From positions 1,488,001 to 1,552,000 of the forward strand of contig AP026124.1 of NCBI GenBank assembly GCA_030295235.1: 64,000 bases of DNA, in the 5' to 3' direction. The notes beneath the pieces were generated by a model that ran no database searches, had not been told where the DNA came from, and saw nothing but the letters and a program-made list of their open reading frames with translations. The translations under genes and the position numbers were made by a program. This DNA comes from Fistulifera solaris (lineage: Eukaryota). This document shows positions 1-64,000 of the stretch, piece by piece; positions within the stretch are counted from its first letter, which is position 1; each line of letters opens with the position of its first letter.

Positions 1-941
1 CATCGTATCGTCTTCCTCCTGGGGAAGAAATCACAGTGTGTCACGTTATCAGTACCTGCGATTACTGCGCTGATACCGTAGAGGCCTTAGAAGATCTGAT
101 TCGAGATACAATCGATGAGGAATATCAGGATAAAATTGACATGATGTCTGACCAGGAAATCTTTCATGAGACAACTGCCAAGTCTATTCGGGTTCTCGTC
201 TCTGGTCTTTGTAACCGACTTGATGGCGCTCTCAAAAGTATGGCCGCAATGAACTGGGGAACCTGGGATGCGGTAGGAGAAGAGAGTTCCTACGTCCGCA
301 TGATTCATGAAGAAGTCCAGCCAATGGTGTTGCAAATTCGTGGATTGCTTCCTGCATCCTACTTTCGCAGCTTTTGCGATAAGTTTGCCAGTCAGTTTAT
401 TTCTCTTTACAGTGGCAATCTAATGCGCTTGAAGCGAATCAGCGAGCCAGGAACACAGCAAATATTGCTTGATGTGTATAGCGTTAAAACACTTCTGCTC
501 AAGCTCCCGATCCTAGAGGATGGAAAGGGATCAAAATCGGGTGCGGCAGGGACAGCCCTCGCTCCAGCTATGTACACGAAAATGGTACAAAAACAGTTTA
601 GCGGCATCGAGACTCTTCTGAAACTTGTCGGCACACCAAACGATCTTTTGATAGACAATTTCAAGGTTCAAACGAGCAATGGAAAGCCTATCGATCTTCA
701 GGTTGTTATGAATTTGAAAGGATTGAAGCGTAACGAGCAAGTCAGTATGCTGGAAAAGTACGGATTAGATCCAGTAAGTGCGCTAAAATCAGTAACCTCC
801 GGCTTGACATCGGCAACGATCGTATCGGAACGAGTTCAAGCTTTGCAGGACCAAGGATCTACTGTGGCTGCGAAGATGAATTCAGATTTGAGTCAAATGC
901 GACAAAAAGTGGACGACTTCCGCAAATCCTTTAGGCCATAA
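1..941 (+). CDS. VPS53: VPS53 (GARP complex subunit), C-terminal part; 5' end lies outside the window
   Basis: ORF 36-941 contains TCDYCADT, MNWGTWDAVGEESSYV, YFRSFCDKF and ISEPGTQQILLDV, which resemble the Vps53 C-terminal region. Confidence 0.8.
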   Translation, partial: SYRLPPGEEITVCHVISTCDYCADTVEALEDLIRDTIDEEYQDKIDMMSDQEIFHETTAKSIRVLVSGLCNRLDGALKSMAAMNWGTWDAVGEESSYVRMIHEEVQPMVLQIRGLLPASYFRSFCDKFASQFISLYSGNLMRLKRISEPGTQQILLDVYSVKTLLLKLPILEDGKGSKSGAAGTALAPAMYTKMVQKQFSGIETLLKLVGTPNDLLIDNFKVQTSNGKPIDLQVVMNLKGLKRNEQVSMLEKYGLDPVSALKSVTSGLTSATIVSERVQALQDQGSTVAAKMNSDLSQMRQKVDDFRKSFRP

Positions 942-1021
942 ATGTTTTCGCAAGCAGATGCCTTGTAATAATTAGCATGCTTGACAATAATAGCAGGCGC
1001 AATTTATTCGCTCTCTTACGC

Positions 1022-2694
1022 TTATCCTTCCTTCTTTTCTTTGCTATTTTTAATGTATAGTCTTTTCATGCGAGACTTCTTCTTGTCGTACGAAGGAGTC
1101 GTGTCAATTTTTGTCGTTTTGGAGCTCGTTTCTTCTTGTTGTGCTTCCGTGGCAACTGTAACATCCATTCTTCCACTTGACAGCCACTTTGCTTCATAAT
1201 ATTAGCAATTGTTCTTAACTGCTCCAAGTCGGCTTCCGTGAATAACGTAATAGCCTTCCCTTTGCGGCCAGCACGACCTGTACGACCAATTCTGTGTACA
1301 TAGGTTACTCCGGACTGAGGCAAATCATAATTCAGTACAAGCTTTACAGCACTTAAATCAACACCACGCGCTACCAAATCAGTTCCAATTAAAACCCATG
1401 TGTCGCCTTTGCGGAACTTCGCCACTGCATTCTCTCTAGCCGACTTGCTGCGACCCGCGTGAATTACATCAACCCGGATGCCGTCGTAAAGTAATTCTGC
1501 AAATAACGCTTGTGCTCTCTCTTGTGACTGACAAAAGACCAGGGCGGGAAAGTCAAACTCACCGCGTTGCACAAGTTGTCGAATGGCCAGTAACTTTCCT
1601 TGTTCATTACCAACAAACATGAGCTTTTGGTCGATATCAGCGTTAGCGCCGCCGCCACCGCCAATACTAACGTCCACAGGATTACGCAAAATGGATTCAG
1701 AAAGCGCTCGCACGGTGGGCGTCACTGTCGCAGAAAAAAGGGCCCTTGTCGCAGTAGCAGGGATTTCTGACAAGATTGTATCTATTTGCGAGAGAAACGT
1801 TCGACTTTTGTCTGACCCACTATCAGAAGCATCCAGCAGTCGATCGGCCTCGTCCAGAACAACGATTCTCACAGAATCAAGCTTAAGACCTTTCTGGATG
1901 GCATCAACAATTCGCAAGGGCGTCGATATCAGGACATCTAAGCCACTTTGACCACCAACTTGACCCGACACAGCTTGTGCAGCATTCGCTTTCGCTAAAA
2001 GAAGCGAAGACAGCCCCCTGGTTTACCCAGACCCAAACGCTCTACTTGTCTATGCAGTTGTGAGGCTAATTCCAGAGAAGGCGCAAGTATGAGACTCCGA
2101 ATTTCCCCTTTGTTTTTCTTGGCTCCCTTCGTATTGTAGAAAAGATTATGGGGGATGCTGCTCAACAAAAGTGATGGGAGAATAAAAGCACCTGATTTTC
2201 CAGAGCCCGTAGGAGCCCCAGCCAACAAATCTCTTCGCTGCATTAAAGCCGGGATTGACTGCATTTGGATAGGTGTCGGTTCTTTCCAATTCCCTTCCTC
2301 GATATTACGCAGGATGACACGTATCAATCCTGTAAAGAATGAATCGTTGCACCATTCGGGGCAAGTGATTTCACTGAAACTAGAAATTGGGTCAGGAGAA
2401 TCATCGGAGTGGGCCACTTTGATTTTCATGGAGCGGCGAAAGGCTGCCACTTCCTCTCGGTGAATTTGATTGCGCTTGGCTTCGCTGACATCTCTTTTTC
2501 CTGTGCGATCTCGCGATTTGATTGCGTTTGGCGTTTCGTCCTCCCTCATCATCGCTTTCTTCCTCATCGTCTGTAGGTACGTGTTCTTCTGGAGGCGGTC
2601 CCGTAAGCTGAGCGACGGTTTCGCGCTTTCGTTTCTGCCGCTTTGACTTGTCTATCCGCGCAGACGATGATAAGATGTTAAAAATTTCGTCCAT
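1022..2694 (-). CDS. DDX52: DEAD-box RNA helicase DDX52/ROK1-like, split by about 3 apparent indels
   Basis: Q motif PTPIQMQSIP, APTGSGKS, DEAD, SAT, ARGVD and HRIGRTGRAGR are spread over ORFs 2401-2694, 1995-2567 and 1066-1971. GNEQGKLLAIRQL is typical of ROK1/DDX52. The C-terminus continues in another frame to a stop at 1022. Confidence 0.85.
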
Positions 2695-3271
2695 AGTGAC
2701 ATTAACAACAAATTGCTGTGCCGCACTTAAAGTCTTCTTTAAAGCGAGAAAGAACGAGAATAATCAGAAGGGTTCTTTCTTCACTCTTGCACGTTCACCT
2801 TCTTCGAATTAATGCGCTCGTGTTGGCCATTTTCTTGGTTGCGGTGCGGTGGAATTTTATTGGAGACATGAGATACGCGCGCGAATTGAGCGCGGTGATT
2901 ACAATTGAACCATGTGAAAACGGGACTGGTGATAAGAAACAATAAAAAATAACCAAAAAGGCGATCGACTACCCGGTACGTAGTCTTTAGGGACTTGTAA
3001 AAATGGATGTTTTCACTGTAGATTAATTGACTAAGCAACGATTCCCATCACTTTTTATAGATTCTTGATCGAATACAAAGTAGAGAGTCTGTTCGGTATT
3101 AGAGTCTGTAAGCTTAGAACGATCGGCAGCAATAAGGCCGGAATAAGGTTTCACCTTACCCTGTCGATCGGGCGCAACTTAAGTAAAAAACTCTATTTTC
3201 TAGCCCGCATCGACTTTCAAAGGGAGGCATCCGTTATCTAATGTCTCCGCATCTTCCAGCGAAGCGCCGTT

Positions 3272-4554
3272 CTATAAACCTGGTTGTAGTTTATCCGTTG
3301 TGGGATATTTCATACCGCGACTTTCAGCAACTACCGTCTTTCGTTTCGCAAGAACAACAGGATTCTTTGACCCGCCTCCTACTGAAAATCGTCGCTCAAT
3401 GTTAACCACACGCGATCTTTCTTCGCTCATCTCGTAATCCCATTTCTCGGCTTCCTGGTATTTTCTTTCGTATTCATCGTCCAACGATTCGAGCAGCTGG
3501 TAATGTTCATTTAGTATCGTGAAGACGCGGACACGAGCAAGATGATGTCCGAGTTCGGCCGCTGTCACAAGCCATTCCAGAGCATCGGCCCGATCTCTGT
3601 TGACACCCACACCATCCAGTAGGCACTCTCCGAGCATGTACGCTGCTCCTGCATGTCCTAAATGGGCCGCACGTCGAAAAAGGCTTACGGCAAGCTCCGT
3701 GTTTTCTGCGATTCCATCTCCCGTATATAAAGCTACAGCTAATTCATAAGTAGCAGTGATGTGGCGATGTGCGTCGACACATCGTCTCCACCACACAACC
3801 GCTTGTTTAGGGTCGGATTCCAGTCCAGCGACGCCTCCTTCGTTTAAGGTGAGTCCTGTCAAGAGAAGAAAATGTAAGTCGAAGGAATATTAAGAAAATG
3901 AATAAAACTGATCAAACCTACCATACAAACACATCCCATCGGGATGTCCCTTGTTGGCTAATTCTTTGACCAAATTAAGACCCTTCTTTTGGAAACACGG
4001 GGTTACTTTCGTGATAGATGTAAAAACAGGCGATTCGAAATTTAAGATCTTGGCACTTCTTCGTATCTCCCCCCTCCGATCGCTCACAAAATCTTAAATC
4101 AAATTCTAGGGAAGCGATCTGATGAGCCTTTGGAATACGGCGTGGCCAATCTCGTTTCATTTTTTCGGGGAGTTTTGCCTTCGTGTGCTTCCGGCCATCT
4201 TCTCTGATAATCTGCGAGCAACTCTCGGTGATATGCTAATACTTGATAGAAACGCTTACTCTCGGAATACCCTGAAGGACATTCATTGCCCGCAACAGCT
4301 TCTTCGCGACAGTGCGTAACGAAATCATCTTTCAGTTTCATCGCTGAGAGAAAGGCACTCAACTCGTTTCCTCTGAAACTCACACGCTGTTCATCTTCGT
4401 CCCCGCATTTTGATAGGCAGTAATAAGCGAGATTTGCTGTAGCCAAGGCGGCAATTGAAATGGAAAGATCATTTACCACAAACCTCTGTTGTTTGGTGGA
4501 CGAAAAACCAAGTCTCCACGTGTTGCGGTTAAAAAAGACTCTGGTTGAATTCAT
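3272..4554 (-). CDS. Sel1-like repeat protein, possibly mitochondrial; intron about 3856-3921; apparent frameshifts
   Basis: Repeated Sel1 motifs (ATYELAVALYTGDG, AAHLGHAGAAYMLGECLLDGVGV, AAELGH). The N-terminus MNSTRVFFNRNTWRLGFSS is Arg-rich and lacks acidic residues. Confidence 0.7.
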
Positions 4555-4849
4555 TTTGCGACGTTGCTCAAAGTAGTCACTGGGATGAAGAATACTACTG
4601 AAGACAAATGGCGTCTTTACGAATGATAAGATTCTGTTGTGCAGTCGAGTTCTGCTTTTGACATCCGCTAGCCTTTTTTTTTGTTGTTGCATTTTATGCG
4701 ATGCGGGCGTTGCCGTGTCGGGATTTATTCTGTCACGAGTCAGTCGTCGACGTCTTCCGAAAAAAAATCTACGATATCGCACCGCTATCCGTTTTGACCA
4801 CGTGACTCAAACCAGTCCAGTCTTGAAGAAAGTCGACAAAATACTTTGA

Positions 4850-5295
4850 TGTCACACGAATGCGCTTGAGTCATAAATCAATACTGGTAGTCTTCCGCGC
4901 ATGACTGCTGGCTAATCTTCATTGTCTCGATAAGTTAGGCTGCATTTTCAAAACAAGTTTCGCCTTTGTAACGTCGGTAAAATTGGATCATTATCAACCC
5001 TGTACTATAAGCTCAAAGTGTTGTCTGTTTTTCGGCACGACTGCGTTTAAGTCACGAATTAAAATGCTTCTGAACCAAACTTCCACCTATCCTTTATCCG
5101 CGCTGCAAAATTGTTGAGACGATACTGTTTCAATTACAGTCTTATTGCTTAAGGTCGCATTAGCAATACACATTTCGACTCGTAACGTCGATAAGGCTTG
5201 ATAAAAGTGTTGTCTGCGTATTGACTATACCCCCAGCGTGTTGGCGGAATGGTGACACGACTGGATATTTTAGTCACTAAAAGCTTGCATTTTTG
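4850..5295. repeat. Degenerate repeat of about 200-bp units, locus 1
   Basis: gtaacgtcg, aaagtgttgtctg and cacgactg...agtca recur within the locus and match 42955-43260. Confidence 0.6.
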
Positions 5296-5402
5296 CTGCA
5301 TTTTGCACTTGTTCCCTCCTTCACAACACTTTTTCTCAATTTGTAACTAATGTTGCCAATCGAAACGAAGAGAAGAAACCTCACTGTAGTCATACGGAAA
5401 GA

Positions 5403-7441
5403 ATGAGTGCTAGAGCAATCAGGGCTTTAAGAGGCGGTAATCATGAAGCGCTCTTAGCGGAGAACGCGGATAACGACGACTCATGCGAAGAATACGATGG
5501 AAAACCGCGTTCGAAGCCATCGGCCTTCTCCGCCATGATGGACAGCGACAATGAAGAAGATGACAGTGACACGGATGAAGAAGACACTGGATCCGAAATT
5601 GGGAATTTCGATGTGCAAAAGGGGCAAGTGAACACCTCAACGACGCTCTATTGAATCGTAAAACAAAACAGTCTGCGACCCCACAATTGACAAACCATAC
5701 AAAGAACGACGACGAGGAAGGACAAGAGGACGATACCGAATCGGAAGAAGAGGATTTGGACACGCTCCTCAATGAATTTACGCAGCGTGATATTCAGCAT
5801 AATGAAGAAACGAAGCAAAACAAATCCAGTTTCTTCTCACTAATTTGCGGAGTACAGAAGAAATTCATCCTCGATCTCGATGTTGATGCAGCCATGCGAA
5901 ATGCTTTATTGAACGGTGATCCAAGTCATACACGAGGAACGAACAATCGGAAAAGTCGACAGGTGCTTCTTTTTGGTCCACCTCGTGATAATTGGCCTCG
6001 TCCTCCTCATTTTGTTGGCGGTGGTATCGGAATGGTCACATACGACCAAAGTCCGCGACCAATCCCCCTGGCCATACTCGGATATCACGACACAAGCTAA
6101 GAATGACAAAAACCAAGATATGGTCGACTTTGTTCAGAATATGAATCACTGGTATACGTTTCAGCATGCTCATGACTGCTCTCGAGATTTTGAAGATTAC
6201 GCCGTTGTGAAACAGACGGGTGATTTGAACGCATTAGTCATGTTCGTAGCGCATCATCCCTATGTGACGGATGCACTGTTGCAGTTGACGGGCGTCTTGT
6301 ATCAAACAAATCATAGTCAAGAAGGGTTGGCGTTACTGCGACGGTGCTTGTGGGTGTACGAGAGCTCCGCAACGTTGCCATTCAACAACCGCGTGTTGGA
6401 TGGAGCAGCTCTCATGGACATGGATCAACCAGAAAATGCGACTTTCTTCCGATCACTTTTCAAATTGATCCAAGTCAGCATTGTAGCAGCTCTGCCGCGT
6501 ACTGCTGCGGCCGTTTGCCGTTATATTCTGGCTCTAGACCCGCTGCGTGATCCTATGCAAGTTCTTGCTGTTTTGGATGCGTTCACGATAAATTGCAAGT
6601 CAGAAATCTTTGATCAATGGCTCATTGATTTGGTTGACAGCGATTGTATGTCTATTTATTTTCGTGATGAGGAAAATCCAAAACGTGTGTTTCAATGCCC
6701 ACTTAGGGAAATGCCCAACTGGATGTTGTCGTATTCGCTTGCTCAGTATAGATTGCACGGAAAGGACGGCAACTATGATCGTCTCCGCAAGGTTTTGACC
6801 CAATTTCCGGAAGTCGTTTCGTTATTACTTCAAGCACAGGAGGTAGATATTACTGGAAGATCTTTTTTACGGGATTGGCCAACGGCTTTGGAAACAGCTA
6901 CCGAGCGGAGTTTCAGTACTAGGCGTTCTTGGGGAAGACACCAAGGTGAACTGGATCCACATGAAGTTCAAAGAACCGTTCAAACCGCGGATAAAATACT
7001 CGCGCTCTACGTTCGACTAACCGCCAAAGCGTGGGGCAGCGACGACATTCTGCAGCTTCTACACGACACTTTGGTCACCCTTCCAGAATCAGAATCCCCG
7101 GCGCTTCCTCCAGCGGCTATCATGCGATACTCTGCCTTGAATCCTGGTGACTTCAATAATCGTGTGGAACTTCTTCCACAAGATATGAATATTATGGATG
7201 GTGGTATGATTGCGCACGCCATGACTGTGGTCACGAATCGTCCACGTTTTCTGAGGCACATGCCTCGAGGAGCGATTCATGGTCAGCAACGGATGGACAT
7301 TGAAAACTTACCGGCTGGTTTTCCAGCTCTTTTGGTCCGCCCACGAATGTCGTGGATCCAGACTGGCCTTTGATGGAAGTTTTGTGGAGGAGTTTTCTCC
7401 CATGGAACCACGTTGAAGGCGTCCGGCCTCCAGCAAGGTAG
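5403..7441 (+). CDS. TCF25: TCF25/Rqc1 ribosome quality-control factor, split by apparent indels
   Basis: Starts MSARAIRALRG followed by an acidic region. HHPYVTDALLQL and ILALDPLRDPM are present, and the frameshifted C-terminus reads LWRSFLPWNH. Confidence 0.75.
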
Positions 7442-7518
7442 AAATTAATAGCTTTGTCAACGAATTTAATAACACACTCCTTACAAGTAATTTGGTGGTA
7501 ACACTATATTCATAAATA

Positions 7519-8973
7519 TTAGTGAGTAGCAATACTCTCTAGCATCTCAAAATAAGTTGGAAACGTTTTTGCCGTGCAGCCTGGATCATTGATAATCACA
7601 TTGACCCCACCACAAGCTGCGAGGCTGAAAGTCATGGCCATACGGTGATCATCGTAGGTTTCGATGAGTACGTTGTCGTTGATCTTGTTGCCCGCAGGAG
7701 GATGAATTATGCAGTAATCGGTGAATTCTTCCACTGTGGCTCCCAACTTGGTGCATTCCGCCACGATTGCCTTCATTCGTTCGGTTTCTTTTAGGCGCCA
7801 CGAATATACATTACGAATGGTCGTCGGGCCCTCGGCAAATAACGCCGCCACCGCCAAGGTCATCGCCGCATCCGGGATCTTCCCACAATCCACATCGACA
7901 CCCTTCAGCCGAACTGAAGGATCTCGCGTGACAGTGATGCTTTCTGGAGCCCACGTGACGGTGGCCCCCATCTGCTCCATGACATTGGCAAAGGCGACAT
8001 CGCCCTGTACACTATCCGAACCGCATCCTCGCACGGTGACAGTCCCTCCCGTAATGGCCGCGCCAGCAATGAAGTAACTCGCCGAACTGGCATCACCTTC
8101 TACCAAAATACTTCCCGGGCTCACGTACTTCTCCGTCGAAGCGATAGTGAACGACGGGGTTTCCTCAATATCTCCATCAATTTGTACATTGACGCCGAAC
8201 TTTTTCATGAGACCAATCGTCAACGCCACGTAAGGCGCCGAAATCAGTTCATCTTTAATCGAAATGGTGACATCACCATCGACAGCGGGAGCCGCCATGA
8301 GCAGCGACGATAGAAATTGCGACGACATTTTACCGCTAATCGACGCCTTCCCAGCTTGTAAACCCTTGGCACGGATTGTAACGGGTGGACATCCTGTCTC
8401 TTTGACACACTCAACATCCGCACCCAGTTGCTGCAGTCCATCAATCAAATCAGCAATGGGTCGTTCTCGCATGCGTGGGACGCCGTCTAAAATAAATTGA
8501 CCTTGTCCCATACAAAGGGCGGCCGCCAAGGGTCGCATGGCCGTGCCCGCATTTCCCAGAAACAATTCACACGTCTGATCCGGTGTCGGAGAGTTGATTG
8601 GGCCCGCTTGGCCAGTCACTGTGACGGAATCCGCACTGTGCTTTTCTACGGGCACTTGCAAGGTATCGAGAGCTTGTAGCATGTACCGAATATCATCTGA
8701 ATCAAGCAAATTGTCGACGCGCGTCGTGCCCTCACTCAAGGCTGCAAGTAACAAGCATCGATTGCTAAGAGATTTCGATCCCGGTAATGTAACGGTACCA
8801 TCGAGACTTTTGATGGGTGCGACGGTGAGTGTTTCCACAACGTCTGTCTTGGTGGCTGACAGAGGAACGAAAGATGCCGACCGGAAGGAATGAACCGCAG
8901 TGAAAGCATGTACGGAAGGTACAAGTGCCAAATATGCGATCAAGAATGTGCTTATAGTACCTTGGCTCCTCAT
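7519..8973 (-). CDS. aroA: EPSP synthase, plastid-targeted
   Basis: [42 protein letters not shown] and TYDDHRMAM motifs. Signal peptide ends VHA-F. The likely start is the ATG at 8973. Confidence 0.97.
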
Positions 8974-9641
8974 TATAACCAGAAGAAGATTCAAAATGTT
9001 CAACACAAAGACAATTATTGACTATAGCTTCGCTTACCGATGAAACTTGAAATAATTGAAAAAGGACCGCTTTATTTTTCGTGGTGCGTGTCTTCAAACT
9101 AACGTCTGTCTGATCGCCGTTTGTCGTCGTTGGACCATATCCGGGTTTCCATCTGTCGTTAACTTTGCCAACGGTAGCTACGTGAAAACCACGTAGACAT
9201 TCGAATATCATTGCATCTTTCATCCTTTCTACGGTTTTAGATCAAATTAATGACGAAGATTGTTTCGGGGGTCGACCTATCTATGATGGTGACAGCGAAA
9301 AAGACAATGGTGCAGAATGGGTCCGAAATATTGTTGTGTTCAAAACACCTCATATCCGGGTTTCCTCTGTTGACAAATAATAGTTTCCCAACCTGGTACT
9401 GGTACCGGTACCAGGTATACGGCGGCTATATGGAAGTCGCGTAGCCCGAAACCTTATCCGATAAAAAGACGGTTTGGCATGGAAAATGATTTATTGCGAC
9501 GAAAGATGAAGCAAAGGAAACATATACTCCTTTGGATGAAGCGATCAAAAAGAAACAAAAGGCGAAATCTATGGCAAACTTACGCCATTCTCTAAAGACA
9601 AAGGACTCAGAGCAAGGCACAATAGTTTAAAATTCAAAGCG

Positions 9642-10644
9642 ATGTCACTTCCCGGCGTTCAGTTGAGTAAAATGCTTTCGACTACATACTCGAACGAGCA
9701 TCCACCCCAAGATTGGGCCGACATGACGTTCTTGGTGCCCCACGAAAGCATTCGGAGACAACTAGTTTCTCTGCAACGAAGTATAGAAGCTTTACCAAAT
9801 ACTACTGACAAGGATAACTGTTGGAAAGCGACTCTGTTTGCCAAATGGTTCCTCGAGGTATTCCACTTCCTCGTAACCCAACGTAGGTTCTCGCCTCCGC
9901 CCCCTCCTATTCGTTATTGGACACCATACCTCACTGATCGAATAATCTTTTCTCTCTCGCAGATTACGAGTCGATCGAACAGATCTACCAGCCATTTTTA
10001 ATAGAACACAAGGCAGAATGGCCCGATTTCAGTCAAACTAATATCATTAAGGAAATATTGCCGTCGATTTATGAATGCTGTGATATGATGCAGAAGCAAA
10101 ATGGTATTGATTGCAGCGACATCATTACGGCTTTGAAAGAACAGGTACCCGATTTTGCTAAGAATTTGTCGGGTGCGTTGATTGGTTACTTCGTTTGCGT
10201 GCATGCTTGTTTGTATTAACGATTGTTTTGCTTTCAAATGCCCTTTTTCTATAGAGCATATGAACGAACTGGAAATTAAACTGCCACCCATCCTTCGTGT
10301 TTCGGTGACAGAAAAACAAAATGCAACCGCCGTTTCTAAAATGATTGCGTTTCAGGGAATTCCGGGACTGATGAAGATTCTTCCCGGTATCCTTTTGGCC
10401 AACCAAGAATGGATGACACGATCGTACTACGCCCAATCGTACTTGAAAACGTTACCACCCCCTGTTTTAAAAAGCACAAGTGACTACATTGATTCCTAAT
10501 TACTGCCATTGCTACATGCGCATGCGGGATGCGCCATTGTTGACGAGTCCACCTGTGCTGAAGGAAGTTTCGTTTGATGAAGATCCTTCGATATTGAATT
10601 CGTCCCGTGGGCGTCCCGAGCGGAAGAAAGAAGAATTGAGATAA
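9642..10644 (+). CDS. Hemerythrin/HHE-like domain protein; introns 9883-9962 and 10173-10254; one apparent indel near 10470
   Basis: Removing the two GT-AG introns restores one frame: VPHESIRR...TQHYESIEQIYQPFL...SEHMNELEIKLPP. The spacing resembles hemerythrin H/HxxxE motifs. Confidence 0.5.
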
Positions 10645-10830
10645 GACTATGGATGTTATCAGGTATATGGGATATGGGAAGATGTAGTCAGCTTCTTTCG
10701 TAGTTTAGCCTTAATTGATTTCGGTGTGACGTTTCTGTTCTACCACTTTTAAGGATCGAAAGGTAGCGTTGCGACATAGGTACCACGTAATAACATTCTG
10801 GCGTTTTGCAGCCAAAACGAATGAGGCAAT

Positions 10831-13364
10831 ATGGCAATATTGGTATTTCGGTTATATGCGAGAATAATGGAACCAAGCTATGCCACAACTTACGACTTAC
10901 TTCCAGAAAAGAATGTACCCATTGATTCGTTCCGCCAAGTCAATTTGCATAGTTCTGTGGACCGTGATCGTATGGTCATGGATAATTCCCTTGCATTATT
11001 CCTTTCACCTGACACACCGCCGATCACAATCTGCAACGGTACGAAACGCGCATTCATCTACTGGATGGTTTCCTGTCTTGGAAGTGGAACAGGACGGTAA
11101 TATATATCATGAAAATGATGCGCAAAAATATTAGAAGCACAGTCGGCCATCTTGGCCGCCGGATTAGCACGTGCGAGATTGAATTCGATCGAGAAAACAT
11201 CCATAATCAATACGACCTTTACACGCGAAATGGAAGCATGCGTACGGGGTCGATTTATGGATCTAACATGTACGGCTGCGGGTGAACACAGTCTCGAGAA
11301 TTTATTCTTTGATCAATCTGCTTTGGTTCAACGTGCCGTTGAGGAGGCATCTACTTGGGATGTTCTCCGTGGAGCGGTCCTCACCTTCCAGTCGCTGTGT
11401 GCCATGGCTACGCAAGTAGGATTGCGGGGACCGCCGGAACAATTGAAACGGATGGTGGCTCATTTAGACGATCGGAATGATAAAACGTTAATCGAACGAG
11501 ATTTTCGACAAACGTGGGACCGGGATAGTGTGCGGCGACTCAAGTTTAAGGTCGACCGATCTCCCGCTCTGGATTTGCTCGCCGAACTCATGTGGAAAAG
11601 AACACCACAGGGTGCCTTTGATTTACTTATTAAACTGGGAGTCTGGACGGAACACGAGGATCTGGCGCTACTGCGCAGTGGATTTCCATTACGATTCACC
11701 GAGGAAGAGGAAGAGTTGGCGAAACACGCCTTTCAAGACGATCATGACCCTGATGCGATGCTGGGCATTCGAAAAGATCTGAGACATCTAAAAGTGTACA
11801 CGATTGATGGCGCTTCGACAACCGAAATTGATGACGGCCTCTCCCTAGAGACCGTTACCAAGCCCGATGGGACGACGCGGAATCGAACATGGATTCACAT
11901 TGCTGATGCAGACCGCTGGGCACCGCGTGGGTCGAAACTCCTAGAAATTGCCAGGCAACGAATTACATCATTGTATCTTCCTTTGGAATCAATATTTATG
12001 TTTCCCTCTAGCGTCAGCTCCGACTTAATGGCGCTGAAGACCAACAGAGATTCATACGCTTTGTCATTAGCGGTTGAGCTGAACGAAGATGGATCGGTCG
12101 ATCCACACACGTTGCTGCTGACTCCTTCGATTATTCGTGTTACATATCGTCTTACTTATGATGAGGTTGACGAAATGCTTGAAGAAGGCATTGGATATCG
12201 TGAGGAATGGGAGCTAGGCGCTTTGCTCGCGGAAGCCAAGAAGCGGCGCAAATATCGCTGCGAGAATGGTTCGAGCGAACAGCTCATTCCTCGTCCCATA
12301 CCGACAGCCTCTGTGTCGGTAGATCGCAACAATACGCATCCAGATGACTATGATATTTCGTTGAGCATACAGGTTGCTTACAACTCGGGGCAGAATCAAA
12401 GCAAGGCGACACTTGACAACCCAAATTCACCTCCCAGCTTTGAAGATCCTGTATCATCATCATATCTTTTGGTCACCGAGGCTATGATCATGTCGGGGGA
12501 GTGCCTCGGACACTGGAAAACAAAAATAGAACACGAATATAAACAAAACAGTGGGAATGAACACGAAAATACTGTACGGCTTGCCTTTCGAGCTCAGTCC
12601 AAACCAGGTAAGTGACTCGTGCCCCCAATATCGCCAAGCTCTTCGGTGCGTCTCAACGCTTGTTTCCAGAGTTTCTACAGAGATTGCGAGAATATAAAAC
12701 GTTTTTAGGTTTACTAGAGCAGAACGTTGGCGATGGTTATTGTCACGCTTGGTACGGCCGTCGTTTTTTGCAAGGTGCAAAAGTATCGGAATCCAGAATG
12801 CCCCATGCCGGACTCGGTCTAAGTAGCTATGTGCAGTGGAGTAGTCCGATCCGCCGTTTCTCCGATCTGCAAGTCCATTCTTGCATCAAACGATACCTGC
12901 GGAGAAACCGTGTCTATGAACTATGGAAAGCGGGGGATAGTATTCCGGATGGGCTTACTTCTTTAGATCTTGGTCTTCCGCAAAGTTTCGAGAACGGAAA
13001 CGGCCGATTAAAACCACCAACAATACCAATAACGACAGATATGCTGGACAACGATATTGATTTTATGGAAGGAGGAGGCTTATTGGGTGCCGCGCGAACT
13101 CTCCAAAAACGGTCCCAGGAGTATTGGCACTTTGAGTACATTCGCAGAACTTATGTTGCTGACCCTGGGAAGGTCTACGATGCTGTAATCCTTGGTCTTG
13201 TCGATCCCGCAAAGCGCCAACATGCTATATACGTTTATGAGCTTGGTTTGGAGCATCGTTACACCTCCCCAGCTGGCATACTAGATGCAGGTGTCAAATT
13301 GAGACTATTGGTGGATGACGTCTCCCCACGGCACGGACTACTTTCATTTGTCCGCACAGTGTAA
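10831..13364 (+). CDS. Ribonuclease II/RNB family exoribonuclease; intron about 12608-12669; start uncertain
   Basis: Catalytic motif YTIDGASTTEIDDGLS, plus WIHIAD and HAGLGLSSYVQWSSPIRRFSDL. Confidence 0.88.
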
Positions 13365-13385
13365 CATTTAGTCATGACTGTAAAT

Positions 13386-14276
13386 TTACTGCAACGATAC
13401 GTCGTTCTTTTGTGACAATCGTTTCTGCTCTTCGGCTACCCATCGCTCGGCATCTTGCCAGCCTTCTTCGTATACAAATGTCAGCTCTTTCCTGGAGGAT
13501 GCTTGCGTCGCAATGCGAAAGAGACGTTCGAGCTGGCCATCGCCCTCAGCGCGTGGAGAAATGCAGTCTTCTAAAAGCGAGTCATCCAAGCCTATTTTGT
13601 GTTTGGGAAAACAGGTGACAGTAATTGTGCGATTGACATCAATATTGGCTACCGCAAAGTCTGGGCAACCGAAGCGCTCCCTCGGAACGGTGAAATAGCC
13701 ATCTACGAGCAGGCGAGGGTAACCCTGCGACGTGTCCAAAAGGAAAGGTAAATTGGTTGTAAAGAATGGAAACATTGAGGAATGACAGACCGAACGAACA
13801 AGCTCATTACGGCTGCCAAATTCTGTTTCAAATATGTTACGTGCCCGAGGAAACACCTCTCGATAAGCGATCCCTGTAATACCAGGCCGTGACATCGCGT
13901 CCTCGAACCGTTCTTCCGTGAGAAGTTCATCCAGTTTTTCTTTCAGCAAAGGCAAAAGTCGCCCCCGAGCTCCTCCCATTTGTTCACAACGATCGGAAAT
14001 ATCAATGGTGGCTTCTAAGACTTGGGTAGACGGCACTCGACTCGCGTGACTAGCACACGCAATGGCTCCGGCGGATGAGCCGGCGATCGGCGTCTCTGGG
14101 GTCAACATCTGATGGTATTCAAGAGCGCCCATCACGCCTACATGATAGGGAAGCAACAGTCCTCCAGGAGAAAACGAAAAACCAGTCTTCATTTTTGTAA
14201 AGGCTGGGCGGATGAACTGTACCTGGTAATGCTTCACCTCAAAATCGAAAATCCGATATACCCGATTACTTTGCAT
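13386..14276 (-). CDS. Patatin-like phospholipase (probable start at ATG 14192)
   Basis: FSFSPGGLLLPYHVGV Gly-rich loop, GSSAG nucleophile elbow and LVDG motif. Confidence 0.85.
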   Translation of the reverse strand: MQSNRVYRIFDFEVKHYQVQFIRPAFTKMKTGFSFSPGGLLLPYHVGVMGALEYHQMLTPETPIAGSSAGAIACASHASRVPSTQVLEATIDISDRCEQMGGARGRLLPLLKEKLDELLTEERFEDAMSRPGITGIAYREVFPRARNIFETEFGSRNELVRSVCHSSMFPFFTTNLPFLLDTSQGYPRLLVDGYFTVPRERFGCPDFAVANIDVNRTITVTCFPKHKIGLDDSLLEDCISPRAEGDGQLERLFRIATQASSRKELTFVYEEGWQDAERWVAEEQKRLSQKNDVSLQ

Positions 14277-14299
14277 TGTTTCGATCGAACCCGTAGAAG

Positions 14300-14445
14300 C
14301 GGCGTGGCGTCTTTTCGAGAAACCGTGTCCCGTGTAAGTTGATGCCTACAGTCTATTTCACTGTGATGCTTTCCAATATGTGAGTCACGAGTCTCAAAGT
14401 GGGTCCAGTCTGTCCGTGCGTCCTCCACTACGGGTACCGTTCCGA
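14300..14445 (-). repeat. Dispersed non-coding element, copy upstream of the patatin gene
   Basis: Blocks 14403-14425, 14382-14395 and 14324-14338 are reverse-complement matches to 30004-30026 (22/23), 30105-30118 and 30143-30157. Confidence 0.75.
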
Positions 14446-15310
14446 ATGTCCCTCCACTTTTTCTGCTTTCATACAAGGCACAGGATTTTTTCGACCCATT
14501 GCTCTTCACCTTCATTTCGTGCCAATGAGCGACCTTTTGAAGGCATTCAATGATCTCCTTCTCAGAAATTTCTTGTAATGATGGAGATAGTAACTCAGAG
14601 ATGTCGACGAAAATTCTAACGGAAATTCGGTTTCAGGAGGGGTTTTATCCTTTTATGAGAACGGGTCTCCTTGATGACTTTTGTCGCCGCAGTGTAATTG
14701 TCAACCCACAACGACAGAAGTGCAAGTTGCGACGTCTTTAAAACGTTGGTATACAATGATGGGTCTATCTGGAAGTTTTTAGACGCCGAAATCGCACAGT
14801 CGAAGTCTTACAATAGTTTAATATCCAAGCCAACGCTGCCAAACTAACCCTGTTGATCGGCTCGTCCGGATGAAACGCGGATTGCGAAATGCTTAATCAA
14901 AATGTTCGATCATATTTTAAAGCAACGAATCCTTTCACGCAATACACAGTCATACTCGGAGAGGTCGCGCTTTGCCACTCAGTAAGATGCTTTATTTTCC
15001 GACCGGTTTTTCTGGTGCAAAAGTGGATGCCACGTAAGAAGACGGCACGTCCACATTATTGCAAAGATATTGAGATGTTGAAACCTCGCTTGAAACGCAA
15101 CGTGTTGACTGGTTCTTCAGGATGAGACGCAGAATGTGAAATGCTTAAACACATATCCTTTCGAAGCATTTCGACTAGTTCCATATGCCATTGGGTCGCT
15201 CGATGTGCATCAAATTTGTCATAGGAGTGCATCATAAGCGAGCTGATAATACAGCGTTACGTTGACCTGGAAAATAGACCTTCAACGGCTGTAAGAATTG
15301 TTGCTATTCG

Positions 15311-16789
15311 TTATACCTTCCACACAAAAGCGTCTCCGTCCATTGAGGCCCCGCATAAACAGGTTCCGTCCTCATTAAAGGACAGATGGTTTAGTGTGGT
15401 TGAAGTTCCCAGTCTATCGGTTAACTCGACTTGATAGTTGCTTGTATCCGTGTAAAAAAACTTTCGTTTCCGACTGGAAGCAATTAACTCGTCAACCTGC
15501 AGCTCATCGATTTCTAAGTTGGATTCGTGTTCGGTTGCGACCCAACCCATGTCCGCGCACAATGCAGAGACAGGAGCGCTGGAACCCACATACTTCCGCT
15601 CAAGACACTGCAATTTAACACCGCGGAGAGTATCCAGAAGGAAATCTTGCCGAATATGCTCACGCTTCCTAGTGACTAGCGCCGAGACGAATAGTCGATC
15701 TCCGCCGACTGCTGAAAGCTTGTATCGCGTCACATCCTGACACCTGGATGGTATCAAATTATCATAAGAAGAAAGTGGCGACGAGGGACAGGCAACATCC
15801 TTGGGATAAGACGGAAGTAGAATTGCGCTGCAAGAGGATCTTGTATTTCGTAGATCCCATACACAAACAAGAGTCCGGTCAAAGTTTTCTCGAACGGTTG
15901 CTACGCTTCTGTCCGTAAGAAAACAGCCTCCTTTAAAATCCATCATTGTATCCTTCTTTTCATCAATGGAAAAGTAGATTGCGTTCTGTGACAGATGAAG
16001 GCGAGTATCACAAAGAGTTATACCAAAATAATCATTAGGATCTCCCATGTGCAAAGCTTGAATATTCCCTGTAGAATGTTCCCAAAAATCCCAACACTGG
16101 ATGGCCTGTAGCGGCTGACAATCCAGATTATCCCATTGGTATATTTCTGGCAGTGCTGTCGATAAGAACAGGTCATCGATTTGTTCTTGCAAACTAGCGA
16201 ACCTGCCATGGTAGCGACGCATTGCTCTTCTTGCTGTCCATCCTTGTTGTATAAAAGAAGAATTGTGATTTGCAGTCAAACTGATCTTCTTTTCGAGGAA
16301 CTGGTTGGTTCTTCCTGTGCTCCACCACTTTGCTGACTGGATCGGTGTCGACGATAACTTGCCGTATTCTGTGTCGTACAACTGAAGATCACCTGTAGGC
16401 ATGCCTACCGCGATCGATTGTCCTCTCCCAAAGCTACGACAATCAAAATGGCGAAAAAGCCAGCTGGAGGACGGAAAACTTCCCAGTTTCAAAGAACATT
16501 CCAGTGTTGTCTTGTCATTACAGACCTTCCCCCTCAAGCGAATGATATCTAAGATCCCATTCGAAGCGCAAGCCATGATTGTATCGCGATTATCAACAAA
16601 CCAGCATCCGCAATAGGGACTCATGGACGAATTTCGATACAAATGATCCACATTGTTGCGACGTGCTGCGATCTTTTCGCGGAAACGCCTTTTAACGAGT
16701 TTGTTGGCGAAATCTTTTCTAGATTTTTGCGACTCACTATGCGTGGAAATTGTGTCAGTTGTCTCAAACAGGTTGGAGGAACTTTTCAT
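15311..16789 (-). CDS. Hypothetical protein with degenerate WD40-like repeats
   Basis: Intact 492-aa ORF containing VCVWDLR and LSFNEDGTCLCGASMDGDAFVWKV. Confidence 0.55.
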   Translation of the reverse strand: MKSSSNLFETTDTISTHSESQKSRKDFANKLVKRRFREKIAARRNNVDHLYRNSSMSPYCGCWFVDNRDTIMACASNGILDIIRLRGKVCNDKTTLECSLKLGSFPSSSWLFRHFDCRSFGRGQSIAVGMPTGDLQLYDTEYGKLSSTPIQSAKWWSTGRTNQFLEKKISLTANHNSSFIQQGWTARRAMRRYHGRFASLQEQIDDLFLSTALPEIYQWDNLDCQPLQAIQCWDFWEHSTGNIQALHMGDPNDYFGITLCDTRLHLSQNAIYFSIDEKKDTMMDFKGGCFLTDRSVATVRENFDRTLVCVWDLRNTRSSCSAILLPSYPKDVACPSSPLSSYDNLIPSRCQDVTRYKLSAVGGDRLFVSALVTRKREHIRQDFLLDTLRGVKLQCLERKYVGSSAPVSALCADMGWVATEHESNLEIDELQVDELIASSRKRKFFYTDTSNYQVELTDRLGTSTTLNHLSFNEDGTCLCGASMDGDAFVWKV

Positions 16790-17149
16790 GATAGTTCCTT
16801 CTTTTCATTTCTTTAGATTCTTGTTGACGTTCAGATTGAGTGGCTATTGTTATCTTCGTCTTCGTCTAAATTTTGTCGTCATTGATGTCTGCTGTTGGAG
16901 TGAGAAATGGGGTGTCGGTAGTCGGTACCCTGGCGCTAATCCGGTACCGGGTACCGGTACCGACTGTATCCGTTGAAGCTTATTTCTACCGCAACCATGT
17001 TTTGTACTATGCTGCAAGAGTGCCTCAAGACTACATCACAGCATACAACAACACAACTCGCACCTCGCACGCCTACAAGGGTATGCTCTTTTGAGGTTGC
17101 CTAAAAAAAATTGCGCTGTGCCTCTCATTTGTGTTGATGCAATAATAGC

Positions 17150-18265
17150 ATGGAAGCTCCAGAAACAGCCCCCAAGTAATTGCTCTTCCAGATCCCCCCA
17201 ACCGATGGTATCACAAGTCTCCGTTATTTGTTAGGCGCACCGAAATCACTGTTAGCGTCGACCAGCTGGGATGGAAGCGTGCGAGTACACGATACAGCGG
17301 AACATCGGCGCGTTTTCTCTCATGCGATGGAAAGCGGTCCTTTGTTAAGTCTCACGACGATTGACAGTAATGATCGTCGACATTCGCTAGTAACGGGTGG
17401 AATGGACGGATCGATTCGATCGGTTGATCTGGAGACGTCAACTGTAGAGATCATCGGAAGTCACACGGAAAGTGAGACTCCTTCTTGCTCGTGTCTCTTT
17501 TCCTTAGCAAATTCCAGTTCTCCATCGCTGATTGCCTCGGCAGGATGGGACAAGCAATTTCATATCTGGGATATTCGTAAAAGGGACAACCCGCTGTGAC
17601 TGTTGCTCTTCCGGGCAAAGCATATTCGATGGATTTAGACCCCAAACACAATCGAGTTGCCTTGGCTACTTCAGGCCGGCGTACTTGCTTCATAGATATA
17701 CGCAGTGGTACTGAGGCAGAGCTCGTACTGGATCGCGAATCCACTCTGAAATATCAAATGAGATGTATTCGATTCTTTCCGGAAGGTGATGGCATTGCTG
17801 TAGGCTCTGTCGAAGGCCGAGTGGCTGTCGAATACTTGGAGGAGTTAGTTCCCAAATCCAATACCAAGTTGAGTAAATATGCATTCAAGTGTCATCGATC
17901 CGGCGATGTTGTGTATCCCGTGAATTGCATCGAGTTTCACCCACGATTCGGCACCTTTGCCACTGCTGGTTGTGATGGATGTGTCGGTAAGTGCGCTGTC
18001 ATGTCGTCAATTTCTCTAATAATGTTTTCTCATATTTACGAGCTCGATCTTCTTAGCTCTTTGGGATGGGCAGAATAAGAAGAAATTGACGACTTTGCCC
18101 AAAATGCCGACATCCATCTCCGCGCTCGCTTTCAACAGAGACGGCCAAGAGCTGGCGATCGCTTCGAGCTATACCTTTGAGGATGGCGAACGCGAACACC
18201 CTCATGACGAAATTTATATTAGAAAGATGCTTGACTCAGAGTGCATGCCCAAAACTGCAACGTAA
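17150..18265 (+). CDS. BUB3: Mitotic checkpoint WD40 protein BUB3; intron 17987-18056; apparent indels
   Basis: STSWDGSVR, LKYQMRCI, GSVEGRVAVEY, YAFKCHR and YPVNCIEFHP. The spliced last exon reads WDGQNKKKL...LAIASSYTFE. Confidence 0.88.
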
Positions 18266-18356
18266 TATAAAAAAATTTTAACAAGCAAATTAGCTCGCAT
18301 GGTAAAAGCTACCAAGCAGGGTTATCCTGTCTACAGTCTCCCTGGAGCGGAATACT

Positions 18357-19139
18357 TTATATTAAACCTACGGCTTCAGCAAATCGGTTCACTTTTCGCT
18401 GCGTCGATTCGGTGATTTCGTCCCAGTAATTCATTATCGAGCTTCGTCTTAACGTTTCTTGGCGTTGTTGCCTAATCTTCAACGCTTCTAACCAAGCTTG
18501 ATTCACTTCATCCGTCGAAAAGCCTCGGTGTTGCTCTAGTATTTGCTTGCGGTCCTTGTACGAAAGCTTTAGTTCTCTCCGTTTGCGCCTTGGTTCTCGG
18601 TCTCTTTCATACTCGTCTAAACTAATCTTCTTCGTGATTTCTTGAGAATAATCGAGCGACACTGGAGGGCCTGATACAGCGGAAGGATGATCTCCAAGTG
18701 TCATGTAAAATTCGTGTATTTCTAAGCAATCAAATCCTACCGACCGACGATTTGATGGGGCTCGATCTGGTTCTTCTGTGCTGTGTGTTGACGATATGAA
18801 AGGTGCGCAATGGCAGTTCGCGCACCCCTCTATGAGAGCATTTGAAAGCTGTTCGAAGAAACCGACCGGAACTTCTACTCCTTCGTCAGCTGTCTCATCA
18901 TAGTCGCATTTGCTTTCTTCAAGGATTGCGTCGTCATTTCTCTCCGAGATCGCTTTGGTTGAGGATTCACAATTCATTTTCAGGACAACGCGTTGGTTAC
19001 TGTCTGAAAAATATTCTATTTCTATACTCCCAAAAGGTGCGCATCCGTTTGGTTGTCCACCAGCTGGATCGTCGTCTGCTCCGGCTGCGCCGATCGTCTT
19101 TGGTCTTTTGTTATCATTCGAACGACTACTGGTAACCAA
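18357..19139 (-). CDS. Hypothetical protein with SVGF...LGDHPS.GPPVSL motif; start uncertain
   Basis: 260-aa ORF with the motif block RRSVGFDCLEIHEFYMTLGDHPSAVSGPPVSLDY...LDEYE. Confidence 0.6.
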   Translation of the reverse strand: MVTSSRSNDNKRPKTIGAAGADDDPAGGQPNGCAPFGSIEIEYFSDSNQRVVLKMNCESSTKAISERNDDAILEESKCDYDETADEGVEVPVGFFEQLSNALIEGCANCHCAPFISSTHSTEEPDRAPSNRRSVGFDCLEIHEFYMTLGDHPSAVSGPPVSLDYSQEITKKISLDEYERDREPRRKRRELKLSYKDRKQILEQHRGFSTDEVNQAWLEALKIRQQRQETLRRSSIMNYWDEITESTQRKVNRFAEAVGLI

Positions 19140-19643
19140 GAATTCAGCTGAAGAAAGTTTAAGAAATCCGTTCTTGTCAAGATGACTTTTGTTCTTGTAG
19201 ACACAAGGCTTTCAAATTTCGTCTCTCAACGAATGCAAGATGGCGGGCATGGCCGGAGTTGCACAAAGAACAGATCGTCAATTTATTTAGCCATGACGTT
19301 TGTGTCGACTTACGTCACAAAATGCTTTCAACGGAAAGATATGCGAGTGTTATTTAATGGCATTGCATAAGATATTTCCGTTGATTAGAATGCACTTGTC
19401 GTTACTTAGAGATGTCTACTTAGTTGCACTCACTGCGACATTGAAAAAATGACCGCGCGAAAGAATGTTGGTCCTTGTACTTTTTGTAACTGGTACGACA
19501 CATACTCTTTCATTCCTTTTCATTTTCTCATATATTGCTTGTTTAATGCAGGCTAATCATAGTCTTGAGATCGCTGCAACTAAAATCCCATTTCAGAAGC
19601 CCAGAGCCATCATTTCGGTTGCGGCAGTCAGACTTATCCCCTC

Positions 19644-21077
19644 ATGAACGGAACGAATACTGCACCAAAACGAAGGGGTCCAACGAACAAGCCTGAAGTG
19701 AATTTCCTGGAAAACAATAAGCTGACTCATCAGTATTCTGTATCCTCCGATTATAACGAAAAGACCCCCCAGAACGTTACGTCGAAACCATCAGTGTCTT
19801 TGAGCAGTTTTTTCTTTGCAATAATCGTACTTTTCTTAGCGTTCGCTACCCCAACTTTTGTACAACATCGCAACAACCGACGGGGTCGAGCAATGGAAAC
19901 TGAGAGAAGTCTGATACACGATGATTTGACTAGTGGTACAGATGTTAAGGTGGACCCATGCTCTGAACAAACTTTGAGAGATTTTTGGAGCGATTTCGCA
20001 ACTCCAGGTTACCATATTATTTGTTTGAAACGATCCCGTAAATCCGAAGACGCATTTATTCAGGCCAATTTCTACGAAAATGGACTCAAAGCGCGTGAGA
20101 ATACTGTGATTCTCCCTCTCAATTTAAACTGGGAGTCATTAAAGCAGTCTTTTGTGGAAAACTTGGGCTTACAACAGAGCATTTCGGACCTCCAGCCATG
20201 GGCACTCTATTCAACCACTGGTGTTCGTCTGGTAAGCGAAGACGAGCAAGAACCTCTAGCTGGTCAGTATCCCAACAGGCTGGCTGAGTATGGAGTATTT
20301 CTACTATTTGAAGGCGGTCAATTCATTTGGCCCGGTGTCCGCATCGGTTTCCGTCGCTCTGTTGACCTTTACTCTGTCATGCCTCCAGAGAGTCCTGATC
20401 TAAGTGATCGTCACCGTGAAGTTGTGCTTGAAACATTGTCCGTCAAACCTTTGGTTCTTTCTGTTACCGGATTTCTGACTACTGAAGAGTGTCAACACAT
20501 ACAAAGACTTGCAGAGCCGTCGATGGAATACTCAGAGGTCGTTCTCATGGACAAAGATGCTGGAAGACCTGCATCCGACTTTCGAACATCACAGACAACA
20601 TTTTTGCGGTCTACGGATGATTTCATGGTGGATATTGACTATCGAACGTCGAGCTTAGTACGCCTGCCCCGAAGTCACCAAGAGTCGGTTCAGGTGCTCC
20701 GGTACGGACTTGGTGAAAAATATGACAATCACCATGATTATTTTGATCCTAGGGCTTATCAAAACGACCAGAGAACATTAAGTCGCATCAAAAACGGACG
20801 AAAGAATAGAATGGTGACAGTATTCTGGTATTTGAGTAACGTCGTGTCAGGCGGAGAGACAGTCTTTCCTCGCTTCAACGGAGGAAGGGAAAAGAATATG
20901 AAAGACTGCGAAACGGGTCTAAAGGTGAAGCCAGAGGTGGGAAAGGTGATTATCTTTTATAGCATGACACCGGATGGTAAGCTGGATCCTTCCAGCCTCC
21001 ATGGGGCGTGTCCAGTACAGGAAGGCATTAAATGGGCTGCAAACAAATGGGTATGGAATGAGCCTATGAGATTTTGA
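19644..21077 (+). CDS. Prolyl 4-hydroxylase (2OG-Fe(II) dioxygenase), type II membrane protein
   Basis: N-terminal TM segment, then RTSQTTFL, QVLRY...HHDYF, GGETVFP and LHGACPV...KWAANKW. Confidence 0.9.
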   Translation: MNGTNTAPKRRGPTNKPEVNFLENNKLTHQYSVSSDYNEKTPQNVTSKPSVSLSSFFFAIIVLFLAFATPTFVQHRNNRRGRAMETERSLIHDDLTSGTDVKVDPCSEQTLRDFWSDFATPGYHIICLKRSRKSEDAFIQANFYENGLKARENTVILPLNLNWESLKQSFVENLGLQQSISDLQPWALYSTTGVRLVSEDEQEPLAGQYPNRLAEYGVFLLFEGGQFIWPGVRIGFRRSVDLYSVMPPESPDLSDRHREVVLETLSVKPLVLSVTGFLTTEECQHIQRLAEPSMEYSEVVLMDKDAGRPASDFRTSQTTFLRSTDDFMVDIDYRTSSLVRLPRSHQESVQVLRYGLGEKYDNHHDYFDPRAYQNDQRTLSRIKNGRKNRMVTVFWYLSNVVSGGETVFPRFNGGREKNMKDCETGLKVKPEVGKVIIFYSMTPDGKLDPSSLHGACPVQEGIKWAANKWVWNEPMRF

Positions 21078-21423
21078 ATGCGGTTCAGGATAGTACTAGT
21101 TGTTGATCAGTTGATCATAGCTTCAAAGCAATATAGCTTTTTATCTATTCACCTAGACTATTTTTAGTTTGATTAGAGAGAGCTCTTGAATTAAGATCGT
21201 CACTTGTAGCTGTTTAGTCCCAACGGATAGCTAATAACGTCTATCCCACGTCTTCTAGACTGAATACTACTTCAACGGACAGCGTTAGATCGCATCATCA
21301 TTCGGCTGTTCGGTGAAGGAGTACCGCATCCCATTTTGAATGGCAAGTGGCGAACCCAACAGCCGACAGTCCTTAAAGCGACGTGTTCTGTTGACATCAT
21401 TAAACAAAACAGATGCTCTGACC

Positions 21424-23074
21424 ATGAGCAGCACAGCGACCCCTTACTATCAACAAGGGTCGTACCCTCAGCCACTTGTGGTAAGAGGGACGTATGTTGC
21501 ACCGGATCAAGGTATCGCCAAATACGCTAGAGATTCGCAATCTGGAGTGTACGTGAATAACAATGCAAGTCGTCTTTACGATGAAGGACTAAGAGTAACC
21601 GATCTGAAGCCCGATGCCCCAGCCGGACGTCCCTGTCGCGATGTGTTTTGGGGACTTCTGTTTTATGCACATGTATTCCTTTTGGCGGGCCTGGCTTTCA
21701 TATTCACGCCGACTATGATTCAAGACGTCGCCGAAGGCGTCGAACATGGCGGACAACGAATGCTGCGGATGCTAGAGGAAGGGAACTACGGCAACGAAAA
21801 CAGTGACTTTGATGTTAGTCCTATAGCTCTTGTTGTGTCACTTTGTTTGTCGAGTGTGTACGCACTGGGCGTCTCAACTCTAGCACTTGGTTTCATGATC
21901 TCCTTTGCCGAAGTTCTCATCAAGCTCGCTCTTTTCTTTAATATAATTTTCTTTGGGGTACTTGCCATTTTTTTCTTTCCTCGGAGGGGCGATTGGTGCG
22001 GCTCTCATGTGCCTTCTTATGAGTGCGTTTTCGGCTTATTATGCGTACCGAGTGTGGGATCGGATACCGTTTGCGGCTGCCAATTTGGTGACAGCACTTA
22101 CGGCCGTCCGTGCCAATATGGGCCTCGCATGTTACGCATATTTGTCTTTGGTGATTCTTTTTAGTTGGAGTTTCTTCTGGGCGATAAGTTCGATCTCTAC
22201 CATGTATGTTTTGGGAGGGTGCAACCCGCAGCTCGAATGTCAGAATGAAGTCGGTTCGTCGATCATCTTCTTGTTCCTGATTAGCTACTATTGGACGATT
22301 CAAGTCATTTCCAATGTAGTGCACGTCACAACCAGTGGTACCGTTGGTACATGGTGGATGATGCCGGAAGAAGCAAATGGATGCTGCTCACAAGCTGTGC
22401 GAGATTCGTACTGTCGAAGCATGACAACATCCTTTGGAAGCATCTGTTTAGGAAGTTTGATTGTAGCGGTTTTACAAGCGATCAAGGAGGTTCTTCACCA
22501 TGCAAGAGAAGAACATGGTAGTGCTCTAGCGTGCTGCGCTGAATGTATTATTGGTTGCGTGGAAAGTCTAATGGAATATTTTAACAAGTGGGCTTTTCGG
22601 TACGTTCGTCAGCGTACCAGTTCAAGTTATCCTAGTCGCACTCACACACGAATCATCGAACGATCTAAAGTCTATGTTGGGCTTTATGGCTTCAGGTTTG
22701 TAGAAGCGGGTGGCAATGTCATGAAACTCTTTAGGGAACGAGGATGGACAAGTATCATTACTGATTACATGATCGACACGGTGTTGTTTATGGTTAGTTT
22801 GGGGATCGCGATTCTCGTTGGCATTTTGGCGATGTTAACGAGTGTTATCCAGGGTGACAGTGACGGAGGAAAGCTAGGCCTGTCGTTTGTCATTGGATTC
22901 ATTGTCGGATACAGTATGTGCACGACCCTCTTTTCAGTTGTCAGTAGCGCTGTCAACACGGTAATCGTGTGCTACGCAGAATCGCCAAATGAGTTCCAAG
23001 CCAACCACCCGGAACTGTCTAATAACATGAGGGCTGCATGGCGTAGAACTTGGCCCAATGAATTTAATTACTAG
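21424..23074 (+). CDS. Choline transporter-like (CTL/SLC44/PNS1) protein; intron about 22600-22670; frameshift near 21970
   Basis: RDVFWGLLF, RIPFAAANL, TTSFGSICLGSLIVA, YFNKWAF and YVGLYG motifs with multiple TM helices. Confidence 0.88.
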
Positions 23075-23189
23075 TGGGGAGTCCCATGTTGTTTACTAGA
23101 CCGATTTAAAGGAAGTAAAGACCGAAAAATACACCTGTTTACGGAATTCGCACCACGCCCTTGTAAGAAATTACTCGCTACAAATTGAC

Positions 23190-24095
23190 TTACAGAGTTG
23201 TCTCGTGTCTTTTCTGCTCCCGCTCTCGTGCCTGTTCGGCAGTAAGAATCAGTACCCCATCAAGATCACAGAACACAATATCATTCGGTCGACATTCCGC
23301 ATCTCCCAGGCGAACTAATACCTGTGATTGACCTTCCCCGTTCCGCTTGGACTTTCGCGGTGTGGAACCCAAGGCCATAATTCCTAGCTTTATTTTCGAC
23401 AGTGGCGCAACATCGCGTACACAACCATGTATCAGGATGCCGGCCCAGTTGTTTTCTTGGGCTTTGCTTGCCAGCATATCACCGAGCAATGCGCAGCGCA
23501 TAGAAGCTCCACCATCCACCACCAAAACGCTTCTTTTTCCATCTGTTTCTACAAGCTCCTTGACACGAGAGTTATCTTCGAAGCACTTGACTGTTACGAC
23601 TGGTCCGTAAAACTGTTTGATACCTCCGAAGGATTGCCACGCTACAGTCGGCACCCGCGCTGCATCTAAAAACTCATCGTACAAATCACAGGTCGGAACG
23701 AAACCTGCTTCATAGGACGATTTCGTCGACAACTTTCTCTTTTCCGGTGGCGAATGGTTGGTGTCGCCGCCATTATTGAACATCTCCATTTCCTGGAGAT
23801 GATCTTCGTGTCGTATCCTTACATGATATTGGACACCGGAACTATCGCCGAACTGGTAGGTCACTCTCTTTTTGCATTTCAAGCACCATGCATCGACGGC
23901 ATCTTTCGATTCCCAGCTTTTTTCTGGATCTAAGCGCGGCGCAATGAGTTGTATGAAGTCCCAATACGTTGTGCCCACGGCAGAAATGCTGGCCTGTTTC
24001 ATCGGAAAAAGTAGTCTGGGGTCGATGTGATGGGGCTCGTGCGGACTTCCTTCTTCTTGTCGCCCGATTCTTTCGTCACAGGATAAATCACTCAT
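23190..24095 (-). CDS. RraA-like/HMG aldolase domain fused to an N-terminal BED-type zinc finger
   Basis: The C-terminal part has TCDLYD, TVKCFEDNS, VLVVDGGAS, ALLGD and GCVRD (RraA). The N-terminal part has YWDF...WCLKC...YHVRIRH (C2H2, BED-like). Confidence 0.8.
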   Translation of the reverse strand: MSDLSCDERIGRQEEGSPHEPHHIDPRLLFPMKQASISAVGTTYWDFIQLIAPRLDPEKSWESKDAVDAWCLKCKKRVTYQFGDSSGVQYHVRIRHEDHLQEMEMFNNGGDTNHSPPEKRKLSTKSSYEAGFVPTCDLYDEFLDAARVPTVAWQSFGGIKQFYGPVVTVKCFEDNSRVKELVETDGKRSVLVVDGGASMRCALLGDMLASKAQENNWAGILIHGCVRDVAPLSKIKLGIMALGSTPRKSKRNGEGQSQVLVRLGDAECRPNDIVFCDLDGVLILTAEQAREREQKRHETTL

Positions 24096-24512
24096 CTCCG
24101 TGAGTTTAATGACAAACAAAAAAATCAATGGTAATAATGCAATCAATTGCCTTTATGCACATCCATGACAACAATGCGTTAAGGTTTTCTGTACCGGTAT
24201 CTGTACCAGGTAGTAAAACGTTGGGGTGTCTACCGGTAATTTGTACGTAGTACAAAGTAGTGACACAATCGAAAATCAGTCGTGTGGTGGTATCGCATCG
24301 GTACACACATCAAAGAGGTCTTTTCCGTTTTCGTCATTGACGGCCGTTTTCACAAAACTGCGAAACCGAAGAATGAAAACTATACCATGAGAGAAAACGC
24401 AAAAGTAAAACATGAAAGACCCGTTTTCAACTATTTCTATCGTGCAGCGATACCATGATTCGGCATCATGAAAGGCTCACAATTTTATTTTTATTCTTGG
24501 ACGAAAAATATC

Positions 24513-25316
24513 ATGAAAAGTTTCCTTGCCCTTGTCCTTGCTGCCTCGGCGTTCCTCATCGTTTCGACTTTGGCCGACGAGGACATTGGTCTCTGCTGTC
24601 TATGTGATAACTGCAAGCCTGTTGTTCGTGGTCGTGAATCTCTGAAGGTCGATGACAAGGGAAAGACCTGCAATGATCTTTACATGGAGCTAGCGGACCC
24701 TACGAACGAGTCCAAGATGGGCAACTCCGTGTGTCTCAATCAGATTCATCAGTTCCGTTCTCACTGCTGCGATGCCACGCACATTCCTATTGAAATTGTA
24801 CAAGCTCCGACTCCTGCGCCTAATTTCGGAATGGAACAAGGAACCGAGCCCATCTGCAACATCTGCCGCGATGGTTCTTATCCAACGATTCCCTTTGCCA
24901 AGATTGTGACATTTGATCGCTTCATCAAAGGAGAAAAGACTTGCGATGAACTGTACCGTATGGGACGAACAGGGAACATCCCGGATCAAATCTGCAATCC
25001 ACTGGTGAATTACGCGAAACGGCCCTGTGGATGCACGTCGAATCAAGCCCTTCGTGCTCCGACACCCTCTCCGACAGCCAAGCCAGTCACCAGGCCCTCT
25101 ACGAGCCCTACCAGTGACCCTTCTATGACTCCTTCAAACAACTTGGAACCTTCAACAAGTCCTTCTACTAGACCTTCGCTCGCACCCGCCAAGGCGCCGA
25201 GCGACATCGACGATTCGTGGAAAGAAAGCACTTGGTGGACAATGATCATGAACCGCATGTCCAGATTCTACAACCGCGAACAGCGCCAGTTGAGAGGAAA
25301 GTACGAGCTCAACTAA
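24513..25316 (+). CDS. Secreted Cys-rich protein with a Pro/Ser/Thr-rich stalk (cell-surface or cell-wall candidate)
   Basis: Signal peptide MKSFLALVLAASAFLIVSTLA, two Cys-rich modules (CCLC/CNIC...TC..LY...C...C), PT/PS repeats and a C-terminal RQLR. Confidence 0.75.
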   Translation: MKSFLALVLAASAFLIVSTLADEDIGLCCLCDNCKPVVRGRESLKVDDKGKTCNDLYMELADPTNESKMGNSVCLNQIHQFRSHCCDATHIPIEIVQAPTPAPNFGMEQGTEPICNICRDGSYPTIPFAKIVTFDRFIKGEKTCDELYRMGRTGNIPDQICNPLVNYAKRPCGCTSNQALRAPTPSPTAKPVTRPSTSPTSDPSMTPSNNLEPSTSPSTRPSLAPAKAPSDIDDSWKESTWWTMIMNRMSRFYNREQRQLRGKYELN

Positions 25317-25654
25317 GGTTTTTATTTGTACGGTCAACGAAGGCAATACAACTTACGGAGTAGTTTTTAAAACACGGAGTAAATAACATCGACATTTCCT
25401 TGACCGGTTGACCGCTATAGTCGTTTGTTCGCGATGTCGTAACGAAACTGAAGTAACACCACCTGTTTTGATCATGGTGTACGATCCGAACCCCGAATTC
25501 ATTTGTTCTTTTCAGCCCAGAGTATAAACATCTTAAAAAGATCCCACCACTTTAACGATCAGACGAGCTTGACACGGCGGAAGGCGTTGTCAAAAATCTT
25601 TCACGTTGGTTTCATAAAAAAAATTGTTCTTCGTCTTCTTTGAAATACTTTTCA

Positions 25655-26205
25655 ATGCGTATTCTTTCTCTTGCTCCGTTCTTTGCCCTTGTTGCTTCAA
25701 GTTATGGCTTCACGACGGCGCCTCCGATGCGTTCGGTAAGTTGTTGCTCATCATCTGTGCCGTTCGTTTTGGTCTTGCGAGAAAACTTTTCTAACTTCCG
25801 ACATACTAGGCTGCTACTCGCTTGTCGCTCATGACTCAAAGTGAGAGTGATGCTTTGATCGCAAAAGTGAATGACTGTGCTGAAAGCGAGTGCGGTATTG
25901 ACGATGTCAGTGAGTTGATTTACACCCTTCAGGAACAGCAGAAGGAGCTCAGTGACCGCCTTGAGCAGGTGCGCAAAATGATTCACGTTTTGGACCACAT
26001 AAACGGATCAGACGACCGAAAGGTCGACGAAGTTCGTGAAACAGTTCGGGCCATTTTCCGTATCTTTCAAATGGGAGATAAGGCCAGTGGCAACAATTAC
26101 CCGTCGTTGAGCAAGCCCGTCGGATGGAGTGGAGAAGTTGGCAATGGACCGACCACAGCATATGATGCCCTCCCTCCTAAACGCATCTCGAAGAAACAGC
26201 CTTAG
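25655..26205 (+). CDS. Small plastid-targeted protein of unknown function, paralog A; intron 25736-25809
   Basis: Signal peptide ends SYG-F. Splicing gives AATRLSLMTQ...CAESECGIDDV...GPTTAYDALPPK. Confidence 0.75.
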
Positions 26206-26517
26206 AATCAAAATTATTTAGTACGATTGCTTCTTTTTATTCATACTCGATTAAAGCCCGAGCACTCAAGTATTTCCGCGATAATCTGAATCTTGTCGTC
26301 GGTCGTCGACACAAACACATCCAAATATATCGAACACTCCCTTTGAAAGCACGTGGATTAACACGATTAGAAAAATAAAGGTTAAATAATGAAGAGGATC
26401 AGACTTTGATAAGGGTGAAGGGCGATGGCTCTACTAAACGTTTAAAGTATTGCGATGTGACTGGTCAAGGTGTTGAAGCGAGTGATTCATGTGTGCATGA
26501 AAAAGGAAAGAACGTGC

Positions 26518-27091
26518 CTAAGGGGAAGCCTTCCACTTTTTGGGAGGAAGAGCATCGTAGGCTGTGGTTGGTCCATCGCCAATGTCTCCAGCAAATCCGG
26601 TGGGAAAAGCCATGGGCTTGCTGGTATCAAAGACACGAAGCATGTCTTTGACGAACGCACGGACTTCGTCCGTCTTTCGCTCTTTCTTCGCATTCAAGTG
26701 CTGCAAGTGAGCAACGGCGTTCATGACTGCCTCCAAACGCTCGCTCAAAAGCTTCTCTTGATCCTTTAGTTCAGCTACGAGATCGGCCACTTCGTCAATC
26801 GAGCATTCTCCGGCAGCACACTCATCGGCAGATTGGAGAATCTGGCTCGTTTCTTCGTTACTCAGGAGAATAGAGCGGGCCGTGGAAGAGCACTGAAAGC
26901 GAGAGGGTTCAAAGTAAAGAAAGCAACAGTGAGAACAGATTATAGAGTGGCCTTACTTCGAGATTCAGTTGACAGCTTGTCGTATTCTTTTTATTGACAC
27001 CTACCTTTGGAGTAATCACAAGGCGCACGGCAGGCTGAAAAGCAGCAACCGACGAGAGAATAAAAGACAGAATGGCAAGTCGAGACAACAT
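26518..27091 (-). CDS. Small plastid-targeted protein of unknown function, paralog B; intron about 26894-27005
   Basis: MLSRLAILSFILSSVAA-FQP presequence. The second exon reads CAAGECSIDEVADL...GPTTAYDALPPKKWK. Confidence 0.75.
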
Positions 27092-27718
27092 AATTCTAAG
27101 CTTGAGATGAATTGTAACAAAAGATACTTCTTTCGCCCTCGGTTTTATGATACTAATGCAATTATACGAAATACGAATTACTACGGAGTAGAATCTTTCG
27201 AAGGGAGTTTTCATGATGTTTCGATTTTTGATGTGCGATCGTGATGGCTGCAAAAACAAACACGAAACGAAAAGTAATGTTTGCGTTATTGTACAACATG
27301 ACAGAAACATCTGCTCCCTTATAGAATGCTTCTCTACTTCTCTCAACGAGGAAGTTTCTGACTGTCTACAATTTTGATATATAGTGAATCGGGAATTGCT
27401 GAGACGAGCAGATGGCGTTCGTCATCCAATCTAACACGAAACCCCCTTCGCGCGCGCGAGCGCAGCCCCTCATTTTCGTCTGGGCGCCGTCTGGTGGAGG
27501 CGGACGAAACAAATAAGATCGACGACGAACGACGAAAGGGTGAGAGGTGGAGTTTATTTTGCACATCATTCACTTCTCAAATGCTTGTTGCTTAGCATCC
27601 CACCCCACCAGCTCCTACTTATTGATCTCCTCCTATAAAAACAAGAGGAACCTCAAACTTGTACAGACTTCTGACGCTCAGCATATAAACTTTCTTTTGT
27701 CGGTATTGAATACGCATC

Positions 27719-28792
27719 ATGCTTCGGTTTGTGACTCAGCGAATCGCACGACAACGACTCATCGCTACAGTTCAGCCCTTTTCGATTCAAAGACACATAT
27801 CCACAATAACCACAATCGATAATCATGGAAGTTCTTCAGGATGGCTGGCGATGATGGGGGCAGCTTTGGCAGCTGTATCGGTGCATCAGACGTGGAATAC
27901 TTCTCAATGCGAGGAAATTTCTGCGCCGATAGGAGAATTGGAGGAAGACGACGCGGAAGAAGATGATCCCTATGCTAATCTCCCAGAAGAAGATGAAGAA
28001 ACGGACTGCAGCATGTGCAAAACATTTCGTCAGGGTCCATGTAGACCCTATTGGCGAAAATTAGAGCGGTGTTTCAAGGATCATGAGGGAGAAGAGAATG
28101 GGGCTGTCAGATGTATGCGTTATTTTAAACCCCATCAACAGTGTCTTATGGGATATTCAAATTTCTACCAGCTTGTATCTTTGGAAATGAAACAGGAACT
28201 AGTGAGCGATCTTGAGTTGTCCATTTCCGAGGACGAACGCCGCAAATGGAACCCTAAAATCGATTGGAGCACTTATCTAGAATTCACAAAAGAAACTGGT
28301 CTTTCCTACAAAGAAACTGTGCAGGCAAGAGACACCACCACAAACGAACTACTACCGCTATGGAAACGGTTGCCAGATAACAAAGAGCCCGTCTTACTCA
28401 CAATAACCTCTCAGCTTCCAAAACTCAACCCTGAAACTGGGATGATTCTTAAAGTTGCATATGCAGTGGACCAAGACGGATACGTTCTCGGTTTGACCTA
28501 CAACAAGCAGTACGGAGAGCTTTTAGAAAAGTCAAAAGGTAATACTTCGAAAGTCACTGAGGATGCAAATTTGGAGGAAAACCAGGCGAACCAGTACGAT
28601 CCGTTCGAGTTCGACTTCTTCATTTTGCCTGGAGAGACCAAGTCAGTTCGCGTCTGCGGGTTGTACTCGGAAAATCCTGTTGATGCCGATCCAAATAAAG
28701 AGATCTTGGATGCGCTACTGTTCAAGAGCAAATCTTTTAGTTTGAAAAAAATCGCCAAGTCGTCAATTTCAAAACAAATACGCTCTATCTAG
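27719..28792 (+). CDS. Mitochondrial protein with a GCK/CHCH-like Cys domain
   Basis: Arg-rich presequence, a TM segment and an acidic linker, followed by CSMCKTFRQGPCRPYWRKLERC...CMRYFKPHQQC (CxxC plus twin CX9C). Confidence 0.65.
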   Translation: MLRFVTQRIARQRLIATVQPFSIQRHISTITTIDNHGSSSGWLAMMGAALAAVSVHQTWNTSQCEEISAPIGELEEDDAEEDDPYANLPEEDEETDCSMCKTFRQGPCRPYWRKLERCFKDHEGEENGAVRCMRYFKPHQQCLMGYSNFYQLVSLEMKQELVSDLELSISEDERRKWNPKIDWSTYLEFTKETGLSYKETVQARDTTTNELLPLWKRLPDNKEPVLLTITSQLPKLNPETGMILKVAYAVDQDGYVLGLTYNKQYGELLEKSKGNTSKVTEDANLEENQANQYDPFEFDFFILPGETKSVRVCGLYSENPVDADPNKEILDALLFKSKSFSLKKIAKSSISKQIRSI

Positions 28793-28832
28793 CATGAGCT
28801 TTAACTCCAATATCTCTAACAGCCGTATGAAT

Positions 28833-29702
28833 TTACTCGTCTGGAATAGAAGGTCGAAGTGCCAAGTAGATGGAACTTCCCAGCAAAGGCAACAAGAGTG
28901 TGCTCGCTGCGATGAGTGTACCATCTTTCCCGGTGCGCAGGCGGTAGTCGCGAGCGGTAAGTGCGACAGCCGTAAGATGCAAACAAGTAAGGTCGAGCGA
29001 AGACACGAGTGCGAATTTGCTGCTCGCCAGCAAATCGAGAAATCCTTGCCAAAGCCCAGAGGCATCGGCCTGATAAGCCTCTGGTACATGGGACAAGAAT
29101 GGAATCGCCGCGACGGCAGCTGCAAGAGACAATCCGTTTATTCTATTTTCGGTCACTTTGGCGGTGAACCAGCTCAATTCTGACTGCGTCACAGAATCTC
29201 TTGGTGGTGCACGGAACGAAAAATATGGACCTAAGGCAAAGTACCCAAAAAACGATGACAGAAACAGGAACGGTCCGGCCGGTAGCCCTTTTCCTGGTCG
29301 ACCCTGTGGCAATACCAGTGCAGCCAGGATCATTGGCATGGGAACAAAGAAATTGAAAATCATGTAGAATAGTTCATTGAAGCCGGGGTTGGTAGGATCG
29401 GAGAGAATTCCCTCGATCATTGCTTGATCGGATGCGCTCATTAATCCTTGATCTCCGCTCAAATAGATGACGAGACTCACCAACAAAACCCAAGGAACGG
29501 CGGCGATCGGGTTTAATACCGACGAAGGTGCGTTATCTGCGTCAATTTCCGGAACCACACGAACCTTCAAGCAGAAAGGCTCCACCGGTTGTCTAATAAC
29601 AGGAGAGGAAAGGCTTCTCGGAGCGATCGAACGAAAGGGGGCCATCTGAAAAGCCTGGACGGCGTTTGCCATTAGCAAAGTGAATGCTGCATATGTTTTC
29701 AT
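28833..29702 (-). CDS. Plastid multi-pass membrane protein (DUF2834-like)
   Basis: Presequence ends VQA-F. Contains LPAGPFLFLSSFFGYFALGPYF and LLPLLGSSIYLALRP. The family assignment is from recollection. Confidence 0.6.
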   Translation of the reverse strand: MKTYAAFTLLMANAVQAFQMAPFRSIAPRSLSSPVIRQPVEPFCLKVRVVPEIDADNAPSSVLNPIAAVPWVLLVSLVIYLSGDQGLMSASDQAMIEGILSDPTNPGFNELFYMIFNFFVPMPMILAALVLPQGRPGKGLPAGPFLFLSSFFGYFALGPYFSFRAPPRDSVTQSELSWFTAKVTENRINGLSLAAAVAAIPFLSHVPEAYQADASGLWQGFLDLLASSKFALVSSLDLTCLHLTAVALTARDYRLRTGKDGTLIAASTLLLPLLGSSIYLALRPSIPDE

Positions 29703-29944
29703 CGGCAATATCTCTGGCTATTTCAAACTGTCGACCAATGGTTGACGGTCGGTCATTTATTCAATTTTAAATTGTGAGACTACCAGGTACCAGGTATGAG
29801 TGACGACGAGAGAAATGCGCGGAGAAAAAAAATGAGTCACATCTTTCCTCCACGCGGTGCGGCCCTGCGGCCATTGTATTAGTAGGGCACCGGGTACCGG
29901 GTACCAGAACCGGTACCGGTACCTGATGGAGCGGGTACTTCCGA

Positions 29945-30185
29945 ACTCCGAACGGTACTACCAGGTACGGTTACTCGGGTGTCGGTGCTTGGTGAATGTC
30001 GCAGAGGACGCACGGACAAACTGGACACCGGACCTTCTTATCTTGCTTATCTTGCCTTGCTTGCTTGCTGGCTTACTTTGTAGCTCTTACCGGTAGAACT
30101 CTTAGAGACTCGTGACTCGTTACTCATATATACTGGTATCCTCTTACACGGGACACGACGTTTTGTTGAAAAGCAACCCGCCGCC
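29945..30185 (+). repeat. Dispersed non-coding element, copy upstream of PIG-U
   Basis: Three collinear blocks match the reverse complement of 14300-14445. Confidence 0.75.
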
Positions 30186-30281
30186 CATTTAAAGCATTTA
30201 TGTCACACAAATCGCGCATTCTGATCGACTGACATGCATTGTAAGCAATAGAAACCAAATAGATCGCACTTTTGTTTTTTC

Positions 30282-31770
30282 ATGTTCGGAGAGACAACGG
30301 CGCAGATGAGTGAGAGGAGTGAGCAAACGTCCTTTCTTCGGTCGCCCTCCACAAGTTGCGCGACAGTATTGCGCTGCTTGTGCGTTTTTGGCTTGCTTTT
30401 ACCATCGGAATGGTTACCATGGATCTACAGTCGGGCTGTACAATCGACGCTCATCGACGATATCTTTACGCTTGGGCATGTTCTTGAAGCCCTCGCAATC
30501 CGACAATTAGTACCCCCGCACAGTTTTGCATCTACCTATGAAGGACACACAATTCATCTCCCTCCCCTTTTACTCGCATTATTCCAGCCTGTTTCACGGC
30601 TTTCAGAGTCACAGCAGCATACAACTGTGGGGTTGTGCTTGATAGTCGTTGATTTGTTGATTGCCTGGACCCTCGAAAGACTGGGGAAATTTGTCGTGCA
30701 GCAGCGCAAGACTGAGTGGGAAGATAAACTGCAAGAACAAGTTCCCGAAGCGATTCAACCGAAACTATCGCATATATTTGAGGTCACGAAGGAGAGCAAC
30801 GCTGTGGTAAACTCGGCGACTATTCCATTACTCATGGCGCAGCTTTATTACTGGAGTCCGATCACGTTGCTGACAAGTAATGTTTTCGTGTGCTATCAAA
30901 ATATCCCAGTTCTTTTTTCATTGATTGGGTTGATCAATGCTAGCCAGGGTTCTCTGATTTGGGGTGCACTAAGCCTTGTGCTTGCTTCGTATATCAATGT
31001 CCATCACGCGCTATTTGTTGTTCCATCCGTCATACTCATTCGAGAGAGAAGGAAAAGTGTTGTGGTTTTCTTAATCAGCTTTCTCTCCTTGGCGTCTGCC
31101 ATGCAGGCGTTGTCACTGTATCTGGTCGGAACTAGCGAGTTTTTACTCATCGCTTACGCATCGCATATATGGACGTTTCAGTTCCAGGGAATAGAGCCGA
31201 GCTTGTCAACACTTTGGTACTTTGGTATGGAAATGTTTGACAGATTTTCAATGTACTTTACTGTGTTGATGGGTGGTGCGCCGTATCTCTTAGTGATACC
31301 TTTATGGATTCGCTTGTATCGCTATCCTGAGGCGATGGTACGTAAATTACTTGCTCGCTTGGTGGATTCAATTTTTTTGGATCAAACTAACCTCATTCCA
31401 GATTGCCCTTTTCTGGTTGTTGGGTACTGTCTTTCGTCCTCCTGCTACTCTTTACAGTTTGAACGTCGCATTCTGTCTTTTGCTGCTCTCTTCAAAATCG
31501 CTAGCTCGGCTCAGAGTGATTCCATCTTTAATTGCTGTAAGCTCTTTTTCTATTCCGGTAGCGTTATACGTCGTGAACACTTGGTTATGGCTTGATACTG
31601 GCTCTGGAGAGGCAAACTTCATGTTTTTTCAATGCTTGGTGTACAACGCATTTGTTGCTATTATTTTTGTTCAGTTTGTCGCTGCGTGTCTACGAAGAGA
31701 TAAAGCTTTGCGGTTAACCGAAAAGCTCAGCTATATGGGCGATGTACCGGAGAAGTCCAAACAGAATTGA
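30282..31770 (+). CDS. PIGU: GPI transamidase subunit PIG-U; intron 31338-31401
   Basis: HLPPLLL, PSLSTLWYFGMEMFDRF and WLDTGSGEANFMFF motifs in a multi-TM protein. Confidence 0.82.
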
Positions 31771-32041
31771 CTTTGTTGACAAATTGGTTGTATATTCAGC
31801 GAGTTCGTATCTCAAAGCACTGCGAGCCAAGTAGGATCCTGACCTGTGTTGTTGAACTACGGGACAATGTGCTCCATGATGAAATTTCGCTGGCGGTCGG
31901 CTTGACCAGCGCCCGACGCCCTACCATCAGTCGATATTCGAATGGGTGCCCATTGCACAAGTTCAGAACTTCTGACATCGTTAGATCTAAAAGATTCATT
32001 GCGGTAGTTCCTCTAAATTCAAAATAGGACAAAACTTAAAG

Positions 32042-34028
32042 CTAAGAGTTAATACTTCCTGACATATCCTTGGTAGGAAACGAAATAGTGGCGTCCCCGT
32101 CTTCGCCAATCGATGACAGAAATGACCGGCGAATGCTTGATCGATGCCCAGCAGGATCCCTAGGCGTGTTGTTGATGTGAGCGCTGTGGTCGACTTCCAC
32201 ATCAAAATCATCCAAGTTTTCCCAGTCTATGCTTAGAGCCGACAGTCCCGACATTGCACGACCAAACGTTCCCTCCGAGGTCATTGACAAGTGCCGTATC
32301 CCGTGCCCAAAAGAAATCCTAGTAATGGAAGGATTTCTCTGTGAGCGGAGTGGCTCTTGATAAGATTGAACGCGAGACTGTTGTTGCCCCGCTCCTATCG
32401 CAGTTGGTAATGTAGATGCTCCTTTGTCTGGTGACGGTGGACTCATGTCGAAATAGTCCATGTGCTGCTCTCCATCGAGCGACTCTTCAAATAGCTGGAA
32501 AGCTTCTCTCGAAAGTTCGGGGACTCCAGCGTCCATGTTTTCGTTCGCATTCGCGTTGGCACCATTGCGACGATGCATGGGACAATTCGCGCATCGGCAA
32601 CTTGGACCACACGTACAGGCCATGCCGTACTTCATACCGCAACCAGCCATGTAATCCTTCACTTGCTCTTCTCTAGTCGAAAATGCATCAAAAATACGCT
32701 TGTTCATTTGTGAATGGCTAATGAAAAACAATTTGTAATCAGATAAAAGGGAAAGATAGAATGATTCCAGTTTCTCGGAATGTTTCTTACCGGGCACAGT
32801 CTTCTCTCACAACACCGTTGTCGGGGCATGTGCAGGGGAGAGTCCAGTCAAATACATCCTCAGAAGCTGTGGCGGCAACGACATCGAAAGCAGTACTTAA
32901 CGCCCCAAGATCCCTGATAGACTTTTTGTCGGCACCTTTCCCCACGATTCCCATTTCTTTCACCTTCGCTGTGTAGCCAACCATTGCCAAGTTCCTAGTA
33001 GCTTCCGAAGCAATACGCTTTGCGTTCGAGGCCTTGTCAATTTTGATGATGATAGAAGACAATGCTTCGTCTGCTGCTGCATCAATAAGTCCATCGATCG
33101 GTGATTTGTTCCCATTGCATCCTTTCAATACAGTTTCAACGATCTTGACACAATGCGCGCAAGTTATACCGTCGATCGACATGGCAATTTGAATATCACC
33201 ATTCGAACTGACAAAGACAACGGGCACAGTATTGGGATCTCCCATGTGATAGCCATTGCTGATCCCTCCGCGATACGCCAGCTGCGTCGACGCTCTGCTT
33301 ACTTGTTCCACAACATTCGGCATGTCAACCTTTCCGGGTATGCACTTGCCTTTCATGTTGATGATGGGCATGGAAGGATCGTGGTAGGTGCTGCTATCCA
33401 AGCTTAGTTGCTGTGCATTGTGCAACCTCTCCAGGGGGGACACATTCAACTGACCCACCAACAATGAATTGTTGGCAGCGTGACATTCCACTCCGCTTTC
33501 TGTGCTCTTACCCGTCTTTCCACGCGACTTGTCCAACTCTTTCATTCGAGTGTACAAGGTCCGCGGTGGTTGCTCTTTGTCGCTCATCACCAAACAATGC
33601 GCTAGCGTGAAGAAGTGCCGGGTGTATCCTTCCACGACACCTTTCATTTTCTCAGTGCCCAGAGCAGCAATCGCAGAGCCAGATTCTCCTTTACGACGAT
33701 GTTGCCACCAGGTACGCAAGGTCGTTAGACCGAGCTGAATCGCTTCGTTGTCCGCATCGGGTCCCAGCCAAGGACTCAAGATTGCCTGAACAAACGGATG
33801 AGCAAGTCCCGCTCGCGGTAGAGGCTCGTACGGATACTCGCGGCGACCGTTTTTCGCGGTTTTCGACTTGCGAGGATCATTATCAATAGGTGTTGTTAAA
33901 GGATCTAGTTCCGCTGCTGCTTTTGTTTCAAGGTCGAGAGGGTCAAGTCCTCCTAGATGAGACCATGCTCGAAATGCGCCCTCAAAAATAGAAGTTCGGT
34001 GTTCAAACTCTCCACGACGTCTCGACAT
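32042..34028 (-). CDS. Heavy-metal-associated (HMA) domain protein with Cys clusters; intron 32718-32790
   Basis: IDGITCAHCVKIVE (HMA), PCTCPD...DC and GCGMKYGMACTCGPSCRCANCPMH. The intron joins the two ORFs in frame (CAR/HSQM). Confidence 0.75.
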
Positions 34029-34790
34029 GATTCGTATTATCAGTTGAAAGAAAGATCTGTCAACGAAACGGCCAAGAAGCGAACGACCTGACCACGACTC
34101 GCTTTTCTTGTTCTGATCTATGAGGATAGAATAACGAGATCTAATGTAGGTGTGTTACACAATTGCGAATCCTTTTTGTGAGTAAGAGAGATCTAGATAA
34201 GTTGGAGCTGTCTGTAGCTTGGTTATCAAAACAACAACCCACTTCCACAAAGGATACGTACAGTACTTGTAGTAAAAAAGCGCGAACAGCAAGCGCAATA
34301 AACACTGCGGACGAGAACGCGGCGCAAGCCGGATGCTGCATGTGCAGACTACGGGCTGCGGACGACATGCCAGCAACAACATCAAACAAAGAAAGGTGCA
34401 AGATGCAACGTGCAAGATGACAGCTCAGACTACTCCCATTCATATAGAAATATTTTCTATCAGCTACGAAGTACTATAACTGAAACATCTTTCTTGGAAC
34501 GTTGTACGTTGTGAAATATTTACTAAGTAATCGAGATCCAGAGTTTCGTTCTTCACGTTTCTGGTAATCTAAAAGATACATAAATGTGTCTCCAATAGGA
34601 CATGATCCGCAATTAAAAGCTCATTACTACAAAGTAAAAAAAATTGAATACTGGTAGAATTCACCATTGAAAATCGAGGCTGAAAAAAAAAGAGGGATGA
34701 AATATTGAACATCGATCGAGGCAGTGCAGCGGATGACTACAGAATCCCATTGCGATCTCATTCACAACAAGCTTGTAGATTGAGGAAACA

Positions 34791-35378
34791 ATGTTGACAG
34801 AAAATATTGAAAAAGGCGTGAGACTTCTGAAGAAACACAATGTCCGAGTAGTTGTGTTCGATATGGATCAAACAGCCATTGCGGCCCACAGTCGCGGAAC
34901 ACTGTTACGATCCAACTTCAAACAGTTCACCTCAAAGGCAACGCCCGCATTTCTTCAACTAGTGTCGGCTTTACATCATGAAGGATCTTTTCACGAAGCA
35001 ATAGCGACGCATTCCGATGAAGCTGAGTTTCAAAATGGTCGGCATGTCGGAAAGGTGCATCCGTTGACACACATAATGGGTTTCGAATGATGCTACTCGA
35101 CTGTTTTTCGTCGGAAGTGGCTCAATCGATCTTGGTCGTCTCCTATAACCCACGAGCGCGTGGAACAATGGAAGATCCCGAGAGCTGTGTCAAGCGATAC
35201 CACATGCGCGAAATCAAAAATCATTTCAAAGCGTCTTCCGAGGAGATGATCTTTTCGATGACACTCTAGAAATTGTGAAGGATTGCATAGAAAACTGTGG
35301 AATAAAGGCTGTACTAGTTGATGCGGATAATGGGTTTCAAATAGAGGACCTGATAAATGCATTTGCCGATGATCAATG
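34791..35378 (+). CDS. HAD-superfamily hydrolase-like protein, split by apparent indels
   Basis: VVVFDMDQT (motif I), IATHSD (motif II) and K.YHM. A DD motif IV appears after a frameshift near 35250. Confidence 0.55.
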
Positions 35379-35460
35379 ACGTTCACTCGAGACTGCCGAC
35401 GTAAGGGGAATGTAAAGATCTACGATAGATAGCATCTTTGCTTTACTGCAATGTCGACAA

Positions 35461-37027
35461 CTAGTGCTTCCAAATTTTGATAGTTCGATCCTTAGAGCCG
35501 GTCGCAACGCTACCACCCGTAGGACTCCAATCAAGTGCATAGACTTCGTCGAAATGACCAGGAAGAGTTCCTTTGGCACGCTTACCAGAAGGCACCTCCC
35601 ATAGTTTTGCGGTACTATCTTTGCTGGCACTGACCAGATAACGACTATCGGCACTCCATGCAACTTGGTAGACTGCGCCCACGTGTCCTGTCAATGTCGA
35701 TATAAAGTCGCCTGAAAATCCATTCCAGATCTTTACTTTCTTGTCAAACGATGCACTCGCAAAATACCGGGCGTCTGGACTAAAAACAATCTGATTGACA
35801 GCTTGTTGATGACCAGTGAGTCTCTTGATGGGTTGCTTCGACTCCTGAGGATGCCAAAGAAATAACGTAAAATCATCGGACCCAGATACTAGTCGCTCCA
35901 CACCCCCTTGATTTCGTTTGAACTCTTCGTATTTTTCTTTTGCAGCTTTAAATGCAGCTTCTTCGGACTCAAATTTCGTATTTTTATGATCAAAAGGCCC
36001 AACTCGGTTAACATAGTCGCTGGATAGAGCAAGTGTATTGATGCGATGTCCGTGTCCCGTCAAAGTGCGCACCAAGATACCACGGTCGGGGTTCCACACC
36101 TTAATGGTTCTATCCCGACTAGCGGAATACACCGACTCACCCCATTTCACCGCTTCGACGGAATCGGTATGCCCTGATAAAGTTACAAGACATGACTGTG
36201 TTCGAACATTCCATACTTTCAAAGTGCCGTCTTTACTCGACGTTGCCAACCGTTCGCACTTGCTGTTAGCATGTAGTGGCTCCCAAGCCAGGCCTGTAAT
36301 CCATTGCTTGTGAGCTTTTACGTGTTTCCCAATCGCCACTCCTTTTGAAGGGTCCCATAGAATCCAGACACCGTTTCGATCCCCCGAGACAAATCTTTCC
36401 CCGTTTGGACTCCATGCCGTGCACAAAACGTGGTTCTTGTGTCCAGCACATGTAAATTTGGGAGTGGCTGTGAGAATATCCCAAAAGCGTACCATCGTGT
36501 CTCCACCCCCACTGGCCAAAAAGACGACCATGGGGAGCATACGAGACATGCAAAATCGCTTCTGTGTGACCCGGCAGCGTATCCGAACACCGAGTGACCG
36601 GCCGGACACGAAAAACGGCTCGCGGCTGATACGTCAGTTGCAGAACAGACTCTGTACTCAAATCGGGAAAATGCTCGAACAGTTCGGAAAGAATGTCGGT
36701 GACTCCGACGTCGTCTCCGTTGATCTTTGCATAAAACGCATACGGTATTCTTTTGTCGTCAGCCTCGAGCAATGCATGCACCAGCGCATTCAAATCATCC
36801 ACCGAACTATTGGTAGGGACATCTAAAATACCCGCTAATTCCTTTCCTTCACGGTTTTGAAATTGAATCTGCAAGTTGGATGGTAAGCTGGTGGGTGTGT
36901 CTTCGACAACACGATATCGTTTGGTCGCCGTCGAATAACGATAACCCAAATTATTCGGGTTCTCTGAACCAACTAAGCTTCCGCCCCATGCTATTCCTCC
37001 CTTCTTATCGTCGGATAACTCTGTCAT
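35461..37027 (-). CDS. NLE1: Notchless/Rsa4 ribosome assembly factor (NLE domain plus WD40); frameshift near 36520
   Basis: YQPRAVFRVRPVTRCSDTLPGH, RLVSGSDDFTLFLW and LPGHFDEVYALDWSP. Confidence 0.92.
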
Positions 37028-37418
37028 GGTTGGTATGTATTACTTTCGCTTGAATTGGTGGAAAAAAGAATGAAAAAGTTGACCCTCAAAGAAAAAAAGT
37101 GAGGGAGTTCTCGCGCGGAAAATTCTTGGTGGTGAGTGATGAGGAAAACGCAAGCGGACCGACGGCGGTCGTACAGATTTATATTTGTGCATCGTACCGG
37201 TACCCCAATCCTCATAACACTGACGTGGCATTTTTAATGAGTACACTTTTCCCCACTGGAACAGAAAGTACGTCACACGTCATCTGTCTTGAAACGATGG
37301 CATTATTTTATTTTTTTCTCTTTTTGCTTTCGTCGAGAATCTCTTTGCGGCCCTCGCATCCATCACTTTTGCATCAATCTAATCCTCTACCGTAATATAA
37401 AGACTCTAATTCGTCATC

Positions 37419-38722
37419 ATGTTCCGTCTTGCTGTCCAAAAAAGTGTCAATGGCGCTTTTACCGCCTTCTATCGCGCGTTCCACGCGACGGCCGTCGCCG
37501 ATGCTAAATTGACGGTTCAGCAGCTTGCCGAGAAAGTCGATTTGAAAGGTCAGAACGTATTGGTTCGTGTCGATCTGAATGCCCCCTTGGCCAAAGACAA
37601 TGTAACTGTAACAGACGATACCCGCTTGCGCGCTGTCGTTCCCACCACCAAGTTTCTCTTGGACAAAGGTGCCAATGTGATTTTGGCGAGTCATTACGGT
37701 CGACCCAAAGGAGAAGTCATCGAAACGGGCAAGAATGGACGTTTGAACCCTGTTGTCAAGCCTTTGGAGAGCTTACTAGGCACTTCTATTCTAAAGATGA
37801 ATGATTGCAAGGGCCCAGAAGTCGAAGAAGCCGCTTCCAAGTTGACAACCGGCCAGGTCATGTTGCTCGAGAACACTCGCTTCTACGCGGGCGAAACCAA
37901 GAATGATCCCGAGCTTTCTGCCGCCTTGGGAAAGCTCGCGGACTACTTTGTAATGGATGCCTTTGGTACCGCTCACCGTGCGCATAGTTCGACGGAAGGT
38001 GTCACCAAGCACGTCAAACTCGCTGCGGCCGGCTTCTTGATGGAGAAAGAATTGCAATACTTGCAAGGTGCAGTAGACGACCCGAAGCGCCCCCTTATGG
38101 CCATTGTTGGTGGAGCCAAAGTATCTACGAAAATTCCGGTCATCGAATCGTTGTTGGAAAAGTGTGATAGTATTTTGGTCGGTGGTGGAATGATTTTCAC
38201 CTTTACAAGGCTTTGGGGTACAACATTGGTGCGTCTCTCGTCGAAGAAGACATGGTGGATCTTGCCACACAACTCATGAAGAAAGCGGAGGCCAAAGGTG
38301 TCCCACTCATTTTGCCGACCGATGTTGTGTTGGCTGATGCCTTTGATAACGACGCAAATAGTGCCATTGCGAGCGTCAAGGAGATTTCGGGAGATTGGCG
38401 AGGTCTAGATATTGGTCCGGATACCATCAAACTTTTCCAAACTGAAATTGAAAAGGCAAAGACTATTATTTGGAACGGCCCCATGGGAGTTTTCGAAATG
38501 CCCAATTTTGCGGCGGGGACCAACGCTGTTGCCCAGATGTTGGCAACTGCCACACAGGAACACGGAGCCATCACCATCATTGGCGGTGGTGATTCGGTAG
38601 CTGCGGTCAACCAAGCTGGTCTTGGTGACAAGGTTTCTCACATTTCGACTGGTGGAGGAGCTAGTCTCGAATTGTTGGAGGGTAAAGTGCTCCCGGGTGT
38701 TGCCGCTCTGACTGAAGTATAA
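37419..38722 (+). CDS. PGK: Phosphoglycerate kinase with a mitochondrial-type presequence; frameshift near 38205
   Basis: [45 protein letters not shown] and STGGGASLE motifs. Confidence 0.95.
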
Positions 38723-39276
38723 ATTTACAACTTAAAGCGCTGATTGAAATGATCTTCTGCTGACTTTTTGTACCATTTTGGGATAAACTACCTGTACTTC
38801 CGATGTCTTGATCTTCCTGGTTGCCCGGACGACCAACTTTACTCGTGGAGCTAGAAATATCGTAGTCTCACATAAAAACATTTGGAGTAAACCGTACCAG
38901 GTACACCGTATCGAATAGTTTATGTCATGACTGGATTTAGGTCCTAAATCATCACGCCTTTTGGGCATAAAATAGTCTATGTTGTAGGTGACGTAATTGA
39001 GCTATTGGAACAGGTATTGTCTTCAATTTTTTGTGGAAGCAGTCCATGATAAAATCTTTACGTCGACAACCGTTCTGGGAGTAGTACACTTCAGAATATA
39101 CTGGGACTACAATTGTACCAGGTACAGTCACAACCCGTAGCACACACACGATAGGATTTGAGTCACGAAGTCAGAGGTTTTTCATTTATTATTATTATTG
39201 AATTCGACTGCACCGCCGCGCTGTTTTTGTTCACATAAATATATTTATTGAACTCGATACCTTTTCGCCCTTAAAC

Positions 39277-39711
39277 ATGAGCTCCAGTAGAAAGACAGCT
39301 GACATGCAGAGTTCATTTACTCGGCAAGCCACCATTTTACGAAAAAACTTAATGGAGTGGGACAACATGATGCGACATCCGCAAGGAGAAGATTGGCCGA
39401 AAATGCTTGGAAGACTGAATGCAGCTTTGAATCAAACAAATAACATGGACAAGAGTATCGATGACGTAATGGAGCATTTTGTCTACGTTCCCAGAAAAAG
39501 CACGGCAAACCCTCAGGATATCCCCTTCTTTCTCTCGACCCGAATCGAAATGTCTGCCGACAACAGGAACGAAAGCACCAACAATCCTTCTAAAGTTTCT
39601 CCTCCTGCAAAGTATGAAATAAATGGCGATCCAGTACAGTTGCTAGCAGCATATGAGAATAACGCCGCTCGAATAGCGTCCGAGTACGAAGAAAACATGA
39701 TTCGGTTTTAA
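39277..39711 (+). CDS. MED8: Mediator subunit 8-like protein
   Basis: WPKMLGRL...HFVYVP...IPFFLST resembles the Med8 N-terminal WP..L / P.P..L.T pattern. Confidence 0.55.
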   Translation: MSSSRKTADMQSSFTRQATILRKNLMEWDNMMRHPQGEDWPKMLGRLNAALNQTNNMDKSIDDVMEHFVYVPRKSTANPQDIPFFLSTRIEMSADNRNESTNNPSKVSPPAKYEINGDPVQLLAAYENNAARIASEYEENMIRF

Positions 39712-40073
39712 GGTCGATAGTATCAAATTTTATGGACAGCTAAGCATGGTCCCTGAAGATTAAATTAGATGGTATTTTTATGAAATGATAAAAACCACAA
39801 ATTTTGTTCAAGAGACTTGTCTAGACTAATATTTATTTATTCATTCAGATTTTCGTCTCCTAGCCGACGGATTCTTCGACGTCATATTACGGACTAAAAA
39901 TACACGGGATTGAACTCACCGCCAACCATTCTTTTCTACCAGGTATACGCGGCGCGCCGCCTTTTGATGTTGCATTATTTATTCTTCACCCTGCTCTGAA
40001 TAACTTTATAACAACTTTATAGTAACGTTTACTTCCGAAATCAAAGAAACAATAAGGCTACAGAGAAAGAGAA

Positions 40074-40551
40074 ATGGCGAAATCGATCCGCTCCAAAATT
40101 AAGAGAAAACACCGCGCTGAGTTTCGTAGAACAATTGGTTCGGTACGTTTCGACACGGTTGTGTACGGCACTTTGGCACTTATTGAGTTCTGACATGCGC
40201 ACATTATAATGGTAGGCGGCGTATCAAACCCAGATGAGCAATGTGCAGGCAAAATTACAACAGAATTTGGAAAAACAAACGATGAAATCGATCGACCGAT
40301 TGTCCGAAACACTTATGACTAGTCAGCATTCCGATCCAGAAAACGAATCCACCATGGCGGTAGACATTCCAGAGGCATCGGAATTGAGAGAGAACGAAAG
40401 GCGTGTAGAAGATTATCGAGGAGAGAATAAGGCACCAGTGAGCAAGAGATCACGCAAGAAGAAGAATCCGTATCGAAGCAAAATGAAGAGAAAGCGGCCG
40501 AGTCCGCTTTAAATGAAAAAACGCCGCCCTCGATTTTTCTGTCAATTCTGA
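40074..40551 (+). CDS. LLPH/DUF2423-like small basic protein; intron 40143-40215
   Basis: MAKSIRSKIKRKHRAE N-terminus. The spliced exon is in frame with ORF 40234. The basic tail ending RRPRFFCQF lies beyond an in-frame TAA that is a probable artefact. Confidence 0.6.
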
Positions 40552-40694
40552 AATATTCTTCTCGCATTAATATGTTATGGGTGGACAAGGCAATGATGGC
40601 TGGTCAAAATTACTGTAGTCTATTTATTTTAGCTTCGTTGACGCGCACGAGCACGTTACCGATCCAAGTGTCCCTGAGAACTGAGATTTTAATC

Positions 40695-42490
40695 CTATAA
40701 ATAGTCCTTGAACGTTAGAATCGTTCGGCCGGTTTGGCCCTTTGTTTTCTTTGGATTGTTGGTTGGGGCGGGCTTGAGAAGGAACGTGGCAGTGAAACTC
40801 TGCAATACTGGCTCAGCGGCGGCCAGAATATCGGGTGGAGTCTTCAGTGGATCGACTTGTTGGCGAATTGTCTCTGGCTGGACCGAAGGATCGAATACAC
40901 GCTTCACCATGGTTTGATTCCATGATCGATGGAAAGGACTGAACACCATGCCACTATCCAAACATCCATCGGGAAGCATGAGAGAATCGATCAAATCATC
41001 GCATACTTTCGATTTTCGGTCATCAGTTTCGTTGATAATATTTGTGAAAGCCTCCATACTCAGTTCTCTGACTTCGCCTGCAAAGGGTAAGTGAAGGAAC
41101 GCCAGGCGTAACGGCGCCTCAAAGTCTACTTCGGTCAGTGGTATAAGGGCCCCCACTTGCGGTGAGCCTTTGGAAGTCTTCTTGAGGGTGCAGAGAGCCA
41201 CTTTCTCCGAACGCTGCAATGCTTGAGCAAGCCCCATAATGGCGGCACATGCTTTCTGAGACTCCGCACCAGTAATCACATAGGGCGGGCCGTACATGTA
41301 TATGCGGGGAACTTGATTAGTTGACGCGTAGCCTAGAATTTGCAGTAGTGGTCCTTTCTCTGTGAAATCTTTGAGACCCTCGTAATCATTATCACCTATC
41401 GGAATAAGATCAGAACCATACCGAATGGCGGTAGTGCATTCTCGATCGGGTAAAATGTCATCCGATTTCTCGTCTTCCGCAAACTTTTTTATCGTTTTGA
41501 TCGTATCTGTTACTACTTGCCCTTCATCGTCCCTTATAATTTGCCCAGTCTCTTCGTCTACAAGAATAAGTTCCTTCTTAGTTCTTGGATAACTAGCCTT
41601 CTTCAAAATGGGAAAGAATCGAACGGGAAAGGAGAGTCCAGGAGCGACGCGAAAGTCAATCTTCTTCCGTACGGACGCAGTGAGTCGTTTTCCTCGATTA
41701 ATATCCAAAATCTGTTGAAGGGTCGATGCCGCGATGACTTGGCCCCCAGTCTTTTCTGTCAGAGTTACCAACAGTTGTTCGCGGTTTCTCTTTTCCGTGT
41801 AATACAAAACCTCATCATCGCTGTTGTCGGGTTCATCCTTAACTTTGACGGAGTAGGAAGTCCCATCCACGTCTTCTCGTTTGATGCGCTTGTCTCCGTT
41901 ACTCGTCACAGCACTTGGTACCGGAAGAGGAACCTCGTACAATGCAGCCGAGTCTTCGTGAAACCCCATCCCAACCACAATGATCTGACACTCCATGTCG
42001 CGCAATGCATCTACGACGACAAGAAACGGCTCCTTTGCACGATGAAATTGTGACTGGCGTCCGTAAATACAACAATCTTGCGTTGAAACTTCAACTTGTG
42101 TGTCCTCGTATAGAGCGCATCAGCTGCTAATAAGATTGATTGAATCACGTCGCCCTGTTGTATATCATCGGTATTATCGTCAGTTTGAATAGTAGCGATA
42201 TCCCGCAGTAGCTGAGCGGTGGGGCACTGAATCCCGTCAGAAAGTTCGGTCAAATGCGGAAAGGGAGGTTCCTCTTCGGCGAGATCGGTTCCCGGATCGA
42301 TTTTGTGATGCGCTGTAGCTTTTGTTTTACAAACGATAACACAAACTTCGTTTGTTTTTGACTGGAGCATGAGATCACTAACGCTATCTATGACAGCTTG
42401 CTTCGCACAATCGAGACGCGTTTCTTTCGAAGTGTAAAAACGATTCATGGACGACGATGCGTCTATAATGTAGACAACTGCTTCTTTCAT
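40695..42490 (-). CDS. KU80: Ku80-like DNA end-binding protein (vWA plus Ku core); frameshift near 42020
   Basis: KEAVVYIIDASSSM, KTNEV, RKIVVFTDA, RYGSDLIP and LHLPFAGEVR. Confidence 0.8.
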
Positions 42491-42954
42491 GGTAATTGGT
42501 GAAGAAATATACTGCAGGGAAGAAAAAACGGCGTGCTTTGTGTTTTACGGCGCCATCATCGTCGAGAAATTGCGAGGAAAAAGGAAAAAATCCAATGTCT
42601 CATGACAGAATTCCAGTCGTGGATAATAAATCGATTCAACACTATAGGCCACAGTATTTGCGGATCACTTACTGGAGAATGGAGAATAGGCTTTGCAGTG
42701 TTTGCACTACATGCCTTTTTATTTTTCTACTGTCAAGATTATTCCTAATTTCTTAACGTCAGATTGTAATCTTGACATTCGACTGAATTTTCCATTTTTC
42801 ATCTCATTTTTTCACATACGGAGTATATTTCAGTCTAACACTTCGCTGAGTAGACTTTGGTTGTAACTCTAGCTCTAGTGCTAGTAGAGGGCCAGTCCCG
42901 AGCCCGTTTCCCAATAAGGGGGGGTCCGTCTTGGCATTCCTTCTCTTGGATGTA

Positions 42955-43260
42955 TGCCGAAAAGCCTTGCGAAACGTTGTCTGCGTATTTACCATAGACA
43001 ATGGTGTTGACCGTTTTTCGCCACGACTGCACTTCAGTCATGAATGCATATTTTCGGGTGCGACAATGCTGCCTACTACCTACAATAAGATCGTTTAGCA
43101 GCTTTTTTTGGAAACCATTTGTCGTTATGGCAGTGAAATAGGCTTTATTTGTAGGTCGAAAAGCCTTACGAAACGTTGTCCGTATTTTCTATAGTGTTTT
43201 TTTTTCGCCACCACTGCATGTTTTCAGCACCACGACTACAAATTTCAGTCATGATCAAAG
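42955..43260. repeat. Degenerate repeat of about 200-bp units, locus 2
   Basis: aaagcctt.cgaaacgttgtc..., ttttcgccac.actgca and ttcagtcatga each occur twice about 200 bp apart. Confidence 0.65.
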
Positions 43261-43503
43261 TACGGAAAAACAAAACGCGGCCACACGCCACACCAACGAA
43301 GTTTAGGTTTGGTAGCAGTCTGGTCAAAGTCTGGTCAGTAAAGGTCTCGATTTCTCTATTTTTTCCGTCAGAGAAATCGTCCACACTATTCATTTATCCA
43401 ATCAATACAATCATTGTGAATAATAAATCAAAGATTTAACCGGCGCGGTCTTTTTTGCTACTTAGCAAGCAAATAAGAGTTCGATAACGGGACCTTGAAT
43501 CGG

Positions 43504-45987
43504 ATGTTCGCGTTCTGGAAGGTACTGAATTTTGTTTCATTTCTAGCAGTGACATTTGCTTTCGCCACTTCGATCACCATGCATCAGGATGCACAGGCCT
43601 TCAATGAATATGCTTCCGCTGCGGTGGATCTTACGAATGCGCACGTTGACTCCACGGGTTTGTTCACGAGTATGTAGTTGAGAATAGTCGCTTTTGGAGT
43701 CGGTTGGCATGTTGACTAACATACCTTGTTTCGTGTATCACTCCTTTCAGTGACGCGCTCCGTACGTGATATTGACAATGACAAGACCCGGCGCTTCCTC
43801 TATTCGGGATTTTTCGATGACAACTTTTCTAATCTTCGATTGACACCACCCGTAGAATGCCATGATGCCGAAAAGTGGCGTCTGCCGTCCCCTTCAGGTC
43901 AAAAGGTGGCTATTTTGCGGTACGAGAATAACGACGAAACGCCCGTGCTAGAAATATGGAACGAACAATGTTTGAAACGCCGGATCCGCCTGCCCAAACA
44001 GCATGGAAAAGTTATCACAGATCCGGGTGGGTTCGGTCGTCCTTGTTGGAATCGACAAGAGACGTGTCTGGTGTACAGCGCTGAACGAAAACCACCAAAA
44101 ACGGAATCGTTCTTTCAGGATATTGATGACGACAAGACGAAGAAGGAGACGAGTGCAGATAACGAAGACATGGGAGTCGTACGCGGAGGTCAGAATGTGC
44201 TAGGAGTGGGGAAACTGGAGCATTGGGGTGAAAAATACTCGCAGTGCGCTCCTCTATTGGATCTATATTGTCTTCATGTCGACACAGGCAAAGTAGGGCG
44301 GGTCGAGAATGTACCGGGCGGTGTCGAAGCAACTACTACATTGGGCGGATTTTCGTTGGGGCAAGCCGTCTTTGCTCCGGATGGAGAAACGATTGTTTAC
44401 GTCGGATGGAATGCCGGTGGAGAATTGGGGATGCCACGTCGCTTGGGTCTCATCTATTGTCAACAACGCCCCAGCAAATTGTATTCTTCCTCAGTACGTC
44501 ACCTTGTGAATCGCATTTCACCCTCAGAAGCCGATATGGACGAGCAAAAGAATCTGGTCGACGATGATTTTACCGTCCTCACGCCGTCGTTTCGGTTGGC
44601 TCGGTCGCCTCGATTCTCACCTGTTCGTGATGATGGCTCTTCTGCTCTCGTCTTTTTGGGATGCGAACAAGGCTTTGACACGCATTCTGGATGCTGGGCA
44701 CTCCACGCTATGCAATACAAAGAATCGGGATTCTCTTCTCCTGTATGTGTGGTGAATCAAGTCGCAGACCCTCGGAATAGTCGTTCCGAGAGTGGTGTGG
44801 TGGCTGGGCTAAATTTCCCAGGCCTCTTTCTTTTAGAACTTCAAGACAACTGCTTTTTGTCATCGGAGTCGCTGCTTTTAACGACGCAATGGGGATCGGT
44901 TACGAAAATCGTCCATATTTCTCTCATTGAGGAAAACTCGGTGTCGCTCGTAAGATTTGCTGGCGAAGAAGACATTTCCAGCTCAAGTGTTTTGTGCACA
45001 GCTCCCAATGGAGGAGCAGTCATCATGAATCAGAACTCCAATCGCCCCGCAACGTTACATTTGCTTTCGTCAATGACACTTGGTTCATCTGCACAAAACG
45101 AGGCATCGTGTAGTGTCTCACTTTCGCCAATAGCCGCAACTCGTTTTTCTGGTCTTACCTGCCAGTTTCTCAATTTCCATGTGTCGCTGCAAATCCAGCA
45201 ACCACCAGATGTCAACGGGGTCAGCTTTAATCTTCCTCTTCAAAGTATCCTCCTTCTTCCTACAGCAATTGGGGCAGAGAAGCCACCTCTCGTTGTAATA
45301 CCGCACGGAGGACCTCACTCCGTGTCTACGACTTCGTATCTACCTGGTTATGCCTTTCTTTGTGGACAGGGCGGATATGCTATTCTCCTGGTGAATTATA
45401 GAGGATCGACAGGATTCGGTCAGAGTTCTGTTGAATGTCTGCCTTCGAATATTGGGACCCTTGATGTTGCTGATATGATTGCGGCAACGGAAATGATGCG
45501 ATCGTCGGGATTGATTGACCCCGAACGCATTGGAATCTGCGGTGGTAGTCATGGGGGATTTTTAACTGCCCACTGTACTTCTCAGTATCCTAACCTTTTC
45601 AAGGCTGCTGTGTTACGAAACCCTGTTGTCAACATCCCTTCCATGACAACAGCCACTGACATTCCCGATTGGTGCTTTGTCGAAACCTGTGGGTCCTATG
45701 GTTGGAATGACTATCGACCACCAACCGAAGCCGAGCTGCTCGCTATGAGAAGCAAAAGCCCCATTAGTCATGTAGCCAATGTGCAAGCGCCTACTCTTAT
45801 TGCCATTGGATTAAAAGATCTTCGTGTACCAGCCTCGCAGGGTCTTGAATGGTACCACACGTTGCGGTCGAAAGGGGTTCCGGTGGAATTGCTAATTTAC
45901 GATAACGATGATCATGCATTGGCGGGAGTTAGGACGGAATCGGATCACTGGCTGAATATCAAGCGATGGTTCGATAAATATCTTTGA
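43504..45987 (+). CDS. APEH: Acylamino-acid-releasing enzyme (S9 peptidase); intron in the region 43660-43750
   Basis: PHGGPHS, VNYRGSTGFG, GGSHGG nucleophile, RNPV...TDIPDW, DLRVP and DDHAL. Confidence 0.9.
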
Positions 45988-46068
45988 CTAGTGTAAACTT
46001 TCTCTGCGCGTTTTTCTAGATTGTAAAAATGGAAACTATCGATTTATCGTTGTAAGATCTACAGTAGA

Positions 46069-47036
46069 TTACTCCATAGCCCCTTCTTTCAAGACGTCGA
46101 TCATGTTGAAAACGCGAGGTTCTCCCGAATGAATCTGTTTCGACAAGAACTTGACAGCGTCTGCTGTGCCTTCAGCGTAAATGGTACGCCCGGCAACGTT
46201 GTGCTGCAGCTGAAATGAGACTGAACCGTCGGCCGACGTCAAAGTGTACGTGTGGAACGCGTGCCCTTTGATAGCGTCGGGTGGTACACCAAAAGCCACG
46301 GCTTCTTCATCATCACGAATCCTCTTGATGTCTTCGATTGTAAAGTTATCGTCTGAAGCAAGTTTCTCTATAGACTCGATAACAGCCTTTGCAGTTCCCG
46401 ATGTATCGGCTTTAGTCTTTTGATGCGACTCTGTCACACTCAATTTGTAACCATCAAAAGCCCCGGGAAACTTAGTCGCCAAATCTTCCAAAGCAGCCTG
46501 CATAGCGACAATCTGTTTCCCCATGTTTGGCGCAATCACACAGAAATGGCCTTGGACATCTTTCATAAGCTGGTCTCTGTCTCCGCCGGTCGTTCCCATG
46601 ACAAAGGGATTTTCTCCTTAACATAGAATTGTGCGTTGCTATTGACAGCCGATGGGTGTGTGTAGTCGATGGCTAGCAAGTTACCCGACGCCTTAAGACC
46701 GGCGATCGACGCCTGCAGCTTCTCTATTTCCTTACTAGGTATGAGCTTCACGTCTTGCTTTTTCTCTGTGACAGTGTCGTAAACCGAAATGGTAGAGGGT
46801 TCTACATCCGGGCCCGTCATTGCAACAGGAGCTAACTTCAGGCCCTTCCTTAAGCAGGCCTCCGCCGCTGCTGTTGCCATGGGTCCGGGCATACCGTTCA
46901 CCATGATAAACGTATCGTCGTCCATTGCGTGTAGCGTGGTTATTCTTCGGGCGGATTGTTGTAGGAACGTGAACGCATGGCAAGCGTGCGTCCTAAGCAC
47001 GAATGCCGCCATCAAATGATATACCGAGAGTCGCAT
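46069..47036 (-). CDS. dapB: Dihydrodipicolinate reductase (plant DAPB3-type), plastid-targeted; frameshift near 46600
   Basis: MVNGMPGPM, IDYTHPSAVN, MGTTGGDR, APNMGKQ, ESHQKTKADTSGTA and GHAFHTY. Presequence ends CHA-F. Confidence 0.9.
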
Positions 47037-47479
47037 GGAAGATTGGATATGAAAAGAAGGGTGCGGGGTCGTTAGCACAAAGAAAAATGCCACCGTCCAT
47101 GGTCGCCGATCGACGCATGTCGCATGTGGTCGGCACGAAAAACGGACCAAGGGGAGACAACCAGTAGAAAGCTACGTAGCTTTTGTACTAGAATGATCGA
47201 ATCCCGGATACGTTGTTTTGCGAAATTTAGTCACGAATAGCTAAGTGGGGTCAAGTGTCACAAGTCCATAGTCCATACAAGGTACCGGTACCGGTACCGT
47301 ACCGGTACTCCATACTTTTTTTATCAGCTCGAGTCCGCAAAATTAAAATCAAATCTGGCTGTCGATGAGGTTGTCTCGCAAAGTGTAACATATTTACAAA
47401 AACAGAAGATAAACACTACTCCGTACTTAGAATGCAGCGCAACTGGTTACCCGTCAACGATTATCCTACCAAAGAAATT

Positions 47480-49295
47480 TTAACGCGACGCGTTAAAACC
47501 ATCTACAAAACTAGAACCGCCACCGCTTACAACAATCTCATCCTCCCCGATATCCAACGTCAGATCAATTTCTTCTTCGTCATCGTCATCGTCAATCTGG
47601 AGTATGCTGTCTGTGCGTTGTAATGGCGGCAATGGAGCAATGCCGTGTGACAGGAAATACTTTGTCAGTTGTGTTGGAACTTCTTTCAACGTTTCCGACG
47701 TAAGTGACGCGCTGTTGTGTTTGTGCTTGTTGAATTCGACGAATTGAGCAATATCACGCTTTCCTGGACCAGCAGCGTCGTCCAAGAACTGCATAGACGA
47801 AAAGTCGGCATTGCCCACCCCAACAATGACAACAGACAATGGTGCATCGCTTGCTTGGTCAAGACACCTTGCTGTCGCGTGTGCATCAGATACAGCTCCG
47901 TCTGTCAAAATAAGAAGCACCGTGTACGTTTGACTGCCTCTCTGTTGTGCCATATCAAGGGAGCTTTGCGCTTTTGCAGCGGCCGTTTCGATAACTTCGG
48001 TAAAAACAGTGGGACCGCTCATTACCAAACCGCTAGCGAAGACCTTATGGTAGGCGTCGAGAACACCTGAGACCCCTTTAACCTCCTCTTGGGGACCGCA
48101 CTGGAAGCAGTGACGAACTTCGCCGGCGTATTTTGCCCCAAATCCGTAAACAGGGAAGCTCTGATCGGAATCATACTTAGCCAGAACACTAACGATAGCG
48201 GCGATTGCTTTCTCGTAATCGTTTCTCTCGCTACTTAGATAATGGAGAGTTCCTGGTTGGCGAGGATCGCCGTTTGAGCCCGTAAAGTCAATAGCGACGA
48301 TAACATTGATCGCACAGCCTCCAGCCGTGTAATCTACGAAATTCGGACTGCCGCTGGAGAGAACAGAGGACGAAACGGCGGTAATGGGAGCAATACTCGT
48401 GTTCTTCATCTGCTCTGCGACGTCTTCTACTCCAGCTACGCCGCTTACCTCCGCCTTGACAACCGAAATAGATCCGACGGCCTTGCCTTTCTGCAACAAA
48501 TCGAATGTCGATCCATTCTTTGCCGCTTGGATAAAACCATTCACAGTTGTCTCAAACTTTCCCATGGCTTTGTGCTTACCACTGCTCTCGTGATCGAACA
48601 CACTGACTTGAATGGGCATATCAAAATCACCGTCACACAAAGTGCTTAGCTCAATGATTGTCGTTTCCCATGCCGGATTGAGATTGTTCTTGACCACTGG
48701 TGAACGGTGGACATTATCCCAGGTCAATCCACCAGCGTTGCTGACCTTCTTTGACAGCTCAAAAAGGGATCTGATTTGCTAAACATCCCTTCGACGTTCT
48801 TGAGATTCGCCCCCTTGAGTTGCAAGCGCATCAAGCCAGACCCTTGTGCTTTGCGCGCACTCAAAAAGACGGTCCCTCCTTTGCGAAGCTTTTTCGCTTT
48901 CACGTTACCACGAGCACCGAGGCACTCTCCGATGTCGAAAACGGCAGATCCCATCCCTTTATTGTCGCCCTTGGTTACTTCGTCGAAGATGTTGACGGCC
49001 ACTTTGATAGGTATACCGAGCTCATAGTCAATGTAAAAGACTTTCACCCAATGCTGCAAACAATACCATGAGGAAATAGTTTCGTAAAGGATCTCGATCT
49101 CCTTGATCTGGTATCACGTACCGGGTTGAGATTGTTTTTGATGACTTCCGTTTTACCTAACACGTTGGGTTGTGTGCCCGGTGTTGCAGCGACTTGTGTC
49201 AGGATAGCAAAGGGTCGCTGGTACCCTTGAAGGCCCCTGCAACATTCTTGAGTTTCAGTGCGTGAACAGAGATTTCGAGTTTCATCTTCGTGCAA
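47480..49295 (-). CDS. Copine (C2-C2-vWA), with an intron and apparent indels
   Basis: GKTEVIKNNLNP, KSDPF, VAIDFTGSNGDP, GFGAK, LLILTDG and RDIAQFV. Confidence 0.9.
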
Positions 49296-49633
49296 TGTTT
49301 CGGATCAACGATAAATAAATCTGAAGAGTTATGCGCTTAGCGAAGTTGTGTCGCTGAAAAAGTTTTTGATCTTTTTCGCTTGCAAAACTGCATGAGCGAC
49401 AAGAGCGATGCGATAGAGCTAGGAAGCGGCACGATCCACGTACTCTTGACGCTATACAGACGAGTCGTGAGCGCAGCTTCCGTGAAAAGAGAATACGGTA
49501 TTGGATTCCACAGCAAGACTCGACTCAAAACACAAATCAGTCACGAGTCACGACTCGTCGGTTAGTCACCTCTAAACTCCCAAACATATTTAAGCTTTCT
49601 ACTCTATTACATTTCTCCATGATTTTCGCTGTC

Positions 49634-50814
49634 TTATTCATCATTCTCTTCGTCAGACTCTTCAAGAACAGCCTCCCCAACTTGGATTGACACCGCTCCT
49701 TCGCCAAGCTCGAGCTCCAAAAGGCGACCTGAAGTAGCTACTTTGTATAGACGATCCATAGTTGCTCCGTACACAATATTAACCCGGCGTCCGCAAATAA
49801 CAGTTTCTTCTTCTCCGGCTGGGTCTTCCGTCGAGGCCGTTAGAGCAACCTTTTGGGGTAACGAAGTCGCGTCGAAACTACAATTCCATGAAAAGCTGGG
49901 GCTTTTTCCCTCTGCACAAGGCACCTTGAGTTGTTGAATAATGTCATCGTCCAATGGTTCGGCATCCAAAGGACAGTGATTCAGCCAAATGTTCACTAAT
50001 ATGGTGTATCTCTTTTGTTGGGTTCCGATTTGACTTTCTTGTTGGGAGGTTCTTCCAGCTCACAAGAGTGTTGTCCTTGCATTGCGGGAAAGAATGTAGC
50101 CGGAGCGCCATGCAATAGTCGGCCGTCAAATGCGATATGCTTTCCAACGGAAGGTTGTGATAACCAGGCTGTGCGGATCTCTCCTCCAAGACTATCAATG
50201 TTGGTGGGTGGAGGGGACTTCTTATTGAAAACAACTGTTGGCGCTCCAGAGTCACTTAAGTACGTGACAGTAGCTATGCGCGGATGCACCAGTAAATTGG
50301 GAGCTTGTTCTTCCAAGCCGTAATCTGCGTCAAAATGCATTCCGACCTCATCTCCTTGCTCGTCGTCATCCTCGTCCTCGTTGTCGTCTTCTTTCTCATT
50401 TTCTTCGCTTTCGTCCATGACAAGTGTCCACCATTCAGCCCCCGATTGCTCGGGAAGATACAGCGTTTTGTCTGTAACGTGTCGATGAAAAAGGTCGAGG
50501 ACGAAAGCTTCGATGGCGCATCGGGGTTTCATCACGCTTGGCATGAAGTAAGTGACACCCGCACTGTACGAAACATTTTCTTCCTTATCTCTTGCCGTAA
50601 ATACTATTTCGCAGTCGTGCCGCCAGTCGTCGATATTCGAAAAATTCAAAGCATGTTCAAAAGCCAGAAAAGGTTGACGAGGGATCGGTTCGTCGCCCTC
50701 AATCCAATGGCTACCGTCCTGTCTTCGTAATGCAGGGAAACCGTCTCGTATCACAAAGTCCTTATTGAAACTATTATTGTTGTCGGCTTCGTCCGTTGAG
50801 ACTGGTTCGCTCAT
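49634..50814 (-). CDS. Uncharacterised 2OG-Fe(II) oxygenase-like protein; frameshift near 50010
   Basis: AEWW...MHFDAD (HxD), HP.IATVTYLS, AFDGRLLHG, and LNIWLNH in the second ORF. Confidence 0.6.
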
Positions 50815-51411
50815 GTTTGTTTTGATTTATGATGATAATAGTTTTTGATAGCGATAAAAAACAGTGCTGATCGATGAATTGATCGGTTGATTATTGCGTG
50901 GCGCAATAAGAGCTACCTGGACGAGCGAAGGACGAGCGGTCTAAGGTCTTACCCAGTTAGGACGAAGAAGTGAGTGAACTTAATCAAGCAATATTCGTCA
51001 ATGTTTATCCAGCTATCACTGTCTGCTGTTGCCCAATGTCGTGAAGATTCAAGAAAATTCGTTTGATCAAGTTTGATTCGTTCTTTATTTCCAAATAGTC
51101 TAGTACTTTGCGACGTAGAATTCAGCAAACTCTTTTTTTATAAATTAAGTACACATAAGGGCGGCATCAAGAAAAGGAACATTGGTTTAGTGCGTTTCGT
51201 TTCACCGTGATTAACATCATCGAATGTCTGGTTGGCATAGAAAACCAGTCCAAGCAAAAGGCTTCCACTGTAGTGATGATTGACCTGAATATTCATTCAA
51301 TGGGAAAGTCATCTCGAATCATAACAGAATTAGATTGTGCGTATTAACGGTGAAGTGCCTGTCGCGTATCCCACTACCTCATCCCCGTATCCAGTATTGT
51401 CGCTGCATGGC

Positions 51412-53846
51412 CTAGACGCGGATGGGAGCAGCTGCCATCGCAGTATTCCGCAAACAATCCTGGACACGAAGCCCTAATTCGTGATCTTCGCTCTCTACGG
51501 ATACTTGCGCGTTTATTTCGTCCAAAAAGTCAACCTTGACAACGCAGAGAATATCCTCGCCATCACCTTGTATCTCAAAAGTTGCTTTCGCTCCTTCGAA
51601 CGCAGCCTCTACGTTGCTATATTGCTCTTGGAGAACAGAAAAGAACAGTCTCAGTCGGCTTTCAATCAAATTCATTTCAGTTGAAATCTCTTCGAATTTA
51701 ACCTTCTTCTCATTTGGTTCATCGGAGTTGTTCTCTCTTGGATGACGACACGGTTTACTTGTCAAGCGGATTGAAGCTGAACTACTTTGTGCATGAAGCA
51801 AGAGCGCAACAAAGGAGTCGGCAATTACATCACCAGCAGGGCTTGCTTCCCATTCGACAATCGCTACACCAACGCTTTGCCCAATTGTTACGGAAACCTG
51901 AAAAAGCAACAAGAGTAAATCAGAATAGCGAACGTCTTAGCCTCCAAGAGAGCACTCCGTGTATTTACCTTTCCACCTTGCAATTCAAATTTTGTAACCG
52001 ACGCGTCGATTCCCTCCGTCTCGTACTTCTTCACACCGTGATACATTTCATTCAAAAATAATTCAAGCGTACTCGCTGCACCACAAAAGGGGACGTGAAG
52101 TTTCGACGAAATCGAACCGAGACGCAGGGGCGTGTACGTAGCAAGGTCGTCGGGTGAAACAATTTTGGAACTGAAATTGTTGGTAACCATGATTCCTTCT
52201 ACCTTTTCCCCTTCTTGTGGTTCGTCCTCTCGATCTGCTAGTGTTCCCATAACTTTAGCAGAGCGCCGCCTGGCAAACTTCAACTTCACCTCTTGTAAAT
52301 TTGGTGGCATTGTAATTGTCGGGCGCTTATTCTGTTGACCAACCTTTAGTGCGGTGATGTCCAGCGTTGGTAGAAATTCAATCTTTGCTCACGTACCTCA
52401 GGATATTGCTTGTACATATGAACTAGCGCGCTCTTCAAACGTCCCATTTCGTCCTTCTGTCCGTGAACTAAGATTATGTGCCGCGGCGCAACTTGCGTAA
52501 TAAAACTTCGATTTTGAACGAAGTCTACGTGGGCCGAGAAACTGACGTAGTCCACCAAACAATTGAGTGGCTGTCGTCTTCCTTCGAGCGTGATAACTTC
52601 TTTGGGTTGTGCCATGATTTCCTTTGCCAGGGTGTGCTCCACAGCATAACCGGCAATTAAAACGCCATTTTTCGGATCTGCCGCCCATCGGTCGAAAAGT
52701 TGTCTCGACACCCCACTTTGTAACATACCTGGAGAAGCAAACACTACAGAGGGACCCGAGTCGTCGAAATTGTGTACGTCAATCGATTTAAGATTTTGAA
52801 TGAAACGAAAAGAGAACGGATTACTGATGTCCATTTGAGCGCGAATTCTTGCATTCATCATATTGGCGTAAGTCTGGTAGACACGGAGTGCTCGCGACGC
52901 TAATTTGCTGGCATAATAGATCGGGATCTTTTGTAAGTGAGGGTTTGCTTGCCAGTATTCATCTAGGATGAGCAATAGTTCCTAGCCACAAACAATTTTT
53001 AGTCAGAAAATGCAAGAGGTTCTCTGGCTACTAGCTCCTAACGTACCTGAGCTCGACCTAATGCAAATACAGGGATGAGACATCGCCCACCTCGCGTAAC
53101 TACTCGTTCTACGGTTCCTGTAAAACGCGCTTCGCGTTCTGGACGACTGGTGTGCGCCTGTACACCATAAGTCGACTCGACGATGAGTAGATCTGGCTTT
53201 TGTTCAGGGATTTCGGCTGCCATCAAATGTCGATCTTGTTCCATACTGTAATCCCCCGTATACAAAACGCTGCGACCTCCCAGCTCCATCCAGAACATAC
53301 AGGCGCCAAGTACATGGCCGGCATTGAGTGCATGAAAGGATAAACCCCCAACCGTGACAGTGGTATGATAATCAATCAACTCGATCTGTTATGGGTGAAC
53401 AGCGAATGAGCGTGTAGGGAAGTAACGAAAGGTTGTAGGAAGAACAAGTAACTCACCTTGTTAATGCAAGATTGTAGTTCTGCTTCCGTGTACAACACAT
53501 CCTCTGCTTTCGCATTGTTCATCTGCAAGAGTCGCAAATAATCCCCCAACAGCAGTCGCAGCACCGATTTGGTAGGATGTGTCATGAAGATCCGTCCCTT
53601 AAAATTGGTTCTCTCCGTCAAATAAGGCAGTGAAGCGGCGTGATCCAGGTGGAAGTGTGTCACCAGTAGAACATCTATCTGATCGGGTTCGATGCGGTCC
53701 AAGAAAGGAAGCCCATTCATTCCGTCGTAGCCCGGATGTATTCCGATATCCAACATGATCGTCATTCCGCGGAATTCAAGGACATGACAGGACCGGCCGA
53801 CTTCCTGGCCTGCTCCCAGCGGCGTCAGGGACATTATGTCTTCCAT
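51412..53846 (-). CDS. CPSF3: CPSF73/YSH1 pre-mRNA 3' endonuclease, multi-exon
   Basis: [56 protein letters not shown] and LVHG across 5 exons with GT-AG boundaries. Confidence 0.95.
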
Positions 53847-54237
53847 TTCTAAGAGTTGCAAGTTGAAAGTGGGCAATGTAGTCAAATAGTTGTGTTTACT
53901 TGCACTCGTTCTGTTACCATCCATGGTTCTTGCTTTTTGTCCCTTCAAGTTTTGAGATTTGGGAGACGATCAGTCGCCCGGACGAAAGCTCAGACTGACG
54001 TCGTGTCTCTATTGAGAGCTTTATCTCTAATGAAGTATTGTTTCAGGGAGCAATACAAACTACAAAACATCGGCAACTGAATCTTGCAGATTCGCAGACA
54101 GGCAGCTCCTGTTGTCAAGCAGTACCTCGCACATAGAAAAAGGTCTAAGATCGCTCGTTTCGGTCCAAAGATTCGCCGTCCACAATTGCTTTCTCTGAGC
54201 CACTCGATCACAACACTGCAACCATCCGTTCGTCAAA

Positions 54238-54880
54238 ATGATCTACTCACGTTTCTTCGCTTTCTTTGCCCTCTGTGCCTTCGCTTCGGCTGGACGTTTC
54301 TTGGAAGAGGAAGCTGATCCGTGCCTCGATGGTACCGAAACATTCCAGGAGTCCGTCGAGTATTCCAACTCGACCGACGCTCTCTATGCGGCGCTTGACG
54401 AATTTGAAGCCAATGCCACCGGAGTATGCGTTGTTGTGGATGGTCGCACAGAGTGGTACGTTTGTTCGAAGCCAATTTGTGCTCGTGATTTACATTACTT
54501 TTATTGATTTATCTCACCTTGTTGACATCCTCTCCGTCAACAGCAAGGGAGCCCTCCCCGCCGATGTTTTGTCGACCTACGAAGAGAGCTGCGCTACCAT
54601 GGGAGGAAACCTTATCACCGTGTCCAATATGCGAATCACATGTGACTTTCCTGACACTGGCAACATGTACACTGTGATCGAAACCTTCCCTGACTGTGTG
54701 GCCAGTGTCTGCACGGAAGACTCGGAGAAGGATCTGAAGAAAGAATTGACCAGCGCAGTGGATGAACACAAAGAGGGTGATTTCACATACTGCTTTGTTG
54801 TTGAAGGCGAAAGTGGTGCGTTCTCAGCTTTCTCTATTGGGGCTGTCTTCATGTCACTCGCTGCCTTGTTCGTCCTCTAA
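54238..54880 (+). CDS. Secreted, probably GPI-anchored Cys-containing acidic protein; intron 54456-54543
   Basis: Signal peptide then AGRFLEEE, about 8 Cys, and a C-terminus ESGA followed by the hydrophobic tail FSAFSIGAVFMSLAALFVL. Confidence 0.7.
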
Positions 54881-55117
54881 ATCATGGAGATAAGGCTGGA
54901 ACGGGAAACAAAGGCATTCTATGTTATATAATGTGAATCTTGCTTGACTTCCCAAGGTCCTCCTAAGTGTAGCAACCTGGTCTTCAAATAGTTCATCTGT
55001 TTCGCTGTAACAAACCATAGTCTGGAATGTGTGCTGCGTGCTGCCACTTCTTTTCAAATTTATCTCTATATCTATTACGGAGTATCTACCGCGATCCGCG
55101 ATGCGTCCGTGTGTGTC

Positions 55118-55628
55118 TGTTGAAATTTCTACCGCGGTCTGTAACTGCTCTCGGCTATCGGGGACTCCACACACCCCAGACGAAAGACTATTGAAACAAC
55201 GAACTTTTGCTCCAAACACTCGTTTACAGAATTATGACGATTTCCTCACGATTACTTTCGCTTTCCTCTTTTCACTGGTCTCCGATCTGATCTTGATCTG
55301 ATCATGATCCGATCTTGCCAAGTCCATTTCTCCAATAACAACTTTAGGATAAAATAGCCCTTTCTGCCAATCCACCAGATTCTCCATTATTGCATGTTCC
55401 TTAGCAACTAGCAACAGTCATCGTCCATAATTGCATACTGGATTCTTCCGTGATCCCAAATCCCCAAACATATAGTTCGAAACACTTCCGAGACTCCTTT
55501 CACGAGTAGAATGCTTTCCCAATAAACTAGGCGGTCATTTCGAACCATTCCGACATCCGATGACGTGTCAACTCATGACTGAATAAATCTTTCAGTCCGA
55601 CACTCAACCTCGACCTCGCTCTTTGACA
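55118..55628 (-). repeat. 3' LTR (511 bp)
   Basis: Direct repeat of 60062-60571, preceded on the minus strand by a polypurine tract at 55629-55639. Confidence 0.95.
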
Positions 55629-58600
55629 TCCTCCCTGTCGGCTGCTAAGATTAACTGCGTCATGAGTCCTTCTCTAACAACAGGCACCAAAAGATCATGG
55701 ATTTTCTCTGTCACATTCTTGGTTTCCAGATCTGCAATATTCCTTTCCGATCGAATAAACTTCACAACCAGCCTGGCTTCTTCCTTCTCCGTTGCAGCCA
55801 TCATCTCCCTTATAAAATGCATTCGAATATCAATGTGTTTCGTCCTATTCCCCACAACTTGGTTTTCCATCAAGAAGATTGCGCCCGTGTTATCTTCAAA
55901 CAAGGTAGCCGGTCGAATCTTCACCTTCGGAAACAATTCTTCGAATAACATCTGCAAAAACTTGATGTCCGTCGCACACGTAGATGCCGCATAATATTCC
56001 GCCTCCGTACTTGACAGTGTCACCGCCGGTTGCAACTTGCTTGAAAAGCCACACAAACAACCTCCAATGGTAACAAAGTAGCCAGTAACACTTTTCCGCG
56101 TCTCCTTGTTCGTAGCAAAGTTTGAATCCACCCATGCGTAAACCTTCAAATTAACAGGCTCGCGCAACTTCAAATGAACGTCCGTACTCTCGAGATAGCC
56201 GACCAATCTCTTCATCGCTCTCCAATGTTCTTCACCTGGCGAATCCATAAACATTGCAAGCTCCCTAACTGCATTTCCACATTCCGGAGCTACTTTCCGC
56301 ACCAGCCACATGAGACGTCCGAGAAACTTCCGATACTGATCCTTATTAACTGGATCGCCTTCGTTCTTCACAAGCGATTCCCCTGGATAGCCCGGTGTCT
56401 TCTCAGCTTTCAACGGTCCAATCAGCTCCTTCCAATCCTTTACTATCTCGTCTTTGTACTCATCCATTCGCACTTCGTAGAACTCTCCTGCTTCATCCGA
56501 TTTTCTCTCGTACCAAACTCCCAAGTGTTTCTGAATCGGGCCCATCTCGGTAATGTTGAAGCGCTTCTTGATCTCTCTCTTGAACCAATTGATTTCTTCT
56601 TGGGGACCGGCAAGGATACAATCATCGACATACACCACAATGATTAATACTGTCTCGCCGTTCACCACTTTAAACCAGACACACGGATCCGCAGCACTCT
56701 GAATAAGCCCCAGCTTCCTCAATTGGGCACAGTAGAGCATGAAGTACTCTCGTGGACTCTGGACCAAACCGTACATCGCCCTCTCCAATAGGATGATGTA
56801 GTCAATTAACTCTTCATGCGTGATGTACCCAAACTCATATAGCCCAAAGGGCCATTCAAGATACACCTCCTCTCTCAACTTCGCTTCTAGAAACGCAGCC
56901 TCAACGTCAATAACTTCAGTGACCCACATCTTCTTCCACATGTAAAGTACCACTGCCAAAACCATTCGAACCGACATGTCCGATGCAACAGGTGAATGCG
57001 AAAGAGTGAAGTCCACACCAGGGATTTGAACAAACCCCCGCGCACAAGTCCGAGCTTTGAAACGAATTCCCGTTGCCTCTTTCTTCTTTTTGAAAATCCA
57101 CTTCGGCGTAACAGGCTTCCGTCCTCTCTCCTTCATCTGCTTTCTAGGAACCATCTTCCAAGCATCTCTTTTAATGAAATTTTCAATCTCCTTCTTCATT
57201 GCCTCTTTCCACTTGTCTGCATCCGGACCAACCAAGGCTTCCTTGTAAGTTTTCGGCGCACCAGGATCCGACGCCAACTCCGTATTCAAAACGTAGTGAA
57301 AATAACCTTCCGACACATCGATTGTATTGATCTCTCCTTTGGCGTTCATTGTTGGGTTATATGAAGTGTCCAGCCTTGCCATTTCTCTATTCAGTCTTTT
57401 CATCGTCGATTGCGTCTCTTTCCGTTGATTCGGTGCTGGAGTATTGTCCGCCGTAGCCTCGGGTACCAGAGCTTCCGTAGGACCTTCCACAGCCACTTCG
57501 ACAACTTCCTCTGCCGCTTTCTCTTCCACAACTTTCCTCCCAGAGCTTCCGTAGGACCTTCCACAGCCACTTCGACAACTTCCTCTGCCGCTTTCTCTTC
57601 CACAACTTTCCTCCCTGCTCCAGCATCGACATCTTCGAGCATCACCGGTTTGATTGCGACTTCCTCCCCAATTTGGTCATCCTTTAAGTCGACTTCCATT
57701 CCAGCTGCAAACATCCTTAACTCTGATGCAACTGAAGCACTCGATCCATGCCAGTCTGCCCAAGTGACGTCACGTGAGAGAATGACAATATTTTCATCCG
57801 GCTTGTAAACACGATACGTATCGCCCGCATGCGAATCCGCGTACCCAACCATCACGCATTTCACTGACTTCTTCTCCAACTTGGGCTGTTTGTTTCGTAA
57901 AGTCACATATCCGATCCGCCCCCACTGAACCAAGTGTTTCAGTATCTTAGGATGCTCGCCGTACCACGCATAATCAGGGCTCGATTCCACATTCCGATTC
58001 GGGACAGCGTTATCCAACTTCGTTGCCGTGTGAACAGCCTCGGGCCATAACTTTCCTTGATGCTCATCCGACAACTTCGCCGCCAACATCATCGCAAGGG
58101 CCTTATCGCGAATTGTCGTGAACTTCCTCTCAACAACACCGTTCATCTGCGGAGTATGCGGGGCAGTAAACTCCATAGTTATGCCCCTCGCCTCACAGAT
58201 CTCCTTGAATGTTCCGTTCTCGCCTGCATTATCACACCGAATGTACTTTACGATTACGTTCGGATCTCCTTTCAAGCGATCAAGAAATAGCGTCATGACT
58301 TTGCCAATCATCGACTTCTTTGTAACGAAGTAACTCCAAGCTTTGCGCGTGTAATCATCCACCAATAAGATCCAGTAGCAACTCTGTCCCAACGATTTCT
58401 TGTAGGGCCCACTCGTGTCCACGTAGAATCGTTCTCCTTTCGCCGTTGCTTTGATAGCCGTCGACTTGCACACCGCCTTTGCTTTCGCCTTCGCATACGC
58501 GCACGCCTCGCATGTCTCCTTGGTTCCAGTTAACTCGATTCCCAACTGTTTCATGAGACTCTTCAAAGGAATGTCGCTGGCGTGTCCGTACATATCGTGC

Positions 58601-60011
58601 GCAGCATTTATGTCCATCTTCACTTTGGTCTCCACCGCATGGACATCTGACTTAACAACGCTAGCCTTCAAGTAGTATAACCCATAGTGTGACTGAGGTA
58701 CCGTCAACACACTCTTTCCGGAGGGGTCAGTGATCTTCATCGCACAACTGGTTATCTCAATCTTGCACCCTTGCTTCACTAAAGCCCCAGTACTGATGAT
58801 ATTCTTTGCGAACGTTGGCGCCACCTTGACTTCACTCAACTTCATAGTACCACCCACAGTAGCGAGCATGAGTGTACCCTTCTTGTGTACTTGGACTTCC
58901 TTTCCGTCGCCGACGACCAAATACTCCTTCGTCGAAATAACATCGCGCAAAATCGTTTCATCCAAAACAACATGGCACGTCGCTCCACTGTCGAGAAGAA
59001 ACCTTTCCTTGTCGTTGACTCTCGACGTTTCGACCGCACCAACTTGATGAACGACGCCACAGAACTCTTCGCCGCCTTTGCCGACCTCATAGCACATGCC
59101 AACGAACATGTTCAGGTCCTTGTTCTCCGACTTCGGATCCTTGCCGTTCGACTTGTCCGGACACTCGCGAGAGAAATGGCCTTCCTTGCCACAGTTGAAG
59201 CAGACTTTCTTCTTGTCGCTCTTGCACTCCGCTGCCTTGTGTCCTTGTTTGCCGCAGTTGCGGCACTTTCCTTGAACTTCTTCTTAAAACCACCCTTGCC
59301 CTTTTCGACGTTTAATGCTAAATTTTTATTTTCTTTTTTGTCTTTTTTCTTTTTCTTCGTTTTCTTCATCGTTCTTGGGCTTTGAAACAGCGCTTCCACT
59401 TGTTCCGGATCTCCTTCTCGAGGTCTTCAATCGAGGTCTCGTTGATCTTTCCGCTCAACTTCGTGATCACATCCGAATACTCGTCAGGAAGGTTGGCCAA
59501 GTAGTGGGCTTTCAAAACGAAACTTGGCTTCACATACTGCGATCCGATTGTCTTCAAACGGTTCTGTAACCGATCGCACTCCAGGAAGAACTTGTCAGGG
59601 TCATCTTCCTTCGACGCCAACTTGCACCGTCCGAACTCCGCCAACACCTCCGCCAAATCTTCCTCGCTGTTCCGGGGCGTACTTAGCATCCAAAAGCTTG
59701 AATGCGTCTCTCGCATCACCATCCGCTCTCTTGACAAGACCCAAAGGAACGCCTTCGCACGCAATCACCAACAAATCGATGATCTCGAGATTGCTTCGAT
59801 ACAACTCCTTGTCCTTCGCCGTCGCCGTCGCTCCCATCGCAACTTCCTTCGTGGGGATCTCGGCCTTCAGGTCATCGAACACACTTGTCCAACCTCTCTT
59901 CGTGATCAGCGACATCGTCTTGAACTTCCAGTCATCGTACGACTTCTCAGCGACCTTGTCGTCCAACGGGTAGAAGGTCAAAGCCCTCATCTTCTCTCCC
60001 TCGTCGGTCAT
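55604..60011 (-). CDS. gag-pol polyprotein of the copia element, interrupted by several frameshifts
   Basis: Fragments 59601-60011 and 59366-59764 (gag), 59087-59293 (zinc knuckles), 57400-59109 (PR and IN) and 55604-57529 (RT and RH). Confidence 0.9.
57467..57614. repeat. Perfect 74-bp tandem duplication inside pol
   Basis: cagagcttccgtaggacc...caactttcctcc occurs at 57467-57540 and again at 57541-57614. Confidence 0.95.
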
Positions 60012-60061
60012 CTTGTCTTGTCTCGTAAACTTTTTTTTTCTCAACGCCACGCTTATAAGCG

Positions 60062-60571
60062 TGTTGAAATTTCTACCGCGGTCTGTAACTGCTCTCGGCT
60101 ATCGGGGACTCCACACACCCCAGACGAAAGACTATTGAAACAACGAACTTTTGCTCCAAACACTCGTTTACAGAATTATGACGATTTCCTACGATTACTT
60201 TCGCTTTCCTCTTTTCACTGGTCTCCGATCTGATCTTGATCTGATCATGATCCGATCTTGCCAAGTCCATTTCTCCAATAACAACTTTAGGATAAAATAG
60301 CCCTTTCTGCCAATCCACCAGATTCTCCATTATTGCATGTTCCTTAGCAACTAGCAACAGTCATCGTCCATAATTGCATACTGGATTCTTCCGTGATCCC
60401 AAATCCCCAAACATATAGTTCGAAACACTTCCGAGACTCCTTTCACGAGTAGAATGCTTTCCCAATAAACTAGGCGGTCATTTCGAACCATTCCGACATC
60501 CGATGACGTGTCAACTCATGACTGAATAAATCTTTCAGTCCGACACTCAACCTCGACCTCGCTCTTTGACA
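60062..60571 (-). repeat. 5' LTR (510 bp)
   Basis: Reads TGTCAAAGAG...TTTCAACA on the minus strand. The only difference I saw from the 3' LTR is one indel (ttcctcacg vs ttcctacg). Confidence 0.95.
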
Positions 60572-60659
60572 TGTGTCTCTGTGTAACGGCGGTACCGGGT
60601 GTCTGGGTCACGGTTTTGACGTTCGTTTTTTCGTTCAGCGAATTTATAATGTACTTGCC

Positions 60660-60875
60660 AGAATTTCTGGAGACGGTGTATTTGATCTTACAGACAATCT
60701 GTGTACCAGTTACTTTCTGGAAATTATTAGACGGTGTGTTTGATCTTACAGAAATTCTGTGTTTGCTCCAGGAACTCTGGGGACAGTTTTTTTTGATAAT
60801 ACAGAAATTTCTGTGTATTTTCCAGAAGTTTTTTCACGATGTGTTTTTAACTTACAGACATTCTGTGTACTTCCC
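60660..60875. repeat. Degenerate tandem array of 4 units (53-58 bp) with a palindromic ACAGA-N3/4-TCTGT core
   Basis: Cores at 60690, 60748, 60801 and 60854. Units share (a)cggtgt..tttgatcttACAGAnatTCTGTgt. Confidence 0.8.
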
Positions 60876-61088
60876 AATAGGCTTAAAAAATGACACCTTC
60901 ATTCATTCACATTCGTCCGTCGCACCGTCGCACCAGGCACCAGCGCACAAGCGACGAAGGAGAAAAAAAAGTGCAACTATACTGCGAATGCGACTACAGG
61001 TCATTTAACAAAAGGTCGTCCCTCTCTTTTATTATTAGAAAGTGAGGAAAGAATATTAGCTTACGACTTACGAGGACATTTTATCGCT

Positions 61089-62298
61089 ATGACGACCGCG
61101 CAAAATTTGTTGACAAAAGGACTACCGCTGCTTTTCCGTGACCACTCGCACGCGACCGTCGGGAAATGGTTGCTGGCGACCGGTGGTGCTGTCGTAGGAA
61201 TGATTCATGTGGGCGGTGTGACGCGGTTAACACAGTCCGGCTTGAGTATGACCGACTGGAGTCCTTTGGGATCTTTGCCGCCGATTGGAAAGGACGAATG
61301 GGAGGCCGAATTCGCACGCTACAAACAATTTCCGGAGTGGCAGCAACGCAAAAGCATGACCATGGAGGAATTTCAGTACATTTATTATTGGGAATACGGA
61401 CATCGTATGCTCGGTCGATGTGTGGGTGTACTGTTTTGTGGGCCTTGGTTGTATTTTTTCGTTACGAGGGAAGATTCCTGCAGGATATCAAGGTCGCATG
61501 GCACTCTTGGCTACCATGGGCGGTACGCAAGGCTTGGTAGGATGGTGGATGGTGAAGAGCGGTTTGGGAGACGATCGCCGAGGAGATAGGAATCAAATTC
61601 GTGTGAAACCAATCCGGTTGGCAACCCATTTGAGTGTGGCGGTAGCGACGTATGGAGCTCTTTTGTGGACGGGATTTTCCGTTCTCAGTTTGCCTTACAA
61701 CAATACACTTCAATCGCTCGACTTGGCGTCTCAACTTCCCCAAGCGCTTCGACATTCATCAAAACTTCATATAGCTGCTTTGGCAATGACCGGGCTTACG
61801 GCTGTAACTATAGTCAGTGGAGCGCTGGTGGCTGGAAATGATGCCGGCCGAGCGTACAATACCTTTCCCAAAATGGATGGACACTGGATACCTCCAGAGA
61901 TCTGGGAGCGAGTTCCTTGGCATCGGAATCTAGTTGAAAATACCGCGACTGTGCAATGGAATCATCGTATCTTGGGTACAACGACGGCACTAACGGCTGC
62001 GAGCATTGCAATCATCGGCTTATCTCCGTCTCGGGCGGCACTGGTGACCCCGCAAGTACGGAAGGGATTGTATGCGTTAGGTCTCGCGACCGGTACGCAA
62101 TTTTCGTTAGGTGTCGCTACACTGCTTCATTATGTTCCCTTGTCGTTGGCGGCAGCGCATCAGCTGGGGAGTATTGCGGTCTTTACGAGCGGTGTTTATT
62201 TGGTGCATGCGCTACGATATGCTCGACCAGCCTTGTTGCGAAGTGCAGGTCGCGTTCTACCTCCGCCGCCATCGGCCTTGAAACAAGCCGCGCACTAG
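61089..62298 (+). CDS. COX15: Heme A synthase COX15; frameshift near 61460
   Basis: VGGVTRLTQSGLSMTDW, YYWEYGHR, QGLVGWWMVKSG, RLATHL, YNTFPKM, VQWNHR and AAAHQ. Confidence 0.95.
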
Positions 62299-62357
62299 AG
62301 AAAGAATTAAAATAAATCGTTATACTTTAAACGATTTATAGTTCGTAGCTTTTATGT

Positions 62358-63221
62358 TCAAATATTCAACAAGACACTGCAACATGTCAGCGCCGCATCT
62401 TTCTTGGCCAGTTCCGAAGTGTTTACCCATATCAACTCTTGAACATCGCGTTCACGTGCCGCTTGTTCCAAAATGCGCCTTGAATCCGTACAAGATGTAT
62501 CTTGTACTAGAACGGATCCATTGACGGCTACTACATTGCACGCTAGAACATCCGGTACACGGACGACGGAGTAATTATACGCATCGAAAGTCGCCCAAAT
62601 GGCATCACCGGCTGGACCGGTCGGAACGACCAATGTATCCGGAGCAAAGAGAGTCACGGCTGATTTAAGATGCAATACTTGGTTCCCCGCCATAGTTGGT
62701 GGTATGACGATGGATGGTATGGCAGGAAAGGCTTGTTGCAACAATTGAGCACCAATTCGATTCGTGCGATTCGACAATCCAATGAACAAATGACGGCCCG
62801 TATACATGACATCCCCACCATCACAATAGGCATCGGGTGTGTTGTTCCGCAGATCTGCCACAACTTGCATTCCCAATTGTTGCAGTGCCTGGTGCACCGA
62901 TTCCACTTCTCCGCGCCGTGACGGGTGTCCCGGCTGCAACAAGGCGACTTGTCGATCAATCGCCACGACGGTATCTTCGACAAAGAGCGAATCGGGATAT
63001 TCTGGTAATGCCGGCAATTGCAGTACGGGAATAATAGATCGAAGGGCTTTTATGTAGGATTCGTGTTGTTGTGTTGCGAGTGTCATGTTCAATGACGCAG
63101 AATGATCGTCCGACTGATGTTCGGAAATGCCTTGTGAAAATGTAGAAGGCAAGGCTCGAGCGAGAGCCATGGTATAAAAGCGCCTTTGGAGAAACAAAAG
63201 TCGTGTGTAGCGAGAGAGCAT
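62358..63221 (-). CDS. DDAH: Dimethylarginine dimethylaminohydrolase (amidinotransferase superfamily)
   Basis: QHESY..AL, PDSLFVEDT, SRRGE, DGGDV, LHLKS and LTCCS. Confidence 0.9.
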   Translation of the reverse strand: MLSRYTRLLFLQRRFYTMALARALPSTFSQGISEHQSDDHSASLNMTLATQQHESYIKALRSIIPVLQLPALPEYPDSLFVEDTVVAIDRQVALLQPGHPSRRGEVESVHQALQQLGMQVVADLRNNTPDAYCDGGDVMYTGRHLFIGLSNRTNRIGAQLLQQAFPAIPSIVIPPTMAGNQVLHLKSAVTLFAPDTLVVPTGPAGDAIWATFDAYNYSVVRVPDVLACNVVAVNGSVLVQDTSCTDSRRILEQAARERDVQELIWVNTSELAKKDAALTCCSVLLNI

Positions 63222-63661
63222 ATTACGGCGGATTTGGAATGCGGTTCAATATGTTGATTGTCTTAATATTGCATCGCATTTGCATGGCACCTTATTCATC
63301 CAAAAGATCGCGTGTCCTGTACGGAGTTTTTTTTTTCATGTTTTCGCCGTATCTTCAGTCAACAGGCGTCGTGAGTCGTGAATCACAGTTCGAGGTTCGA
63401 GTGCTTCCCCTCCTTGTCCTCGTCCGTCCGCCGGTGCCGCTTTTCTGTGCGTTTGCTGCTTACCTGCAATTATTTTCTCTCTTGTGGAATTGCTCTGAAA
63501 CATATCTACAAAGAAGACGCTACTAGTTCAAGTAAGGACGGAAAAATCATCTAACTCCGTACTTTGTATAACTAAGAAACGAGTAAACACAATGAGCCAG
63601 CAATACGACGACTAAAATCGGAAGAAGTTTAACAAGCAATCAACAAACAATATTTAAAAGA

Positions 63662-64000
63662 ATGACACCCGAGGACCGCACCGTCCTCTTACAAAATACC
63701 AAAACCATGATGGAACTGGAACGGTCTCTCACGGCCACGTTGGAAAAAGTAGAACCATGGCTTCCCCAAAACTCCCACCGACAATTACCCAATCAACCTC
63801 GTGTTCGACCCATTCCCACGTCCATGGAAGAAGTCGAACGCATACTCGCCGTCGCCCGTGCTTGGGCGACACGGACATCGGCACCCGTGGGATGGAATCC
63901 ATCCGCACCGGTCGTGGGATTTCGGACACCCAATCCGTTACCGCATCAATTGCGGGGAGGGGCCCTGGCAGCCTTGCAATTGGAGCGAGCGCGACAGACG
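63662..64000 (+). CDS. MED4: Mediator subunit 4-like protein, truncated by the window end
   Basis: An open frame from ATG 63662 reads ...VERILAVARAWATRTSAPVGWNP...TPNPLPHQLRGGAL, resembling the Med4 C-terminal AP..W...P.P....R.G.L motif. It is absent from the ORF track because it has no stop in the window. Confidence 0.55.
   Translation, partial: MTPEDRTVLLQNTKTMMELERSLTATLEKVEPWLPQNSHRQLPNQPRVRPIPTSMEEVERILAVARAWATRTSAPVGWNPSAPVVGFRTPNPLPHQLRGGALAALQLERARQT

Follow-up and report, generated by a model that had tools for sequence, protein, structure and literature searches.

A Ty1/copia element on the minus strand

The window (the whole stretch of DNA analysed, 64,000 nucleotides) contains a minus-strand Ty1/copia element, with its 5' end at 60571 and its 3' end at 55118. 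The 5' LTR (60062..60571, minus strand) is 510 bp long and has the form TGT...CA. The 3' LTR (55118..55628, minus strand) is 511 bp long, and one inserted base is the sole difference between the two. A polypurine tract (PPT; 55629..55638, minus strand) is flush with the 3' LTR. The element is young and belongs to a multi-copy family with an unbroken relative, P0121 (1437 aa). Copies of a 6-bp target-site duplication, GACACA, flank the insertion on the left (60572..60577, minus strand) and on the right (55112..55117, minus strand). The duplication sits in an AC-rich stretch, and a single site is without power to fix the length for the family. Among plant LTR elements, 0.4% are given a 6-bp duplication in one survey (PMC6317226).

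Gag-pol (55604..60011, minus strand) has the copia order. Briefly, gag with two CCHC knuckles is followed by PR, IN, RT and RNase H, and the frame is shifted in the assembly. Pfam domains were found in the order zf-CCHC, Pol_BBD, gag_pre-integrs, rve and RVT_2, with the rve and gag_pre-integrs matches slightly below the cut-offs. Domain order, RVT_2-type RT, TG...CA LTRs, PPT and target-site duplication are all those of a Ty1/copia element. Among the protein relatives, those with a name come from two diatoms, Fragilaria crotonensis and Cylindrotheca fusiformis, which makes a diatom host likely. By description, the element also resembles the diatom copia group CoDi6: Maumus et al. 2009 (PMC2806351) report a gag with tandem CCHC knuckles for CoDi6.2-6.5. 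Neither tRNA nor a primer-binding site (PBS) is mentioned in the main text of that paper.

To assess the assembly, contigs of four of the nine listed sequencing runs were compared with positions 59150-60700; one of these, X1, may stem from the source sample. The reads contradict the assembly at three single-base frameshifts within gag and at the A-run at 60031, which is 2 bases too long. These small indels in or before gag (59271, 59381, 59674 and 60031) conflict with contigs of at least two runs. Assembly errors in homopolymer or low-complexity tracts are their probable origin.

Repeats were seen at three further places. A perfect 74-bp tandem duplication (57466-57615) lies between IN and RT and shifts the pol frame; P0121 has one copy. 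In the LTRs, a GATCT-type short tandem repeat (60227-60260 and 55284-55317) forms a 20-bp imperfect inverted repeat. Beside the insertion, positions 60660-60870 hold several degenerate copies of a ~40-bp unit (ACACAGA...TTCTGTAAGATCAAA-like), a repeat that Tandem Repeats Finder did not call. A dispersed repeat is suggested by the many loose ends that sequencing runs X1 and X6 show at this place.

A palindrome flush with the 5' LTR

On the minus strand, the terminal CA of the 5' LTR is followed by CGCTTATAAGCGTGGCGTTGA. As originally predicted, there is no TGG at +1; the first TGG is at +13. The place of the PBS is taken by a perfect 12-bp palindrome, CGCTTATAAGCG (60050..60061, minus strand), which occupies +1..+12. 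The 16-bp palindrome of the original prediction (60048..60063, minus strand) was confirmed. It arises because the LTR-terminal CA pairs with TG, and only the 12-bp core is kept in relatives; the extension is family-specific. The predicted fold also contains the further extension that had been proposed across a 3-nt bulge. Here, a U5 arm, TCAAC (60063..60067, minus strand), pairs with a leader arm, GTTGA (60041..60045, minus strand), in a possible U5-leader stem.

Perfect palindromes of at least 16 bp occur four times in the 64 kb. Hence, length by itself is not rare. Palindromes of at least 12 bp start at 34 of the 64,000 window positions, and the rare feature is position. The edge of the palindrome is flush with the LTR, as is the PPT at the other end. 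Elsewhere in the window, GGTACCGGTACC-type palindromic repeats recur at 9399-9414, 16950-16961, 29909-29923 and 47281-47299.

Mis-assembly at the palindrome had been raised as a possibility. Contigs of two runs argue against this. Contig X1-1 (59150-60091) and contig X2-10 (59910-60201, no other letters) both span the junction, and the differences listed for them include none in 60041-60063. A diverged X6 contig, covering approximately 59961-60095 as judged from distances to its ends, differs at 60008-60029, with none of its listed differences in the palindrome. In run X4, the junction is outside coverage. A second X6 contig, of low depth (10.8), joins 59988 to 60055 and thereby skips the gag start codon as well as the 3' half of the palindrome. 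This contig is probably a defective copy.

We searched metagenome contigs for relatives using a gag alignment. From 122 pattern matches, two loci were confirmed, L001 and L002. L001 is a near-complete element with an unbroken frame of 1444 codons, and its LTR end is set by its own 3' LTR. L002 is on a contig without a 3' LTR; its probable LTR end was placed using the terminal bases and the distance to gag. In both, CA is followed by CGCTTTAAAGCG, with the same 12-mer. Hence, a perfect 12-bp palindrome is present at +1..+12 in all three readable junctions (L001 83-94; L002 703-714). The centre is swapped: the central pair is AT in the window and TA in both relatives. In L001 and L002, no TGG precedes the start codon of gag. 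The PPT of L001 has the same 10 letters as that of the window. Two other observations concern the LTRs of the relatives. The L001 LTR has a 12-bp palindrome at LTR positions 293-304, and the L002 LTR contains two 75-bp direct repeats (301-459) that are 92% identical.

The three elements are distant. The gag N-termini of the two relatives are 47% (52/110) and 46% (48/105) identical to that of the window, and 55% (76/137) identical to each other. The LTRs are unalignable, with a best cross-hit at E 0.26. In an ungapped comparison of the junctions, 10 of 12 palindrome columns are invariant. The same is true of 1 of the next 28 bases and of 4 of the 31 LTR columns before the terminal nine. This conservation rests on three junctions, two of them (L001 and L002) from one metagenome. 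In a quick tree of 33 rows, one RT-RNase H clade holds 14 rows (SH-aLRT 99), and its basal split separates the window from L001. Hence, the palindrome site is probably ancestral to the clade.

The palindrome was then examined for covariation, a check that the original prediction had called for. All 18 cells pair over the three elements, and the sole varying pair has changed on both sides. This mirrored pair change (AT/TA) is the only compensatory change and is not significant, being reached by 166 of 500 shuffles. The varying pair falls at the loop position of a single-strand hairpin. Hence, only a two-strand duplex makes use of it.

Scans of viral contigs for more junctions confirmed 0 of 2, 1 of 26 and 0 of 17 matches. 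The one locus, L119, has RT only, and its junction lies beyond the contig. This diatom-type copia RT sits at one end of a record (G002) that is 120 kb long and classified as viral; in the tree, no branch length separates its protein from P0023. With a degenerate junction pattern, 12 matches were obtained in viral sequences, none of which adjoins a gag relative. A genome scan gave one locus from six matches. This locus (L120) is a 25%-identical copia outside the clade, with TGGTATC before gag. It is a circularly permuted copia contig (1-6140) in a bacterial genome bin (G001), and probably represents eukaryotic contamination of that bin. Searching around in the same genome gave no further junction, and plasmids gave no match.

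Candidate primers

Canonical priming by a tRNA 3' end requires a TGG close to the 5' LTR, a few bases away at most, and this arrangement is absent from the window. There is also no tRNA gene in the 64 kb. The original prediction considered the downstream TGG, TGGCGTTGAG, as an ordinary PBS for a mature tRNA. The sequence does start with TGG. However, it is 12 bases away from the LTR, the TGG at +13 is missing in L001 and L002, and the bases are already explained by the palindrome extension and the leader arm. This reading is almost certainly wrong. For comparison, Neumann et al. restricted their test of imperfect TGG sites to distances of 0-5 bp from the LTR.

A cleaved tRNA-Ile(UAU) was also put forward as the primer. 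Window positions +4..+17 complement a formally valid anticodon loop, C32 U33 UAU A37 A38. There is a precedent in plant Bianca elements, 92% of 260 of which are reported to use half tRNA-Ile (PMC6317226). Hence, half-tRNA-Ile priming here would not be new. The tRNA-Ile(UAU) claim is not supported by its stem. In the window, tRNA positions 39-41 are unpaired with the implied stem (0/3), so a 3-nt spacer is needed, leaving the primer 3 bases away from the LTR. Of the stem pairs open to testing, at positions 39-40, 0 of 2 form. In the same register, L001 and L002 specify the anticodon TTA, which reads a stop codon, and their implied stems (GGTCG and ACCCG) differ from that of the window (CCACG). 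Other registers are no better: Leu TAA gives 0/2 stem pairs, and Phe AAA is impossible for the window. A perfect even-length palindrome is also incompatible with the complement of a stem that has a 7-base loop. Like the element described here, Osser, Bryco, Gymco-II and Ty5 (half tRNA-iMet), Bianca (half tRNA-Ile) and FunCo1 (internal tRNA-Lys) are copia elements with a PBS that does not start with TGG. In those cases the PBS matches a single tRNA that is cleaved within its anticodon stem, whereas no single valid register fits all three junctions here. A primer derived from tRNA-Ile(UAU), or from another tRNA fragment, is very unlikely. Separately, the 14-base Ile motif had at least 116 exact matches in viral contigs. 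ARAGORN identified six tRNA-like genes among these, none of them Ile, a result that does not bear on diatom tRNAs. We conclude that the site is real, conserved and probably not a tRNA site.

Self-priming of the Tf1 type does not fit. Tf1/Tf2, Tj1, the Tf1/sushi group and plant TAR and Tcn1 are similar in that they use no tRNA and prime themselves (PMC4600332, PMC6317226). In the Tf1 type, the primer is the 5' end of the transcript and the LTR complement is at least 10 bp. Here, the longest Watson-Crick complement of the post-LTR site inside the LTR is 5, 4 and 5 nt in the window, L001 and L002, respectively (the L002 LTR may be incomplete). Allowing G-U pairs, the longest complement in the window LTR is 8 nt, and this is off register.

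Hairpin or self priming, or a dimerisation signal, had been suggested as other roles for the palindrome. Both are live options, although a single-strand hairpin is weak. The predicted energies of the palindrome are -17.2/-16.6 kcal/mol for the homoduplex and -2.5 kcal/mol for the hairpin. For 42-nt junction RNAs, the predicted gain of the dimer over two separate monomers is 11-12 kcal/mol in each of the three elements. Any palindrome predicts a stable homoduplex. Hence, these energies are not independent evidence. Pairing between U5 and leader can be drawn for the window (TCAAC/GTTGA), L001 (TTCAAC/GTTGAA) and L002 (TTAAC/GTTAA). The window junction folds at -10.8 kcal/mol (z -1.83), and 13 of 200 shuffles are as good. 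The L001 and L002 junctions fold no better than shuffles (z -0.22 and +0.11, respectively).

These results bear on three further explanations. The palindrome might be only a signal for dimerisation or packaging, as are PAL1 and PAL2 of Ty1, or a site for a dimeric protein, with the primer elsewhere. A stable homoduplex is predicted, and Ty1 requires the palindromes of its 5' UTR to form RNA dimers (PMC6844567). Set against this, a dimer signal has no need to start exactly at +1. The reading also leaves no primer site, given that 1 of the 28 columns past the palindrome is conserved, and retroviral dimer sites exist beside a PBS (Donnart et al., PMC5445492). We regard a signal of this sort, separate from priming, as unlikely. 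Snap-back within one RNA is less likely still. This would involve a 4-bp hairpin atop the U5-leader stem, cut on its 3' side and priming on its own U5. The 3' end would have the same geometry as in a two-strand duplex, the arms can pair in all three elements and the window junction does fold in this way. However, the hairpin has little stability by itself, shuffles fold as well as the junctions of L001 and L002, and the four loop bases are self-complementary in all three elements though a loop needs no such property.

The primer could instead be another RNA ending in the same 12 bases, such as a non-tRNA host RNA, an antisense transcript or a small RNA of the element. An external primer would explain the exact start at +1 without cleavage of the genome, and 10 invariant letters of 12 are also expected if that primer is fixed. 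It leaves the self-complementarity and the AT/TA swap unexplained. Rfam found nothing at the junction, though such a search is blind to a 12-base complement. We consider an external RNA improbable.

Proposed priming between two genomes

Palindromes near the start of copia RNAs have been described before. In Ty1, PAL1 and PAL2 are self-complementary sequences near the RNA 5' end that can pair two genomes (PMC6844567). Ty1 also keeps a normal tRNA-iMet PBS, whereas here the palindrome occupies the PBS place. The closer parallel is fungal GalEa (Donnart et al. 2017, PMC5445492). In these elements a 10-bp palindrome, the Conserved Hairpin Site (CHS), occupies the position of the PBS, and in most cases a partner lies downstream. 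Hence, the claim of an undescribed priming mode has to be narrowed: such a palindrome is already published, with no mechanism given. The authors state that no known model fits the CHS, and a bivalve TRIM paper cites the site but offers no mechanism (PMC5445492, PMC6934838). A phrase search turned up the CHS in only two papers. Our literature search, with subscription journals and Repbase outside its scope, found no account of a palindromic site in diatoms and no tested mechanism.

GalEa and the element described here are both copia elements. Each has TG...CA LTRs and lacks a tRNA PBS, and its 5' LTR is followed at once by a short perfect palindrome, here in all three junctions. In both, variants stay palindromic and a larger stem is possible at the LTR junction. 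The palindromes differ in length, sequence and register. The GalEa site (CHSeq1) is 10 bp and includes the last A of the LTR, whereas here a 12-bp core of other sequence begins at +1. CHSeq2, the 9-bp inverse complement downstream in GalEa, has no counterpart; the best complement within +13..+90 is 4 nt in all three elements. Some GalEa families are also without CHSeq2 (PMC5445492). The proteins differ too. GalEa has the motifs C2C4C4H, D54D35E, KSRLV, QTDD and CQPEA, whereas P0121 has two CCHC knuckles, D61D33E, KARTCA, YVDD and VAPEC. The target duplication is 5 bp in GalEa and 6 bp here. Hence, on protein motifs, zinc knuckle and target duplication, the element is not GalEa. By analogy, it appears to work like a CHS element while standing outside that group.

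Our preferred interpretation is that a copia lineage has swapped its tRNA PBS for a 12-bp palindrome, and primes the minus strand from its own RNA in trans. We put this forward tentatively, at slightly less than an even chance. The basis is the palindrome, which lies exactly at +1..+12 and is kept in three distant elements, together with the absence of any tRNA or LTR complement that is conserved. By analogy, the published palindromes at the same place in 44 fungal GalEa families (PMC5445492) would lend support.

In the proposed mechanism, two genomic RNAs in a particle would pair via the palindrome to form a 12-bp duplex. A cut in one strand, directly beyond the 3' edge of the palindrome, would follow; the RNase H domain is the probable nuclease, as is reported for the Tf1 RNA duplex. 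Tf1 reportedly cuts its primer from its own RNA, with the PBS adjoining the LTR and a U5 stem nearby. The freed 3' G would pair with the first base past the CA of the other RNA, and DNA synthesis would start exactly at the LTR end. The U5-leader pairing may help to present the palindrome site. Dimerisation and priming would then be a single event. Plus-strand synthesis would copy the primer. The site is its own complement; hence, the plus-strand copy of the primer could pair, and the second strand transfer could proceed as with a normal PBS. The duplex is symmetric, and cuts in both strands would break the template. The two-genome model therefore needs asymmetry.

The fungal CHS has been an exception without explanation since 2017. 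Here, a second, unrelated copia lineage has a palindrome at +1, no CHSeq2 and a mirrored change at the centre. Hence, the data suggest that self-complementarity is itself the functional feature. LTR retrotransposons are credited with three types of primer (PMC6317226). We propose, with the same reserve of a little under even likelihood, a fourth way of starting LTR reverse transcription, beside priming by a whole tRNA, by a half tRNA and by the Tf1-type 5' end of the element's own transcript. RNA genomes would pair by a palindromic PBS, one being cut as the primer, with independent origins in a diatom copia clade and in the CHS of fungal GalEa. This young, multi-copy family has an unbroken relative in P0121, so cultures may allow the ends of its RNA and cDNA to be recovered. 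If true, two-genome priming may explain part of the elements annotated 'no PBS detected'.
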